Notes: generated by a model not told the origin, from the sequence alone. 64,000 nucleotides of DNA from an uncultured virus (IMG/VR IMGVR_UViG_3300031942_000002) (IMGVR_UViG_3300031942_000002), one strand, 5' to 3'. Counted from the first letter of the stretch, positions 1-64,000 are shown. Program-made: numbers and translations.

Positions 1-2
1 CC

Positions 3-878
3 GGGCAGTTCTGGTTCGACACCGTGCTGATCAACTCCACCGACGTGGTGGAAGGCACCGTCTTTACCGACCTGATCACCAGCTCCACCTTCGTCAAGGT
101 CAACTTCGAGTTCACCGACTCGGGCACGGTGCGCTCCGACGACATGTGGGCCCAGGCGGATCCGCTGGACACCAATATCAGTTCCACCAAGTTGGCCTAC
201 TACACCAGCACCTATCCCTCCACCGTCCCGTCGGGTACCTGGGGCGACGACAACGCCAAGTGGGCCGACCCCACCATCGTGTGGGGCGAGCCGTTCGCGG
301 TGGTGTCCATCAACGTCGACCCCAACATGAACTACAACGGTAAGCGGGTGCTGCACATCACCCGGGCGGCCGGGTACGGCGAGGCCGGGGTCAACATCCG
401 CCAGGTGACCGGCTTTGTGCCCAACGCATTGGCCCGGCTCAACTGCCAGTTCTTCAAGCCGGTGGCCGACGGGGACCAGGTCATCCTGCGGCTGCGGCGG
501 CTGTCCGACGGTGTCTACATCTACCAGCACACCTTCAACCCCGATAAGATCGCGGGCTTCTGGTACCTGCTGCAGACCCCGTTCTTCGAGATCCCCGATG
601 TGCCCGATCAGATCTACACCCTGGAAGTGCGGGTGTCCGGTGACGCGGGCGGGGACTTCTATCTCAACGACGCCTGGACGGATGTAGCCCAAATTCGCTA
701 TTTTGCCAGGTTAGGAGGCGAAGGCAACTTCCTGCACGACGTGACCGCGCTGCGCTACGCCGGGCTGGCGATCGTCTCCAACACCACGCCGGTCAACGAG
801 GTGAGCTGCCAGGCCGCCATCCTCAGCCCTAATGCCTGGGCTTATGGCGCCGTGCTCGTCCCGAATTACCTTAAATGA
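3..878 (+). CDS. C-terminal part of probable virion/tail-associated protein (5' truncated by window edge)
   Basis: Frame open from window start to TAA; Thr/Val/aromatic, beta-rich composition typical of phage tail proteins; followed by hairpin and AT-rich intergenic region. Confidence 0.5.
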   Translation, partial: GQFWFDTVLINSTDVVEGTVFTDLITSSTFVKVNFEFTDSGTVRSDDMWAQADPLDTNISSTKLAYYTSTYPSTVPSGTWGDDNAKWADPTIVWGEPFAVVSINVDPNMNYNGKRVLHITRAAGYGEAGVNIRQVTGFVPNALARLNCQFFKPVADGDQVILRLRRLSDGVYIYQHTFNPDKIAGFWYLLQTPFFEIPDVPDQIYTLEVRVSGDAGGDFYLNDAWTDVAQIRYFARLGGEGNFLHDVTALRYAGLAIVSNTTPVNEVSCQAAILSPNAWAYGAVLVPNYLK

Positions 879-886
879 GAGCCTAC

Positions 887-909
887 TAGCTCGGCCGAGC
901 AGCGAGCTA
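887..909 (+). terminator. hairpin after structural gene, possible terminator
   Basis: TAGCTCG (887-893) / CGAGCTA (903-909) inverted repeat just after the stop; no clear U-tract. Confidence 0.3.
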
Positions 910-942
910 ACTCCCGGGACCCCTGGATCACATGTCATGGAA

Positions 943-1061
943 TAAACCCCGGGGGTAAACTCGTTCCAGTCAATGGAAAGAGCTAACGAGCCCAGCGCAT
1001 GAAAACCCGATTTTTTGTGCGTCAAATTTTTTGACCACCACATTAACCTATCAGGTAAACT
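943..1061 (+). promoter_or_regulatory. two copies of WWACC-N5-GGTAAACT promoter/operator motif, 100 bp apart
   Basis: TAAACC-CCGGG-GGTAAACT (943-961) and TTAACC-TATCA-GGTAAACT (1043-1061); TAAACT fits a TANNNT -10. Confidence 0.7.
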
Positions 1062-1079
1062 ACCAAGTGAGGAGACACC

Positions 1080-1235
1080 GTGGGCAGCATCCGTAAGCGA
1101 ATACAGGCTTATGAGCGTCAGGCAGAGATCAACTACATCCGCTGGATGTACCAGCAACCAGGACGGGCCGAAGAGGCTGCCAAACTGCAAAAAGCGTTGG
1201 GCATCACCGACAAGCAGCTCAACCGGGAGAAATGA
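1080..1235 (+). CDS. small hypothetical protein (51 aa, not in ORF track)
   Basis: GAGGAGACAC RBS then GTG; open to TGA; directly downstream of promoter motif. Confidence 0.6.
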   Translation: MGSIRKRIQAYERQAEINYIRWMYQQPGRAEEAAKLQKALGITDKQLNREK

Positions 1236-1319
1236 CACATGGCACGCATGACGGGGCGCGCTCACCGGAACCGGATCAGGTATGACCGCGAACAGCGGGT
1301 CGCGTACCACACGTAGGAA

Positions 1320-1338
1320 TATACCTGTAAGGTAAATC
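1320..1338 (+). promoter_or_regulatory. WWACC-N5-GGTAA promoter/operator motif
   Basis: TATACC-TGTAA-GGTAAATC, nearly identical with flanks to 9839-9868. Confidence 0.7.
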
Positions 1339-1367
1339 GTTCATCTCAGTGGAAGGGAGGTAACGAC

Positions 1368-2165
1368 ATGACAAGAATGAAGTACAACGGCAAGAGCTAC
1401 GAGCTTCACCTGTACGAGGACCCGCACCCCGGCATGGATCGCTGGGAGCGCGTGGCGAGCCCCTGTGTTCGCTGCGGTGGTTCGGGCATCTACAGCCACT
1501 ACCACGGCGTCTGCTACCGCTGCATGGGTGCCAAGCTGGACCCCGACGGCATCAGCGTCAACACCTTGCGCCGTAGGGCCAAGGAAGACGCATTGTGGGC
1601 CGAGTACGGCGACGAGCTGCGCGCCGAGCAGGCGTCAGCCGCCGAGGTCGCCAACGCCGCCAAGGCTGCGGCCGAGTTCGCTGCGGATTGGGACGAGGCG
1701 CACGCCGAGGCTGCCCGCCGGGCTGCTCTGGTCCAGGGCTTCCTGGGCAAGGTCGGTGAGAAGGTCACCAACATCCCGGTCAGCATTCGCTACGCCAAGT
1801 ACAACGAGGGCGCCTGGAACCGTTCCCCGTCGATGTTCATCATCGCGGAGAGTGACGCCGGTCAGGTCATCAAGATCTCGGGGTCCAGCCAGTCGCTGTT
1901 CGGCCTGGAACGCGGTGACCGGGCGGTCATCTTGAGCGCGAAGGTCAAGGACCACGGCGAATACCAGGGTCAGCAACAGACGATCCTGTGGCACGTCAAG
2001 GTCGACGACTTCGAGGCCCGCGCCGCGCAGGCGATGGCCTACGGGGTGACCGACGTCGAGGAGGCCGTCGAGCGGGCCCACGTCAAGGGCAACGAGCGCG
2101 AGCGCTTCGAGCGGTTCGTCGAGGCGCAGCGCGCGCAATACGAGAAGGAGCTGTTGGGCGCCTGA
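1368..2165 (+). CDS. hypothetical protein with CxxCxGxG...CxxCxG zinc finger and possible C-terminal OB-like domain
   Basis: CVRCGGSG...CYRCMG; GGAGG RBS; C-terminal beta-rich segment. Confidence 0.65.
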   Translation: MTRMKYNGKSYELHLYEDPHPGMDRWERVASPCVRCGGSGIYSHYHGVCYRCMGAKLDPDGISVNTLRRRAKEDALWAEYGDELRAEQASAAEVANAAKAAAEFAADWDEAHAEAARRAALVQGFLGKVGEKVTNIPVSIRYAKYNEGAWNRSPSMFIIAESDAGQVIKISGSSQSLFGLERGDRAVILSAKVKDHGEYQGQQQTILWHVKVDDFEARAAQAMAYGVTDVEEAVERAHVKGNERERFERFVEAQRAQYEKELLGA

Positions 2166-2213
2166 CACAGATCAGGCGCCTGCGGTGCAGATAAGGGTAG
2201 GGAGACACACACC

Positions 2214-2351
2214 ATGACCGCGATCGTGAGCATCGAATTCGCGGACGGCCGCACCGAAGTGTGGAACGTACGCGACACCCGCGCCGAGTTCATCCGGCAA
2301 GACCTGCTGGCCATTGACGGCGCACCCGACGTCGAGTCCGAGGCGCAATAA
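2214..2351 (+). CDS. small hypothetical protein (45 aa, not in ORF track)
   Basis: GGAGACACAC RBS element then ATG; followed by GGGCC-TTCG-GGCCC hairpin (2355-2368). Confidence 0.6.
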   Translation: MTAIVSIEFADGRTEVWNVRDTRAEFIRQDLLAIDGAPDVESEAQ

Positions 2352-2386
2352 CCCGGGCCTTCGGGCCCCCTAGAAGAGAGACACAC

Positions 2387-2614
2387 ATGAAGGTCACACG
2401 CAAGTCGGCATTCACCGGCGTCGAGCACACCATAGACCTGCCGACGGTCACCGAAGAGCGGTTGGCTCGGTGTTGGCGATTCAACCCCAATGGTAAGGGC
2501 AAGCATATCCAAGAGGTTTTCCCCGAGCTGACTGCTGATGAGCGCGAGTTCCTCATGACCGGGGTTACCGCTGAGGAGTGGGCCGAGGCTTTTCCCAAAG
2601 AGGACGAAGAATGA
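2387..2614 (+). CDS. hypothetical phage protein
   Basis: GAGACACAC before ATG; ATGA overlap with next gene. Confidence 0.75.
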   Translation: MKVTRKSAFTGVEHTIDLPTVTEERLARCWRFNPNGKGKHIQEVFPELTADEREFLMTGVTAEEWAEAFPKEDEE

Positions 2615-2958
2615 CCACAGCCGCCCAGCGTCATGGCTACGGCAAGAAGCATGATCACGGCTTCTTGGAGCCCCTCAACGAGAACGGGATGCCGTACTAC
2701 CGCTGCCCCACCAAGGACGAGATCACCATGTGGGCGCGCACCCACGGCACCCCCGAGTATCCCTACACCCGGCCGGTGTGGGCCGATCTCAGCGACGCCG
2801 ACCGACATGCCGTCGGTTGCTACGTGCGCTGGCATGATTTCATGACCCGCGCCAAGATCGCCCGATCGGTCGGCTGGCACGGGGAAGCAGCTTCACACCT
2901 GGCCAGTGCCGGGGCCCAGCGGCGGGCCTACGCCGCCTATCGAAGGAAGGGAAAGTAA
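2611..2958 (+). CDS. hypothetical protein
   Basis: ATGA and TAATG coupling on both sides. Confidence 0.65.
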   Translation: MTTAAQRHGYGKKHDHGFLEPLNENGMPYYRCPTKDEITMWARTHGTPEYPYTRPVWADLSDADRHAVGCYVRWHDFMTRAKIARSVGWHGEAASHLASAGAQRRAYAAYRRKGK

Positions 2959-3206
2959 TGCCATTTCACTCAGGTCTCATCGCGTCCAAAGTCAGCGAGG
3001 TCCGCTTCGGCGGTAAGTCGGTGGTGGTCAAGACCATGGGAAACGGCCAGATCCAGATGTCTGTCGACGAGGCACCCAGCGAGATCGGCAAGGAGTACGC
3101 CGAGATCGAGCTGGACGGTCAGGCCACCAGGGATCTGATCATGGCGTTGGTCCAGGCCCTGAGTGTCAGCGCCGAGATACGCGGCCGGAATGCACCTGAC
3201 GAGTAA
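2958..3206 (+). CDS. hypothetical protein
   Basis: Coupled start, GC3-rich codons. Confidence 0.65.
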   Translation: MPFHSGLIASKVSEVRFGGKSVVVKTMGNGQIQMSVDEAPSEIGKEYAEIELDGQATRDLIMALVQALSVSAEIRGRNAPDE

Positions 3207-3239
3207 ACTGTTCAACGAAGTGGAAGGAGACACACACAC

Positions 3240-3590
3240 ATGGCAAAGATCTTGCTAAGCGAGGCGCAGTTCCAAAAGATCAGCATGCTGCTGATCGACC
3301 TCGACGAGCGTCTTAGCCCCGAGTATTCGGGTCGTGGCATGTATGGCGCCAGCTGCCTGAGCTACTCGGTAGACAGAGGGGTCGGCCCCGCCGACTTCCA
3401 GATGGCCCTGGCCGAGGTGCTGGCACCCCAGCTGCTGGGCCTGAACGAGAACGACGAAGTCGGTCTGGATGAGGTCAAGGAGGCCATGGCCGAGCTGGGC
3501 CCTCCCAGTTCGGACAGCATGGGCCTGGGTTCGGTGTACTACTACCGGGGCATCCAGGTCGAGGGCCACGAACGGGAGGCGAGGTTCTGA
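3240..3590 (+). CDS. hypothetical phage protein
   Basis: Promoter-like ACC-N5-AGTAAACT (3194-3209) and GGAGACACACACAC RBS. Confidence 0.75.
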   Translation: MAKILLSEAQFQKISMLLIDLDERLSPEYSGRGMYGASCLSYSVDRGVGPADFQMALAEVLAPQLLGLNENDEVGLDEVKEAMAELGPPSSDSMGLGSVYYYRGIQVEGHEREARF

Positions 3591-3796
3591 TGCCTGATCA
3601 CCCCCAGGTCGACATCTGCGCGATCGAAGACTTCCTCTGGAAGTACTTCGGGGAGGCCCACGTCGTCTACAACGGCGGCGGGGATGCGTATCACATCCAG
3701 GATCTCGGTCCCGAGCTGGCCGACTTCCTGCACAAGCTCGGGGTCGACGTCGACTGGTCGGATCGATCCCGTTACCGGAAGGAGACACACGCATGA
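3590..3796 (+). CDS. hypothetical protein
   Basis: TGATG coupling. Confidence 0.6.
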   Translation: MPDHPQVDICAIEDFLWKYFGEAHVVYNGGGDAYHIQDLGPELADFLHKLGVDVDWSDRSRYRKETHA

Positions 3797-3984
3797 TCGG
3801 AGTCGAGGCCCGCAACCTCAGGCCGGGGGATGAGATTCTCGGTTTCGGGGTCGTCGAATCGGCCCGGTGCGACAGCGACGGCGACATCGCCGTCCGGTTC
3901 GTCGAGCCCAGCCATTTGGGAGCCCTGGTCTGGTTCGGCTACAGCGCCTGGTTGCGCATCGAGCGCAAGGAAGAGAAGAAATGA
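3793..3984 (+). CDS. hypothetical protein
   Basis: GGAGACACAC RBS; ATGA coupling. Confidence 0.65.
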   Translation: MIGVEARNLRPGDEILGFGVVESARCDSDGDIAVRFVEPSHLGALVWFGYSAWLRIERKEEKK

Positions 3985-3994
3985 GGAGACACAC

Positions 3995-4390
3995 ATGAAA
4001 GTACTGGTGAGCACGGGGGAAGTGCCCTACGGCGAGTTCTGCTACGTGCCCGAGGGCGAGATCGTGGCCAGCTTCGGCGCCGTCTGCTGCAACGCAGGCG
4101 GCTGCGGCTGCGACCGCTCGATCTCAGGCACCACCACCTACCGGGCAACGACCACGGCCAAGGTGGTTGAGCGCGAGGTGAGCTGGGATGATCTGTTCCA
4201 GCTGGCAGCCAAAGCAGGCAAGGAGACCGGCTGGGGCGGGCCCATCGTCTGGAACGCCATCCAGAGCACCGTCGAGGCGGTCGAGGAGCTGGACGTCGGC
4301 ACCGTCGTGGAGCCGAGGTACGACGACATCAACGAGCGATGGAAGTACGTCGAGGTCAGCCCCGAGCAGATGGCGCCAACTGATGTCTGA
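3995..4390 (+). CDS. Cys-containing hypothetical protein (MKVLVST...CGCDRS...RATTTA)
   Basis: GGAGACACAC immediately before ATG 3995; start later than ORF track. Confidence 0.7.
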   Translation: MKVLVSTGEVPYGEFCYVPEGEIVASFGAVCCNAGGCGCDRSISGTTTYRATTTAKVVEREVSWDDLFQLAAKAGKETGWGGPIVWNAIQSTVEAVEELDVGTVVEPRYDDINERWKYVEVSPEQMAPTDV

Positions 4391-4423
4391 GGAGCGCATG
4401 TGGGTAGCGCGGAGGGCCGAGCG

Positions 4424-4591
4424 ATGAGCGTTCCCACTCCCAATTGTCCCTACTGTGACCAGCCGCCCGTCCTCCTCCTCGACGAAGGTCGACAGGCGTT
4501 CTGCGGCAACGAGGACTGCAAGGTGCTGTGCTGGGACACCACTTGCACGGCCGACGAGCTGGAAGCCGGTCGCAAAGATATAACTACCTGA
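4424..4591 (+). CDS. small zinc-ribbon-like protein
   Basis: CPYC...CGNEDC; GGAGG upstream. Confidence 0.55.
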   Translation: MSVPTPNCPYCDQPPVLLLDEGRQAFCGNEDCKVLCWDTTCTADELEAGRKDITT

Positions 4592-4601
4592 TTGGTAAAC
4601 T
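4583..4601 (+). promoter_or_regulatory. WWACC-N5-GGTAAACT promoter/operator motif
   Basis: ACTACC-TGATT-GGTAAACT followed by AAGGAGG RBS. Confidence 0.7.
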
Positions 4602-4624
4602 AGAAGTGGAAGGAGGTGGTCGGA

Positions 4625-4777
4625 ATGCCCACTCTGACAGCGGCCGAACAAGCCCACAAGGAGCGCGTGCGCCGGTGGGTTGAGATCCGGCCGCGCTCCA
4701 CGCGGATCCCCAACGGGCGCCCTGACAAGCACCCGCGCAAGGGGAACCGCAACGCCTGGCGCCGGGAGGCCCACTGA
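4625..4777 (+). CDS. small basic hypothetical protein (50 aa)
   Basis: AAGGAGGT RBS, ATG, Arg-rich. Confidence 0.55.
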   Translation: MPTLTAAEQAHKERVRRWVEIRPRSTRIPNGRPDKHPRKGNRNAWRREAH

Positions 4778-4785
4778 GGCTCTAC

Positions 4786-5319
4786 GTGCCCTTCACGCGG
4801 CTCTCAGAGGCCACCCGGGTCTTCCTGGCGTCCTCGTTCTACTGCCCGGTCCCCGTCACGCTGGTGGACGTCTCAGGCGGCAAATGGGCCTACCTGGACT
4901 ACATGGCGGCGGCGTGGGAGCGCGGCGAGGATTTCATCACCATGGAGCATGACACCGTGCCCTGGCCCGGCGCCATCGAGACGCTGCTGGATTGTCCGCA
5001 CCCCTGGTGCTTCTTCGGCTACCAGCAGGGCATCGACTTCGTCGGCACCGGCGCCACCCCGCTGGGGCTCGCGCGGTTCCGCGCCGAGTTCATCGCGGCC
5101 GCGCCCGATGTCTGGAAGCTGATGCGCGTGGTCTACGGCCAGCGCGAGATGGACGATCCCTGGCGCCACTTGGATCTGCACCTGGGTCGCTACGCCGGGT
5201 TCAGGGGGTGGCGGGCCCATCAGCACTATCCGGCGGTGCTCAACGCCAATCCCAGGATCCTGGGCATGGGCCCGGCGTACTACACCCCGCCGCCTGTTGT
5301 AGGCCCGCAAGGCTTATAG
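4786..5319 (+). CDS. short glycosyltransferase-like protein (GT-A type)
   Basis: FITMEHDTVPWPG (DxD-equivalent EHD after hydrophobic strand), LGLARF, WRHLD, late His. Confidence 0.5.
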   Translation: MPFTRLSEATRVFLASSFYCPVPVTLVDVSGGKWAYLDYMAAAWERGEDFITMEHDTVPWPGAIETLLDCPHPWCFFGYQQGIDFVGTGATPLGLARFRAEFIAAAPDVWKLMRVVYGQREMDDPWRHLDLHLGRYAGFRGWRAHQHYPAVLNANPRILGMGPAYYTPPPVVGPQGL

Positions 5320-5652
5320 GTTATCCCCGTCGTCGGACCCCACGGTCGCGGCGGTCTTTTCTTTGAGCAGCTCGGCCAGCTCGGGTCCGATCCGATATTT
5401 CATTCGGCGGGACCGGGAGAATTCACGCTCGGTGACGGTCACCGGCAGCGTCTTAATACCCAGTTCGATGGCGATCATTACCCGCTTGTGGCCTTCGGCC
5501 ATGAAGACGAACCGGCCGTCGGTGTGCAGCTCCACCGGCGTGCGCACCCCTTCGGTGCGGATTCGCACCCGTAGCTTCTTGTAGTCGTGCAGCTCCTGCA
5601 GGGTGCGATGGCTGCGGTAGCGGTACAGCTCTTTGGTTGAGATCTCAGCCAT
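5314..5652 (-). CDS. ParB/Srx-like N-terminal domain protein
   Basis: IRTEGVRTPVEL...MAEGHKRVMIAIELGIKTLPV matches the ParBc GxxxP...xGHxRxxA...G...P pattern. Confidence 0.7.
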   Translation of the reverse strand: MAEISTKELYRYRSHRTLQELHDYKKLRVRIRTEGVRTPVELHTDGRFVFMAEGHKRVMIAIELGIKTLPVTVTEREFSRSRRMKYRIGPELAELLKEKTAATVGSDDGDNL

Positions 5653-5667
5653 GGGCCGATCCTCCCA

Positions 5668-6366
5668 TCAAATCGCGGTGGACGGGACGTAGACGTGGTG
5701 GATCGGCTTGAAGAAATCGTGCTCGACCGGCCGGTCCCCGCCCTCCCCGATGCGCAGCAGCAGTCGCCACCCCGACTGGCTGGCTTGGCACGGCCGGTGC
5801 AGGTTCCACCAGTCCCACGTCGTCCACATGCCGTTGGGGAACGCGATCGCCTCGAAGCTCGCCGCGCTGGCCTTGGCGTGGATGTCGCGCATCACCCCCC
5901 AGTCGTCGGGGTGCTCGATGTCCAGGGTCACCGGCTCGTTGGCGAACACGGTGGGGCACGGGTTGCCCACCACGATGGTGTGGTGGCGCACGTGGCGCCC
6001 GGCCTGGGTCTGCTTGACCATCTCGGTCAGCGACGGGTAGTCCATGGCATCGGGGGTCATGCCGGGCAGCTGGGTGGGCTCTTCGGGGGTGAGCCGGGGG
6101 ATGTCGTCGAGATGCCAGCCCGGCTGGGTGGGGCACTGGCCCACGTGCAGGTAGTTGACCACCGTCTCGACGTAGATGTCCTCGCCGTCGCCTTCCAGCG
6201 GCGCGGTTTCCAGGATCAGCCGCACCAGCGGCCCGCCGAAGCGCATGGCGTTGGTCAGCGAGCACCGCTTCAAGTTGGGAGTCATCTCCAACGCTTCCAG
6301 GCTGGCCGGGAAGTAGTACTGCTCGGAGTTGGTGACCTGGTTGGAGCTGAAGACGAACTCGCTCAT
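5668..6366 (-). CDS. 2OG-Fe(II) oxygenase-like (DSBH) protein
   Basis: PGWHLD (HxD), distal LH followed 11 residues later by R (LHRPCQASQSGWRLLLR). Confidence 0.6.
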   Translation of the reverse strand: MSEFVFSSNQVTNSEQYYFPASLEALEMTPNLKRCSLTNAMRFGGPLVRLILETAPLEGDGEDIYVETVVNYLHVGQCPTQPGWHLDDIPRLTPEEPTQLPGMTPDAMDYPSLTEMVKQTQAGRHVRHHTIVVGNPCPTVFANEPVTLDIEHPDDWGVMRDIHAKASAASFEAIAFPNGMWTTWDWWNLHRPCQASQSGWRLLLRIGEGGDRPVEHDFFKPIHHVYVPSTAI

Positions 6367-6794
6367 CAGTCAAATTTCCGCTCGGTCATGTTCGGATATC
6401 TTCTCAGCATGTCGTCGATGTGCCGCAGGCCACGCTGGTTGATTATCAGCACATGCTGGCCCTCGCGCTCCAACTCCTGGTTGCCGATGAGGGTGACGTC
6501 CAAATAACCGAAGACGCGGTACAGCTCGGAGTGGCGCTTCCAATGGCACATTTTGGACGTCCCGCCGTTAGCGGGGACGGGAAGGTTCATCACGCGGGCG
6601 ATTTCGTCGGCGGTTAATCCTTGTTGTCCCACGTACCAGTTGGGTCGGTCCCTGAGCAGGATCCCATGCGTGTAGAGCATATTGAACCGCAGTTCATTGC
6701 GGCGGCTTTGGTTGATGGCTGCTGCCTTCCAACTGGTGGGTGGATCACTGTGTCGGGCGCCGTCACTGGGGCCGGGGAAGGGGAGAACAGTCAT
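6366..6794 (-). CDS. hypothetical protein, possible winged-helix DNA-binding
   Basis: ARHSDPPTSWKAA then GLTADEIA...WKRHSEL...G; ATGA-coupled to SNF2 stop. Confidence 0.55.
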   Translation of the reverse strand: MTVLPFPGPSDGARHSDPPTSWKAAAINQSRRNELRFNMLYTHGILLRDRPNWYVGQQGLTADEIARVMNLPVPANGGTSKMCHWKRHSELYRVFGYLDVTLIGNQELEREGQHVLIINQRGLRHIDDMLRRYPNMTERKFD

Positions 6795-8716
6795 GTCACT
6801 CGTTTCCAAAAATCACGGTCATCTCCGAAAAGTAAATAATCAGCGTTCGATATCTCGTCTCGGGTGGCGATCTCAGGTAACGAGACGACTTCACTCGTGC
6901 CCAGCGTGGCCTCGGCCAGCTGGCGCCGATACTCGCAGATCCCGGCGATGCGCTCCTCGATCGAGTTCTCGGTCACATAGATGTACGCGGTCAGCCCGGC
7001 CAGCTGGGAGTCGGTGCGGTGGATCCGGTTGATCCGCTGCTGGAAATCGTCGTAGCTGTACGGGCATTCGTACTGGATGCAGTACTTGGCCTCCTGCATG
7101 TTGAGGCCATACGCCCCGGCGTCGCTGGACAGGAACAACGTGATCTCGGCATCGGCCTTGAAACAGTCCTGGGCCCGCTGGGACTCCTTGGCGGTCTGGC
7201 CGGTGCCGTAGTGCACCACATGCTTCACCTTGCGCTTGTCCAGCTCACGACTCAAAATATGCAAGCCCAAATTGGTCCATTTGGTGAAAGCGACGCATTT
7301 ATCTCCGGCGTCGGCAATCGATTCCACCTGGTCGAGGAAGTACTCCATCTTCGCGGAGTTGGCGCTGGTGATCAGCCGGGGGTATTCCTCCATCAGCACC
7401 CGCGCCAGCGGTGAGATGGAGTGCGCCAACGCTTCCGGCGTGTTGCACACGTACCGCTGCAGCAGCGCGTAGGACGTCAACGACTCCCCCTCACGCTTGG
7501 CGATGCGGGCCAGGTACTCGATCTCGTCGATCAGCTGGCGGTCCTCGGGACTCATCTGGATCGGGATGAACTCCACTTGCAGCGGCGGGAAGTATTCGCG
7601 CACACCGGGATCGCCTTTACGCGCGTTCTGCACCCGGTCGGCCACCCGGTGGCGCACCTCATGCAACGCGGCCAAATCCCAGTCGTAGTCGGTGACGGTG
7701 AACGACCCGCCGTGGCGGGTGGTGCGCTGGTAGGTGCGCTTCTTCGGGTTGCCCCAGTTGTCGCGTTCCAGGTAGCGCTCCTCGAAGTCCGCCCGGCTGC
7801 CCAGCGGGTTGTCCCGAGCTTGACTCAAGGCGAACAGCGAGCGGTAGCGTAGCGGATTGGAGCCCACAATGGAGGCAGTCATCGGCCAGATGGTGGCCCG
7901 GCAGCCCTTGATCAGCTGATCGAGCGCCTTGCGGGCCTGGGTCTTGGTCTCGGCGGTAAGCACCTTCTGCACCTCGTCGAGCACGAACAGCACACGCTTT
8001 CCGGCGGTCAGCTCGGACAGTTCCTCGAAGTCGAAGCGCGGTTTGTCGTAGTTGACCACGAACACGTCGTGCTCGCTGGCGTAGAGCTTGCGGCGCCGGT
8101 CTTTAGTCCCGTCCACCACAACGGCTTTCAGCTCGGTGGTGTCGGCGAAGAACGCCCGCAGGTTGTCTTTGTGGCGCATCAGGGTGAAAGCTAGCACCAC
8201 GTCCACAAGGCCCCTGTTGGCCAGCTCCTGAGCCCCTGCGCAGGCGAACAGGCTCTTCCCGGCACCGGCACACCACCCGGGCACCGTGAGGCGCTCAGAG
8301 GCCTTCTGAGCCTCGTTCCGTTCCAGCGCCCGCTGAATCCCGAAGGTCTGATAGGGCCGCAGCTGCCCGTGGTGCGGGCAGGTGAAGCCCTGCACGTCCA
8401 GCGGCGCCGCCCAGCGCTCGAAGTCGGCTAGGATCGGATCCGCCGACGGGTCATACACCAGCAGCCAGCTGTCGTCGAGCAGCTGGCGGATGAAATGGCG
8501 CAGGTTGTGGTGCTCGTTGAGCACCAGGAACCGGCTGATCCAGTTCTCCTCCAAGCCGTAGCGCTGGAAGAAGCCCTGCCGGTCCCCGTCGAACGGTTCG
8601 AAACGCAGGCAGCCCGAGTAGGCGGTGGACTCGCTGACCAACACGACGGTGTCCAGGTCGACCTCGGGGTCGCTGGCCAAAAGTTCGATGGTCGACTCAA
8701 CCGTCGCGTGTGTCAC
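6791..8716 (-). CDS. SNF2-family (SF2) helicase/ATPase
   Basis: LRPYQ, GAGKS, DEVQ, TAS, SAKM, AGAYGLNMQ, QRINRIHR; start placed at GTG 8716, 6 nt after TACAAT and downstream of a terminator. Confidence 0.9.
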   Translation of the reverse strand: MTHATVESTIELLASDPEVDLDTVVLVSESTAYSGCLRFEPFDGDRQGFFQRYGLEENWISRFLVLNEHHNLRHFIRQLLDDSWLLVYDPSADPILADFERWAAPLDVQGFTCPHHGQLRPYQTFGIQRALERNEAQKASERLTVPGWCAGAGKSLFACAGAQELANRGLVDVVLAFTLMRHKDNLRAFFADTTELKAVVVDGTKDRRRKLYASEHDVFVVNYDKPRFDFEELSELTAGKRVLFVLDEVQKVLTAETKTQARKALDQLIKGCRATIWPMTASIVGSNPLRYRSLFALSQARDNPLGSRADFEERYLERDNWGNPKKRTYQRTTRHGGSFTVTDYDWDLAALHEVRHRVADRVQNARKGDPGVREYFPPLQVEFIPIQMSPEDRQLIDEIEYLARIAKREGESLTSYALLQRYVCNTPEALAHSISPLARVLMEEYPRLITSANSAKMEYFLDQVESIADAGDKCVAFTKWTNLGLHILSRELDKRKVKHVVHYGTGQTAKESQRAQDCFKADAEITLFLSSDAGAYGLNMQEAKYCIQYECPYSYDDFQQRINRIHRTDSQLAGLTAYIYVTENSIEERIAGICEYRRQLAEATLGTSEVVSLPEIATRDEISNADYLLFGDDRDFWKRVT

Positions 8717-8749
8717 CAGCTCATTGTAGGAAAATTGGACGACTTGTGG

Positions 8750-8783
8750 AAAGAAAAGAGCCCCGGCTCCCATGTGCCGGGGC
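8750..8783 (-). terminator. intrinsic terminator
   Basis: 8-bp GC stem GCCCCGGC/GCCGGGGC (8760-8767/8776-8783) followed on minus strand by TCTTTTCTTT. Confidence 0.75.
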
Positions 8784-9140
8784 CCTTCGGAGAAGTTGCC
8801 ACTGTCTCCACGCATCTCTGTGCGTATCTGAGAGTATCTCTACATCTGGGGGGTAGTGCAACCAGTTCACCCAACATGTTGGACGGGGTTGCGCTCCCGG
8901 TTACCGGATGGTAATTGTTGCAGCTGCCACTGCCCCTCCTACCGGCGCTTACGGGGAGACCCGCCGAAAAACCCGCTCTCCCTTCCCGTTCCGTATCCGG
9001 AGTACCTGACACGGCTCCCGGTACTGAGTCTCCTACGAGGAAATCCCGGGCCGGGCCGGGTACCCGAAGCTCGCAGCTGCAGAGCAAGCCTCAGGTCAAT
9101 GCGTATCAGCTCTCTGTCACTCCAAGACAGGGGGCCAGAG
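8750..9140 (-). ncRNA. candidate structured non-coding RNA, class unknown
   Basis: No credible ORF; at least nine stems; putative CTGACC-18-TACTGT promoter (9178-9149) and terminator at 8750-8783. Confidence 0.45.
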
Positions 9141-9238
9141 GTGGTGTGACAGTACCGGAGATGGCAAATGGGGGTCAGTCGCCTGGGGGGTCACCGAGGC
9201 AAGGCCCGAAGTAGGCCCTAAGACCCAGGAGAACTCCA

Positions 9239-9835
9239 ATTCCCCAGCAAACCCGCTCAGAGCCCCGTAGAAGGCGCAGCAAAGACGAATACGCCCAGTA
9301 CATCAATTCGACCAGCTGGGAGCGCAGGAAGGCAGCCTTCTATGCCAATCACAAGAGGCAGTGCCAGGCGTGCGGGAGCGTCATCGACATCCACCTGCAT
9401 CACCACACCTACCGGCGGATGGGAGCTGAGTTGGACTCCGATCTGGTTCCGCTGTGTCAGCGTTGTCACGACCTCGTGCACAAGCTGCACAAGGAGAACG
9501 AGGGTTGGACGCTGACCCGAGCGACGAGGACGTTCCTGCGGTTTTACGGCGCCAACCTGACTCCCCGACGGGCCAGGCCGAAAGGACAGCGTCCCGCGCG
9601 TCGTCGCCAACCCAAGCCCGAGCCACCCACCCTGCAGCCAGTCATCGTTAGCGACAAACCCGCCCCGGCGCCGCGCCCCGAGCTGAATCTGCATCCCCAG
9701 CCACTGATCAGGCTGGCCGAGGTGGTGGTGGAGTTCGGGATATCCAAGTCTGTGTTGCACCGTCAGGGATATCAACGGTCGGTGCCTCAGGGAACAGTGG
9801 AGCGGTGGCGTCGGATACGCCCCGAGTGGATGTGA
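9239..9835 (+). CDS. HNH endonuclease, start uncertain (possible ATT)
   Basis: In-frame YAQYINSTSWERRK...CQACG...LHHHTY...LVPLCQRCHDLVH extends well upstream of ATG 9419; AGGAGA at 9227-9232. Confidence 0.75.
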   Translation: MPQQTRSEPRRRRSKDEYAQYINSTSWERRKAAFYANHKRQCQACGSVIDIHLHHHTYRRMGAELDSDLVPLCQRCHDLVHKLHKENEGWTLTRATRTFLRFYGANLTPRRARPKGQRPARRRQPKPEPPTLQPVIVSDKPAPAPRPELNLHPQPLIRLAEVVVEFGISKSVLHRQGYQRSVPQGTVERWRRIRPEWM

Positions 9836-9842
9836 TAGGGAA

Positions 9843-9861
9843 TATACCTGTAGGGTAAACT
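9843..9861 (+). promoter_or_regulatory. WWACC-N5-GGTAAACT promoter/operator motif
   Basis: TATACC-TGTAG-GGTAAACT upstream of GGAGACACAC-ATG. Confidence 0.7.
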
Positions 9862-9893
9862 CGTTCATGAGATTGTAAGGAAGGGAGACACAC

Positions 9894-11372
9894 ATGGAAT
9901 ACCCACCGACCGCCGAACAGCAGGCGGTCATCGACGGGGCCCTGAGCGGGGACAACCTGGTCGTGCAGGCGGGCGCCGGGACGGGCAAGACGTCCACCCT
10001 GGTGATGGTGGCCGAGCAGCTGCCGAAACGCAGCCTGTACGTGGCCTACAACAAGCCGATCCAGCTGGATGCCTCGGGCAAGTTCCCCGGGCACGTCACC
10101 TGCAAGACCAGCCACGGGCTGGCCTACGGGGCGGTGGGCAAGGACTTCCGGCACCGGATCTCGGGCAAGCGCGAGCCGAGCTGGGAGGTGGCCAAACGGA
10201 TGGGGCTGCGCAACCTGCGATTAGGCCGCGACGTCATGGTGAAGTCCAGCCACCTGGCGCGTATCGCCGGGGACACGGTGCGCCGGTTCTGCTACAGCGC
10301 CGACGACGAGATCACCGCCCGCCACGTCCCACCGCAGAACGGGATCATCGGGGCCGACCACGCCGTCCTGGTGGCCAACGTGCTGCCACTGGCCCAGCGC
10401 TGGTGGGCCGACGTCAACGACCGCAGCGGCTGGATGCCGTTCGAGCACGATCACTATCTGAAGATGTGGGCGTTGACCCGGCCGGAGCTGCCCTACTACA
10501 CCATCTACTTCGATGAGGCGCAGGACGCCAACCCGGTGCTGGCCAAGCTGATCAGCGATCAGAACGCCCAGCAGATCATCGTGGGGGACTCGTGCCAGCA
10601 GATGTATGCCTGGCGCGGGGCGGTCGATGCGCTGGGCGGCTGGAAGAACGCCCGTCAGCTCTATCTGGCGCAGTCCTGGCGGTTCGGGCAGGCGATCGCG
10701 GACGAGGCCAACAAATGGCTGCACCAGCTGCACACCCCGCTGGAACTGATCGGCAACCCGCACATGGACTCGGTGGTGGACACCTTGGAGAAGCCCAAGG
10801 CGATCCTGTGCCGCACGAATGCGGGCGCCATGGGCCACGTGCTGGGCGAGCTGGACTCGGGCCGTCGGGTGTCCTTGGTGGGCGGCGGTGACGCATTGAG
10901 CAGGCTGGCTCGGGCGGCGGGGGACTTGCGGGAAGGCAAGACCACCAACCACCCCGAGCTGTACGCCTTCCCCGACTGGGACTCGGTGGTGCGCTACGCC
11001 ACCGAGGAGGAGGGGGGCCGCGACCTGCTGCCGCTGATCAAGCTGATCGAGGAGCATGGCATCGAGCGGATCCTGGAAGCCACCAACGCACTCTCCCGCA
11101 ACGAGGACGACGCCGACGTGATCGTCTCCACCGCGCACAAGAGCAAGGGTCGGCAGTGGGAGACGGTCAAGGTGGCCGGGGACTTCTTCGCCCCGCGCGT
11201 CACCGAGGACGGCGAGACGCCGACCATCTCGGAGGCCGAGGCAATGATCGGCTACGTGGCGGTCACCCGAGCCAAGGAGGTGCTGGACTGCGCGGCGGTG
11301 TCCTGGATCGACGACCTGGTGGACACCGCCGGGCCCGAGGAGGACGAGGGCGGCATGGTGCTGAGCTGGTAA
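9894..11372 (+). CDS. UvrD/REP-like SF1 helicase
   Basis: AGAGTGKT, FDEAQD, VGDSCQQMYAWRGA, QSWRF, LCRTNA, STAHKSKG, YVAVTRA. Confidence 0.93.
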   Translation: MEYPPTAEQQAVIDGALSGDNLVVQAGAGTGKTSTLVMVAEQLPKRSLYVAYNKPIQLDASGKFPGHVTCKTSHGLAYGAVGKDFRHRISGKREPSWEVAKRMGLRNLRLGRDVMVKSSHLARIAGDTVRRFCYSADDEITARHVPPQNGIIGADHAVLVANVLPLAQRWWADVNDRSGWMPFEHDHYLKMWALTRPELPYYTIYFDEAQDANPVLAKLISDQNAQQIIVGDSCQQMYAWRGAVDALGGWKNARQLYLAQSWRFGQAIADEANKWLHQLHTPLELIGNPHMDSVVDTLEKPKAILCRTNAGAMGHVLGELDSGRRVSLVGGGDALSRLARAAGDLREGKTTNHPELYAFPDWDSVVRYATEEEGGRDLLPLIKLIEEHGIERILEATNALSRNEDDADVIVSTAHKSKGRQWETVKVAGDFFAPRVTEDGETPTISEAEAMIGYVAVTRAKEVLDCAAVSWIDDLVDTAGPEEDEGGMVLSW

Positions 11373-11481
11373 AAAGAACCGTCTCACTATCATTAGATCA
11401 ACATTGTGTGTAAATTAGAGGACATAAAAGGGGTCCTCCCCAGGATGGCGAGTTGATCGAGATGGAGCAGGGGGCCGGATA

Positions 11482-12207
11482 GTGACGAAGGGGAAATACG
11501 CCCAGCGTGCCGATTCCCGGCTCAAGGTGCTCGAATCCGAGGCTCTGCAGCAGGCCCACGCCAAGATCAAGGAGCTGACCGAGCAGCTGTCGGCGGTGAA
11601 GAAGGAGATCAACGAGGTTCGGGCCGGGATCCACTCCAAGGCGATGGCTGCCGCCACTGGGCTATCCAAACGGGAGAAGGAGCACCTGCGCGATCAGCTG
11701 GTGTCGATGGCCTATCAACATGACGCCGACCGGATGCGTTATGCCGTGCTGGTCTGGGAGATCATGCACCGCAATAAGTTCGGCACCCCGGCGCCGCTGC
11801 AGATGGAACGGGATTCCGAGTCCCACGAATACTGGCTCTCGATGCACTGGGAGATCGCCACGTTGTTCTTCAAGGAGTGGGAGCAGATCCAGGAGTTCTT
11901 CGCCCGATGCGAAGGCACCAGGTGGCGTCTGGCTGGATCAGGTGCCTCTCATTTGCGTGGCGGCATGCCGCTGCCCCCGCAGACCTCTCGGGAGGCCACC
12001 CGGCGGTTAGAGAAAGGGCGCATGAAGAACTCGCTGATGCGCCGGGTTTTTGCCATGCGGGCCTACTTCGACCGCATCGAGGCCGCCCGCAAGACCGGGG
12101 ACCTCGAACCCGTCCTGGCCTTCAAAGATTCCCGCAACGACGAGACCCCTGAGGATGTCCGCGACAAACTGATCGAAGGGCTTAAGGATCGTGGCCAAGA
12201 AGCATAA
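11482..12207 (+). CDS. hypothetical protein with N-terminal coiled coil
   Basis: Long ORF, heptad-like N-terminus. Confidence 0.65.
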   Translation: MTKGKYAQRADSRLKVLESEALQQAHAKIKELTEQLSAVKKEINEVRAGIHSKAMAAATGLSKREKEHLRDQLVSMAYQHDADRMRYAVLVWEIMHRNKFGTPAPLQMERDSESHEYWLSMHWEIATLFFKEWEQIQEFFARCEGTRWRLAGSGASHLRGGMPLPPQTSREATRRLEKGRMKNSLMRRVFAMRAYFDRIEAARKTGDLEPVLAFKDSRNDETPEDVRDKLIEGLKDRGQEA

Positions 12208-12526
12208 GAGTCGTCATCGCGTTCCGCCGCAGGCTTACGAGCTGCATAGCGATCCGATCAGCGAGCGTTATCAGATCGAGGTGGACTACGCCACCAATCG
12301 GCTGCAGCGCCGTTACGAGGCGGCACTGCGGGCCCGGGAGGCAGCCCAGCGCCGTTTGAGGTTGGCCACCGAGACCAATGCCAAGGTTTCCCGGCTGGCC
12401 GAGCTGCGCCGTCAGCTGGATATGCGCGAATACGAGCTGGGCGAAATCATGAAGCTGATGCAACCAGGAAATCGGACCAAGGTCCCATGGCGGCCGGTTC
12501 CGATCACGCATACGGCGCCGGGGTAG
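12191..12526 (+). CDS. basic helical hypothetical protein
   Basis: AAGGA RBS; overlaps upstream gene. Confidence 0.6.
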   Translation: MAKKHKSRHRVPPQAYELHSDPISERYQIEVDYATNRLQRRYEAALRAREAAQRRLRLATETNAKVSRLAELRRQLDMREYELGEIMKLMQPGNRTKVPWRPVPITHTAPG

Positions 12527-12651
12527 GCCTGGCATTAGAGCAGTATTATAGGTAAATTAGAAGATATACACGACAGGAGACACACACCAATGCACGAAAC
12601 GCAGGTAACCGACGAGCGCGGTGGGCCTCAGACGGTGAAGCGAGAGGCGTC

Positions 12652-12852
12652 GTGAACGACCAGATCCTGCACCTGCACTATTACGCGGCGCCTCGGGCGC
12701 GAGCACTGCCACCGGCGCGTCGCAAACCAGGTGTGGCCGAGGAAATTTTCACCAACTTCACTCGGGGCTACCTGCTGGGATGCGCGGTGTTCGGCACCTT
12801 CATCATGGTGGGCTTGTTCCTATTTGTCGTCTTGGCGTTCCTCTTCGCGTGA
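12652..12852 (+). CDS. small membrane protein
   Basis: C-terminal hydrophobic helix. Confidence 0.6.
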   Translation: MNDQILHLHYYAAPRARALPPARRKPGVAEEIFTNFTRGYLLGCAVFGTFIMVGLFLFVVLAFLFA

Positions 12853-13049
12853 TGATGGGGGCCATGGCCATGAGACTCGACGAAGCCGAGGAACGCATCG
12901 GTGCCCAGGTGGTCTTCCAGATCCACGACACCGACCACCAGCCCGAGTACGGCGTGATCAGCCACGTCAACGATCCCTATGTGTACGTGCGCTATGGCGC
13001 CGACCGCATCGCCAAAGCCACCCACCCGATGATGTTGGAGTTCATATGA
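12852..13049 (+). CDS. small hypothetical protein (SH3-like barrel possible)
   Basis: TGATG coupling; YGVISHVNDPYVYVRYG. Confidence 0.55.
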   Translation: MMGAMAMRLDEAEERIGAQVVFQIHDTDHQPEYGVISHVNDPYVYVRYGADRIAKATHPMMLEFI

Positions 13050-13089
13050 GCGCCAGCCGGATCACGAGCCTGCTCGGGAAGGAAACAAA

Positions 13090-13380
13090 GTGAGAGTCGA
13101 ATACAAGTGCCTGTCGATGGGCTGCTCGGTGGGCATCCATGTGGGCACGGTCTGGAAACCCAGCCGGGAGGCCAAGGCTCGTTATTCGCAGGAGAGCGAC
13201 TATGAGATCGCGGTGAAGCTGGGACTGACCGCCGACCCGCTGCCGCTGACGATGCGCTGCAACGCCGGTCCGCAGGGGCTGTCCGAGCGCAATGTGCACT
13301 TCGCCATGGTGGAGTTCGACGACCGCCCCGGCGCCCTGGCGGTGCACAACTGGTCCGAGCTGAAAGTTGTCGAGCCGTGA
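13090..13380 (+). CDS. hypothetical protein
   Basis: AAGGA RBS; GTGA coupling. Confidence 0.6.
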   Translation: MRVEYKCLSMGCSVGIHVGTVWKPSREAKARYSQESDYEIAVKLGLTADPLPLTMRCNAGPQGLSERNVHFAMVEFDDRPGALAVHNWSELKVVEP

Positions 13381-13706
13381 GCAGCCATGGTAAGGAGCAG
13401 CGCTCCAAACGGTCCCGGCGCAGCCATTCCGGCATGTCCAGAATCCTCGACATAGGCCCCTGCGAGCCGTCGGGCGGCAAGCTGGGCTACCGGACGCATG
13501 CCGATGCGAAAGAGGCGCTGAAACGCATTCAGCGGGCGGTGGGCCAGAGGTGCGAGCAGCGGGTGTACAAGTGCGAGCACGCCGAGCACTATCACCTGAC
13601 GTCCAAGCCGTACATGCCGGAGAAAAACTTCCCGCACGTCTCCATTCCGACGTCGCGCCCGGGCATCGAGCGCGTCCTAGAGGCTTGCCGCCGTGAAGAC
13701 GCGTGA
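13377..13706 (+). CDS. small putative metal-binding protein
   Basis: C..GK.GY....DA...RVYKC....HYHLTS pattern common in phages. Confidence 0.6.
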   Translation: MSSHGKEQRSKRSRRSHSGMSRILDIGPCEPSGGKLGYRTHADAKEALKRIQRAVGQRCEQRVYKCEHAEHYHLTSKPYMPEKNFPHVSIPTSRPGIERVLEACRREDA

Positions 13707-14070
13707 CACCGACAGCTGGCAGGGGCGCCGGGCGGCGCTGGCTGGCGGCGGCGAGATCAGCGTGGCTTTCCTGACGTTCTTGGAGGACTGGGTGGAGGGC
13801 GCCGAGGGGCAGCTGGTTCTGCACGGCAGGCTGCTCACCCCCGGCGAGGCATTGCGGCGCTCGGTGCAGTTCGTCGAGGCCCGGCAGGGCCGGTTTCCGG
13901 CGTATCTGCTGGCTCAGATGCTGGCGGTGCTGGCCGAACACTGGGTCTACGGCCAGGAGATGATGGAGGATCTTACGCCGGTCGAACGCCGACTGGTGGA
14001 GGACGTGACGCTGCTCAAGATCGACGAGCTGCAGCGCCAAGCAGAGGAGACACACAATGGAAGTCCTTGA
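13693..14070 (+). CDS. hypothetical protein
   Basis: GC3 bias, operon position. Confidence 0.6.
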   Translation: MKTRDTDSWQGRRAALAGGGEISVAFLTFLEDWVEGAEGQLVLHGRLLTPGEALRRSVQFVEARQGRFPAYLLAQMLAVLAEHWVYGQEMMEDLTPVERRLVEDVTLLKIDELQRQAEETHNGSP

Positions 14071-14254
14071 AACCGTGGCGGTGAGCGCGATCCTGATCGC
14101 ACTGGCCGTGTACCTGGTGCTGCTGATCAAATGGTGGCCGGTGTTCGACGACCCCGACTACTTCAGGCGCCAAGAGATTGAAGACCGGCTGTGGACTTAC
14201 GAGCTGAAGCAGATCGCCGCCGAGGTCCAGATCAACGAAGAGGCCCGGTTGTGA
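14057..14254 (+). CDS. small membrane protein
   Basis: GGAGACACAC RBS; N-terminal TM helix. Confidence 0.7.
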   Translation: MEVLETVAVSAILIALAVYLVLLIKWWPVFDDPDYFRRQEIEDRLWTYELKQIAAEVQINEEARL

Positions 14255-14544
14255 GCGACCCCGAGCCACCCACCCGTATCGACTCCTTCAAATTGACTGT
14301 GCGTATGGATGCCACCCTCACGGTCAACGGCACCACCGACCAATGGCTCAAGCCGGGTACCGAGGCGTCCATCGGCTGGAAGGGCTGGGAGCGCAACGGG
14401 GTGTGGGTCGATCCCATCCCCACCCAGGAGGAGATCAAGCTGGCGTTCCAGATGATCCAGACCGGCGTGCTGGCGCCGGTGCTCGAAGAGATGGTGCAGA
14501 TCGCCCAGCGCGAGATCGTCAAACAGCGCCAAGGCGGCAGATAG
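14251..14544 (+). CDS. hypothetical protein
   Basis: GTGA coupling. Confidence 0.6.
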   Translation: MSDPEPPTRIDSFKLTVRMDATLTVNGTTDQWLKPGTEASIGWKGWERNGVWVDPIPTQEEIKLAFQMIQTGVLAPVLEEMVQIAQREIVKQRQGGR

Positions 14545-14607
14545 ATCGGTCCTTTGGGCATGTCTTGGGCCTACGTTAGACTAAAGTTGTAGGAAAAGGA
14601 GACACAC

Positions 14608-15351
14608 ATGACAGTTGAAAAGAGCGAAATCGCTCTCAGCCCCATCGGTGAGCTGTTGCGGGCAGCCGGTGGGGACGTCGCCATCGCGATGGAAACCTTC
14701 CGCAAAAAGGCTTCCGCCGAGACGTTGGCGGACGAATCGTCGGCGTCCACGGTGGCCGCACGCAAGGCCGAGTACAAGCGGATGCTCGACGAATACGCAA
14801 AAGGTGAGGGTGGCATGGATGCCCTCATCGCCATGGGCGAGCGGCTGGGCCAGCTCGTCAACAAAATCACCGCCTTGGACCTCTCCACGCACGATGGAGC
14901 ATTGTCGGCTGAGCAGGCTGCGGCGTTGATGGACATCCGGCTGGGCGCCAAGGAAGCCACCGAGCTTCTCGACGTCTACAACAAGGGTGTCCTCAAGGTA
15001 GCGGTGTTCGCGCACATGGATGCGCAGCTGGCCGTCGAGGGTGTCAAGGATCCACAGAATCACAACGCCACCCTGGATGTACCCGAGTTCGGCCGGAAGT
15101 TCTCGCGCGAAGGCGCGGGGTACACCGACCCCACCCTGGACGAGGGCCGTCTGCGCATGCGGGTGGGCGAGGAGGTCTGGCAGGAGATCTGCGAGGCTGA
15201 GGAGGTACCGGCACACGTCGAATACACCTTCAGCCTCAAGAAGCTGTTCGACCGGGCCGAGCAAGATCCTGTGCTCTACAACACCATTGGAGAGTGCATG
15301 ACCTTCGGCGAGCCCAAGGCACCGCGCCTCAACGACAGGAAGATGACCTGA
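14608..15351 (+). CDS. hypothetical protein (helical N-terminus)
   Basis: TAGACT -10-like element and GGAGACACAC RBS. Confidence 0.75.
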   Translation: MTVEKSEIALSPIGELLRAAGGDVAIAMETFRKKASAETLADESSASTVAARKAEYKRMLDEYAKGEGGMDALIAMGERLGQLVNKITALDLSTHDGALSAEQAAALMDIRLGAKEATELLDVYNKGVLKVAVFAHMDAQLAVEGVKDPQNHNATLDVPEFGRKFSREGAGYTDPTLDEGRLRMRVGEEVWQEICEAEEVPAHVEYTFSLKKLFDRAEQDPVLYNTIGECMTFGEPKAPRLNDRKMT

Positions 15352-15365
15352 CCCCGGGAGCGGTA

Positions 15366-15941
15366 ATGGAGCGTGAAAAAGCTGGCTCGGAGGACTGGGC
15401 TATCACAGCCGCACGTCAGTTCGCGGCATCAGCCAGCGGGCGGGGCCTGGCCATCCCCGTCGAAGCGGTGGCCGAGGTGTTCCGGCAGATCGAGACGATC
15501 GACGTCGACCTGTCGGGGATCGAGCGCGTCTACAACACCGAGGAGGCCGCGCAGTTTTTCGGTAAGAGCCCGCAGTGGATGTACTGGGCGATGCGCTCGC
15601 GCGACGACGGCGGCGGCGGCTGGTTCTACTACGCGCTGGACGATCCCGATCATCCCCCGCTGGATCCCGAGAATCCCGAGCCCCGTCCGATCGAGCCCGA
15701 GCGCCACGGCAAGAAAGGGATCCGGCGGTTCAACCTCGAAGTCATCCAGAACATGGCGGTGTCGCTGTACCAGAAGGGCGGCATGCGTTCCATCGACCAG
15801 TTGCAGGAGGTTGTCAGGCGCGTTCAACTGGCCAAGACCGGCCGGTGGGCGCCGGAGCCACCGAAGAAGACGCGGCGTAAACGTAAGACTAAAGCGAAGG
15901 CATCGTCGAAGAATGGATCAGTCGGCCAAGGACCTGCTTGA
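15366..15941 (+). CDS. MerR/excisionase-like HTH DNA-binding protein
   Basis: YNTEEAAQFFGKSPQWMYW...GIRRFNL; basic tail. Confidence 0.6.
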   Translation: MEREKAGSEDWAITAARQFAASASGRGLAIPVEAVAEVFRQIETIDVDLSGIERVYNTEEAAQFFGKSPQWMYWAMRSRDDGGGGWFYYALDDPDHPPLDPENPEPRPIEPERHGKKGIRRFNLEVIQNMAVSLYQKGGMRSIDQLQEVVRRVQLAKTGRWAPEPPKKTRRKRKTKAKASSKNGSVGQGPA

Positions 15942-16974
15942 CCAACATTTCGCGGAGGGCCGCCGGAAGTGCCTGACCTATCTGGCCGGTCTGAATCCCG
16001 GGTCCCTGTTGCACCCGATGGGACGCGGTATCGGCGCGACCATCATGGACGAGTACGGCGAGCAGTACCTGGACTTCAACGGCGGCTCTCAGCTGTTGTT
16101 CGGGCACCGTGACCCCGAGGTGGCCAACATGGCGCTGGTGCAGCTGCAGGAGCACACCTGGTTCGGTGATTACGGTGATTACCAGGACCGGCTGGTGGCC
16201 GACTACGCCGCGCTGCTCTCCGAGCGCTTTCCGCAGAAGGACGGCCAGCCGCTGAAGGTGATGTTCACGCCGTCGATCTACGAGGCGCGCATGACCGCCG
16301 CCCAGATCTGCATTTGCCCACCGTCGCAAGGCGGCTACTTCCTGAGCCTGCTGGATCCCGAAGGGGTGCCACGTGAAGGCGGCGAGGTGCAGGATGAGGT
16401 GCACCGGGCCCGCGCGCAGCGGCTGAAGATCATTGCCGACGAGCTGGACACCGGCTTTGGGCGCACCGGCACGTTCGGTCTGTTCGAGCAGTACCACGTC
16501 ACCCCCGACGTCATCCTGCTCGGTTCGGCGGGCACCGGGGGCCTGCCGTGCAACGCGGTGTTGGCGCCAGGTCCGTTGTTCGAGTCGGATGCTTTCCGCC
16601 AGCTGATCGCGCACGTTGCGCCCACCCCGAATCCGATCGCCTGCGCGGTGGGCAATGCGATCGTGCCGCGCATCAACGATTCGTTGCTGGCGCAGGTCCG
16701 CAACGTGGCCGACACGCTGCGCACCGACCTGGAAACGGTGCGCGAGCAGTTCAGCGACATCCTGCATTCCACCCCGGGCATCGGGCTGATCCGCACCATC
16801 AAACTCAACGCCCCGAGCCAGGCACAGGATTTCCGCCGCCGCTGCCGCCACGCGGGGCTGCTTATCCAGCCCACTCTGCGGCTGTCCCCGCCGCTGACCG
16901 TCACCGTGCAGCAGGTGCGGGTGGCCGTGGACGCGATAGCGGCGGCGTGCATCGAGATGGGAGAGCTGCTGTGA
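15913..16974 (+). CDS. class III (PLP fold I) aminotransferase homolog, degenerate
   Basis: GEQYLDF...LFGH, IIADELDTGFGRTG, PDVILLG, NPIACA, GIGLI, LRLSPPL; Schiff-base Lys position reads Ser. Confidence 0.8.
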   Translation: MDQSAKDLLDQHFAEGRRKCLTYLAGLNPGSLLHPMGRGIGATIMDEYGEQYLDFNGGSQLLFGHRDPEVANMALVQLQEHTWFGDYGDYQDRLVADYAALLSERFPQKDGQPLKVMFTPSIYEARMTAAQICICPPSQGGYFLSLLDPEGVPREGGEVQDEVHRARAQRLKIIADELDTGFGRTGTFGLFEQYHVTPDVILLGSAGTGGLPCNAVLAPGPLFESDAFRQLIAHVAPTPNPIACAVGNAIVPRINDSLLAQVRNVADTLRTDLETVREQFSDILHSTPGIGLIRTIKLNAPSQAQDFRRRCRHAGLLIQPTLRLSPPLTVTVQQVRVAVDAIAAACIEMGELL

Positions 16975-17750
16975 GCGGGGATTCGATCGATCTGGCGTTG
17001 TCCACCGAGGAGGCCGAGCGCGTCTACCAGGTCTGGCCGGATCTGAAGACCACTTGTCCCACCTGCGCCAACAAGGGCACTTACCGCTGGCAGGGTAAAG
17101 ATCGCAACTGCGACTGCCAGCGTCAGAAGCAGCTGGCCAAGCACTACACCGCCGCCGGGATCGGGAAAATTTTCCAGCGGTCCAGCGTGGCCGACTGGCA
17201 CGGTGACGAAGAGGCTTACAAGGCGGTCGACCACTACCTGCAGAACTGGGAGGCTTACGTCGATCGGGGGATGGGGGTCATTCTGTGGGGGCCTCTCGGC
17301 ACCGGCAAGACGTTCCTGGCCAACATGATCCTCAAGCATCTGGTCCGCCAAGGCGTGAGGTGCTACGCCACCACTTTCTCCAAGATGATCGAGGCGTTCA
17401 CCGCCACCTGGGGAGACAAGTCGAAGAAGCAGTGGTTCGAGGACAGGTTCATGTACACCCAGGTGCTGCTGCTCGACGACTTGGGTAAGGAGGGACGGTC
17501 CAGCCACAACCTGCCGCAGACCACCTTTGACCACATTCTGCGCGATCGTGCCCAGAACGCCCGCCCGACGATCCTGACCACCAACATCGAGCCTGACAAC
17601 CTCGACCTGGGCTACGGTGGCGCGGTGTTAAGCCAGCTCAAGAGGTCCTGTTTCCACGTGGAGGTGAAGGGCGCCGATTACGGGCTCATCAATTTCAGGC
17701 TGGAAAACGACGAGGTCGATGTCGGAGAGAAGCGGCGACCGATCGTATGA
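16971..17750 (+). CDS. DnaC/IstB-like AAA+ helicase loader
   Basis: CPTC...CDC, GPLGTGKT, LLLDDLGKE, RPTILTTN; directly upstream of DnaB. Confidence 0.85.
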   Translation: MSGDSIDLALSTEEAERVYQVWPDLKTTCPTCANKGTYRWQGKDRNCDCQRQKQLAKHYTAAGIGKIFQRSSVADWHGDEEAYKAVDHYLQNWEAYVDRGMGVILWGPLGTGKTFLANMILKHLVRQGVRCYATTFSKMIEAFTATWGDKSKKQWFEDRFMYTQVLLLDDLGKEGRSSHNLPQTTFDHILRDRAQNARPTILTTNIEPDNLDLGYGGAVLSQLKRSCFHVEVKGADYGLINFRLENDEVDVGEKRRPIV

Positions 17751-18991
17751 GCGAGCTGGAACGGCGCCTGCTGGCCAATTTGACCAGCAATCGCGAGATG
17801 GTCACCGCGTGGGAGTTGGGGCTGCGCAGCGTGCACTTCACCGAGTTGGTGTGCAAGGCGATGTTCGACTTCATGGTCGACTACTGGCACACCGAGCAGC
17901 AGCGGATGATGCCAACGTTGGCCGTACTGACCAAGCAGTTCCCCGGCATCGAGCTGCCTATCGACGAGGACTTGTCCACCACCTGGGCTACCGAGCAGCT
18001 CAAAAACGACTTCGCTAACACCGCGATCCAGGAAAAGATGCTGGAAGGCGCCAAGATCGCGCATGCTGACCCACAGGAGGCGGTGCGCTTTCTGCGCAGT
18101 GAATTCCACTCCATGGCCGAGAATGTCACGCCCCGATATAGCCGATCTGATATGGCGCTCAACATCGTCGAGCGGCGCACCCGCTACCTAGAACGCGCCG
18201 AAGGCCAGCGCCGGGGTGTGACGCTGGGGATCCCCGCGCTCGACGACCACGTCGGCGGACTACTACCTGGCGAGCTGTGCGTGGTGGGCGCCTACTCCAA
18301 GACCGGCAAGACGATGTGGCTGGCCAACGTCGCGATCGCCGCCCGGCGCTCCGGCCTCGTGCCGATTTTCTTCAGCCTGGAAATGCCCAAGGAGGAGATC
18401 GAAGACCGGCTGGACGCCATGTTCAGCGGCATCAGCTATGACCGGCTGTCCAAGTCCAAGCTGAACATGGACGAGATGCGCCACCTGGCGGCGTGCCAGG
18501 AGGAGTTGGCCGATCTGGGTGGGCTTAAGGTCGAGGCCCCTGAGGAAGGCGACCGCACCGTGGCGGCCATCGTCAATCGGGCCCGCTACGCCGACGCGCC
18601 CTATCCGATCATCGACCAGCTGTCTTTTATGGAGCCCGCGCGGCGGGTGCGCGACCTCAAAGAGCACCACAGTGTGATCATGCGCCAGCTCAAAGCCGAG
18701 ATCGGTAGGGCGTCGGCGGGCAGGGTGCCGTGCGTGCTGGCCGTCCAGTTCAACCGGGAGAGCCAGCGCCGCCATGAGGGGGTGGGCCTGGACAGCTTCG
18801 CTAACGCCACCGAGGTGGAGGCGACGTCGGATCTGTGTCTGGGGCTGTGGCGTAACGCCGAGATGGAGCAGGCCAACCAGATGCAGATGCGGCTGCTAGG
18901 GGCCCGGCGATCGCGCACCGCCAGCTGGCTGTTGAACTGGCACCTGTTCGGGCGCACCGAGATTTCGATGGACAGGGTGTTAGACGAATGA
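17747..18991 (+). CDS. dnaB: DnaB-like replicative helicase
   Basis: GIPALD...GGLLPGEL, GAYSKTGKT, FFSLEM, IIDQL, AVQFNRES. Confidence 0.9.
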   Translation: MSELERRLLANLTSNREMVTAWELGLRSVHFTELVCKAMFDFMVDYWHTEQQRMMPTLAVLTKQFPGIELPIDEDLSTTWATEQLKNDFANTAIQEKMLEGAKIAHADPQEAVRFLRSEFHSMAENVTPRYSRSDMALNIVERRTRYLERAEGQRRGVTLGIPALDDHVGGLLPGELCVVGAYSKTGKTMWLANVAIAARRSGLVPIFFSLEMPKEEIEDRLDAMFSGISYDRLSKSKLNMDEMRHLAACQEELADLGGLKVEAPEEGDRTVAAIVNRARYADAPYPIIDQLSFMEPARRVRDLKEHHSVIMRQLKAEIGRASAGRVPCVLAVQFNRESQRRHEGVGLDSFANATEVEATSDLCLGLWRNAEMEQANQMQMRLLGARRSRTASWLLNWHLFGRTEISMDRVLDE

Positions 18992-20088
18992 TCACCGGCA
19001 TGCAGGCGTTGGCCGACGAGCGGCTGTACTACCGCTACCTGCACTCGCTGGACGCCCGCGAGGTCCTCGTCCACTACGGCGCCGAGCACGTCACCGAGCA
19101 GCCCGGCGAGGACGGTACCACCGAGCTGGTGCACAGCTGCCTGATCGACCGCGTCGAGCCGCACCACAGAAATCGCGATGCCAACCCGAGCGCGTCGGTC
19201 AACGTGGAGAAGCGCAAGTTCATCTGCTACGCGTCCCAGTGGCGCGGGGACCTCTTCCACCTGGTGATGAAGATGGAGGGCAAGGAGAGCTTCTCCGAGG
19301 CGCTGCTGGCCGTCTCCGACCTGATCCACGCGGGCCCCGACGACGACGAGACGTTCAAAGACAAGCTGGTGCGCACCATGGCCGCGCCGGGCGCCTACAC
19401 GGTGGCCCCGCCGTCCTACGGGGAGTCGATCCTCAATCCCTGGATCCAGTGGACGATGCCGCATCCCTACCTGACGTCGCGCGGCATCACCGAGGAAGCC
19501 GTCGAGATGTTGCATCTGGGATGGGATGAGGCCGACAACCGGATTGTGTTCCCGCATTTCTTCAAAGGCCAGCTGGTCGGCTTCCAGAAACGCGCCATCC
19601 CACCAGGCCCGTGGCCGGAGTCGGCTGAGCAGGACCCGAAGTACAAGTCCAGCCTGGGTTTCCCCAAAGCGGAGACGCTTTACGGCTACGACTACTGCCG
19701 CACCCGCAGCCTGATGGACATGCACAAGATGACACACGTGGTGGTGGTAGAGAGTCCGATGAGCGTGGCCAAGGCCTATTCGCTGGGGATCCCCTACGTG
19801 CTGGCCACTTTCGGCGCCAAGGTGACGCCCAGCCAGCTGGCACTGCTGCACGATTTCGCGTCGGTCACGGTGTGGTTCGACGACGACCCGGCCGGTCGCG
19901 CCGGGGAGCGCACCCTGGTCAATGGCCTGTCGGTGAGCAAGGTACTGGTGGTGGACCCCGAACCCGGCCGAGATCTGGGAGACTGTTCCACGAGAGAGGA
20001 AGTCCAGGCGATGTTGGACTCGGCCGTACCCGCATTCATGAAGCGGGCCCAATACGACGCCGAGAAGGTGCGGAAGGGGATGCGCTAA
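18988..20088 (+). CDS. DNA primase (zinc finger plus TOPRIM)
   Basis: C...H...D.NPS...FICY; YLTSRGI; RIVFP; PKYK; VVVES; WFDDDPAG. Confidence 0.85.
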   Translation: MITGMQALADERLYYRYLHSLDAREVLVHYGAEHVTEQPGEDGTTELVHSCLIDRVEPHHRNRDANPSASVNVEKRKFICYASQWRGDLFHLVMKMEGKESFSEALLAVSDLIHAGPDDDETFKDKLVRTMAAPGAYTVAPPSYGESILNPWIQWTMPHPYLTSRGITEEAVEMLHLGWDEADNRIVFPHFFKGQLVGFQKRAIPPGPWPESAEQDPKYKSSLGFPKAETLYGYDYCRTRSLMDMHKMTHVVVVESPMSVAKAYSLGIPYVLATFGAKVTPSQLALLHDFASVTVWFDDDPAGRAGERTLVNGLSVSKVLVVDPEPGRDLGDCSTREEVQAMLDSAVPAFMKRAQYDAEKVRKGMR

Positions 20089-20325
20089 ATGGATCCCGTG
20101 GAACACACCCTGTCTGACGGTTACAAGGTCCACTATCACCCCGACACCGGCCGGGTGGTCCTGCAGCCGGGTCAGAGCCGCCTGCGCGAGCGTTTGACTG
20201 AGGCCCATGGTGAGAACCTCAAAGCGCATCAAGAGCTGGCAGAACGCCACAGGGGGCTGGTAAAGCGCCGCCGGGAGAGTCTGGCCGCTCACCCGATCGT
20301 TCCGCACAGTAAAAGGGTGGTTTGA
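20089..20325 (+). CDS. hypothetical protein
   Basis: Fills gap between primase and J-domain genes, coupled. Confidence 0.55.
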   Translation: MDPVEHTLSDGYKVHYHPDTGRVVLQPGQSRLRERLTEAHGENLKAHQELAERHRGLVKRRRESLAAHPIVPHSKRVV

Positions 20326-21350
20326 TGGGCCGGATCCCCCACATCCACGAGATTCTGGGGACCGATGACGGCGATCGCTTTCTGCGCCACCCCAGCAGCG
20401 CCAACGACCTGTACCGCTCCCTGGTGGGTCACCCCGGCCGCGACAGCATCCAGGCGGCCCTCGGTATTGGTCCCGAGCCCGAGGCGCCGTGGGACGTCTA
20501 CGGGCCCGACTTCATCGAGCCAGAGAACCTGCCCGCCACCCCGGTCTGGGTGGCCAGTCAGCGCGCGGAAGAATTCTTCAGCTCGCGCGACCACTGTCCC
20601 GGCGTGGGTTACCCCAGCTGCGCGCGGGCGCTGATGCGCATCCCCCGCAAGATCGGCTTGGATGCCAACGGTTACTACCGGCTGCTGGGCGTGCGCCCCG
20701 ATGCCACCGAGGCCGAGATCCGCAAGGCGCTGGCCACCAAGTACCGGCGCACCCACCCCGACACCGGCTGGGCGCCCGACACCGAGGAGTTCATGTACCT
20801 GCGCGAGATCGCCAGGGTGCTGCTCAACCCCCAGCGCCGGGAGCGTTACGACAACCTGCGCTCGGGCGAGAAGTGGGTGGACAGCCGGATCCGCAAGAAG
20901 ATCGAGGCCGACAACCCGATCGTGATGTCGATGAACGCCGAGGACCTCAGCCCGTTCTTCAAGCGCGTCGAGCAGCCCGACGAGGAGATCATCAACGATC
21001 TGGGGCGCACCGACGGCCGGATAGGCGACGGTGGGGTCTTTGCCCAGGACCGCTCCCAGGCTATGCGCGCTGCCGACACCGCGTCGGGCAACGACCACTG
21101 GGATTGGTTCTCCGAGGGCGAGCACTACACCGACCGGCTTGTCGCCCAGCTGTGGTATTTCCACCTTATGGCGCTGGCTCCGATGTTCCGCTACACCCGA
21201 GCGATCAGAGTGCAGCTGACCAATGACCGCAGGCCCACGTGGTCGGACATGGGCAACATCGTGCGCATCCCCAGATTCTGGAAACCCACGTCCGGAAACT
21301 CTTTCGCACTGTTTACCTGCGTGGTAGCGTCGATCGCACCGGGAAATTGA
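20325..21350 (+). CDS. J-domain (DnaJ-like) protein
   Basis: YYRLLGV...ATEAEIRKA...HPD...F...VLLNP.RR..YD, internal J domain. Confidence 0.85.
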   Translation: MGRIPHIHEILGTDDGDRFLRHPSSANDLYRSLVGHPGRDSIQAALGIGPEPEAPWDVYGPDFIEPENLPATPVWVASQRAEEFFSSRDHCPGVGYPSCARALMRIPRKIGLDANGYYRLLGVRPDATEAEIRKALATKYRRTHPDTGWAPDTEEFMYLREIARVLLNPQRRERYDNLRSGEKWVDSRIRKKIEADNPIVMSMNAEDLSPFFKRVEQPDEEIINDLGRTDGRIGDGGVFAQDRSQAMRAADTASGNDHWDWFSEGEHYTDRLVAQLWYFHLMALAPMFRYTRAIRVQLTNDRRPTWSDMGNIVRIPRFWKPTSGNSFALFTCVVASIAPGN

Positions 21351-21405
21351 AAACGCAAAGCTGATCCCGGCTTTTTTGGTGAAACTCGGAAAAAGGACAA
21401 CGGAA

Positions 21406-22467
21406 ATGCAAACTGGTTTTGGCGCGCTGGAACAAACACTGAAGGAAGCGGCCGCGCGCGGGGATTTCACCCCCGGCCTGGACTACTTCAAGATCGCGGA
21501 CGGCGAATCGATATTCGTTCGCTTCCTCACCGACGACATCATCACCAGCGACTTCGCGGTGAATGTCCGTTGTGCCAACGGGAAGTACCAGGATTTCCTG
21601 GTACCCGATCCCCAACAGAACCTGGTCAATCGCTACGTCCAGCCTGGCGGCTGGGACGGCAAATGCGTCAAGCGGACCATCGGTGTGGGTGTGGCCCGGC
21701 GCCAGAAGATGGTGCAGCCCACGCCGGGCAGCGACACCCGCCCCACCTTCGAGCTGGAAGACGACACCTACCAGCGCCCCGATGGGCTGTGGGCCCGCAA
21801 ATTCATCGTGTTCAAGCAGGGGCACAACAACTTCTGGGACCAGATGGTCGGCTTCTTCGGCATGTACCGCACCATCATGGATCGCGACTACCGGATCACC
21901 CGGCGCGGCGAGAAGCTGGAAACCAAGTACACCATCGTGCCGGTGGATCCCACCCCCAGCGACCCGCTGCGTGATCCCAAGGTGGTCATCGAGTACTACG
22001 GCTACGGGCGCCCATGGGATGGCAACGCCAACGATCGTTACATGTACTGCCCACAGACCGCCAAGGAGTTCGCCGACGACTATGGCAGCGAGCGCCGCAT
22101 CAAATTCTGGCTGGTGGGCGAGCAGCAGCAACAGCAGACGCAGGCCAGCAGCGGTCCGCCGCAGATCCCGATGCCCGGTCAGCCGATCCCGGCGCCCGCA
22201 CTCTCATCGCCGGGAGGCTGGGGTAACGGTGCGACGACCGAGGCCCAGGACGGTATCGGCGAATTCGACCGGGCCACCACGCACAATCCGGAACCGGCGC
22301 CGTCGGCTCCTCCGGCGATCCCGCTGCCCGGGGTGCCAACGCCAGCTGCCGCCCCGGCTCCCGAGACGCAGGTGGCACCGGCCGAGGACCAGTCCTTCGA
22401 GTCGCTGCGGGCACGCATGCAGGGCCACGCCAAGCAGCATGCTACCGAGCAGCAGCAGACCACCTAA
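21406..22467 (+). CDS. probable ssDNA-binding protein (gp32-like)
   Basis: YFKIADGESIFVRFL...DRDYRITRRG...TKYTI; Pro/Gln-rich tail; just upstream of polymerase. Confidence 0.65.
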   Translation: MQTGFGALEQTLKEAAARGDFTPGLDYFKIADGESIFVRFLTDDIITSDFAVNVRCANGKYQDFLVPDPQQNLVNRYVQPGGWDGKCVKRTIGVGVARRQKMVQPTPGSDTRPTFELEDDTYQRPDGLWARKFIVFKQGHNNFWDQMVGFFGMYRTIMDRDYRITRRGEKLETKYTIVPVDPTPSDPLRDPKVVIEYYGYGRPWDGNANDRYMYCPQTAKEFADDYGSERRIKFWLVGEQQQQQTQASSGPPQIPMPGQPIPAPALSSPGGWGNGATTEAQDGIGEFDRATTHNPEPAPSAPPAIPLPGVPTPAAAPAPETQVAPAEDQSFESLRARMQGHAKQHATEQQQTT

Positions 22468-22482
22468 TCCTGCTATCCCCGC

Positions 22483-25400
22483 ATGGAACAGGTGGCGGCG
22501 GCCCCGGGATATGGGGATAACCCGGGGCCCCCCGAACCAGAGGATCAGGTTGGCTTTCACAACCATTCGGAGGGCTCATTTCTCGACGGCTTCTCCAAAG
22601 TCGGCCAGATCGCTCGGCGGGCCCGCGAGCTGCGCCAGAGCGCGGTGGCGCTCACCGACCACGGCGAGGTCAACCAGCACCTGGCATTCCAGAAGGCCTG
22701 CCGCGCCGAGGGGGTGCGGCCGATCTTCGGGATGGAAGGCTATTGGTGTTCCAACATCGCCAAAGCGCGGGAGGAGAAGAATCCCACCGGCAACACCAGT
22801 CATTTGTGCCTGATCGCCAAGAATCAGGAGGGGCTGCGCAACCTGTGGGCGCTGTCGTCCACCGCATATGACGCCAAGCACTTCTACAACAAGCCGCTGG
22901 CCGATCCGGAGCTGCTGAGCCAGCACGCGGCTGGCCTCTACGCCAGCGACGGTTGCATGCTGACCGGGCTGAACCGGGCGGTGGTGGCCGGTGACGAGGA
23001 CCTGGCCCGGTTGTACATGGGCGGGTTGCACGAGATCTTCCGCGAGAATTTCTACGTGGAACTGCATACCTGGCAGTACATGGAGCTGCCTGATATCCCG
23101 CCTGAGGTGGTGGTGCTGGACGCCAACGGCAACCCGTGGCTGCCCGGCGACACCGAGGAGATGATCACCGCCGCGCAGCGCCGCCGGGAGATCATCGACC
23201 AGCACCGGCTTAACGCCGAGATGACCCAGCTGAACCAGGCCAAGGTTCGCCTGGCCACCGAAATGGGCATCCCGATGGTGGTGGTCAACGATTCCCATTA
23301 CGCCTATCCCGGGCACTGGCGCTACAAGGAGCTGGTGTGGGGTTTTAGGGCCGACTCCAATCCCGATCAGGCCGAGGTCAGCGGGCAGAAGGCCGACTGG
23401 CTGATGAGCGAGAGCGAGCTGCACTTCTGGATGAAGCGGCACGGCGTCAGCCGGGAGATCGTGTCCGAGGCCATCAAGCACTCCGCGCATATGGCCGAGC
23501 AGTGCGACGTGGTGATCAAGCCCATGCTGGGCATGCCGCTGTTCACCAAGAGCGAGGCCGATGACTGGGAGACGTTCCTGGACCTGGTGGAGAAAGGCTT
23601 CCGCGACCGGGTGGAGCGCGGCGGGCTGGACCGCGACCTGTACTGGCGCCGGATGGAGTCCGAGCTGCAGGTCATCTGCGACAAGCGGTTCGCCGGGTAC
23701 TTCCTGATCGTCACCGACTACGTGCGCGCCGCCCGCGACGGCAGCTGGGCGCAGTACGTGCTGGGCACCGGGCCCCAGCCGATGATGATCGGGCCCGGCC
23801 GGGGCTCGGTGGGCGGCTCCCTAGTGGCCTGGCTGCTGGGCATCACCAGCATCGACCCGATCAAATACGGACTGCTGTTTGAGCGCTTCCTGATCCCCGA
23901 ACGCACCGGCTTCCCCGACATCGACATCGACTTCCCGCGCTCCAAGCGGGCGGGCATGAAGGAGTACGTCAAGCACCGCTGGGGACACGACCACGTGTGC
24001 TCCATCTGCACGATGAGCCGCAACCAGGCCCGAGGCACCGTCAAAGACATCGGTCGGATGCTGGGCATCGACTACAAGGAACTGGAAGACATCGGCAAGA
24101 TCGTCGAGCGCATCACCGCCGCCGAGATCGAAGAGGAGGAGTCGGCCGAGGAGGACGTCCGCAGCTGGGAGGAGGTCATCGAAGACCACCGCAAGGAGAT
24201 TGGTCCCTACATGGACAGGCACCCCAAGCTGTTCGAGGATCTCGACAAGATGTTCGGAGTGATCCGCCAGACCGGGGTGCACGCCGCCGCCGTGCTGATC
24301 AGCGATCAGTCGCTGGCCGGTGGGACGCTGCCGACCCGGGTCAAGAACAACACGCTGACGACGCAGTTTGACATGTATGACGTCGAGGAGCTGGGCGGGC
24401 TAAAAGGCGATTTTCTGGCGCTGCGCCACCTGGATGCGCTGCAGATCGCCGCCGACCTGGCCAAGGAACGCCACGATGCCGACATCGACTACGAGGCATT
24501 CGACGAGCGCCACTATGAGGATCCGGTCATCTGGACCCAGATCGACGAAGGGCAGACCGTTGGCATCTTCCAGCTGGGCACACCCGGTGGAACTGAGTCT
24601 GCGATCGAGTTTCGGCCGCGCAGCATGGTTGAAGTCGCTGACCTCATCTCCATCAACCGCCCCGGTGTGCGCGATGCGGGTCTCTACCACGCGTACCTAC
24701 GCCGTCGAGCTGGCGTTGAGTCGGTTGTCTACCAGCACCCGATGATGGAGCCGATCACCCAGAGCACGTTCGGCATCCTGGTTTACCAGGAGCAGCTGAT
24801 GGAAGCCTCTCGGGAGCTGGCCGGGTTCAGCCAGTCGGAGTCCTCGGATCTGCAGAAGGCGGTCGGTAAGAAGATCATGGCCAAAGTGCTGGCCATGAAG
24901 GAGAAGTTCATCGATGGCTGCCGCACCCATTCGGGGATTCCGGCGCCGGTGGCCGCTGACATCTGGCGCTCCATCGAAGCCTCCGGCCGGTACTGCTTCA
25001 ACAAGAGCCACGCGCTGGGCTACGCCATGATCGCGGCCTGGGAGATCTGGATGAAGCATTATTACCCGGCCGAGATGCTGGTCGGCTTCATGCGGGTGGA
25101 CGAGGCCAAGCGCAACTACTTCGTGCGCGACGCCCGGCGCAAAGGGCTGACCATCCTGCCGCCCGACATCAACGAGTCGCGGGTGACGTTCCGTATCGAA
25201 GGGCAGACCATCCGCTACGGGCTAGACGCCATCCATGGCGTGGGTGAAGTCAACGCCCGGGCGCTGGTGGCTGCGCAGCCCTATAGCTCGTTCAACGACT
25301 ATCTGGCGCGCGCCGGGAAAGGCGCCTACAAAGCCTGTGCGGTCAACCTGGTGAAGATCGGGGCACTGGACGAGTTCGGCGACCGCACCGCCATGCTGCG

Positions 25401-25950
25401 CGAGATCGAGTACCGCTGGGCGGGCAAGGACATCGGGCCCGGCAAGTGGGCCAAGGCTAGCCCGGCTGAGCGCGACGCGCTGGTGGCCGACAAGATCGCC
25501 AAGTACCCCAAGCGGTTTCAGATCGAGGTCCCCGACTTCGCTAACGACGAGGTGCTCTACCAGATCGAGCAGCAGCTGGTCGGCAGCTTCGTCACCATCG
25601 ATCCGATGGGTGCCTATGTGCGCGCCATCGACGCCGAAGCGATCCGCAACCCATCGCAGATCCGCAAATATCTGCCCGGCCAGGAGCTGGTGATCGGCGG
25701 GCAGATCGTCAAGATCCGCAAGACTAAGACGAAGAAAGGCCGCAACCCGGGCTCCGAGATGGCGTTCATCGGGGTGGAATGGCAGGGCGACACCTACGAT
25801 ATTGTGGTGTTCCCGGGCCCGTGGGAGCGGTACAAATACTCCATCGAGATGGGCAAGCCGGTGATCTGTGAATGCGAGCGCCTAGACAATGGCGTGTGTC
25901 TTAGCAATTTGTATCGACTGGACAAGATATGGGATGAGTATGGCAACTAA
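22483..25950 (+). CDS. dnaE: DNA polymerase III alpha subunit
   Basis: PHP motifs HNHS..S.LDG, LTDHG, NDSHY; GPGRGS; PDIDIDF; GVHAAAV; GIFQL; YQEQLM; FNKSH; C-terminal OB. Confidence 0.97.
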   Translation: MEQVAAAPGYGDNPGPPEPEDQVGFHNHSEGSFLDGFSKVGQIARRARELRQSAVALTDHGEVNQHLAFQKACRAEGVRPIFGMEGYWCSNIAKAREEKNPTGNTSHLCLIAKNQEGLRNLWALSSTAYDAKHFYNKPLADPELLSQHAAGLYASDGCMLTGLNRAVVAGDEDLARLYMGGLHEIFRENFYVELHTWQYMELPDIPPEVVVLDANGNPWLPGDTEEMITAAQRRREIIDQHRLNAEMTQLNQAKVRLATEMGIPMVVVNDSHYAYPGHWRYKELVWGFRADSNPDQAEVSGQKADWLMSESELHFWMKRHGVSREIVSEAIKHSAHMAEQCDVVIKPMLGMPLFTKSEADDWETFLDLVEKGFRDRVERGGLDRDLYWRRMESELQVICDKRFAGYFLIVTDYVRAARDGSWAQYVLGTGPQPMMIGPGRGSVGGSLVAWLLGITSIDPIKYGLLFERFLIPERTGFPDIDIDFPRSKRAGMKEYVKHRWGHDHVCSICTMSRNQARGTVKDIGRMLGIDYKELEDIGKIVERITAAEIEEEESAEEDVRSWEEVIEDHRKEIGPYMDRHPKLFEDLDKMFGVIRQTGVHAAAVLISDQSLAGGTLPTRVKNNTLTTQFDMYDVEELGGLKGDFLALRHLDALQIAADLAKERHDADIDYEAFDERHYEDPVIWTQIDEGQTVGIFQLGTPGGTESAIEFRPRSMVEVADLISINRPGVRDAGLYHAYLRRRAGVESVVYQHPMMEPITQSTFGILVYQEQLMEASRELAGFSQSESSDLQKAVGKKIMAKVLAMKEKFIDGCRTHSGIPAPVAADIWRSIEASGRYCFNKSHALGYAMIAAWEIWMKHYYPAEMLVGFMRVDEAKRNYFVRDARRKGLTILPPDINESRVTFRIEGQTIRYGLDAIHGVGEVNARALVAAQPYSSFNDYLARAGKGAYKACAVNLVKIGALDEFGDRTAMLREIEYRWAGKDIGPGKWAKASPAERDALVADKIAKYPKRFQIEVPDFANDEVLYQIEQQLVGSFVTIDPMGAYVRAIDAEAIRNPSQIRKYLPGQELVIGGQIVKIRKTKTKKGRNPGSEMAFIGVEWQGDTYDIVVFPGPWERYKYSIEMGKPVICECERLDNGVCLSNLYRLDKIWDEYGN

Positions 25951-26137
25951 AGACCAGGTCGCGAATTTCGGCGTGGTGCTCGGGGATCTTGTGCAGCAGC
26001 GGACGACCTTCCGGCCGTCGGTGGCGTTGTGCAACGAGTTCGCGATGAAGATTCTGGCCGAAGCGAGGCAGGCCGGGGAGATCAGCTGGGTGGGGGACCC
26101 CGATGCGCCACGGGTCCTCGACGAAGATTTCGGCTGA
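25940..26137 (+). CDS. small hypothetical protein
   Basis: Between dnaE and recA, TGATG-coupled. Confidence 0.5.
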   Translation: MATKDQVANFGVVLGDLVQQRTTFRPSVALCNEFAMKILAEARQAGEISWVGDPDAPRVLDEDFG

Positions 26138-27249
26138 TGGCGGCCAAGCCGGAGGCGCAGAAGATCCACGATGCGATGGCCGAAAAATTCGGCCCGCGCT
26201 CGGTGATGATGGCCTCGCAGATGCCGCGCTACCCCAAGTATTCGACCGGCTCCATCTCGCTGGATCTGGCCACCGGCTGCGGCGGCTGGCCATCCGACCG
26301 CATGGTGGAGGTGTTCGGCGCCGAGCAATGCGGCAAGACCACGCTGGGGCTGCTGGGCATGAGCAACTTCCTCGACGCTCAGCCCAAGCGCGGCGCGCTG
26401 ATTTTGGATACCGAGCACAAGTTGGACGTCGAGTGGCTGGCCACCCTGGTGGGTGAGGAGCGCCTGGACAAGCGCATCATCTACTCCCAGCCCGACGATA
26501 TCGAGCAGGCCTGTGAGATCTACAAAGAGGCGGTGAAAAGCGGCTTCGTGTGTTTCGTGCTGTTCGACTCCATCGCCAGCGCGATCACCCGCAAGTCGAT
26601 GGACACCGAGAAAGACGAGATGACCGGCAACGCCCGCCAAATGGCGCGCTTCGCTCCGATCATGGCCAATCTCACCGCCAAGTACCAATGCTGCACCTAC
26701 GCCGTCAACCAGACTCGCGATGACGTTGCGGGTTTTCATCGCATCATCACGCCCGGCGGGCACGCCCCTAAGCACAACGCGGTGATGCGGGTGTATCTCA
26801 AGAAAGCCAAAGGCGAAGTCTTCGAGGACATCAACGGCGAGCGCGTCAAAGTCGGCGGTACGGTGGCGGCGAAAATCGTCAAAAACCAGGCCGGGGGCAT
26901 CGAGGGCCGCACCTGCCAGTGGTGGTTTATGTCGGTGCGCACCGAGAAGTGGGGCTTCGGTGTCGACCAGGCCGAGGAGATCGCCCGGCTGGGCGCCATG
27001 ACGTCGATCGTCACCCGCAAGGGCGCCTGGTATCACCACCCGTCTTTACCTGACGGGAAGATCTGCGGCGCCGATCAGTTCTCGGCGCACATCAAAGCCC
27101 ATCCCGAGCTGCAGGCGCAGCTGCGGGTGGCGATCATCGAGCAGCTGCGCGACCGGGTGTCCGAGGTAGCCCCGGTGCAGAATCCCAACGATCTGGACGA
27201 AGCGCCGGTGGCTGAGTTGTTCCGCCAGGGGGTGTTTGGGGAGGAATGA
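26137..27249 (+). CDS. recA: RecA recombinase
   Basis: STGSISLDLATG.GG.P..R, GAEQCGKTT, DTEH, SQPD, DSIA, NQTR, TPGG, VKN. Confidence 0.95.
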   Translation: MAAKPEAQKIHDAMAEKFGPRSVMMASQMPRYPKYSTGSISLDLATGCGGWPSDRMVEVFGAEQCGKTTLGLLGMSNFLDAQPKRGALILDTEHKLDVEWLATLVGEERLDKRIIYSQPDDIEQACEIYKEAVKSGFVCFVLFDSIASAITRKSMDTEKDEMTGNARQMARFAPIMANLTAKYQCCTYAVNQTRDDVAGFHRIITPGGHAPKHNAVMRVYLKKAKGEVFEDINGERVKVGGTVAAKIVKNQAGGIEGRTCQWWFMSVRTEKWGFGVDQAEEIARLGAMTSIVTRKGAWYHHPSLPDGKICGADQFSAHIKAHPELQAQLRVAIIEQLRDRVSEVAPVQNPNDLDEAPVAELFRQGVFGEE

Positions 27250-27250
27250 G

Positions 27251-27604
27251 ATGGCACCTCTGTGGAAGACGTTCGAGCGCTACGTGCAGCAGCTGTTGCG
27301 CTTAGATTCCACGCCGGGCAGTGGCAACCAGTTCTACGCACGCGGGGACGCCGTCGACACCCGGCACCCGGCACAGACCGCATTCCCGATGCTGGCCGAC
27401 TGCAAATGCACCGAGAAAGGCTCGTTCAGTCTCAACCACGCGTTTCTGCTGGCCGAGAGTGAGCGCGCTGACTACCTGGGCCAGCGGTTCGTTATTCCAA
27501 TTCGCTTTATCACAGGTAGTGCAGTTGATGACTACATTGTGCTGAGGCTCAACGACTTCGCGGAACTGCTCGACCTGGCGCGGCGAACGGAGGAAGTTCC
27601 ATGA
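27251..27604 (+). CDS. PD-(D/E)XK Holliday junction resolvase-like nuclease
   Basis: FER...PGSGN...GD...DCKCTEK.SFS. Confidence 0.65.
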   Translation: MAPLWKTFERYVQQLLRLDSTPGSGNQFYARGDAVDTRHPAQTAFPMLADCKCTEKGSFSLNHAFLLAESERADYLGQRFVIPIRFITGSAVDDYIVLRLNDFAELLDLARRTEEVP

Positions 27605-28347
27605 CCATCTATGACAACCTCCTCAAACGGCTGGCCAATCAGGAGATTGTGCTGCCCATGCTGGAAAACCAGATGCGGGCCGCCGTACGCGACGGCGCCG
27701 ATCTGCACGGCGGGGTGTGGGAGGGTCGCGGGGATGGCTATTTTCACCCCTCCACGCACCCGCTGATGGGCGAACGCCAGCTGTACTACCTCTTCCACCC
27801 AGACACCCAGAAATTCGCCGTAGACGAGCCGTTCAGCCTGGAACGCGAGATGGCGGCGGGGGTGGGCACCAGCCTGCACGAGATACTGCAGCGGCATCTG
27901 GTGCGCACCGGTCTGGTGAAGCCGGAGAACGTCGAGAAGATGTTCACCATCGAGGAGCACCACGTGCGCGGCCGCATCGACGCGATCGTCGACCATCTCA
28001 CACGCGGTCCGATCGTGGTGGAGATCAAGAGCCGCACCCATTTCAAGTTTGCCAAGACCGAGCTGTTGCCGAAGTGGGAGGCGCAGCTGTCCATCCAGCT
28101 GGACAGCCAGGGGCTGGAAACCGGCATCATCCTGATGGTGGAGAGCGGCTATCCGTTTAGAATGCGCGAGATCCCGGTGGCCCGCAATGACGCGCTGCTC
28201 TCCGAGATCTACTCGAAGTTCGACCGGGTGCGTGAGGCTATCGCGCTCAATCGTGCGCCGATCTATTGTTGTGCACCCAACAGTCCTACGGTCACTACCT
28301 GCCCGGTACGGTTCGCGTGCTGGCTTCATCCGGACGGGCCCCGTTGA
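27601..28347 (+). CDS. Cas4-like PD-(D/E)XK exonuclease
   Basis: FHPS, GTSLH, GRIDAI, VEIKS, QL, C-terminal Cys cluster. Confidence 0.8.
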   Translation: MTIYDNLLKRLANQEIVLPMLENQMRAAVRDGADLHGGVWEGRGDGYFHPSTHPLMGERQLYYLFHPDTQKFAVDEPFSLEREMAAGVGTSLHEILQRHLVRTGLVKPENVEKMFTIEEHHVRGRIDAIVDHLTRGPIVVEIKSRTHFKFAKTELLPKWEAQLSIQLDSQGLETGIILMVESGYPFRMREIPVARNDALLSEIYSKFDRVREAIALNRAPIYCCAPNSPTVTTCPVRFACWLHPDGPR

Positions 28348-28805
28348 TGCTCTCGTTCTACGTCCCGGGTAAACCTCAATCTCAGGGGTCGAAGGTCAAG
28401 ACCCGCTGGGGGATGCGGGAAGACAACAAGGAGCTGGGCCCGTGGCGTGAACGTGTTGCGTTGGCGGCCTATCAAGAGGTGGAACCCATGGAGTTAATCG
28501 AGGGTCCACTCGCTGTTGGTCTAGAATTCGTGCTTTACCGACCCGGTAATACTGCCAAGACCAAGCCCACGCCTCCGGCTACCAAGAAGCCCGACATTGA
28601 TAAGCTCACCCGAGCATGTCTGGATGCACTGACGGGCGTGGTGTGGCGCGATGACGCTCAGGTGACCACTTTGCTCGTGCGTAAACGGGTGGCAGAAATT
28701 GGAGAACCCATGGGTGTACGAATCCACATCACACCCGATTTGACGTGCTATCTTGACGAGCAGGGGGCCACCGATGGGGCCGAGAGGCGGAAGGTTACAG
28801 GGTAG
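28347..28805 (+). CDS. rusA: RusA-family Holliday junction resolvase
   Basis: VPGKPQSQGS, KPDIDKL.RA.LDALT...WRDDAQV. Confidence 0.9.
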   Translation: MLSFYVPGKPQSQGSKVKTRWGMREDNKELGPWRERVALAAYQEVEPMELIEGPLAVGLEFVLYRPGNTAKTKPTPPATKKPDIDKLTRACLDALTGVVWRDDAQVTTLLVRKRVAEIGEPMGVRIHITPDLTCYLDEQGATDGAERRKVTG

Positions 28806-29497
28806 TGACCGAAGGATCGAACGGTCTTTCCCAGGCGGCTGTCGACGATCTGAACCAGCCGCTGGAAGACTTGCTCCCTGCCGCACCCACCGACGCCGAC
28901 GACCTGGAAGTCGAGCAGCGCAAGTCGATCTTCGAGAAGATTCGGTTCACCTGGCGCCCCGAAGATCAGGCCATCCTGGTGCGTACCCAGGCCGCTGTCG
29001 ATGAGGAGTTCGCCAACAACTTCCGCGACGCCATCGACATCTTCCAGCGCTTCTACGGCGCCATGCACATACCCGACACCAATCCGCACACCGGCATGGC
29101 GCTGGTCGACCGGCAGGGACGTCAGGTCTACAAGCGTGATGAGGATGGCCGCTTCCTAGAGGATTACAGCCAGCTCACCGGCCAGGACTTCGAGGAGGCC
29201 ATCCTCGGGTTGCAGCGGCTGCGCCTCGACGTCGCCCCGCGCATCAGCCAGCTGCTGCAGGATGCCGTCTACGGCAAGATGACCGCCGGGGACATGCACG
29301 ACGATGTCTACTGGGCCACCATCGACGGCACCATCAACGACCGCACCGCCCGGGCCAATCGCGACACCCGCACCGATCGCTATCATGCGTTCTTCCGGTA
29401 CTGCCTTTGGCAGACCTCGAAGGATTTCTATGACGAGATCGGCCGGTTCATGAGCTACCTGGAAAAGATCCGCACCTGGAAAAGTTTCGAGCGATAG
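28805..29497 (+). CDS. hypothetical protein
   Basis: Coupled long ORF, GC3 bias. Confidence 0.75.
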   Translation: MTEGSNGLSQAAVDDLNQPLEDLLPAAPTDADDLEVEQRKSIFEKIRFTWRPEDQAILVRTQAAVDEEFANNFRDAIDIFQRFYGAMHIPDTNPHTGMALVDRQGRQVYKRDEDGRFLEDYSQLTGQDFEEAILGLQRLRLDVAPRISQLLQDAVYGKMTAGDMHDDVYWATIDGTINDRTARANRDTRTDRYHAFFRYCLWQTSKDFYDEIGRFMSYLEKIRTWKSFER

Positions 29498-29506
29498 GGA
29501 CCAGAA

Positions 29507-29983
29507 ATGCGCCGCTTACCCGATGATCCCACCAAGCGCAGGCTACAGATATTCAAGCGGTGCTTTCAACATCTCGAACATTTCAAGGCTCTTATCGAAT
29601 CCGGCGAAATGGAAATGCCGGGCATCATCGTGGTCGTCGATACCGTCCTGGGGGTGGAGGAGATCTACCTGCCGGATCTGATGACCGGCATCCTGTCGTT
29701 GCCTGATCGCCAGCGGGAAGCCTTCGAGCTGATCTGCCTGCGCGGGTTCACCGAGGGCGCGGCCACCGACATCATGCTGCCGGAGAGCCAGTGGAGCACC
29801 CCCATACAGCAGTACGCCGACACCGCGTTGGCACGCATGGTCAAGGCCTATGACGAAAAGCAGGCCGGGACCTGGGTACCAAGGATCTACGTCAAGCGCT
29901 CGAAGTGCACCCCTGAGACGGCCGACACCGCCACCTCATTGCCCGCGTTCGAGGACGAACGGGAGCAGCTCATATCTGCCTGA
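29507..29983 (+). CDS. sigma-70 region-4-like transcription factor
   Basis: LPDRQREAFELICLRGFTE..A...M resembles sigma region 4 HTH; no region 2 recognised. Confidence 0.55.
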   Translation: MRRLPDDPTKRRLQIFKRCFQHLEHFKALIESGEMEMPGIIVVVDTVLGVEEIYLPDLMTGILSLPDRQREAFELICLRGFTEGAATDIMLPESQWSTPIQQYADTALARMVKAYDEKQAGTWVPRIYVKRSKCTPETADTATSLPAFEDEREQLISA

Positions 29984-29992
29984 GGAGCCCCA

Positions 29993-30298
29993 GTGTTTGC
30001 CGAGGATGGAAGGTTTGATACCGCCCCTCCACCCAACATCCTGCCGTTGCGCAGCGGAGTGGATTTCTCCGTCGAAGACGACGCCGAGAAGATTCTGGCC
30101 GCCGACCGGCGCCGCCTGCGTGAGCAGGGACGTGAAGTGGACTACCTCACCGCTGACCAGCTGGCACTACGATGGTCGCGTGAGCTTATCGGCCCCTACG
30201 GCGCACCGGACCGGGCTTTGTCGCATGGCATGTATCGCCGTGCCTACAATCCGTGGGCCGGGCAGCGGCCGGTCAAACTCAAGCAGGCCGACGAATGA
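29993..30298 (+). CDS. hypothetical protein
   Basis: GAGGAG RBS; coupled to next gene. Confidence 0.6.
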   Translation: MFAEDGRFDTAPPPNILPLRSGVDFSVEDDAEKILAADRRRLREQGREVDYLTADQLALRWSRELIGPYGAPDRALSHGMYRRAYNPWAGQRPVKLKQADE

Positions 30299-31035
30299 CT
30301 GAGCTGGCCACCGATTACGACATCGACGCGGCCGTCGCTGCGGAGATGGCGCGGTTGCGCGAAGAGGGCAAGCTCAAGCTGGAAGTCAAGATTGAGCCCC
30401 GGTGCCGGGTGTGTCAGGATCCCTCGACGCGGATCCTGGTCAACAACCTGCTGGCCCGTATGCACAGCTATCGCGACGTCCATCAGATTCTCGGCACCTC
30501 AATCAACCCGGCGCGCAAAAAGCAGGGCCGTGGCCCCATCACCCAGCGCATCATCAAGCACCACGCGGAGCAACATTTCGCGCTCGACAATCCGTCGTGG
30601 GCGATCTACCGCAGCATCGGGCTCAAACGTGAGATGCAGTTCGGCCGCGACTACGAGAACGGCATTGGGGAGACGGTCACGCATTTGGCCTTCCTGGAAA
30701 CCGTCATGCAGCGGGCCCATGAGCACTTGATCCAACCCACCACGGTGGTCACGGTGGGTGAAGGCATGACGGCGGCGGCGCGGCTGGCCGAGATCGAGCG
30801 CCGGTCCACCGGCGAGATGCAACACGCTGAGATGATGGCCGAGGTGCACCGCATCATCAGCGCGGTCAAAGAGGTGGTGCCCCCACAGATGTGGGACGCG
30901 ATCAGCGCCAAGGTCAACAGCGATCAGCCGATAGCCGTGCCCGCGCTGACCGCGCGGGTCGAGGAAGTCATCGACGACGTGTTCGACCCGGGGACCGAGG
31001 CCGACTTCGACGACGACGACGAGTTCGATGGCTAG
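30295..31035 (+). CDS. hypothetical protein with CxxC...HxxxH and acidic tail
   Basis: CRVC...HHAEQHF; DFDDDDEFDG C-terminus. Confidence 0.7.
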   Translation: MTELATDYDIDAAVAAEMARLREEGKLKLEVKIEPRCRVCQDPSTRILVNNLLARMHSYRDVHQILGTSINPARKKQGRGPITQRIIKHHAEQHFALDNPSWAIYRSIGLKREMQFGRDYENGIGETVTHLAFLETVMQRAHEHLIQPTTVVTVGEGMTAAARLAEIERRSTGEMQHAEMMAEVHRIISAVKEVVPPQMWDAISAKVNSDQPIAVPALTARVEEVIDDVFDPGTEADFDDDDEFDG

Positions 31036-32152
31036 CAACCCGGCGGCACAGGTGCTGTCCAGCGCCGTGGATCTGCTGGGCGCCTCCATCGTCACCGCCA
31101 CCCGCAACGCGACCAGCTCCCGGCTGGGCGCCTTCTACGACAACACCACGATCGCGGCCGGGGCGCCGGTACACATTCACCAGATCAGCTCCACCCAGAT
31201 GCTGGCCGCATTCTCCCGGCGCTGGACGACGGCTACCCCGTCAACCAGCAATCCCGGTTTTTTCAGCGACTACACCGAGCACACCACACCCAGCTGGTTC
31301 ATTCTGGGCCCCAGCGGCGCGCGCACGCTGATCGACAACACGCCGGTCATCCCGATCGTCACGCCGGTGGACTCCGCTGTGCTCAACGCCGGGACCAGCG
31401 TGGGCACCCCGTACCTCTATCTGCTGCACAGTGTCACGCAGGGCGCCCAGACCAGCGGCCTGCTGCAGCATTTCCGCGTGGCCACCGGCGGGCGGCTGGT
31501 GCCGGTGGCCGAGGAGGTTATCCCCAACCTTTCTGCACAGGGTGTGAGTTTCGACAAGGGGATTTCGACCGCCCGGGGATACCTGACGGTGTACGGCACC
31601 GACTCAGACGGCCACGTGTTCACCGCCCGCAAGCGATGGAGCGCGGTGGGCGTCAACTCGTTTACTTCGGCCCGCAACCCCGCTGGTGGTGGCAGTCTGG
31701 CGTGGCAGTTCGGCACCGGCAGCGGCTGGGATCCCAATCCGGTCAACGCCGCACCCGAGCCTGGGCTGCGTAGCGACGGCCCGCTGTCCGCCGCTGGCTG
31801 GCGCAAGACCCTCTACTTGTCCACCGTGCAGGCCGCCTCGGGCGGCAACATGAACGCGCAGATCTTCACCCAGCTGCGCACCCGCTCGTGGGTGCCGTTA
31901 GGTACTCCGATCCAGGGCTGGGACCCCGGTGCGGTGACAGCTGCCAAGGTGCCGCTGGGCTCGACGGCCGACGGCTCCTATCTGGGTGGCACCCTACAGC
32001 TGCAGCCCAGCCTGGGTGTGCCTCCCACGATCATTAACACCCCGGCCTCCGAGACGGCATTCCCGTATCTCACCACGACCAAAGTGGTGACCGGCGTTGA
32101 ACACTCTTTGCAGGTGGCATGGAACGCATTGCAAATACCCCGCCAGATCTGA
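31028..32152 (+). CDS. hypothetical protein, beta-rich, possibly virion-associated
   Basis: 374 aa, Thr/Ser/Gly-rich, few charges. Confidence 0.6.
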   Translation: MASNPAAQVLSSAVDLLGASIVTATRNATSSRLGAFYDNTTIAAGAPVHIHQISSTQMLAAFSRRWTTATPSTSNPGFFSDYTEHTTPSWFILGPSGARTLIDNTPVIPIVTPVDSAVLNAGTSVGTPYLYLLHSVTQGAQTSGLLQHFRVATGGRLVPVAEEVIPNLSAQGVSFDKGISTARGYLTVYGTDSDGHVFTARKRWSAVGVNSFTSARNPAGGGSLAWQFGTGSGWDPNPVNAAPEPGLRSDGPLSAAGWRKTLYLSTVQAASGGNMNAQIFTQLRTRSWVPLGTPIQGWDPGAVTAAKVPLGSTADGSYLGGTLQLQPSLGVPPTIINTPASETAFPYLTTTKVVTGVEHSLQVAWNALQIPRQI

Positions 32153-32323
32153 GTTGTCACTGCAGGCGCACCGACGGCTGGCATTACCGGCCGTGCCGCT
32201 TCCTGTTGCTGGCTGTGGCCTGCGAGCACCGCGTCGACCCGGCTGAAGGTGTGTCCATTTACCGGCCGAGGACTATAGTGAAATCTTCGCCCAACTTTCC
32301 CCCAACGCTTCGAGGAGACACAC

Positions 32324-33328
32324 ATGAAGGTGGCCGAATTAGCGGAGAGCCTGGCCAAACGTCAAGAGACACGCCGGATCGTACGGCTGGGCGATCTGGC
32401 CATCGCGGACGACTGTTCGACGATCACGATTAACGACGGGCAGTTCGCGCTTGACGAGCAGGCGCTCAACATTCTGGCCCGTTATCTCAAGCTGCCGGTG
32501 CAGTATCTTCGGGACTGCCCGCCCGATTTTCGCGCCGAGACACTGAAATTCTGGCGGGACCAAAAAGCCCGGGCCGACGTGGTGTTGGAGTCCGTCGACA
32601 ATGGCATCGTGAGCATGTTCAGCCCCGGCCTGATGATGATCCCGGTGGCACGCGTTGGCAAGCTGGTGGAAACCGTGTTCAAGCCTGAGGACGAGATCCG
32701 CCAGCTCACCCGCGAGGAGAAACGCTTCCACCTCGACGTCACCACCGCCGACCATAAGGTGGACGTCCCCAACCCAAAGGGGATCCTCGGTCGACCCGAG
32801 GTGGGGGACATCACCGAGGGCGGTATCCGCTTTCTGGCCTATCCCGATCGGGTCAAGGCCCCCAGCGTGTCGCGCTACTTCCACCGGCTGGTGTGCACCA
32901 ACGGGATGACCACCTCGGAGAGCGACGGGAAGATCACCATCACCGGGATGACCATGCCCGAGGTGTTGGCCTCCATGGAGATCGCCGCCGAGGAGCTGCT
33001 TTCCACCATGGACGAGCATCTGGATCGCTACAAGCAGACGGCTGACATCCCGGTCCCCGGGCATCCGGTGAGTTTCGCCGAGCAGCTGGCCCACGAATAC
33101 CGGCTCTCCTCCGCTCTCACGCATGCCGTCATCGAGCAGGTGCGCCAGCTTCCCGAGGATGGCACCACCGTCTACGACGTCACCCAGGCGGTGACCTTGG
33201 TGGCCAACCAGGTCCACGCCTACGACACACGCAGCCGCCTGCAGTCGTTGGGTGGCCGCTTGGCCTGGGACACCGCGCGGATGATCGAGAGGTGCGCCAA
33301 GTGCGAACGCCTCCTGGTCGAGGCCTGA
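32324..33328 (+). CDS. DUF932-like protein
   Basis: RLVCTNGM motif, TVYDVTQAVT; GGAGACACAC RBS; terminal CxxC. Confidence 0.65.
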   Translation: MKVAELAESLAKRQETRRIVRLGDLAIADDCSTITINDGQFALDEQALNILARYLKLPVQYLRDCPPDFRAETLKFWRDQKARADVVLESVDNGIVSMFSPGLMMIPVARVGKLVETVFKPEDEIRQLTREEKRFHLDVTTADHKVDVPNPKGILGRPEVGDITEGGIRFLAYPDRVKAPSVSRYFHRLVCTNGMTTSESDGKITITGMTMPEVLASMEIAAEELLSTMDEHLDRYKQTADIPVPGHPVSFAEQLAHEYRLSSALTHAVIEQVRQLPEDGTTVYDVTQAVTLVANQVHAYDTRSRLQSLGGRLAWDTARMIERCAKCERLLVEA

Positions 33329-33611
33329 CCGAGCACGGCCCCACGTTCTTCCCGACGTTGAGCCTGTGGTGGGCGCTGTGGCTGCGCACGCCGTTCTGTC
33401 AGCATGTCGAGAAAACCACCGGCGTCAGCCTGAAACCCAGTCTGGAAGGTTCCACGGTGGGATTGTTCTGGTAACCTCACAGGTGTTAAGCGAGGTGCCG
33501 CGAGAGGGAAAATGCTTCTTTGAGAACGACGGCTTAGCGGGCAATAACAAGTCCAGGAAGATGTGCGATCACACGGATGCCTGGTCGGCACCACAGTCCC
33601 GCTTCGTCCAC

Positions 33612-34037
33612 TCAGCGTGAGCCATTGAGTAGGACTTCGGCGTCATGGGCCGAGCCCACCCGGTAGCGTCCACGGCTGACCAACCACACCATATCGCGCT
33701 CGATCAGCCTGTTGATGCGCCAGGTTGCACCGGCGTTGGTGAGGTCGAACGCCCCCGCGATTTCTCGGGCGGTGATTCCCTCCGGCCGGTCCGCAGCCGC
33801 CATCCAGGCCCAAGTCTCATCGAGGGGCTTGGAGATCGGACGCTCGGGGCGCGGCGGCGCCAGTTTCCGGCGGCGACGCTTCTTCGGTGCAGGCTTGGCC
33901 ACCCGCTTGGATTCGATCGCCTTGGGCGCGGGGACCGCGTGGCCGCTCAGCAGCTCGCGCACGAAGGAGGCCGCGCTGCTGTTGTCTTCGATCTCGGCGG
34001 TGATGAGTCCGGTCGCGGGGTTGATCTCGATCTTCAT
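33612..34037 (-). CDS. winged-helix DNA-binding protein
   Basis: GITAREIAGAFDLT...ATWRINRLIERDMV...RGRY. Confidence 0.65.
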   Translation of the reverse strand: MKIEINPATGLITAEIEDNSSAASFVRELLSGHAVPAPKAIESKRVAKPAPKKRRRRKLAPPRPERPISKPLDETWAWMAAADRPEGITAREIAGAFDLTNAGATWRINRLIERDMVWLVSRGRYRVGSAHDAEVLLNGSR

Positions 34038-34408
34038 GGCTTTTTCCTGGGTGTGGTCTTGCGGGCTTCGGCGCGGTCTTCGGTGCTGGGTTTCTCCACC
34101 CCACCGCGTATCGCGGTGGACAGCGCCCTGATCTGGGCGCGATCCTCGGCCGTGAGTCGATAGCCGGGACCGCCGTCGATGGTGTAGTTGGGCGCGTACT
34201 CGTAGCTGGTGCCCAGCAGCTGGTAGGCCTTGGTCAGCTTCTGGGTCTTGTGCCCGCCGCAGAACAGGCAGCGGAAACTACGCCAGATCTCCCAGCGTTC
34301 GACACGTCGGTTGAAGTGTTCGCGTGAGACGAGGCTGTCCGGATCCCAGCTGTGCTTCATGTCTCGGCACCAGAGGTATTCGGGGGGAATGAGGTCGGCA
34401 ATGGACAT
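34034..34408 (-). CDS. small Cys/His protein
   Basis: CRDMKHSW...CLFCG; start at ATG 34408 downstream of minus-strand promoter motif. Confidence 0.6.
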   Translation of the reverse strand: MSIADLIPPEYLWCRDMKHSWDPDSLVSREHFNRRVERWEIWRSFRCLFCGGHKTQKLTKAYQLLGTSYEYAPNYTIDGGPGYRLTAEDRAQIRALSTAIRGGVEKPSTEDRAEARKTTPRKKP

Positions 34409-34453
34409 CAGGGGGCCTTGGTCATGGTTATGTGTCTCTTCCAATCTTGCTCT

Positions 34454-34472
34454 AATGTACCTACAGAGTATA
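34454..34472 (-). promoter_or_regulatory. minus-strand copy of promoter/operator motif
   Basis: TATACT-CTGTA-GGTACATT on minus strand, upstream of GAGACACAT and the leftward operon. Confidence 0.6.
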
Positions 34473-34525
34473 ACGTCGTTTTTGGGGCCGTCACACCGCA
34501 CATCTTCAGCTGTTACTGTTGGCCT

Positions 34526-34560
34526 AGGCGTCCGAGTACTGTGTGTCTCCTCGGACGCCT
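34526..34560. repeat. perfect 11-bp hairpin with GAGACACAC complement in the loop
   Basis: AGGCGTCCGAG-TACTGTGTGTCTC-CTCGGACGCCT. Confidence 0.85.
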
Positions 34561-34583
34561 CTTTAATGCCCAAGGAGTCCCAA

Positions 34584-34760
34584 ATGGCCGACACTTACAC
34601 CACCTTGCAGCTCGTAGTCCCGTGCAAATTGGACGAGGCCACCGCGTGGTGGGAAGAAGTTAGGCAGGTGATGGGGGAGGACACGCCCGCCGACGTCAGT
34701 GTGGAGAAGGGCTCCGACGGCAAGGGTCGCATCATTGTGGCGTTGCACGCCGAGACTTAA
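34584..34760 (+). CDS. small hypothetical protein (58 aa)
   Basis: AAGGAG RBS then ATG. Confidence 0.6.
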   Translation: MADTYTTLQLVVPCKLDEATAWWEEVRQVMGEDTPADVSVEKGSDGKGRIIVALHAET

Positions 34761-34795
34761 CCCAGAAAGCCCCCCGCCGCGTTAGGGTTGGGTAC

Positions 34796-35236
34796 GTGAC
34801 ACGACCCGAGTCTGTCCGCCGGTTGGGTAGCGAACCCAATCCCGCGCCGGATCCCCTGCCAGATACGGAACCATATCCTTCCGAAATCCCGAAGATCCGC
34901 CGCGCATTCCGCGACCTGCGGGCCCGCTTCGAGAACACTCGCTTCGACGATCGCACCATGGACGAGTTCCACGGCGCCGCTGTCGATTTGTTCGGTGAGG
35001 CGGGCTTTCTGGTGAGCGTCACCTGGGACGAGGCCCGCAACCTCGATGGCAGCTCCACCAACATGTACCTGCCCACCGTGACCATCTGCGCGCGCACCGA
35101 TCCCGAAAGCGAAACCGACCACGATAGATACCGCCATGAGGTGGTGACCGGCCAGGCCGACGGCATCGCCGGTTACGTGCGCCCGGGCAGTGGTGGCCAG
35201 CTCTACGAAGACCCGATTCGCAAAGTGATCACATGA
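34796..35236 (+). CDS. hypothetical protein
   Basis: TAGGGT 7 nt upstream of GTG, possibly leaderless. Confidence 0.65.
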   Translation: MTRPESVRRLGSEPNPAPDPLPDTEPYPSEIPKIRRAFRDLRARFENTRFDDRTMDEFHGAAVDLFGEAGFLVSVTWDEARNLDGSSTNMYLPTVTICARTDPESETDHDRYRHEVVTGQADGIAGYVRPGSGGQLYEDPIRKVIT

Positions 35237-35376
35237 AGTTCCTGGTCGGCTGGGCCGTCGGGGGCACCGAGGAGATCGAAGCGGAAAGCCCCGAGGAAGC
35301 CAAAGAGATCATGGGCGAGCAGCTGCCGCGCCGCGACTGTGAATGGACCGAGATCACCATCGAGGAGCCTACGTGA
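35233..35376 (+). CDS. small acidic protein (47 aa, not in ORF track)
   Basis: ATGA and GTGA coupling; IEAESPEEA. Confidence 0.6.
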   Translation: MKFLVGWAVGGTEEIEAESPEEAKEIMGEQLPRRDCEWTEITIEEPT

Positions 35377-36110
35377 CCGTGCACGTCGTACGTCTCGATG
35401 TCGTCGACCCCAACCGCGCACATGGCCTCGGCCGCCACGTTGAACACGATTCGCGATCCCTGCTCTATGCCTTCGCCCCCACCGCACCGCTGCCCACCCA
35501 CCCGGTGGAGTGGGCGATGGACGCCCCGGCGCTCAACCAGATGAACTACAACGGCTGCGTCGGCAATGGTTTCGCGCAGTTCCTCAACACCAGTTATGCC
35601 GCCCCGCTGCGCCAGCGGTTGCACAAGGAGTGGTTCACCGAGGGCGATGCGCTAAACATCTACGGGCTGGCCACCCATCTGGACGGGCTGCACGATTCGT
35701 CCACCGGGTTCTTCCCGCCCGATGACGACGGCAGCTCGGGCCTGGGCGGGGTGAAGGCCTGTCAGCAGCTGGGCTACGTCCGCAACTACCAGCACACCTT
35801 CAGCTTCCAGATGCTGCTGCATGCCCTGGCCACCCAGCCGGTGGTGGTCGGCACCGCTTGGACCAATGACATGGAGAACGCCGACCCGGTCACCGGCCTG
35901 GTCATCGTGGGCAGTCTGGACGACTCCAACATCGCCGGTGGCCACGAATATCTGGCGCTGGGCTTCAACCCGGTCACCAAGCTGCTCAAATTCCGCAACA
36001 GCTGGGGTTCCAGCTGGGGCCAGAACGGCTCGTTTTATGTCACGTTCAGTGACTACCAGCGCCTCATCGCGGCTCAGGGGGATGTGGTGGTGCCGCAGAT
36101 TGCCGCATGA
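35373..36110 (+). CDS. papain-like (C1) cysteine peptidase
   Basis: LNQ....GCVG, GGHEY, FRNSWGSSWGQNG. Confidence 0.85.
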   Translation: MTVHVVRLDVVDPNRAHGLGRHVEHDSRSLLYAFAPTAPLPTHPVEWAMDAPALNQMNYNGCVGNGFAQFLNTSYAAPLRQRLHKEWFTEGDALNIYGLATHLDGLHDSSTGFFPPDDDGSSGLGGVKACQQLGYVRNYQHTFSFQMLLHALATQPVVVGTAWTNDMENADPVTGLVIVGSLDDSNIAGGHEYLALGFNPVTKLLKFRNSWGSSWGQNGSFYVTFSDYQRLIAAQGDVVVPQIAA

Positions 36111-36571
36111 CCCTGCTGTGGACCCCGCATTCACCGACCTCGCTGTTGGCCCAGCAGATGCGCCGCGACATCAGGGCCCACCGGCGTGAAGGCCCCGATG
36201 GGCATTTCTTCGTCTACAAGCACCTCGACCAGCTGTGGGCGGCAGACTGTCATGCCCTGCTCACCCACACCGATGATCCGGTGTGGCAACATTGGGCCCG
36301 CCACCGCGAGCACGGCTGGATCCCGGTCGGTGCCTATCCCGAGCGGGAGATGGCAGTGGCGTCCGCCGAGGCGCATGAATGGGAGTGCGAGCCTCCCCCG
36401 CCCACCCCGATACCCGGCGTCTATGTGCTGGCCGGGTGGCCGGTCACCGAGGGTGAGGTCGCCTACACGATCCGCACCCACTGCGAGTCCAAGAACAGCG
36501 CGATCGCGGTGGCCGAGACGCTGCGCGCGATCGGGATGGTGACCAAGCATGAGGAGATCAGCAGCGAGTGA
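36107..36571 (+). CDS. hypothetical protein
   Basis: ATGA coupling. Confidence 0.55.
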   Translation: MTLLWTPHSPTSLLAQQMRRDIRAHRREGPDGHFFVYKHLDQLWAADCHALLTHTDDPVWQHWARHREHGWIPVGAYPEREMAVASAEAHEWECEPPPPTPIPGVYVLAGWPVTEGEVAYTIRTHCESKNSAIAVAETLRAIGMVTKHEEISSE

Positions 36572-36715
36572 GCAGCTATGCCGATAAACACCAGCCAGGT
36601 GCACTATGCTCAGATACGCGCTGCTCAGAGCCAGGGGACGCGTTACGCACGTTTCATGGTCGGCTGGATTGGTACTGCGCCTTCCACGCCGCCCTGATCG
36701 ATAAGGCACAGGGGA

Positions 36716-37345
36716 ATGGCGACACTGGACGAGCTGGGGCTGCAACACGGGACCGACAAGAGCAGTTCCGAGCATAATTACACCTGGATCTACGACCGGC
36801 TGTTCACCCCGTGGCGCGACCAGCCCATCTCCCTGTTGGAGCTGGGCATCTGGAAGGGCGCCAGCCTGGCCATGTGGGACGAGTACTTCACCCACCCCGG
36901 CGCCCAAATCCACGGCATTGATCGCGCCATCACCTATGACAGCCTGCGCTTCAGTGACCGGGTGTGTACCCATGTCTGCGACCAGGCCGAGATCCCCCCA
37001 GGCCTGCAGGACGCCACCTTCGACGTCATCATCGACGACGCCAGCCACCTCAGTTCGAAGACCATCACCAGCTTCATCAACTGGTGGTCGAGGCTCAAGA
37101 TGCACGGTTTCTACATCGTCGAAGACCTGATGACCAGCTACTACGCTGACAACCCCGTCGAGGCCGATCCCAACCCCGAGGCCCAGGTGCCCAACGTCTA
37201 CGGACGCACCGCCATGCAGTGGTTCAAGCGGATGGCTGATCAGGTCAATGCGTGGATGATCCCCCAGGACTACTCGGTGGGTGCCTACGACGACATCGCG
37301 GCGGTATCCTTCCACCCCAACATGGTGATCGTGACCAAAGGATGA
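36716..37345 (+). CDS. class I SAM-dependent O-methyltransferase-like
   Basis: GTDK...HNY..IY, LLELGI..GASL, GID, DQ, FDVIIDDASH, GFYIVEDL. Confidence 0.85.
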   Translation: MATLDELGLQHGTDKSSSEHNYTWIYDRLFTPWRDQPISLLELGIWKGASLAMWDEYFTHPGAQIHGIDRAITYDSLRFSDRVCTHVCDQAEIPPGLQDATFDVIIDDASHLSSKTITSFINWWSRLKMHGFYIVEDLMTSYYADNPVEADPNPEAQVPNVYGRTAMQWFKRMADQVNAWMIPQDYSVGAYDDIAAVSFHPNMVIVTKG

Positions 37346-38670
37346 GCGGCATCGATCTCTCTATCTTGGTGTGCTCAACCCACACCCGCTGGAACACCTT
37401 CGGGCTAGCCATCCAAGAGCAGCTCTGGACCCAGTACCACAGCCTGCCCGAGCAGGATCAGGCTCGGCTGGAAATACTGATGTTGACGGACACCAAAACT
37501 ATGATGCTGGGCGAGAAACGCAATGTCATGATCGATATGGCCCAAGGCCGCTATGTGCAATTCATCGACGACGACGATCGCATTGCGCCGGATATGTTCG
37601 CCGAGCTGCTGCGCGCCATCGACGTCGATCCGGCCGATGTCATCACATTTCTGGTCGAAGTCTCCATGAATGGCGAGGAGCCCAAGCCGTGCGAGTACTC
37701 CATTCGTTTCCAGGAGAACCGCAACTTGCCCAATAAATATGAGCGGCTGCCCAACCACATCTGCGCCGTCAAACGCAGCATCGCGCGGCGGGCCAGTTTC
37801 CCCAACGTCGTCTACGGCGAGGACGCGGTGTACGGCCAGCTGATCCGGCCGCACCTGTCCAGCGAGCACCACATCCCTAAGGTGCTGTACTTCTACGATT
37901 GGTCCCCGCACACCACCGAGACGCAGATCCCCCGGCCGGGCTCGCTGCGGATGCGCAACATCCCACCGTTGGTCGATGTGGTGATCAGCTCCAAGGCCGA
38001 GACCCCCAAGATGAAGGCGATGACCCAGACCACCATCAACACCTGCATCTCCGGCGCCAACTCGCTGCCGGTGCACATCGTGGTGATCGAGCAATGCGAA
38101 GGCGTGCGCTACCAGCACGCCCAGACCGTGTACACCTCCGACGAGTTCAACTACAACCACTTCGCCAACCGGGGCGCGGCGCTGGGTTTCGCCCCGTGGA
38201 TCATGGTGGCCAACAACGATCTGATTTTCCGCGACGGCTGGCTGCACCAGCTGCTTGCCGCCGATCACCCGGTGATGAGCCCCAAATGCCCCGGCGACGA
38301 GCGCCAGCAGGACATCACCGAGAACACCACCGGCTACACCACCGGCGCCCATCTGTCAGGTTGGTGTTTCATGGTCAGCCGCCAGTTCTGGCACGAGATC
38401 GGCGGCTTCGACGAGGGTTTCACCGGCTGGTGCTCCGATGACGTCGTGGTGGAGCAAGCGCGGGCGCACGGCACCGCGCCCATGCTGGTGCCGTCCTCGG
38501 TGGTGGAGCATTTGCGTTCGGAGACCCTGAATCGGGCGCCCGACCACGAAGAATTGACCTGGGGGCAGGTGGCGAAATTCAATGCGAGATTCGGCGCCCA
38601 TAAATTCGCCGATGACCAGCGGTTTCTGGAATGGCAGCGTAAAATACTTTTAGCGGGAGACACAAAATGA
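37342..38670 (+). CDS. two-domain GT2 glycosyltransferase
   Basis: Domain 1: LGEKRN...GRYVQFIDDDD...YGED; domain 2: FNYNHFANRG...ANNDL...GGFDE.F...SDD. Confidence 0.85.
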   Translation: MSGIDLSILVCSTHTRWNTFGLAIQEQLWTQYHSLPEQDQARLEILMLTDTKTMMLGEKRNVMIDMAQGRYVQFIDDDDRIAPDMFAELLRAIDVDPADVITFLVEVSMNGEEPKPCEYSIRFQENRNLPNKYERLPNHICAVKRSIARRASFPNVVYGEDAVYGQLIRPHLSSEHHIPKVLYFYDWSPHTTETQIPRPGSLRMRNIPPLVDVVISSKAETPKMKAMTQTTINTCISGANSLPVHIVVIEQCEGVRYQHAQTVYTSDEFNYNHFANRGAALGFAPWIMVANNDLIFRDGWLHQLLAADHPVMSPKCPGDERQQDITENTTGYTTGAHLSGWCFMVSRQFWHEIGGFDEGFTGWCSDDVVVEQARAHGTAPMLVPSSVVEHLRSETLNRAPDHEELTWGQVAKFNARFGAHKFADDQRFLEWQRKILLAGDTK

Positions 38671-39485
38671 TTATGGAATCCATCAGCATTGACTGGCGTT
38701 GCAAATCGTGCGCCACCGTGCGCCGCGTCGATGTCGACGACATTTCGCGGTCAGTGGCCGGGTACAAACCGTTCGGCTGGCTGTGGGGGGCTGACGGCTC
38801 GATCCGTTGCGATCTGTGCGCCACCAAGGTGACCAGTACCGCCCCCGACGGGGTGACCACCATCCACCAGGGACAGCGCGGGGAGACGGCCGCCGAGATC
38901 CGTGCCCGCATGACCGGCATGCACATGGGCGGCGGTGGTTCCGGCCAACAGCCCGATTACGGGATCCGCCAGCCACCCGTGACGATGGGTGGCGGCGCCC
39001 CCGCCGACAACATCCTGCGTGACGGCGAAGGCAATCCGATCGCCATCGTCGGACCCGGCGGTGCGGGTGTGGGTTCCACCGAGACGTTCGTGCAGGCGGG
39101 CACCGGCGAGCCCCTGCCCACCTATGGGGCGGCCGGTGGCGGCGCCGACGCCAAGCCGGGCACCACCATTCATGTGGGCGACACCCCCGCCCCTAACCCG
39201 GGTTGGGGCGTGCCGCTGGGCCCCCAGCAGGGATCCTCCCGCGATTTCCGCCCGGGCGGCGGCGGCAACATCGTCTTCGAAGACACCCGCCACGGCGAGT
39301 ACCTGGGTCCACAGAAAATCGAGGCGGGCGTGCCCTCGTTGGGTTCCAAGGTCTGCATCGGGTGCCACCAGGAGATCAACGACGGCACCGTCAACGGGCC
39401 CGCCGAGGCGTGGCGCTGGGCCTCCAACCCCGAGTCGAGCAGCGAGAGAGGACATCCGCAGTGCCTGGCGAGGATAGGCCGATGA
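38667..39485 (+). CDS. Gly/Pro-rich protein with CxxC pairs at both ends
   Basis: GGAGACACA RBS; CKSC, CDLC, CIGC...HPQC. Confidence 0.6.
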   Translation: MIMESISIDWRCKSCATVRRVDVDDISRSVAGYKPFGWLWGADGSIRCDLCATKVTSTAPDGVTTIHQGQRGETAAEIRARMTGMHMGGGGSGQQPDYGIRQPPVTMGGGAPADNILRDGEGNPIAIVGPGGAGVGSTETFVQAGTGEPLPTYGAAGGGADAKPGTTIHVGDTPAPNPGWGVPLGPQQGSSRDFRPGGGGNIVFEDTRHGEYLGPQKIEAGVPSLGSKVCIGCHQEINDGTVNGPAEAWRWASNPESSSERGHPQCLARIGR

Positions 39486-39961
39486 ATCTGGCCGAGGTGT
39501 ACGGCACCCAGCTGGAAGAGGTGCTGAAAGCGTGGGATGAAGAGAGACTGCATGGACCGATCAGCCCGACAATCGGGTGCGCCAAGGCCGACAGGGATGA
39601 GATCTGTGACTGCGAGGATGTTCGCGAGTGCGGCAGTGCTTATCCCAGGACGCTGAGGCCATGCACCTGCTTGAGCCCGAGCGGTTGGAATCCGTTGGGA
39701 CACTCGCACGGGTGCCCGATGCGAATTGATCTGGAAAGCCCGAGTCCCCACGGCGAGGAGCCGGGAACCAACGCGGTGATTGCCGGGGGAAACTCCGCTA
39801 CTCGGGCGCCCATGGCTAGAACCACGCATCGCTGCCGGGCGGTGGTGAAGGCCCTCGATCACGACTGGTGCCGCCGCCCGGCGATCAGGGCGGTGCTGGG
39901 TCACTGGGCCTGTGCCTGGCACGCTAAGCACCCGCCAGCACTAGGGTGGCATCCCGGTTGA
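39482..39961 (+). CDS. Cys-rich hypothetical protein
   Basis: ATGA coupling; many Cys/His. Confidence 0.4.
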   Translation: MNLAEVYGTQLEEVLKAWDEERLHGPISPTIGCAKADRDEICDCEDVRECGSAYPRTLRPCTCLSPSGWNPLGHSHGCPMRIDLESPSPHGEEPGTNAVIAGGNSATRAPMARTTHRCRAVVKALDHDWCRRPAIRAVLGHWACAWHAKHPPALGWHPG

Positions 39962-40031
39962 CTTCTAACGTACCTCTAATGTTGTGATAATCTGAAGGCA
40001 CTGGATCTGGTAGCCCCAAGGAGGTTTTCGC

Positions 40032-40394
40032 GTGAGTGGTGGTGAGCTGACCCCATACGACGACTCCAAATATCTGTATGTCGTGGAGATCCTCGATCGA
40101 GGCTGCAAGATCGGCATCACCAATCGGCCGCAGGCGCGCATCTCTCAGCATCGTCGTGATGCCCTGGCTTACGGACGCCAGACAGGGCGAGTGTGGATTT
40201 CTCATCCCCATTTGGATGCCCGGCGTCACGAGAGTCAGCTCAAGCAATGGGCGGGCGCCGAGCGCGAGTATCTGTCCCAAGGATTCGACGAGGTGGTGGC
40301 TCAGGCCAAAAAACTGGCTCTTATCTCGGAGGAAGCCGTCTGGAACGCGAGCAGGTCCCTGACGGATTACTTCTGTTCCATGCTCATCAGATAG
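40032..40394 (+). CDS. GIY-YIG-like (T5orf172-type) nuclease domain protein
   Basis: YLYVV...KIGITNRP..RI.QH...E....EY; AAGGAGG RBS. Confidence 0.65.
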   Translation: MSGGELTPYDDSKYLYVVEILDRGCKIGITNRPQARISQHRRDALAYGRQTGRVWISHPHLDARRHESQLKQWAGAEREYLSQGFDEVVAQAKKLALISEEAVWNASRSLTDYFCSMLIR

Positions 40395-40703
40395 CAGCAG
40401 ACACACACAAGGAGACACACAACATGGCAGTAAAACTGAAACCACCCACGCTCGAAGAGCTGCGTAAAGGGGTGGCGTGATGAGGGTCAAGATCAGCTAT
40501 AGCGTGGACGTCGACCTAGACGTCTACCGGGCCCGCCACCATGCCGACACCCCCTCCCTGCCCGCCACCGAGATCGCCCACGACGTCCGCTGGCTGGCGG
40601 CGACGGTCTTCGCCCACGCCATGGAAAAGGCCCAGCCCAGCTCGTATGTAACCGGCTATCACGTGCAGGAATGGGATGACGAGTGCGACGAGGTGGTGGC
40701 GTG

Positions 40704-41114
40704 ATGATCGAACAGCTGAAATGGGGGAAGCCCGAGAACAGCCCGATGGAGCACTTCCCCGATCTGGTCATCCGCCACGCGTTCACCCGGGGCGGCAGCC
40801 GGGTGGTGATCTTCCCGATCGAGGGCGCCCGCACCTACACCATCTTGGACTACACCGACGTCCACGGCGTCCACGTCAGCAGGCTGGCGCTGTCGGCGTA
40901 CATGCCCACCGGCCACTACCTCGACGAGGAGGGCAACGAGGTCGAGGAGGACGAGGGCACCGAGGTGGTTGATTCGTGTGAGCTGGCCGAGGCCCACTTC
41001 GCTGACCTGGACGCGGCCAAGGCACGCGCCCAGCAGTGGGAGGCCAGGGAGATCGAGTACGTCGGCGGGATCGAGAACGAGAACCGATGGGGGTTGGAGG
41101 ACGACGACCAATGA
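40704..41114 (+). CDS. acidic hypothetical protein
   Basis: Coupled, strong GC3 bias. Confidence 0.65.
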   Translation: MIEQLKWGKPENSPMEHFPDLVIRHAFTRGGSRVVIFPIEGARTYTILDYTDVHGVHVSRLALSAYMPTGHYLDEEGNEVEEDEGTEVVDSCELAEAHFADLDAAKARAQQWEAREIEYVGGIENENRWGLEDDDQ

Positions 41115-41617
41115 TGGAGCTGATATGAGCGCCGATGACGGCGGGCCGGTCGTGTTCGATCGCAACGAGCCCCCGCTGCACTTCACGCGCATCCCGCCGG
41201 AGCGACTGCGCAACCCGTCGGAGAAGACCTACTGGGCGGCCAGCGAAGGCTACGTCTACCGCATCGTGCAGTACAGCAGGGGCGGGCCCTGGTTCCCCGC
41301 CGAGCGCTGGGCGCAGGACGACACCTGGCGTCCCTGCCTGGATTTCGGGCCCGGGCCCACCGACGGGGAGGGCTATGGTGTTCGCACGCTGAAAGAGGCC
41401 AAGAAGTGCTGCCAGCTGCATCACGAGGACAGCCAGTGAATGAGTTGCTCATCCAGCTGCAACGCGGGCTGTTCGGCTTCGACGGTGGTCCGCACAACTT
41501 CACCGACACCACCCGCGCCGACTACCGCGCCACGCTGGTCTTGCTCGCGGCCATCGTGCCGGTGGCCCTGGTGTTCTACGGGTGGGCGCTGTTCCGGCTG
41601 ATCGTGGCGGTGGTCTG

Positions 41618-42142
41618 ATGACCCACGGTCCGTTTCACTTCGATCCCGACAACGATTCGCTCTCGGATGCCACCGAGTGGCTCAACGATCCCTGCCCCGA
41701 GGGCAAGATCTGCCCGGCCTGCTCCAAGCTGGACAAGGAGTACGTCAACCGCACCATCACCCGCGCGATGGGCACCCTGCTGGTGGCGGTGGTGTGGTAC
41801 TTCGAGCGCAACGGCGAGAGCTGGGTGGAGGTCCCCCCGCTGGCGGCGCGGCTGAGAGACCGGGGCACCGGCGGCGGGGATTTCGCCAAGCTGCGTTATC
41901 CCGCCTGGGATCTCATCGAGCCGATGCCCGGGATGCGCGAGGACGGCAGCTACCGCAACGGCTGGTGGCGTCCCACACCGCGTGCCATTCCTTTCGTCAA
42001 AGGTCGTCCCGACGCCACCGTGGTCAAGTACTGCCACATCTGGCGCGGGGAGTTCCACGGCGCCCACGGCCCGCAGGTCACCATCCAGGATGTGATGGGG
42101 CAGGACTTCAACTACGGCGAGCTGATGGGACCACCGCTGTGA
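41618..42142 (+). CDS. hypothetical protein with CxxC and possible winged helix
   Basis: CPAC...GDFAKLRY..WDLIE...GWWRPT. Confidence 0.7.
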   Translation: MTHGPFHFDPDNDSLSDATEWLNDPCPEGKICPACSKLDKEYVNRTITRAMGTLLVAVVWYFERNGESWVEVPPLAARLRDRGTGGGDFAKLRYPAWDLIEPMPGMREDGSYRNGWWRPTPRAIPFVKGRPDATVVKYCHIWRGEFHGAHGPQVTIQDVMGQDFNYGELMGPPL

Positions 42143-42347
42143 AGGCGCAGTGCACCATGTGCGGGCGGCAGTTCCCCGTCCCCCGGGTGGGTGAGAAGGT
42201 GCTGGACACCGAATGAGCATCCACAGCAAGCCAGAGGGCCCACGCGATTCGCGCTGGGTTGATCGCCCCGTGCTCGCTATGGGCAGCAACAGCTGGATCG
42301 AATGGACCAGCCTGTTCTCCTGGCGTATCCGGCGTGACTTACCGGAA

Positions 42348-42366
42348 TATACTTGGCTGGTAAATT
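42348..42366 (+). promoter_or_regulatory. promoter/operator motif variant
   Basis: TATACT-TGGCT-GGTAAATT with GGAA 5' flank as at 1316 and 9839; GGAGACACAC-ATG at 42401. Confidence 0.65.
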
Positions 42367-42410
42367 GTTCCAGAAGGTGACACACCCGAGAACTACCCAA
42401 GGAGACACAC

Positions 42411-42554
42411 ATGGAGATGAATCTGACACCGGAGCGTATCGAGCTGCTTCGCGAGGTCTTGGAGCCGGTGGCCAAGACCAAAGGTCCCCGGCGCCAGGTC
42501 GCCCAAGGCATGCTGCTTTCCATCGGCTGGGCCGAGCGCAAGAAGGCAGCCTGA
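42411..42554 (+). CDS. small hypothetical protein (47 aa, not in ORF track)
   Basis: GGAGACACAC-ATG; TGATG coupling. Confidence 0.65.
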   Translation: MEMNLTPERIELLREVLEPVAKTKGPRRQVAQGMLLSIGWAERKKAA

Positions 42555-44014
42555 TGAGCGCCTTTCTGCCGATGGAGGAGGAGGAGGCGATCGCGGCCAT
42601 CCTGCGGCGCAACGGCATCGACGAGGACACCGTCGCCTCGGCCACCAGACACCTGAGCGAGTTTGTGCTGTGGGTCAAGCAGAACGAGGCGCACACGCTC
42701 TCCGGCCATCCCCCGCCCAAGCTGTTGGTCGCCCTGCTGTCCACGCTGGGGGTCAACGTGGTGCGCCACGGCCGACCGAGGGCGGTGAGCTGATTGGGCG
42801 CCATGAGCATTTCTGATGAGCTGGCCTACCTGCACGAGCGCATCGACCAGCTGATCCGGCAGACCGGCATCGAGGTGGGTCTGTTGGAACTCAAGGTGCG
42901 CCAGCTGCAAGCGCACACCGGCATTGACCCCCCTGCGATATGGCCGCCCACCGACAAGATCTACGAGCTGGCCAAAGAGCGCTTCTGGCGGGCCGACGAC
43001 GCGGCGGCCGACAATCATGGCCAGCCGCATCGGGAGCACCGATGAACCTCACCAGGGCTGGGCGCACTCGAACAGGGAGGCGCAGGTGATATGGCAGTGA
43101 GTGAAGAGCGCAGGCCCGCACTCTGGGACGGTCGCCCGTTCCCTGGCCGCTGTGGCTATGGCGACTGTCCCAACCAGGCCACCAGTGCCTTCGGACGTTG
43201 GACCGGGGACGGTCCCGGCTTGGGCAACTGGGAGCAGCGCAGCCGCTGCGACGAGCACCTGGGGATGGACCCCTGCCCGACATGTGGCGAGATGGGGAAG
43301 TGCCCGTACCTGCCCGGCACTCCTGGCTGTGCGAGACCCGAAAGGCCGGTGTATGGCAGTGGCCCAGTGCCGATTCGGTGATGGACCCGCCACCGTGCGC
43401 GTCATCATGAGCAAGGGTTGTGTGTGCTACCCCGAGGACCGCGAGCAATACCTCTGCGAGCACCACTGGTACAAGAGCACCCCCTCGGGGACGCCATCGT
43501 GATCGAGGAGCTGGGGCGGTGAGCCTGTCCGAATGATCCTGAACCGCTTCGCCGATGCCGAGAACGTCACCGAGCTGATGTATCAGGTGGTGGGCGCGGG
43601 GTCGACGTGCTGGGTCGGTGGCACCGGCTCGATCGTGTTCGACAGCACCCAGGCCAAGGAGGTCGCCGACGACGGCATCGCGCGTCTGGTCGAGCTGGGG
43701 TGGGCGTGACCGTCAGACAGGCCGCAGAGCGCCCGGTGACCCGCCCGTGGGATCCGCCCGGCTTGCCGCCGAGAAAGACCAGGGAGCGCTGCAGGAATCA
43801 CCGCAACCAATGTCAGTACCGGGACGACGACCCCACCCGGTGCCAGTGGTGTCACCGCTCGCACGACCGCCCCAGCCTGGGTTGCCGGGACGCCCCGCCG
43901 CACGGGGACGGCCATCCCGCCTACCCCCCGGGGATGACGCGGTGAGCACCTACATCCACCAGTGCCCCGACTGCGGGGTGATCCACGAAAACCTGTGCAA
44001 CGGAAGGGAACAGT

Positions 44015-44215
44015 GTGACGAATGTAATCATCGACTGCGAGTGCGGGACTCGGCAGAACATCATCATCAGACCCACCAAGAACCTGACCGAATACACGCC
44101 ACCACCGGACGCGCCGATGGCGATTCTGCAAGATCAGTCTCATCTGATGATTGACTGTCCCGATTGCGGAGCGCACCACGTAGTACCGATCCCCGCCAGG
44201 GAGCTGTTCGGATGA
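44015..44215 (+). CDS. zinc-ribbon protein, paralog 1
   Basis: IDCECG...PPDAP...DCPDCG..H.V.IP. Confidence 0.65.
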   Translation: MTNVIIDCECGTRQNIIIRPTKNLTEYTPPPDAPMAILQDQSHLMIDCPDCGAHHVVPIPARELFG

Positions 44216-44679
44216 CCTGCGTCATCGACTGTTCTTGCGGTATCCGGCTGTGCGATTACACCACCCCGCCCGACGCCCCTGTCGCGGTCAGGCGCGGCGA
44301 CTGCTACATGGAGGCGGACTGTCCCGCCTGCGGTACCCCCCACCGCGTACACATCCCCCCGCGTCCGAACCACAGACCTGCTCGACTACGGAGAACGCCC
44401 GTGAAAATCACCTTGACCTGCCCCAAAGACCCCTGCATCGCTGAGTACGCCACCCGTGAGATCCTGCCGGTGCACGCCCGTGCTTATGCACGGGCCACCG
44501 AGCCGGGAAAGGCCGTGGTCCTTCACCAATTGCGTCGTGAGCTACGTGCAGAAGCACAGCGTCAGCACTGGTACGACTACGTCGAAGTCCCCGGTCAGGT
44601 GCCGGGCACCCTGCGCCGCACCCCGATCACCGAGCAGGGCAAGCCCAAACTGCTGGTCCCCGAGGTGGTGGTCGAATGA
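44212..44679 (+). CDS. zinc-ribbon protein, paralog 2 with C-terminal extension
   Basis: IDCSCG...PPDAP...DCPACG..H.V.IP. Confidence 0.6.
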   Translation: MTCVIDCSCGIRLCDYTTPPDAPVAVRRGDCYMEADCPACGTPHRVHIPPRPNHRPARLRRTPVKITLTCPKDPCIAEYATREILPVHARAYARATEPGKAVVLHQLRRELRAEAQRQHWYDYVEVPGQVPGTLRRTPITEQGKPKLLVPEVVVE

Positions 44680-47012
44680 CCTGGACGCTGCACGGCATGG
44701 CCCCCGACAGGAAGACCTGGATATGACCGAGCCTCGCATTGGCTACAACGCCACCTGGGGCGGATTCGCCCTAGTCATCACGCTGTTCTTCCTGTCTGGG
44801 GTGTTGCTGGGCCTGAGTATCGGTTGACGATAGGGCTGCTGTCGTGACCTGGATCCTGCACGGTATCGCTCCCGACGGGTCCTCCTGGGGCTACACCGAC
44901 CCGCTGGGGCAGACCTGGTGGGCGAGCACCAACTGGCCCCCTCGTCCCGCGACGGTGGAGGGGTTGCGTAGATATGCCGTCTATGCGGGCTGGGACCGCT
45001 GTGAGCGCACGTTCGAGGGGCCCGACGCCATAGTGGCCTACCGGCACGCCATGATGGCGTACAGGCCCGCTGAAGGCCCGTTGTGAACATGTTGACGCAT
45101 GCCGGTAACCGGGGTCTGCTAGTGGATACCCGTGACAACGCTGCTTCTGGGGGCGCTTCTGGGAGCGCTGATCGTCGTCTGCCTGCTCAACACGGTGCTG
45201 TTGATCTACAGCACGAAAATCACCCAAGGAGAACACATGACCACCATCGATAAGAGGTTCCGCGACCCGGCGGTGTTCAACGCCGACGGCAGCGTTCGCC
45301 CGCACAAATTCGTCTCCGACGAGCCCTATCATGTGGCCTGTATGGCGTGCGGGGGCGCGGTCAGTGCCAAGATCGACGGCAAACCGCTGCACCCGCGATG
45401 ACCAAGATCAATATGGGAACGGCGTTGCATGCGAAGATCAAGGACAAGCCGATCCAGAGGTGAGCCCCATGAAGCCGACCTTCACCATCACCCTGCAGCC
45501 GGGGATGAAGGCGGTCCGGATCGGCAACGCGATTCACATCAAGGGCGCCGACGACAGCTGGCTGCAGGCGCTGGTGACCTCCATCAGGGCCGAGCTGGCG
45601 GCCAGACAGGGAGTGCTGTGAACGACGGGAAGAGCTTCGAGGAAGAGCTGCGCGAGCTGTGCAACCGGCACAGCGTGGAGAACCGCAGTCACACCCCCGA
45701 TTTTATCCTGGCCATGTTCGTCTTCAATGCCTTGGAGGCGTTCAATGACGCGGTGCGGGAACGCGACAAATGGTGGGGCTTTGAGCCGTGGGCAGACCTG
45801 AACAAGCCGCTGCCGGGGCCACAGGACTAAGGCGTCGACGAGATAGGGAGTGTTGTGAGTTGGGCAGAGTTTCTGGTGGGCGGCCTGTTCGGGGCGATCG
45901 TGACCCAGCTGGCGATCTGGGGACGCAACGCGTACCGCAGACGGCGCCGGTGAACGAGAAGAAGCTGGGACGGCGCCAGCAAGCGGTGCTGGACGCCATG
46001 CACCGCAACGCCGGGATGTGGCCGCAGCACTGGAAGATCCGCAGCGATCACCGGCACATCTTCGACGGGCTGGTCCAGCGTGGCATTCTCAGCCTGGACA
46101 ACGGCGTGTACCGAGTTTGCTACGCACGCTGAAAACGGCAACCTACGAGAAGGCAACAGGAAGGTGTTTGCTGTGGACGACGGCGAGCGCGACATCTACA
46201 CCGACCACAACGAGAAGCTGAACGCCTTCGTGGTGCTGGCCACCGAGTTCATCAACGACGGGCGCACCGACAAGGACGTCGCGCTCAGCGTGGCCATGGC
46301 GCTGGGCACCGCCGAGACGCAGGGCGACATCGGGGGCGGCAACGTGGCCATGCTGGCGGCGGTGGCGGTGGCTCGGCTGGCACGCATGATGCACGAGGCG
46401 GATAGGGCACCGATATGAGCTGGTGGAAGATCGCCTTCTGGGTGGTGGCGCTGGGCATCGCCTTCGGGGCGGTGATCGCCCTGGACGACGACGCCCACCG
46501 CCCGATCGGCCCGCCGCTGACCCCGGCCACCTGGCCGCCGCCGTCCGACCAGTACGGGGACCAATGATGCGGGGACAGGGCAAACGCCAGCGGGTGATCC
46601 TGGAAACCATGCGGCTGTGCGGCGGGATCTGGCCCCCGCACCTGCGGATTGACCGGCACCAGAAGGTGATCCTGGAAACCCTGCATCGGCACGGCATCGT
46701 GACGCGGGTCCCGCACAGCGCGGGCAAGTGTGTTTACCGGCTGGCGGAGGACCGATGATCGACCAACGGCTGCTGGGCATGGCCTTCTCCGAGCTGGTCT
46801 ACCACGCTTTCGGGTTCGGGCCGAGCCGCTCGATCTGCGACCCGTTCGCCGAGCAGGTGATCGCCGAGGCCCGCGCGGTGGGCTACGACCTGGTGGCCAC
46901 ACCCCCACAGGAGGTGTCGTGAACACGTTCTTCGACGAGTGGGGCCTGGTCTGTGTGCTGGTTCTGGGGGTGCTGGTCTGTGCGCTGTGGGTGCTGCTGT
47001 GAGTGGGTTCAG

Positions 47013-47302
47013 CGTGGGTGTGGATGAGAATGGTGCCGCCATCGACATCAGGGTGCGCTGGAAGGACACCGCCGGGCCCGAGGACGTGGTTTCGGCGTAC
47101 GCCAAAGCCTGCGGCGCCGCTGTCGAGGAGATGGTTCGGCGGCTGGGCGAGGTGACGGTGGAATGAGGCGCCGTATCGCCGGGCTGCTGCACCGGCTGGC
47201 CTGGTGGCTGGACCGTAAGGCCGACGACATCTGGAACATCGACGAGTTCCTCGACCTGCCCGTGGGTGTGGATGAGAATGGCGCCGCCATCGACATCAGG
47301 GT
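47013..47302 (+). repeat. 42-bp direct repeat pair (47013-47054, 47261-47302), one mismatch
   Basis: CGTGGGTGTGGATGAGAATGG(T/C)GCCGCCATCGACATCAGGGT. Confidence 0.95.
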
Positions 47303-47412
47303 CCATCTACGTCAAGTCGACCGGCGAGCAGATCGCTGCTGATCTGCGGGAAGCGTTGGAGGACATCGAGAAGCAAGGTAACCTGTGAGGTCAATAGTCC
47401 GAAGGAGCGCCG

Positions 47413-47877
47413 GTGCCCAACGGCTCTGAACCCCCGCACGTCTACGCCAAGGAGGCGGCCGACCGCGCTTTCGAGGAAGCCCGGGAATCCTCCCGCGAGC
47501 TGTTCGAGCTGCACCTGGACATCGAATGGATCAAAGGGGTGCTGGCGTCCAAGGACCTCGCCACCGTGGCCGAGCTGACCCGCCCGCGCCCGGCGCCCAA
47601 AGTGCTGCTGCCCTGGCCTTCAGATCAGGCCTCTGCGGCGCCTGGGGCGAGTTTCTCCGGCTCCCCGAAGTTCGGGGTCAACGAACGCGTGATCGTGCGT
47701 CAGGGGGGCGCTCAGGGCACTGTAGTGTCCGTCTCACGCAGCGTCTACCCGCGCGCCGACGGTGCCACCGCGCACTACCAGGTGAGCATTCCCGGGCTGG
47801 GGCAGTTCACCCTGCGTGAAGACGAACTGGAAGCCATCCAGTGCGAGGAAACCGATGAGGAAGAGGAGACATCATGA
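47413..47877 (+). CDS. hypothetical protein, C-terminal SH3/KOW-like barrel possible
   Basis: KFGVNERVIV...GTVV...YQV...EDELE; AAGGAG RBS. Confidence 0.6.
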   Translation: MPNGSEPPHVYAKEAADRAFEEARESSRELFELHLDIEWIKGVLASKDLATVAELTRPRPAPKVLLPWPSDQASAAPGASFSGSPKFGVNERVIVRQGGAQGTVVSVSRSVYPRADGATAHYQVSIPGLGQFTLREDELEAIQCEETDEEEETS

Positions 47878-50800
47878 GCGTCACCATCAACGAGCTGACC
47901 ATCACCGTGCCCGGCAACGTGGTGAAGAACAACGACAAGGACGGCAACTCGATGCTGCGGATGAACCAGGAGCAGCTGCAGTCCATCGTCAACGACGCGG
48001 CCTCCCCCCAGGTCGGTATCACCGCGACCCACGTCAGCATTGCCTCGTTGACCGAGAAGGCAATGGCCAACAGTGGCTGACGACTTGCCGCCGCTGACCG
48101 ACGCCGAGTTCATCTTGGGTGAGCAGGTGGCGGGACGGCCCACCACCAAGGAGTGCCTCAAAGAGATGCGGCTGGCCTCCTCCCGGCTGCGCCCGGTCCC
48201 GCTGACCGATGAGCAGCTGCACGCGGCCGGGATCGACGCGCTGCACTTCCTGGCCACCTGTCATGTGGCCGGGGCCAAGTTCCTGGTGCACTTCCCGGCC
48301 GACCCGGTGGCCTATCCCGTCCGCTTCCAGGTGCCCGGCCTGATCGAGTTCGACGATGGCTGACACCCCGACGTCGGAGATCACCTTCGTGAAGCTGGCG
48401 CGGCGCGAGGTGGAGAACACCGTGGGTCTCTGGCACAGGCTGAAGGTCAGCGGGCCCGCCGAGGCCGAGGACCACCTGGCCAACCTCTACCAGCTGGCCG
48501 ACAAACTGGTGTCTACTCAGATCATGCTGCTGCGTGCAATCGAGGAGGCTGCCGGTGCCCGCCCCAGACCCGATGGACCTGATCATCGCCAACGCCCGCG
48601 AAGAGGCCGATTCGGTTATCGCTTACTGGACCGCTCATCTGGAAAATCTGACTAGCGCCTATGCGAAGTACAAGGACCGCATCCCGCGTGACAACCTGAT
48701 CTTCAACACCGTCAAGACGCTGATGGAAAGCGACAACGACCGGGAGGCGCTGTGCTACCAGGTGATGATAGCCGTGGACATGATGGCGAGAATGCGATGA
48801 GGTCGGGCTGGATGGAGATCTACCCCGATCACCACCTGCACACCCCGTGCTCAATCTGTGGCTGGCCGACTCGCTACAAGCAGTGGCCGCTACGCTCCCA
48901 CCTGCAAGGATGCCCGAAGGTGAAAGTATGAGATACGTCATCGAAGGCGGGGAAGGTGTGGACTTCGTCGCCTACCGGGCCATCCCGCTGTTCGAGAAGG
49001 CCGGGAACGGGCACACCCCGATGGAGGCGCTGCACGCGCTGATGCGCCTCATCGCCGAAGCCGAGCAGCCCTATCCCGAGCCGCCGGTCAATCTGCTCGA
49101 CAAGAAAGAACCCATCAATGCTTGAGCCGGGAGAGGTGGTTGTCCTGGACGGGGATGACACCAAGCGCTACACCATCACCGAGGCCCGCGTCGGTGGGGA
49201 TTTGAACCGCCGGGTGCACGAGGTGCATAAAGTGACCTATCGAGCAGCTGGGCTGGACGAGGACATCGACGCCAGCAGGATCACCGGCGTGGTGGGCTTC
49301 TCATGAGTGATCCGCAGGTGGAGTTCGAGGACACCGGCGACCGGCTGGCGCTGATCGCGGACGTGGAGAACGCGTTGCGCCGCGCGATGCGGGTGCAGAT
49401 CATCGCCAACCATCGGCGCCTCTACGGGGAGCTGGTCCTAGAAGACTCGGCCGTGGCGATCATCCTCGACCAGCTGGATCCCAGCGAGCTGGCCCGGGTC
49501 GCGGTCAACCAGGTGTTCATGACGCTGCTCAAAGACATGACGGCGGCCAGCCACGCGGCGCGCAGCGTGTTCACCATGACGCCCGAAGACCTGGATAAAG
49601 CCGCCGAAACGGTGCAGGTACGCATTCCCGAGGAATAGGAGACACGCCCGATGACTAAGATCTGCCCGACAGGGAGGTAGAGCATGGTTGAGCCCGTCTT
49701 CCTCGACGTCGAGCTGGCTGACTACGACGGCGGGTCATGCTGCAGCAAAACTTCGGGCTGTGACAAGTGTCGGCAAACGCCCAGCTGGACAGTTACCCAC
49801 CGGGTAACGCCGCAGGTCGGTGGGGCCCGGGTCAGCTACCGAGCTGATCGTGGCCTTCCTGGCCTGGGCCGCCGAGCACGAGAAGGACTTCGGCGGCCAG
49901 ATCCAGGTGGCTCAGGTCAATGAGTTTCAGGCCCGCAATTACGCCAAGGAGTTCTTCATGAGTACCGAGGGCAAGGAGTGGCTGACATGAAGATCGGCGA
50001 TATGCAGTGCCCCTGGCATCCCGGCATGACGCTGTTTGAGTGCCAGGCCGACCACGAGCGTGTCCGTGATCATGCCCGCTACACCCCCGAGGAGTTGGAC
50101 CGTGAGCATCAGCCGGTGATCGCGGCCACCCCCGAGGACGTGGCCGAGGCCGAGGCCCGTTACGGCAAAACTATTGACGAGTTGGCTAAGGAAGCCGAAC
50201 GCGGCTACCAGGGCGCGTCGCTGTACGACACGACGGGCTTTGACCCGAGTGATCTGACCTACGACAAGGAGCCCATCGACCGGATTCCGTGGTACGACAA
50301 GGAGCCCGTCGACTGGGCCAAACAGTTCAACAAGCCGCTGGTCTGGATGGGCTATCCGGCCAAAGAAGTCCGCTGCGCCCAGTGTCAGCGGTACCTGCCC
50401 GTCACCCTCCCGGCCGGGGTGACGTCGATGGTCATCTACTGCGAGTCCTGTCGTCATATGAAGGACACAGCCCATGGCGGGTAAGCCCATCACCGAGGAG
50501 GAGTGGCTTCGGAGATTCTGGTCACGAGAAGGAGGCATGATGGACGCTGCTGATGAACTGGCGGCGATGATTCTTGCGCGGCTCGATGTGCTGCGTGAGA
50601 TCAACCGAACCACCTTCAACTCCGCCCATCCGACCAACTGCGGCCCGATTGCCCGCTGGATCGAGGACCTGCAGGCAACGGTCACCACGTTCAACCTGAA
50701 AGCCATCCGATCCACAACGGTGGACTCCCGCGAGCAGCACACGCTGCCACCGGAGACCGACCGGCACGGGGCGCCGAGGCGATGAGCGGCCCGGTCTCGG

Positions 50801-51724
50801 TCGGCCAGTGGCGGGTGCACCCCGACGACGTCGGGGGCTGCTGGACGGTCTGCCAGGACTGGTCCTGCGAGCACCAGCACTTCCACTACGTGCCCTTCCT
50901 GGGGGTGGACCCGCGCCCGCTGCCACATCAACTGGACGCGGCAAGGTCATCGAACATCATGAGTGCCTGACGTGAGCCGGGAATGCGGGCCGGTCATCGA
51001 GGTGATCGAGCCCGACGAGTACGGCGGGGTCAAGATCGTCTTCGGGGGCAAGGCGGCAGCCGAATGGCGCTGCGTGCGCCTGACCGCCCAGCACTGGGAG
51101 GCCATCCAGAACTGGTGCAGCAAACAATCGCTGAAAATCGCCGAATCGCTGGGACCTGCGGAAAGTGTCGATCCTCGCCCAGGCGAAGTCTCGATGCCAG
51201 CTAATGACTTCGAGCAGCTGCTGGCGGTGGCCACACTCTACGTCGAGAGTTTCAAGGACGACGAGCTGATGAGCCTGACCGAGAAGCTGCGGCTGCAGGG
51301 GATCGAGGACATCCTGGCCCGGTACGGGAAGCGGTATTGATGGCTCGTCCTGAAGGCGTGCAGATCCGCCGGGGTGACGGCAGCGTGCTGAACTGCGAGC
51401 TGATCCACGAGGGTCCCGACGAGGAGGGGAGGGACCACTGGTGCATCGTGGGCGCGGAGTTCCACCCCGAGCGCGGGGATCAGATCCACATGGATGTACT
51501 GCCCCCGCGCACCTCCATCGGCTTTCGCATGCCCGACTGGGAAGACGATGGCTGACCACACCGACGAGGAGCTGGATCTGCTGATCGCTGACCTGAAGGC
51601 CAAGACCGGCACCACGGTGAACCGCGCGCAAATGAAGATCATCGCCGCGCTGATCCCCGACGATTACCTGGACCGACTGAGAAAGGCGGTGGGCGAGGCA
51701 TGAGAACTGTGGCAGGATGCACCC

Positions 51725-52027
51725 ATGACGTTAACCGCCGACCGCTTCGACCTCGACGAGCTGGACTTCCCCACTCCGGTGCTGACACCGGATCCCGTTC
51801 CTTCCACGCGCGCGCACGCGCGCCCGCGCGTGGAAGCGCTCTGTTTTGCCACCGGCCTGGCCTACACCGCGTGCGGGCACTGCGCCGAGATCATGGGCGC
51901 CAGGCCCCCGGTGCGACGGGTCGATGTGCGGATGGTGCGCAGCGAGGAGGAACTGAACCGGCATTACCGGCCTTTCTGCGTGTGCTCCCCGCGTCGGCAC
52001 GACGTGCTCGTCCCCGATACCGAATAA
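51725..52027 (+). CDS. hypothetical protein with N-terminal RFDLDELDF
   Basis: Motif shared with 59965..60261. Confidence 0.6.
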   Translation: MTLTADRFDLDELDFPTPVLTPDPVPSTRAHARPRVEALCFATGLAYTACGHCAEIMGARPPVRRVDVRMVRSEEELNRHYRPFCVCSPRRHDVLVPDTE

Positions 52028-52128
52028 TGAGGCTGATGGCCGCCCTGATGGCGGCGGTCGCCCTGCTCGCCGGGTGCACGGCGGCCGGGGACAGCCCGGC
52101 GCATCCCGTCTACGCGCACTGCATTTGA
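52027..52128 (+). CDS. micro-lipoprotein 1 (33 aa)
   Basis: MRLMAALMAAVALLAG-C lipobox; TAATG coupling. Confidence 0.65.
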   Translation: MRLMAALMAAVALLAGCTAAGDSPAHPVYAHCI

Positions 52129-52139
52129 AGGGGCAACCG

Positions 52140-52262
52140 ATGAGGCGGCTACTCATGGCCCTGGTGGCGATGCTGGTTTTTTTAACCGGCTGCGCCGACT
52201 CTGGCGGGACCAGCGGGGCGGCGCCGATCTACGCCACCTGCATCGATAAGCCTGCGCACTGA
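52140..52262 (+). CDS. micro-lipoprotein 2 (40 aa)
   Basis: MRRLLMALVAMLVFLTG-C lipobox; TGATG coupling to next gene. Confidence 0.65.
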   Translation: MRRLLMALVAMLVFLTGCADSGGTSGAAPIYATCIDKPAH

Positions 52263-52677
52263 TGGCCGACGACGACGAGCGGCCGCCCTGGATCCACGAC
52301 GAGGCCGAGATCCAACGGCTGGCCGCCGACCTGGCCAGCGCCCGCGCCGTCTCGACACTGGCCATGGTCAGCGCGCTGCACCAGCTGGCCGAGCGCTGGG
52401 AGATGGAAGGGGCCGCCGACGTCTATCTGCGCGGTGACTCCTGGTGTCACGCGATGGACACGTGTGCCGAAGAACTGCGCGAGCTGCTGCGCGAACATCG
52501 ACAATAAAAGGTGTGAACCACCACCTGTTCGTGGGTCTGCTGGTGGTGGTTCTCCTCGTGCTGGCGCTGTGGTTGCTGTGGCACGGGTGAGTGTGGACGA
52601 CGACCTGATTTGGTTTCTGATCGCCGTGCTGCTGGTGACGATGGGCATCGCGATCGGGATGCTGGTGCTCTGAGGGG

Positions 52678-52713
52678 TTAACCTACTGGGTAAGTTTTTG
52701 CTACAATGGGCCC
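52678..52713 (+). promoter_or_regulatory. palindrome plus extended -10 of a leaderless gene
   Basis: TTAACC-TACTG-GGTAAG then TGCTACAAT-6 nt-ATG. Confidence 0.65.
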
Positions 52714-52950
52714 ATGACACACATTCATATCCCCTTGCGCGTCTCGGCGCTGCTGGCCTTATTGGCAGCGGTGGCTTCGGGCGTGATCCTGGGCGTCCAG
52801 CTGGCGCCGCCCGCCAACGCGTGCGACCCCGGCAACTGGTATGACCCCACCCACCAGGTCTGCGCCCCGTACCCGCCCGCCTACCCGCCGACCAACTACC
52901 CGGCGCCGCCCAACAACCCCTACCCGCCCAGTCAGTGGGGGCAGCAATGA
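52714..52950 (+). CDS. small secreted Pro-rich protein
   Basis: Signal peptide ending ANA, CDPGNWYDP...C, Pro/Tyr tail. Confidence 0.7.
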   Translation: MTHIHIPLRVSALLALLAAVASGVILGVQLAPPANACDPGNWYDPTHQVCAPYPPAYPPTNYPAPPNNPYPPSQWGQQ

Positions 52951-53403
52951 GCGACAAGCCGGGTTTCATGACCAAAGAGATCCCGTTCATCCGCGAGGGC
53001 GCCGGGCGCTATCGGTCCAGGGCCTACTGGGGCTTCGCCAAGCTGGATCACACCTACGCCATCGAGCGCTTCGGCACGCAGTGGTCGCTGAGCGTGGACG
53101 CGGCCTATCCCAAGCAGTTCCTGTTCGCCACCAAACGCGACGCCGTCAAAGCCGCCACCGAGTACGAGGAGGCGCACTGATGACCGACGAGGAGTGGTTC
53201 CACAACCCGAATTCGGTGCTGATGTTCGGCGGTGTCCTGGTGCGTGCCGACCATCTCGACACCGCTAAAGACCTGCTCTACTACTTCGAGAAACCCTGGA
53301 AGTGGACGACCGAGCACGCGTTGTGGGAGGGCTGCAACCGGCCGGATCTCGACGAGGACGGCTGGGACTGGTTTCTGCGCAAGCTGGAAGAGTTGGTGGG
53401 CTT

Positions 53404-54390
53404 ATGAGTGCTCCGATGCCGGTGTTGCGCGCGCTGATGGGCGGCGCCAAGATCTGGCCGCTGGCTCGCGCGTTGTACGAGGCTACCGAGGCCGACGGCT
53501 TCGGTGGGTATACCACGCCGTGGGGGCTTTACCAGGACGAGTCGATCGCGCTGAAAGAAGACCTCCGGTTGAGCTTTCTGCGCGAAATCACCGCCTGCGT
53601 GCCGTTCGACGTCCAGCTGGCCCACGACCTTTTCTGGGACCGCTTCGATAGCATCGCCTGCCGCCGTGAGGAGAACTTCGGGTCGCTGCGCATGCCCTAC
53701 CCGCACATGTGGATGGAGTGGGATCCCGCGCACCCGTCCGACAACAACATCTTCCAGGGGATGATGCTGACCGAGTGCGAGCCCGACGAACACGCCCCGG
53801 CATCCGGCAGGAAGATGGCGGCAAGCCGCATCCAGATGACGCTGTTCATGCACCCGGTCCAGCACCCCGACGTGGTGCTGTTCGACGAGATCCTGCACGA
53901 CATGTACTTGGACGAGAACGGCCGCTACACCTACAGCGCGCAGATCGAAGTGCCCGACAACCTGGCCGACCGGCCGGATCTGGTCACGACGGCCCAGGAA
54001 CTGATGCGCACTGCGGAGTTCACCGCCAGCCAGGCGCTGCACCTGATGAACTGCCGCAACGTGACCACCGAGAAGGCGGGGGTGGTGCCGATGCGCCGCA
54101 GTGGTCGGGCCAAGCGGACGGGCGCCAAGCCGGTGGAATACCACCACATCAAGCTGCCCGGCATGCCCAAGCTGACCGGGATCAGTCGCCGCGACCGGGA
54201 GGCGTATCAGGCCGCGATGCGGCTGCACAAGGTGAAAGGCCACTACAAACACTTCGGGCCCGAGTTCGGCACCGGGCTGCTGTTCGGGAGGCTTGCTGGG
54301 ACATTCTGGTGGGGCTGGCAGGAGCGTGGCGACATCAACGAGGGTGTCATCTTCTCCGACTACGAGCTGGCACGGGGAGATGAGTCATGA
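53404..54390 (+). CDS. HxVxGHxK-motif protein, paralog 1
   Basis: PYPHMWMEW, LMNCRNV, HKVKGHYK, GTFWWGWQERG, SDYE. Confidence 0.8.
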   Translation: MSAPMPVLRALMGGAKIWPLARALYEATEADGFGGYTTPWGLYQDESIALKEDLRLSFLREITACVPFDVQLAHDLFWDRFDSIACRREENFGSLRMPYPHMWMEWDPAHPSDNNIFQGMMLTECEPDEHAPASGRKMAASRIQMTLFMHPVQHPDVVLFDEILHDMYLDENGRYTYSAQIEVPDNLADRPDLVTTAQELMRTAEFTASQALHLMNCRNVTTEKAGVVPMRRSGRAKRTGAKPVEYHHIKLPGMPKLTGISRRDREAYQAAMRLHKVKGHYKHFGPEFGTGLLFGRLAGTFWWGWQERGDINEGVIFSDYELARGDES

Positions 54391-54707
54391 TGCAGGGAGA
54401 CATTCGCTACGAGACCGACGAGACCCATTGGGAGATCTATTGGGACGGCGACATCATGATCGACTGCCCGGTGGTGTACTTTCACGCCACCTTCCTCGCT
54501 GACCCGCCGCCCTGGTGGACGGTGATCTTCCCCGAGCGACCGGCCGACGCACAGGAGGGCGACGAGGTCGATGTTACCGGCACGCTGCTCAAGCTGCCGC
54601 CCGCTCCCGATCCTGATCCTGACTACGTCTTTACCGGGCGTGTATGGCGGCTGACCGGGCGCATGGACCCCATCTACGGCGGATACGAAGGGAGGTGGCC
54701 GGATTGA
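54387..54707 (+). CDS. hypothetical protein
   Basis: Coupled between the two paralogs. Confidence 0.65.
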   Translation: MMQGDIRYETDETHWEIYWDGDIMIDCPVVYFHATFLADPPPWWTVIFPERPADAQEGDEVDVTGTLLKLPPAPDPDPDYVFTGRVWRLTGRMDPIYGGYEGRWPD

Positions 54708-55747
54708 GCGCCGGTAAATTCCCGATCGCCAACCTGCTCAAGTCGGGCGCCCCCATCCGCTCGCTGGATGGCCACGGGCTGGACATGGTCAACCAGGACA
54801 ACGTGCGCACCCACCTGCTGGGCGATCGGGTGGCGTTCTTCGAGCTGTCGGTGGCCGCCGACCTGTACTGGCTGGGCAAGCAGGACTACTACCGGCTGGA
54901 CTCCGACTTCGGGCCGATGCGCCCGCCATACCCCGCCATGTGGTGCGAGTGGGAAGTCCCCGACAAGGTGCTGATCCACGGCAAGTGGTGGGACATGGAA
55001 GCCAGGGCCCGGTTCGGCGCCCTGGTGATCAGTGACACCATCAACACCGCCGACCTCGACGAGGAGCAGCTGCGCGGCTCGATCACCGGCTTCGCCCAGA
55101 TGTATCCCAAGTACTTCAAGCGCAACCCCGAGACCAACCTGGATGACATGATCCGCGATGCGGATGCGTTCAAGGCACTGCGCGACGAGTTGCGCGCCGA
55201 TGCCCGCGAGATGATCGCCGTGCAGGTGATCATGTACATCCTCGACGCGAATGACGGCGTGGTCTTTCTGCCCTACGCCCGCCAGATCGGGCTGAACCCC
55301 GACGGACTGTTCAATCACTTCATCTCCGACATGGTCCCGACGTCCCAGGTGCCCGAGGAGACCCTGCACGCCGCCAAGGAGATCGGGGACGCCAACCCGG
55401 TGTGGCTGGCGCTGAATTTGATCAACTGTCGCAACGTGACCACTCGCGAGCAGGGCAGCGTCTTTGCGCGCAGCACCCGGGAGAAGCGCCAGCGGGTGCC
55501 GATCACCCGCTATCACACCATCGAGCTGCCCGGTACCGCCGGTCGCGAACTGCGCCACGGTCGGCGCCGCCGGTCCCCGGCCGAGGAGTACGTGATGAGC
55601 CAGCACCGGGTGCGCGGGCATTTCAAGACGTTCACCGCCGAGGCGCCGCTGCTGGGCAAGCACGTCGGCACCTATTGGTGGGGCTGGCAGGTGCGGGGCT
55701 CCAAGGACGCCGGTGAGGTCATCAGCGACTACGAGATCGGGGCATGA
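54704..55747 (+). CDS. HxVxGHxK-motif protein, paralog 2
   Basis: PYPAMWCEW, LINCRNV, HRVRGHFK, GTYWWGWQVRG, SDYE; GGAGG RBS, TTGA overlap. Confidence 0.8.
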   Translation: MSAGKFPIANLLKSGAPIRSLDGHGLDMVNQDNVRTHLLGDRVAFFELSVAADLYWLGKQDYYRLDSDFGPMRPPYPAMWCEWEVPDKVLIHGKWWDMEARARFGALVISDTINTADLDEEQLRGSITGFAQMYPKYFKRNPETNLDDMIRDADAFKALRDELRADAREMIAVQVIMYILDANDGVVFLPYARQIGLNPDGLFNHFISDMVPTSQVPEETLHAAKEIGDANPVWLALNLINCRNVTTREQGSVFARSTREKRQRVPITRYHTIELPGTAGRELRHGRRRRSPAEEYVMSQHRVRGHFKTFTAEAPLLGKHVGTYWWGWQVRGSKDAGEVISDYEIGA

Positions 55748-56067
55748 TGAGTGACCATTATGTGCGTCATTTGATTCGATCGGGTGACCACGTTCGCACC
55801 GAGTACGAGTGCCGTGCCCCAGAGGGGGCGGCGTGCCGGTTGGCCTGCGATAGCTGTATCCGCGCCCAGTACGAGCAGTGTGAGTGTGGCAGTCGGGACG
55901 GCTGGACCGATCAAGGCCAATGCATGCAGATGCCCTGGCTGACCGAGGACGCCCCCGAGGAGTGCTACGACGGCGACGAGCAGCCGGTGCGCGGACCTGG
56001 TTGGCAAGCGATCATCTTGGAATGGAACGGCGACAACTACAGCTGGCATTACGAAGAGGTGGCCTGA
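55744..56067 (+). CDS. Cys-rich hypothetical protein
   Basis: C.APEGA.CR..C..C...CEC. Confidence 0.65.
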   Translation: MMSDHYVRHLIRSGDHVRTEYECRAPEGAACRLACDSCIRAQYEQCECGSRDGWTDQGQCMQMPWLTEDAPEECYDGDEQPVRGPGWQAIILEWNGDNYSWHYEEVA

Positions 56068-56183
56068 TGCAGCTGATTCCGACCTACATGAGTAAGGACG
56101 AGTTCCTGGTGATTGGTGGGGGAATGGGACGAACCCGGTGTGTCGCTTCCCTAATCTTCCTCTAACTTTGCTACAATGAGGTC

Positions 56184-56531
56184 ATGACACACACCGAACA
56201 GCTCCGCGAACCGGAGCATCTGACCGAAGACGAAATCAAAGAGATTGCCCTGAAACTGGTGGGGGGCAGTCTGTTCGTCGCCACTCAGGCGCCGCCGGAG
56301 ATGATGACCTCCATCTTTCTGCCGGTGGCCCTGGACGGGCTGGCGGGCATTGACGTCGACAAGATCGGCAACATCGTCGAAGACCTGAGCAAGGCCGGGC
56401 ATTGGGCGATCAACGGCTACCCGACGTTCCTCAGCTGCCAGGTGATCCACGTCGAGGACTGGATCACTATCGTGGAGAAGGCCGAGGCCGCGCGCGCCGC
56501 CGTGCTCGATGCGGTCGAAGGTCAGTCGTGA
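56184..56531 (+). CDS. hypothetical protein, leaderless
   Basis: TGCTACAAT-6 nt-ATGACACAC. Confidence 0.75.
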   Translation: MTHTEQLREPEHLTEDEIKEIALKLVGGSLFVATQAPPEMMTSIFLPVALDGLAGIDVDKIGNIVEDLSKAGHWAINGYPTFLSCQVIHVEDWITIVEKAEAARAAVLDAVEGQS

Positions 56532-56712
56532 GTGGTGAGCACTGTCCTTTGGTGCGGCGGGCTTGCCCCTACGATGAGCCGGTATGCGGGATCTGTTCCT
56601 ATGCCGAGGATGAGATCTTCGCGCAGGGTGGGGTGGTGGGCGTCCTGAAGCTGCTACTGGTCACCGTGCCCCAGCTGGATCCCGTCATCCGCCAGATGCA
56701 ATGGGAGACGAC

Positions 56713-57498
56713 ATGAGCAACCTGCTGGTTGTGGATTTCGATTTTTTCTTCATGAATCCGCTGGAAGCCGCCGACACCAGCGTGGATCAGCGCTGGTTCT
56801 GGAAGTTCGACTGGGGCCACTCGGAGAGCCAGGCCATCTTCCTCAACGTGGTGTGGCCGATGCGCGCGGGCAGCTTCCTCAAAGACGGCTATCCGCTGCC
56901 CGGGGTGGACGTACCGGAGGGGTTCTGGGATCGATTCACCTTCACCGAGGACGCGGTGGGTGAGGTCAGCGACTCCAACATGTACTCCGGCATCGCCGCG
57001 AACGAGCGCGAGTTCGAGCACGTCTGGCTGTTCGACGCCCATCACGACATGTACGGGATCGAGACCAAAGAACAGCTGGCCGAGTTCGCCCGCACCAACA
57101 CGGTCACCTGTGAGAACTGGATGTTCGTGCACTACCTGAAGGGCTCCAAGCTGCACTGGCGCTACCCGCGTTGGAATAAGGCAGCCGGGCAGCACTACCG
57201 GCCCGAGGCCAAGAGGTGGGGCTGCGACGCCCGCAAGGATGACGGCGCCAAGTTCGACGCCAAGAACATGGTGTTCGATGCCGTCTCGGTGTGCCGGTCC
57301 GGTGCCTGGGTGCCGCCCTGGTGTGACGAGGACTTCAAGGAGTTCCTCGACGCCTGCCCGGTGCCGCTGATCGACGTGGAGGGCTTGCCGGTGGTCCGCG
57401 AGTGGGATCAGGCAGCGGCCACCTCGATGGCCGTGCAGCTGGACCTGTTGGAGCAGCAGGCCCGCGAAAAGGCGGAAGCGGGGCGGATCAATGGGTGA
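56713..57498 (+). CDS. putative metallohydrolase (arginase/UPF0489-like)
   Basis: VVDFDFF, FDAHHD, CENW, CRS..WVPP..D. Confidence 0.55.
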   Translation: MSNLLVVDFDFFFMNPLEAADTSVDQRWFWKFDWGHSESQAIFLNVVWPMRAGSFLKDGYPLPGVDVPEGFWDRFTFTEDAVGEVSDSNMYSGIAANEREFEHVWLFDAHHDMYGIETKEQLAEFARTNTVTCENWMFVHYLKGSKLHWRYPRWNKAAGQHYRPEAKRWGCDARKDDGAKFDAKNMVFDAVSVCRSGAWVPPWCDEDFKEFLDACPVPLIDVEGLPVVREWDQAAATSMAVQLDLLEQQAREKAEAGRING

Positions 57499-57796
57499 CA
57501 CCGACGACTTCGACGTCGACACCCCCTATCTGAGGATGCGTCTCGACTTCCTCGTCCCGGGCCCGCAGGTGACGTCCGAGGAGAAGAGATGGCTGACCCA
57601 GCTGTGCAACGTCGTCGAGCAGATCGGGCTGAAGATCTTCGAGTCCCGCGATCCCGATGGTTACGCGCTGTGGGAGGCCAACCACCCTGGTGATGATGAC
57701 GATGACGATGACAACGACGGGGAAGATGACGACGAGGACGAGGAGGACGAGCCGATGGAGGCTAAGGTGATTCCATTCCGAAAGAGTGGGTCATGA
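57491..57796 (+). CDS. protein with poly-Asp/Glu tract
   Basis: DDDDDDDNDGEDDDEDEEDE. Confidence 0.65.
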   Translation: MGDTDDFDVDTPYLRMRLDFLVPGPQVTSEEKRWLTQLCNVVEQIGLKIFESRDPDGYALWEANHPGDDDDDDDNDGEDDDEDEEDEPMEAKVIPFRKSGS

Positions 57797-58161
57797 GCAC
57801 CCAGGTCAGCATCGACGTCGACTGCCCGAACTGCCAGCGGCAGTTGACCATCCACCTGGACCGCCCGGCTCAGGTAAAGGTGGCGGCGGTGTCCTACCGG
57901 CACGACACCACGCACACCGGCCACGATCAGTTCAACCCGTCACGCTTCGCCCGGGTGCTGATCCGCGAGCGCACCAAGCAGTCGATGGGCCGGATGGTGT
58001 TGCACCAGCGCAGCGGGGTGACCTATCCCTATCTCTCCGAGATCGAGCTGGGGCACAAATACCCCAAGGAGGAGACCATCACCAAGCTGGCCAACGCGCT
58101 GGGCCTGACCACCGACCAGCTGCTGGGATTGGTGGCTGCGGAGGACGACGCGGAGTCGTGA
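57793..58161 (+). CDS. zinc-ribbon plus XRE HTH regulator
   Basis: CPNC; SGVTYPYLSEIELGHKYP...LANALG. Confidence 0.8.
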   Translation: MSTQVSIDVDCPNCQRQLTIHLDRPAQVKVAAVSYRHDTTHTGHDQFNPSRFARVLIRERTKQSMGRMVLHQRSGVTYPYLSEIELGHKYPKEETITKLANALGLTTDQLLGLVAAEDDAES

Positions 58162-58852
58162 TGGCGGGTCACAACTGTCCGGTCAACCCGCGCTTCCGCT
58201 GTCCCTATCCGACGGTGTGCAAGAAGACCTGCTCCGACAGCTGGGACGGCCAGCACGGCTTCGAGAAGAGCGGCGATGTCTGGGTGTGGTCCGGTCCGAC
58301 ATTTGAGGTGCCCTACAAGGAGATGCCATGAGCGGAGTTTTTGAAGCCAGTTACCACGGCATCTGTGAGGCATGCGGTGAAGAGATCGAAGAAGGGGATC
58401 GGGTGCGCTACACCGATGACGACGAGCTGATTCACGAGGAGTGCTCGTGACCTACGTGCATATGTCCAACCGGGACAAGGAAGCCAAGTTCCGCAGTGCG
58501 CTGACCAGGATGGCGCTGGCCCGTGACGAGATCGAATACCTGTCTTCAGGCGGGCTGTGCGACGCCGGATACGTGCTGGCAGCCCTGGACACCGCCATCG
58601 GTCAGTTCACCGCCCTGCGGGCCGTTGCGGCCGCGCAATACGGCTTCCGGATCAAGGCGGGGGTGTGATGGCCGACGATGAAAAGCTGCCCATGGTCGAC
58701 AAGGATCGGCTGGCCGCACTGCAGCGCAATCTACGGGACGGCATGGAGGCTACCCGTCAGGCTGATCCGGAGGGTTCGACGGCGTCGGAGTGGTTCCTCC
58801 TGGGCAATATGTTCGCGGTCCTCGACGCGCTGCTGACCGAGCTGATCAAGGC

Positions 58853-59371
58853 ATGAGCCAGCACCGCAGCACGCTGATCGAGCTGATCCGCACCGAGGTG
58901 GCTGGGCCCGAGACCGCCGACTGGGCCGACCTGGATCTGCGCCATCTGCTGTGCACCGGGCGCCGTCTGCGCACCGCTGCCCTGGTGCTGGCCGAGTGGA
59001 TCGAGCTGCATGTCACCGAGATCCCGTCCGCGATCGTGTGCCCTTTCGACGACGAGATGCTGGGTCATGTGGTGGTGAGCCGGGCGATGACGAGCATGAA
59101 ATGGATCAGCGTCACCGACGGCGCCACCACCGGCGGTGATCTGACCGAGCAGGACGCCACCATCATTCTGGCGGGCATGGTCACCACCGGCGGCTCGGTG
59201 CGCTACGTGTACGACATGGTCGTCGAGGCGGGCGCCAGCGTGCTGGCCATCATCGCGCTGATCGACCGGGCCGGGATCGCCCAAGGCTTCTTCGAGTCGA
59301 TCGGGGTGGACTACTGGCCGGTGCTGACACACTACGATCTGGACCTGCCCCCGCTGGTGCGGGGGGATTGA
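58853..59371 (+). CDS. orotate phosphoribosyltransferase (PyrE)-like homolog, degenerate
   Basis: LDLR, VTTGGSV, AGA.V...ALIDR, VLT..DL; acidic pair of PRPP loop absent. Confidence 0.65.
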   Translation: MSQHRSTLIELIRTEVAGPETADWADLDLRHLLCTGRRLRTAALVLAEWIELHVTEIPSAIVCPFDDEMLGHVVVSRAMTSMKWISVTDGATTGGDLTEQDATIILAGMVTTGGSVRYVYDMVVEAGASVLAIIALIDRAGIAQGFFESIGVDYWPVLTHYDLDLPPLVRGD

Positions 59372-59964
59372 GGACCGTAGGTGGAAGGTGTGAAGTGCCC
59401 GGCGTGGATAGGAATAAGGTGAAAGTGGCACTGTAGAGGGAGGACGCCCGGTGCGCCGCGACGAGTTCTTGGCCGGGGGACCGATGGTGCGGGGACGCTG
59501 GTCGGCCGTCGCGTGCCTGTGGTGGTCGGGTTATCTGGTCGGGCGCACCCAGCCGGTCTATGACCTGTGGAAGGTTGACAACAACACCGTCTGGGACTGG
59601 ATCAGCGTCGGCCTCGGGATGATTGCTCTCGTCTTCGGGTTGATCTTCCTGGACCAGTACGGCCGCAACTGTTGGTTCAGCTGGACGTTCGACGACGTCA
59701 AATGGGACGGGCGGTTCACCCGCGACGAGGTGAAGAGGCATGGATGGATACCCTGGCGTCATTCCTCAGTGCGATAGGGTCCTCGGCGGTCGCCACCATC
59801 GTCACCATGCTGTTCACCACGGCGTTTTCCCGTGCCACCCCCGACGAGTCGGGGGACAACAAGGAACGCGACCGGCTACAGGACGAGGTGGTCTGGCTGC
59901 GAGGCCAGCTGGACGACCAGCTGGACGACGATGATAAGAACACCCCCAAGAAGACGGAGACATC

Positions 59965-60261
59965 ATGACGATCGCATCCGAGCGTTTCGACCTCGACGAG
60001 CTGGACTTCGAGCCCGAGTCCCACCCCGCCGAGCGCATCCGGACGATGGTGAGCGCGATCACCGCCGCGCTGGCCCCGACGGGTGAGCTGATTCGTGCCG
60101 TGCAGCAGTTCCGCGAGACTTTCACCGACGTCTTCGGTGTCGATTTGACCGAGGCCCGTCGGATCAGCGAGGAGAGCGCCGCCTTCCTGCAGCGCAATCC
60201 CGAGTTGTGGGAGGCGCTGTGCGAGTGCACCCCGAGCCGTGGGAAGCTGTTGAGCGGATGA
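59965..60261 (+). CDS. hypothetical protein with N-terminal RFDLDELDF
   Basis: GGAGAC RBS; motif shared with 51725..52027. Confidence 0.65.
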   Translation: MTIASERFDLDELDFEPESHPAERIRTMVSAITAALAPTGELIRAVQQFRETFTDVFGVDLTEARRISEESAAFLQRNPELWEALCECTPSRGKLLSG

Positions 60262-60487
60262 GATTCCCACGCATGATCGGCCTGACCGGCGAGCAGCAGG
60301 CCGAGGTGACCCGCCGGGTGCGCGAGCGGGAGGATTACTTCGAGCGGCGCAATCGCGCCGACGCCGCGTGCGCGGGGATCCACATCGCCCAGGAGGCGTT
60401 CGCCGAGGCCCAGGAGGCGGTCGACCAGATGTGGGTGGAGGAGGTTAATCGACTGGTGGAAGAACTCGACCTGTAGAAGGAGAACCC

Positions 60488-60883
60488 ATGAAGGAAGTTG
60501 CCTGCATCGACCATCTGCGCGCGGCCCCGGTGTCGGTGATCATCAAGACCAAGAGCGGGCGTACCTGCGAGCGCGGCGAGCTTGGCTGGACGGAGATGGG
60601 CCAGCCCCGTGACCACGAGGTCACCTTCGACGACGAGACGGATTTCCCGGCCACGGTGATCTGGTCCTACGCCCAGGAGATCGGGGATCCGGCCACCGAG
60701 GCGCTGGCACAGCTGGCGATGGTGTGGATCAAGCAGCAGCAGCAGGCCGACGCGGCGGCGGCCGCCGAACAGAACCGTCAGAACGAGATGGTCCGGCAGA
60801 TCACCGAGCAGTTCGGCCAGCAGAACGGTCAGCCGCCGGTCCCGCAGTCCCCGCTGCAGGTGGTAGAGGCCCCTCCGGCTTAA
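60488..60883 (+). CDS. hypothetical protein, Gln-rich tail
   Basis: AAGGAG RBS. Confidence 0.65.
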   Translation: MKEVACIDHLRAAPVSVIIKTKSGRTCERGELGWTEMGQPRDHEVTFDDETDFPATVIWSYAQEIGDPATEALAQLAMVWIKQQQQADAAAAAEQNRQNEMVRQITEQFGQQNGQPPVPQSPLQVVEAPPA

Positions 60884-60898
60884 CCTGAATGGTAAACT
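60880..60898 (+). promoter_or_regulatory. palindrome overlapping -10 of leaderless HTH gene
   Basis: TTAACC-TGAAT-GGTAAACT, 6 nt before ATG 60905. Confidence 0.7.
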
Positions 60899-60904
60899 GG
60901 CGGG

Positions 60905-61138
60905 ATGCCGACCAACATCCAGCGCGACCTCGCGGACTACGTTCGCCAAGGCCTGAAAAAGAATGGGCGCACCCAGCGCCAGCTGGCCGACGACGCGGGG
61001 GTGACGACGAAGCATGTGACGATGGTGCTCAGCGGGAAGAGCGCGGCCAGCGTGCAGATGTGGCAGAAACTGGTGGACGCGGCCTGGAAAGGATCGGAGC
61101 AGCCTCATGACGCGCCGCAGACTGTGGATGTGGGTTGA
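60905..61138 (+). CDS. XRE/Cro-like HTH protein
   Basis: GRTQRQLADDAGVTTKHVTMVLSGK. Confidence 0.8.
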   Translation: MPTNIQRDLADYVRQGLKKNGRTQRQLADDAGVTTKHVTMVLSGKSAASVQMWQKLVDAAWKGSEQPHDAPQTVDVG

Positions 61139-61357
61139 CGCCGCGCTGGACCGCGCGGGCCTGATCCGCAAAAGCCAGCAGTGGGTGGAGCGGCTGGAAA
61201 TCCACCAGCCCGGCAACGGGGAACTCAACCAGATCCTGATCGAGCTGAAAGGCGGCTTCCGCTGGTCCGGTTATGCCGAGACCGGCCTGCCGCCCATGAG
61301 ATATCCCGTCAACCCGATATTCAAGGGGCCCGGTGTGAAGACCAAGGGGGGTGATGG

Positions 61358-61534
61358 CTAATCTTTGCGTCCCGTTATCCAACGGTCGATGGTCTCGGGC
61401 AGCCAACCCTTGATGCGTCCGATCATGGCGTCGGGCGGCGGTAGCCGCCCGGGTATCTGGCTGTAGACCTTGACCGTGTTGCGGGCCAGGCCGCTCTTCT
61501 CTGCTATCTGGGTGATGCTCAGATAGCGCTTCAT
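61358..61534 (-). CDS. small HTH DNA-binding protein (58 aa, not in ORF track)
   Basis: MKRYLSITQIAEKSGLARNTVKVY...LPPPDAMIGRIKGWLPETIDRW, AlpA/excisionase-like. Confidence 0.8.
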   Translation of the reverse strand: MKRYLSITQIAEKSGLARNTVKVYSQIPGRLPPPDAMIGRIKGWLPETIDRWITGRKD

Positions 61535-61637
61535 ACCTCTTAAGATATACCTATAAAGTAATCTCCACCATGGTGTGTACTTTAGGGTATGGTCTTCATC
61601 ACATGCACTTTGTTACATATCTGTAAGGAGATCTCTT

Positions 61638-61895
61638 ATGATGCTGAAACGGGTGGTGGCGACCGGAATCGCCGCCGTGGGACTGGCCGTGGGCGGTGTC
61701 GTGCTGGCCAGCCCGGGCACCGCACACGCGAGCTGTGTCAACGCCGACGACGCCCAAGGCGGTGGTGGTGGCGGCTGGCCCGGCGGCGGGGGCTTCGTGG
61801 ACTGCCACTACGCCGCCGACGGCAGCTACGACCACTGCGTCAACGTGCGCGTGCTGGGCTTCGGTGGCTGGCAGTGCAACCGGGTGGGCGCGTGA
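61638..61895 (+). CDS. small secreted Gly/Cys protein
   Basis: AAGGAG RBS; signal peptide ending AHA; 4 Cys; DGSYDHC...GFGGWQC. Confidence 0.75.
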   Translation: MMLKRVVATGIAAVGLAVGGVVLASPGTAHASCVNADDAQGGGGGGWPGGGGFVDCHYAADGSYDHCVNVRVLGFGGWQCNRVGA

Positions 61896-62233
61896 AGCGG
61901 CTGGCGCTGGTGATCGGACCAGCAATAGCGGCGGCGGGTATCGCGTTGGCGGCTCCCGCCAACGCGGCGCAGGGTGGCTGGGACCCTCACGGCAAACCGC
62001 ATTCGTGGATCAAGGTCGGTTCCAACGAGGTACAGCGCACGAAGAACAATACGGGCGGCGAGGACTTCGCGTATTACGGACGCTGCCCCGGCATCGCGGA
62101 TCTTCACCAGTGCGACCGGTTGTTGCAGGGAATCAACCGCGAGTTCCCGCTCGGCCAGCCCAACGTGAAGCCACGCGGCTACTGGGCCGAGTATTACCCA
62201 GACACGGACGAATTGCGCTCGGGGAGGTGGTGA
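61892..62233 (+). CDS. small secreted protein
   Basis: Signal peptide ending PANA; 2 Cys. Confidence 0.7.
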   Translation: MKRLALVIGPAIAAAGIALAAPANAAQGGWDPHGKPHSWIKVGSNEVQRTKNNTGGEDFAYYGRCPGIADLHQCDRLLQGINREFPLGQPNVKPRGYWAEYYPDTDELRSGRW

Positions 62234-62580
62234 TGAGGAAAGCCATTATCGGCGCTGCGATCCCGCTCCTGTGTGGAGCGGGTATCGCCCTCGCGCCGCA
62301 GGCGCAGGCGCAGACCTGCGGTGTCTACTCACTCCCTCCACGGCTCGCTCAGGGCAACCCGGGCACCTTCATCCTGAATGTTCGCGGTGAAGTGAGCTGT
62401 CAGCAGGCCCGCACGATCATGAACGACTGGAATGCGGGCAAGGGAACCCAGACTGCACGTAATGCCTCCACGGTCGACGGCTGGGACTGTGTCGGCAATC
62501 CCGCCGGGGTCTACGGCGAGACCGGTGTTCTCAGTTACTGCGAAAGCCCGTCCAGTGCCCGTATCGAAATCACTAGATAA
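62233..62580 (+). CDS. small secreted Cys protein
   Basis: Signal peptide ending AQA; TCG...GEVSCQQA...DGWDC...C. Confidence 0.75.
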   Translation: MRKAIIGAAIPLLCGAGIALAPQAQAQTCGVYSLPPRLAQGNPGTFILNVRGEVSCQQARTIMNDWNAGKGTQTARNASTVDGWDCVGNPAGVYGETGVLSYCESPSSARIEITR

Positions 62581-62589
62581 GGAAACATC

Positions 62590-62886
62590 ATGATTGTCCG
62601 TAGAACGATAGGTATTGCCACGCTGCTACTCGGGGTGGCCGGTGTCACCGCGTCCCCGGTGTTCGCTTCCGGTGAGCAGCCGGGCGGGCAATGCTCGCCG
62701 GGTGGAATCGTCTCGTCGGACGGAACGCTGGTCTGTTCGGGTCAATCCGGTATGTGGATGGCTCGCGGCGCTAATGGTGGTCTGTTGACGGTGAAGCCAG
62801 GCCAACCGTGCGACCGGCCCGGCGACGTGGCCTACACCCCGCCCGAGGACATCGTCCACTGCCGCCAGGGCACCTGGCAACGTTGA
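62590..62886 (+). CDS. small secreted protein with two PGxxC...C...W repeats
   Basis: Signal peptide ending VFA; PGGQC..LVC...W and PGQPC...VHC..GTW. Confidence 0.7.
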   Translation: MIVRRTIGIATLLLGVAGVTASPVFASGEQPGGQCSPGGIVSSDGTLVCSGQSGMWMARGANGGLLTVKPGQPCDRPGDVAYTPPEDIVHCRQGTWQR

Positions 62887-63568
62887 TCACATCCCCTGAT
62901 TCGGTCCCCGGCGTTTATGCTGGGGATCGAGTCGTTTTGGGCGCGTCTACGGGATCGGAGGCTACGAGCTTGAATAGCGCGGGCGCGGAGTGGGTGGAGG
63001 CGCGGATGAACGAGATCCTCAAGCCCTATGGCATGCGGTTTAAAACCGAGCCGATCCTGGCCGAGCATGACGAATCCTCCCGGCTGCCCACCTACCAGAT
63101 CGCCTTGGTCTACGACGTGCCGCCATGGATGCTCAACCCCTACTACAACACCCGGTGGTGGCGGCTGCGCTGGCGCCTGCGGTGGTTCGAGAAGATGTTC
63201 ACCCGGCTGCGCAGGCGGCTCTTCCGGCGGTCGTGATAGGACTGAAGTTTCCTTAACCCCGGTAACCGGAAGGACGTTCACCGTGCCCAACTTCGACAGC
63301 TCACTGATCACTGATCTGCGTGGCCTGGCTCGGGAGTGCAGGCAGCTGGCGTACACCGGGCACCACGACAAGGAAACCGCGCTGCTTTCCCTTTCCAACC
63401 GGCTGGACGCCCAGGTCGGCCGGATCGAACAGCTGGTGAACACCTGAGGGGTAATTACCCAATAGGTTGACGCCGCCGACGGCGCCTGGTAGACAGGTGG
63501 AATCCCACGCCGGGTCCGTCCACAGTACGGGTTCCCCGAGCGGGGCTATCCCTGAGGAGGGGATTATT

Positions 63569-64000
63569 TTGGTTACTCCAAATCCGGAGTTCGTCCAGCC
63601 CACAGCGGAAGAGCTGGGGGCCGATCCCGAAGAAGTCAAGCGCATCTGCGACCAGATCCTGATCGATCAGGGCTGGTGCACGCGCATCGCTGGTGTTCTG
63701 CAGCCTTACGACCAGGCGGTCAAGGAGGCGGTGTTCAACGCGGTGATCGATAGCCACGTTCTGGACACCGAGCAGGAGATCGAGACCAAGCTGGCGTTCA
63801 GCATGGCCGAGTTCTACGGCGAGATGGTGCCCGGCGGGCCGAAGGTCGATAGTCGCAACGTCAACGAGCAGGCCGCTGCGGGGATCCTGGCGCAGGACCT
63901 GTGGGGCTACACCTCGGGGTCGACCACCGGCTACGTGCAGCGCGGTCTGGAAGAGAAGCAGCTGGTGTTGTGCGAGGCGAGCACCATGCGGCCGTTCTTC
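63569..64000 (+). CDS. hypothetical protein, 3' truncated by window edge
   Basis: GAGGAGG RBS, TTG start, 144 open codons to window end. Confidence 0.7.
   Translation, partial: MVTPNPEFVQPTAEELGADPEEVKRICDQILIDQGWCTRIAGVLQPYDQAVKEAVFNAVIDSHVLDTEQEIETKLAFSMAEFYGEMVPGGPKVDSRNVNEQAAAGILAQDLWGYTSGSTTGYVQRGLEEKQLVLCEASTMRPFF

What the first reader, a model, noticed from the sequence alone, without database searches (positions are those of the whole stretch)
34526..34560. Perfect hairpin whose loop is the complement of the GAGACACAC start element
Seen: 11-bp stem AGGCGTCCGAG/CTCGGACGCCT with 13-nt loop TACTGTGTGTCTC in a divergent intergenic region. It is the only exact GGAGACACAC copy I found that is not followed by a start codon. 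On the + strand (probable 5' leader of 34584) the loop exposes GUGUGUCUC, antisense to the element at 11 or more ribosome-binding sites. On the - strand it exposes GAGACACAC itself. Established: loop-exposed seeds drive antisense recognition, and CsrB-type RNAs sequester regulators by displaying the target motif in loops. Inference: one small RNA or UTR could switch off, or titrate the regulator of, the whole GACACAC gene class, giving a multi-target translational switch.
Basis: partly seen in the sequence, partly recalled or inferred. Interest (0 to 1): 0.75.

Follow-up and report, generated by a model that had tools for sequence, protein, structure and literature searches.

The report
Conserved phage hairpin with anti-RBS loop
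A stable hairpin in a soil phage genome shows in its loop the exact complement of the short sequence that precedes a dozen of the phage's own start codons; a related phage keeps the arrangement and well-studied mycobacteriophages have it with a different motif, which points to an RNA that damps translation of a whole set of genes.

Summary
Window 34526-34560 is a perfect 11-bp hairpin with a 13-nt loop. The loop holds the only opposite-strand copy of GGAGACACAC in the 125.7-kb phage record. The 12 gene-strand copies all lie 0-4 nt before an ATG.

The only close relative found (143.6 kb, 62-74% aa identity) has 16 gene-strand copies and one opposite-strand copy. That copy lies in a hairpin loop at the syntenic place. 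Twelve loop bases are identical, and three stem pairs are changed on both sides.

Three genes flanking the hairpin in the window are absent from the relative, so the hairpin is a self-standing conserved unit.

An independent parallel exists. The lone reverse "start-associated sequence" of Cluster K1 mycobacteriophages, noted in 2011 and left unexplained, also sits in the apical loop of a conserved hairpin. Its G-U pairs show that it folds on the gene-sense strand.

My best reading (confidence 0.4) is a sense-strand RNA hairpin, probably also a terminator. Its GU-rich, CUCC-ended loop would pair with the Shine-Dalgarno plus ACA-enhancer element of the non-structural gene class, as GcvB and 6C do.

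No expression data exist. Rivals are a plain terminator, a minus-strand decoy and a dsDNA site.

The parts
34526..34536 (+). 5' arm of the hairpin (AGGCGTCCGAG)
   Evidence: The outer 5 bp are identical in the relative, and inner pairs 6, 8 and 10 are changed on both sides there.
34537..34549 (+). 13-nt loop TACTGTGTGTCTC. On the + strand it is the complement of GAGACACAC; with the first C of the 3' arm it is the complement of GGAGACACAC.
   Evidence: The 12-nt word TGTGTGTCTCCT (34540-34551) is the longest word shared by the two intergenic units. Most loop bases are unpaired in the ensemble.
34550..34560 (+). 3' arm of the hairpin (CTCGGACGCCT)
34561..34568 (+). CTTTAATG tail after the stem: a weak T tract, as after other terminator-like hairpins of this phage
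   Evidence: Compare CTTTCC after the hairpin at G0 11925 and CCTAAATTT in the relative.
34490..34509 (+). Upstream block GTCACAC..CA.ATCTT.A, conserved with the relative. Its CACAC could pair with the loop's GUGUG (inference).
   Evidence: the 7-nt word GTCACAC is shared: G0 34490, L009 6061.
34441..34476 (+). Promoter-like stretch CCAATCTTGCTCTAATGTACCTACAGAG plus TATAACGT. It resembles the phage's class-B promoters (CTCTAA..TT.CTACAATG) but has an off-consensus -10. It overlaps a - strand promoter-like site (GTGACG-16-TATACT).
   Evidence: Inference only; no start site is known.
32315..32323 (+). Example target: GAGACACAC directly before the ATG of the 334-aa gene upstream. Eleven more + strand copies begin at 2202, 2378, 3227, 3782, 3986, 9885, 12577, 14047, 14599, 40412 and 42402.

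Best explanation
The hairpin is a conserved, self-standing element that acts as + strand (gene-sense) RNA. The stem makes a stable structure that probably ends or punctuates a transcript. It resembles the phage's other T-poor terminator-like hairpins.

The loop holds a GU-rich, CUCC-ended seed (GUGUGUCUCC) open. That seed is the exact complement of the element GGAG+ACACAC, a Shine-Dalgarno core followed by an ACA-type translation enhancer. The element precedes 12 start codons of non-structural genes in this record and 16 in the relative.

When the RNA accumulates, the loop would pair with these ribosome-binding sites and lower their translation. It would be a phage-encoded, multi-target anti-RBS RNA that works like GcvB or the actinobacterial 6C sRNA.

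Shown: the anatomy, the conservation, the stem covariation, the independence from flanking genes, the feasibility of pairing, and the parallel in Cluster K. Inferred: transcription of the + strand across it, accumulation, pairing in vivo, and the direction of the effect.
For: (1) The lone opposite-strand copy of the motif sits in a hairpin loop in both genomes at the syntenic site. The window has 12+1 copies and the relative 16+1, with the reverse copy at 135038-135047 (L009 about 6134).

(2) The loop word TGTGTGTCTCCT (12 nt) is the longest shared word of the two intergenic units. BLAST finds no alignment of the hairpin +/-60 nt against the relative at E<=0.01.

(3) Both stems are perfect (11 and 10 bp). 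Aligned from the outer end, 5 pairs are identical, 3 are changed on both sides (T-A>C-G, C-G>G-C, A-T>G-C) and none is broken.

(4) Loop lengths differ (13 vs 25 nt), which does not fit a dimeric dsDNA operator.

(5) In two other orthologous intergenic hairpins of the same genome pair the loops have diverged in sequence and length. Loop conservation is therefore not the rule.

(6) The two - strand genes on the left and the 58-aa gene on the right are absent from the relative. The hairpin has been kept as an island.

(7) Duplex energies of the loop with the 12 start regions are -17.4 to -24.5 kcal/mol, against -11.0 +/- 3.0 for 100 other start regions (16 of those 100 at or below -14; strongest -20.3). 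Opening costs are 1.5 for the loop and 0.5-3.1 for the targets. This result follows by construction from the complementarity.

(8) There is an independent parallel. The Cluster K start-associated sequence has a single reverse copy in K1 phages (Pope 2011, PMC3203893, passages read). I find it in the apical 10-nt loop of a long hairpin in Anaya and in 9 of 17 sampled K phages. In an 8-sequence alignment 99.2% of 126 cells pair on the + strand, and 17 of those cells are G-U or U-G, which would be A-C on the other strand. In Adephagia the site lies in the gene 92-93 spacer. The authors state that late transcription appears to initiate there (PMC11373665, passage read).

(9) Established mechanism. 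ACA motifs enhance translation and GcvB silences them by pairing (PMC3879156, abstract). CA repeats enhance leadered and leaderless translation (PMC9031893, passages). 6C sRNA binds many mRNAs through loops without a chaperone in Actinobacteria (PMC6486639, abstract).
Against: No RNA data exist for this phage. All 24 listed runs are DNA, so transcription, strand and abundance are unknown.

This lineage has only two genomes. Both stems are pure Watson-Crick, so they say nothing about which strand folds. Context z-scores disagree: the window favours + (z -4.26 vs -2.02) and the relative favours - (z -0.72 vs -2.72).

A 10-bp helix with a 13-nt loop is topologically strained, and the last C of the seed is in the stem (opening 4.2 kcal/mol for all 10 nt).

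Promoter evidence upstream is weak, with off-consensus -10 boxes.

The hairpin looks like the phage's other terminator-like hairpins, several of which also have large loops. Termination alone may explain the stem.

In Cluster K, 8 of 17 sampled phages have no reverse SAS (<=3 mismatches) at this place. Three of them (Amohnition, Amgine, Shandong1) keep a C/U-rich loop. The paper names a reverse site only for the four K1 phages. An antisense copy is therefore not obligatory for start-associated sequences.

In the K alignment the shuffle control is only moderate: 28 of 500 shuffles reach the observed value, and 2 pairs have double changes. Some annotators call an ORF over that K region.
Confidence: 0.4

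Rival explanations
1. It is an ordinary intrinsic terminator or RNA-stability hairpin of the + strand with no trans-acting role. The loop sequence is kept for a local reason, such as a protein or RNase site or a cis contact with the upstream CACAC block.
For: In the relative it lies 85 nt after the stop of the 334-aa gene and about 60 nt before the next gene, which has its own promoter-like TAGGGT box. This is a classic terminator position. The tail CTTTAATG resembles the tails of other perfect hairpins of these genomes, and loops of 13-28 nt are common among them. The scan lists a sub-hairpin here as terminator-like.
Against: It does not explain why the loop is the exact complement of the most over-represented start element, or why it is the only opposite-strand copy in both genomes. 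Loops of two other orthologous hairpins diverged freely. The T tracts are poor. From my recall of Czyz et al. 2014, not read here, mycobacterial RNA polymerase needs a U tract for efficient termination. The Cluster K counterpart has no T tract after it.
Confidence: 0.22
2. The - strand is transcribed and the hairpin displays GGAGACACAC itself, without a start codon. It would be a decoy that titrates 30S subunits or a protein that recognises the element (CsrB-like sponge).
For: The - strand copy reads like a full start element with ATG replaced: GGAGACACACAGT, against the common GGAGACACACATG. The - strand hairpin is as stable as the + strand one. In the relative the - strand context has the better z-score.
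Against: All neighbouring genes in the relative are on the + strand and no convincing - strand promoter precedes the hairpin in either genome. The first G of GGAG is in the stem. One copy is a poor sponge. As I recall, CsrB-type RNAs carry many repeats. In the Cluster K parallel, 17 of 126 stem cells are G-U pairs that exist only on the sense strand.
Confidence: 0.1
3. GGAGACACAC is also a dsDNA site for a phage DNA-binding regulator, in the manner of the asymmetric stoperators of Cluster A phages. The hairpin copy is simply one site in the other orientation, and the inverted repeat is a second protein site.
For: The element is asymmetric, in one orientation and close to gene starts just downstream of promoter-like boxes, as stoperators are. 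Pope 2011 makes this contrast. For the inverted repeats next to SAS, the K-phage authors favour DNA-binding proteins.
Against: The GGAG core, the 0-5 nt spacing to ATG/GTG/TTG at 28 of 28 gene-strand GGAGACACAC sites and the known enhancer effect of ACA/CA repeats explain the element at the RNA level. Arm spacing of 13 vs 25 bp does not fit one dimeric protein.
Confidence: 0.1
4. It is a relic: the inverted remnant of the start region of a lost - strand gene, or an inverted duplication, with no present function.
For: The copy looks like a complete start element without its ATG in both genomes. This region of the window has gained and lost genes. I estimate from base composition (my own arithmetic, no tool) that about 0.14 opposite-strand copies are expected by chance per genome, which is not negligible.
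Against: Flanking proteins are only 62-74% identical and the intergenic flanks are not alignable by BLAST. A neutral relic would not keep 12 loop bases and a perfect stem with three double changes.
Confidence: 0.07
5. The long - strand ORF 34594..34034 is translated through the hairpin, so the motif is merely coding sequence.
For: The frame is open from a GTG at 34594.
Against: GC at codon position 3 is 0.55 in the extension 34594-34409. It is 0.80 in the gene proper and 0.83 in 29 long genes. The PHROG family aligns from residue 5 of the 124-aa form that starts at ATG 34408. The extension overlaps the start of the + gene at 34584. The - strand ORF over the relative's hairpin gives an unrelated peptide.
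Confidence: 0.01

Closest known systems
Start-associated sequences (SAS) of Cluster K mycobacteriophages and their lone reverse copy (Pope et al. 2011, PMC3203893)
   Same: Both are a short asymmetric element with a GGAG core. Both have 11-19 copies, lie a few nt before start codons (mostly ATG), occur only at non-structural genes and keep one orientation. [quoted passage not shown] That copy also lies in the apical loop of a conserved hairpin.
   Different: The sequence differs (GGGATAGGAGCCC vs GGAGACACAC) and the phages are unrelated (temperate siphoviruses vs a Cluster C-like large phage). The K hairpin is longer, has no T tail and lies where late transcription is said to start. The hairpin context of the reverse SAS is not mentioned in the passages I read. 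The 2025 survey PMC12699233 has 0 occurrences of 'hairpin' or 'antisense'.
GcvB sRNA of enteric bacteria
   Same: A G/U-rich seed pairs with C/A-rich (ACA) translation enhancers at or beside the ribosome-binding sites of many mRNAs and silences them (PMC3879156, abstract).
   Different: GcvB is a host, Hfq-dependent sRNA with a linear seed (recalled). Here the seed is in a hairpin loop, includes the anti-SD CUCC, is phage-encoded and would target the phage's own genes. There is no sequence or Rfam relation.
6C sRNA of Actinobacteria
   Same: Loop-exposed seeds bind many mRNAs without a chaperone in high-GC Gram-positives (PMC6486639, abstract). The K-phage hairpin loops (CCUCCUAUCC, CCCUCCUUCCCC) are likewise C-rich.
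   Different: 6C has C-rich loops and a conserved multi-hairpin fold. This loop is GU-rich. Rfam gives no match at E<=1.
Phage P1/P7 c4 antisense RNA and S. aureus RNAIII C-rich loops (recalled, not read here)
   Same: Structured RNAs whose loops pair with ribosome-binding sites to block translation. c4 is phage-encoded and acts on a target in its own operon.
   Different: c4 has a single target region. RNAIII is a large host regulator. No homology was tested.
CsrB/RsmY-type protein sponges
   Same: The target motif is displayed in hairpin loops.
   Different: Sponges carry many repeats and bind a known protein (recalled). Here there is one copy, no known binding protein and no evidence of - strand transcription.

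Membership tests
SAS-type start-associated element (for the target motif GGAGACACAC) | Short asymmetric repeat, many copies, far above chance | tested here: met
   13 GAGACACAC copies in the window against 0.75 expected. 12+1 GGAGACACAC copies in the record and 16+1 in the relative; the reversed control gave 0.
SAS-type start-associated element (for the target motif GGAGACACAC) | Within a few nt of start codons, one orientation, contains the SD core | tested here: met
   12 of 12 gene-strand GGAGACACAC copies in the record lie 0-4 nt before ATG. 16 of 16 in the relative lie 0-5 nt before ATG, GTG or TTG.
SAS-type start-associated element (for the target motif GGAGACACAC) | Restricted to non-structural genes | tested here: met
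   Motif genes are helicases, a methyltransferase and small genes of unknown function. The window runs from a minor tail gene into the replication module. Structural genes of the rest of the record were not annotated.
SAS-type start-associated element (for the target motif GGAGACACAC) | Sequence consensus GGGATAGGAGCCC (Cluster K family in the strict sense) | tested here: not met
   The sequence is different, so this is an analogue and not a member.
Intrinsic (factor-independent) terminator | GC-rich stem-loop | tested here: met
   An 11-bp stem at -21.1 kcal/mol.
Intrinsic (factor-independent) terminator | Short loop and a U tract directly after the stem | tested here: inconclusive
   The loop is 13 nt (25 in the relative). 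The tails are CTTTAATG and CCTAAATTT, which are weak T tracts. The scan flags only a sub-hairpin.
Intrinsic (factor-independent) terminator | Transcript 3' ends map to it | not testable with these tools
   No RNA run holds the phage.
Trans-acting base-pairing sRNA (GcvB / 6C type) | Accessible seed complementary to several mRNAs at their RBS | tested here: met
   9-10 nt are perfectly complementary to 12 start regions. Loop opening costs 1.5 kcal/mol and duplexes are -17.4 to -24.5. This follows by construction.
Trans-acting base-pairing sRNA (GcvB / 6C type) | Seed conserved among relatives | tested here: met
   A 12-nt word is identical in the one close relative. n = 2 genomes only.
Trans-acting base-pairing sRNA (GcvB / 6C type) | Own promoter, or processing that yields a discrete RNA | tested here: inconclusive
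   There are class-B-like promoter remnants upstream in both genomes, but the -10 boxes are off consensus.
Trans-acting base-pairing sRNA (GcvB / 6C type) | Expressed, and changes target translation | not testable with these tools
   No RNA data. The host is unknown.
Rfam families (all 4227) | Covariance-model match | tested here: not met
   Window 33000-36000 at E<=1 gave only two chance-level hits elsewhere. The Anaya region gave none over its hairpin.
CsrB-type sponge | Many repeats of the protein-binding motif in loops of one RNA | tested here: not met
   There is a single opposite-strand copy per genome.

The most novel reading that the evidence does not exclude
Anti-start-element hairpins are a general device of actinobacteriophages that has evolved at least twice. 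A sense-strand transcript (in Cluster K1, the region where late transcription starts) carries, in a hairpin loop, the complement of the phage's own start-associated sequence. As it accumulates it shuts off translation of the whole early or non-structural gene class. This would give the start-associated sequences, whose role is still described as unclear in 2024-2025 papers, a function as addresses for an RNA-based temporal switch.
Probability: 0.3. Interest if true: 0.8.

Novelty: new variant of a known kind. Interest (0 to 1): 0.62.

Why it matters
If true, a phage would control a dozen or more of its own genes after transcription with one roughly 35-nt structure. Each regulated gene would be tagged by its ribosome-binding site.

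It would also explain two loose ends in mycobacteriophage biology. One is why start-associated sequences are conserved beyond what 16S pairing needs. The other is why K1 phages keep exactly one reverse copy.

The Cluster K case can be tested at once. Adephagia and Anaya grow on the laboratory strain M. smegmatis mc2155, recombineering of these phages is routine, and RNA-seq of Adephagia infection is already published.

For annotation, it shows that the one 'wrong-way' copy of an over-represented start motif deserves attention.

Tried and rejected
Expression: the look-up of sequencing runs listed 24 holders, none on record as RNA. No RNA holder is listed.

Population variation: I laid contigs of 4 soil DNA runs. 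A roughly 90%-identical variant contig spans 34115-34822 in two runs (73 other letters, 7 gaps).

More relatives:
- Four protein scans of IMG/VR gave one relative.
- A hairpin-pattern scan of IMG/VR gave 14 stretches, of which only that relative was genuine.
- The metagenome scan gave 80 loci. One is an identical fragment that starts inside the peptidase gene, and 79 have <=44% identity with 0 copies of GGAGACACAC.
- A search of the loci of 5 kb or more among L012-L090 for hairpin loops antisense to their own start regions gave only noise.
- The genome-contig scan gave nothing.
- megablast against named phages gave no match.
- Myrna, the nearest named kin of the 146-aa protein at 44% aa identity, was fetched, but its genes here are closely packed and at that distance the spacer cannot be compared; its sequence was not scanned for the motif or a hairpin.

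Rfam gave no family.

A conserved - strand peptide over the hairpin was rejected.

The idea of a specific cis pairing between the hairpin and the RBS of the upstream 334-aa gene was dropped. In the window that RBS gives the longest match (14 nt), but in the relative other genes match better (15 nt) than its 334-aa homologue (10 nt) (read by eye).

Literature: the full-text search for GGAGACACAC gave 117 papers, and none of the 10 listed concerns phages.

Full report
WHAT THE WINDOW IS.
The window is the reverse strand of bases 8162-72161 of a 125.7-kb IMG/VR virus record, estimated 84% complete. GC content is about 63%. megablast finds no named phage. The 146-aa protein just right of the finding is 44% identical to gp214 of the Cluster C2 mycobacteriophage Myrna, and the weaker hits are Gordonia phages. 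So this is an uncultured soil actinobacteriophage, distantly akin to the large Cluster C phages.

PHROG scans place a minor tail gene at 24-878. After it comes the replication module: helicases, primase, a DNA polymerase at 22483-25950, a UvsX-like recombinase, a resolvase and an exonuclease. Then come genes of unknown function, the finding, a papain-like peptidase and glycosyltransferases.

THE OBSERVATION.
Bases 34526-34560 read AGGCGTCCGAG-TACTGTGTGTCTC-CTCGGACGCCT, a perfect 11-bp stem with a 13-nt loop. The hairpin folds at -21 kcal/mol on either strand. In its + strand context it folds far better than shuffles (z -4.26, 0 of 200).

GAGACACAC occurs 13 times in the window, against 0.75 expected. 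Twelve copies are on the + strand, each 0-4 nt before an ATG. The thirteenth is the hairpin loop read on the - strand. In the whole record GGAGACACAC occurs 12 times on the gene strand and once opposite.

A perfect 11-bp hairpin alone is not rare. The record has nine, against about one expected. But the loops of all 16 perfect hairpins with stem >=10 cover only 193 of 125,723 bases, so the coincidence is unlikely by chance.

The long - strand ORF through the hairpin is not a gene. Its extension has GC3 of 0.55, against 0.80-0.83 in real genes. The protein family aligns from the ATG at 34408.

CONSERVATION.
Four protein scans and one pattern scan of IMG/VR, one metagenome scan and one genome scan found a single close relative, a 143.6-kb record that is 96% complete. 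Its flanking proteins are 62% and 74% identical to the window's.

The relative has 16 gene-strand copies of GGAGACACAC, all 0-5 nt before ATG, GTG or TTG, and exactly one opposite-strand copy. That copy lies in the 25-nt loop of a perfect 10-bp hairpin, AGGCGCCGGG...CCCGGCGCCT. The hairpin sits 85 nt after the stop of the homologue of the window's 334-aa gene and about 60 nt before the homologue of the 146-aa gene.

The longest word shared by the two intergenic units is the 12-nt loop word TGTGTGTCTCCT. The next longest is 7 nt. BLAST cannot align the surroundings. Counted from the outer end, five stem pairs are identical, three are changed on both sides and none is broken.

As a control, two other orthologous intergenic hairpins of the same two genomes keep their stems, but their loops have diverged in sequence and length.

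The two - strand genes left of the hairpin (a weak winged-helix protein and a phrog_4480 protein) and the 58-aa gene to its right have no homologue in the relative. The hairpin, with about 70 nt upstream, has therefore survived as an island between lineage-specific insertions. The 79 more distant relatives (<=44% identity) lack the motif altogether.

WHAT THE TARGET ELEMENT IS.
GGAG is the Shine-Dalgarno core, and ACACAC fills the spacer to the start codon. ACA motifs and CA repeats are documented translation enhancers, for leadered and leaderless mRNAs alike (PMC3879156 abstract; PMC9031893 passages).

In line with this, the phage also has promoter-like TACAAT boxes followed after 6-7 nt by ATGACACAC or GTGACACAC. 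These are probable leaderless genes with the CA repeat after the start.

The element usually marks the first gene after one of two promoter-like classes. It is found at non-structural genes: helicases, a methyltransferase and many small genes of unknown function.

In every respect except its sequence it matches the 'start-associated sequences' (SAS) of Cluster K mycobacteriophages (Pope 2011, passages read).

AN INDEPENDENT PARALLEL.
Pope et al. noted, without explanation, that the K1 phages Anaya, Adephagia, Angelica and CrimD each have a single SAS in the opposite orientation, not at a gene start. I looked at that site.

In Anaya it is 1 of 17 matches at <=2 mismatches. It lies in the apical 10-nt loop (CCUCCUAUCC) of a long two-part hairpin in the spacer between genes 96 and 97. 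Of 17 sampled Cluster K phages, chosen to span 70-100% identity out of 150 matching records, 9 have the reverse SAS (<=3 mismatches) in that loop.

In an 8-sequence alignment, 99.2% of 126 cells pair. When the partner columns are slid, 34-48% pair. Two pairs change on both sides. Seventeen cells are G-U or U-G, which would be A-C mismatches on the other strand, so the fold belongs to the gene-sense strand. The shuffle control is only moderate (28 of 500), because the sequences are close kin.

Three further subclusters keep the hairpin with C/U-rich loops such as CCCUCCUUCCCC. Five sampled phages have other loops.

In Adephagia the site lies in the gene 92-93 spacer. The authors write that late transcription appears to initiate there and to run through cos (PMC11373665, passage read). 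The figures were not available to me, so I do not know whether the start lies before or after the hairpin. Some annotators call an ORF over the region.

HOW IT MOST LIKELY WORKS.
By position in the relative, by its tail, and by likeness to other hairpins of these genomes, the stem is probably a terminator-like or stabilising structure of a + strand transcript.

The loop keeps GUGUGUCUC single-stranded, with an opening cost of 1.5 kcal/mol. Its duplexes with the 12 start regions are -17.4 to -24.5 kcal/mol, against -11.0 +/- 3.0 for 100 other start regions, 16 of which also reach -14 or below (strongest -20.3).

I therefore read it as a phage-encoded anti-RBS RNA that lowers translation of the GGAGACACAC class. 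It would work like GcvB, whose GU-rich seed silences ACA enhancers. It would also work like 6C, whose loop seeds act without a chaperone in Actinobacteria.

The steps from 'conserved loop' to 'pairs in vivo and represses' are inference. No RNA run holds the phage. The stems are pure Watson-Crick and give no strand information. Context z-scores disagree between the two genomes. Upstream promoter-like boxes are off consensus.

The rivals are a plain terminator, a - strand decoy, a dsDNA protein site, a relic and a translated ORF. They are weighed in their own sections.

NOVELTY AND VERDICT.
No Rfam family matches. Of the 7 papers that hold 'start-associated sequences' and 'mycobacteriophage', I read passages of three. 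None mentions a hairpin at, or an antisense role for, the reverse SAS. The supplementary figures of Pope 2011 that list the reverse sites were not opened.

This is a new variant of a known kind, a seed-in-loop anti-RBS RNA, in a new setting: a phage addressing its own tagged gene class.

The mechanism is plausible and testable, most readily in Cluster K phages. Interest 0.62.

Noticed in passing
window 52701-52722, 56171-56192 (+), 8729-8708 (-); G1 105241-105220 (-): CTACAATG or CTATAATG boxes are followed after 6-7 nt by ATGACACAC or GTGACACAC. These are probable leaderless genes whose first codons repeat the CA motif of the leadered start element. The loop seed also matches GACACAC (7 nt) at these 5' ends.
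   Followed up: partly
window 12590-12655, 40424-40480, and - strand 34425-34408: After the start element come mini-ORFs of 21, 18 and 5 codons. Their stop overlaps the start of the next gene (GTGA or TGATG). The strong RBS seems to drive some genes through translational coupling. The - strand case uses a degenerate element, GAGAGACACATAACC.
   Followed up: partly
window 955, 1055, 3203, 4595, 9855, 11410, 12552, 42360, 60892 (+): A second promoter-like class, TTAACC/ATACC..N..GGTAAACT or GGTAAATT, occurs only or mostly on the gene strand (GGTAAACT 5:0 in the record, 6:0 in the relative). It often lies 16-25 nt before the start element.
   Followed up: partly
window 33612-34408 (-) and 34584-34760 (+): Two - strand genes (a 141-aa weak winged-helix protein and a 124-aa phrog_4480 protein) and a 58-aa + gene with normal codon-position GC are absent from the relative. 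They are lineage-specific insertions on both sides of the hairpin.
   Followed up: yes
window 34783-34800; L009 6202-6217: The conserved TAGGGTT-N6-GTG suggests that the 146-aa gene (Myrna gp214-like) is leaderless with its own -10 box.
   Followed up: no
G1 133839-133874 and 24389-24418 (L097, L092): Other perfect hairpins in the relative overlap promoter-like boxes. One has CTACAAT in its loop just before the 334-aa homologue. In another the 3' arm is the upstream half of a GGTAAACT box.
   Followed up: no
window 33491-33738, 33929-34115, 34115-34822, 34798-35364: Soil DNA runs hold a second, roughly 90%-identical strain beside the window's sequence. In two runs one contig skips 185 bases (33929 to 34115) inside the - strand genes.
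   Followed up: partly
L114 39849-39906 (Anaya record 59848-59905); L131 3164-3216 (Adephagia): The lone reverse SAS of Cluster K1 phages lies in the apical loop of a conserved sense-strand hairpin. Other K subclusters keep the hairpin with C/U-rich loops.
   Followed up: yes
window 40395-40420: A CA-rich run (GCAGACACACACAAGGAGACACAC) precedes the start element at 40412, so the CA motif is doubled there.
   Followed up: no
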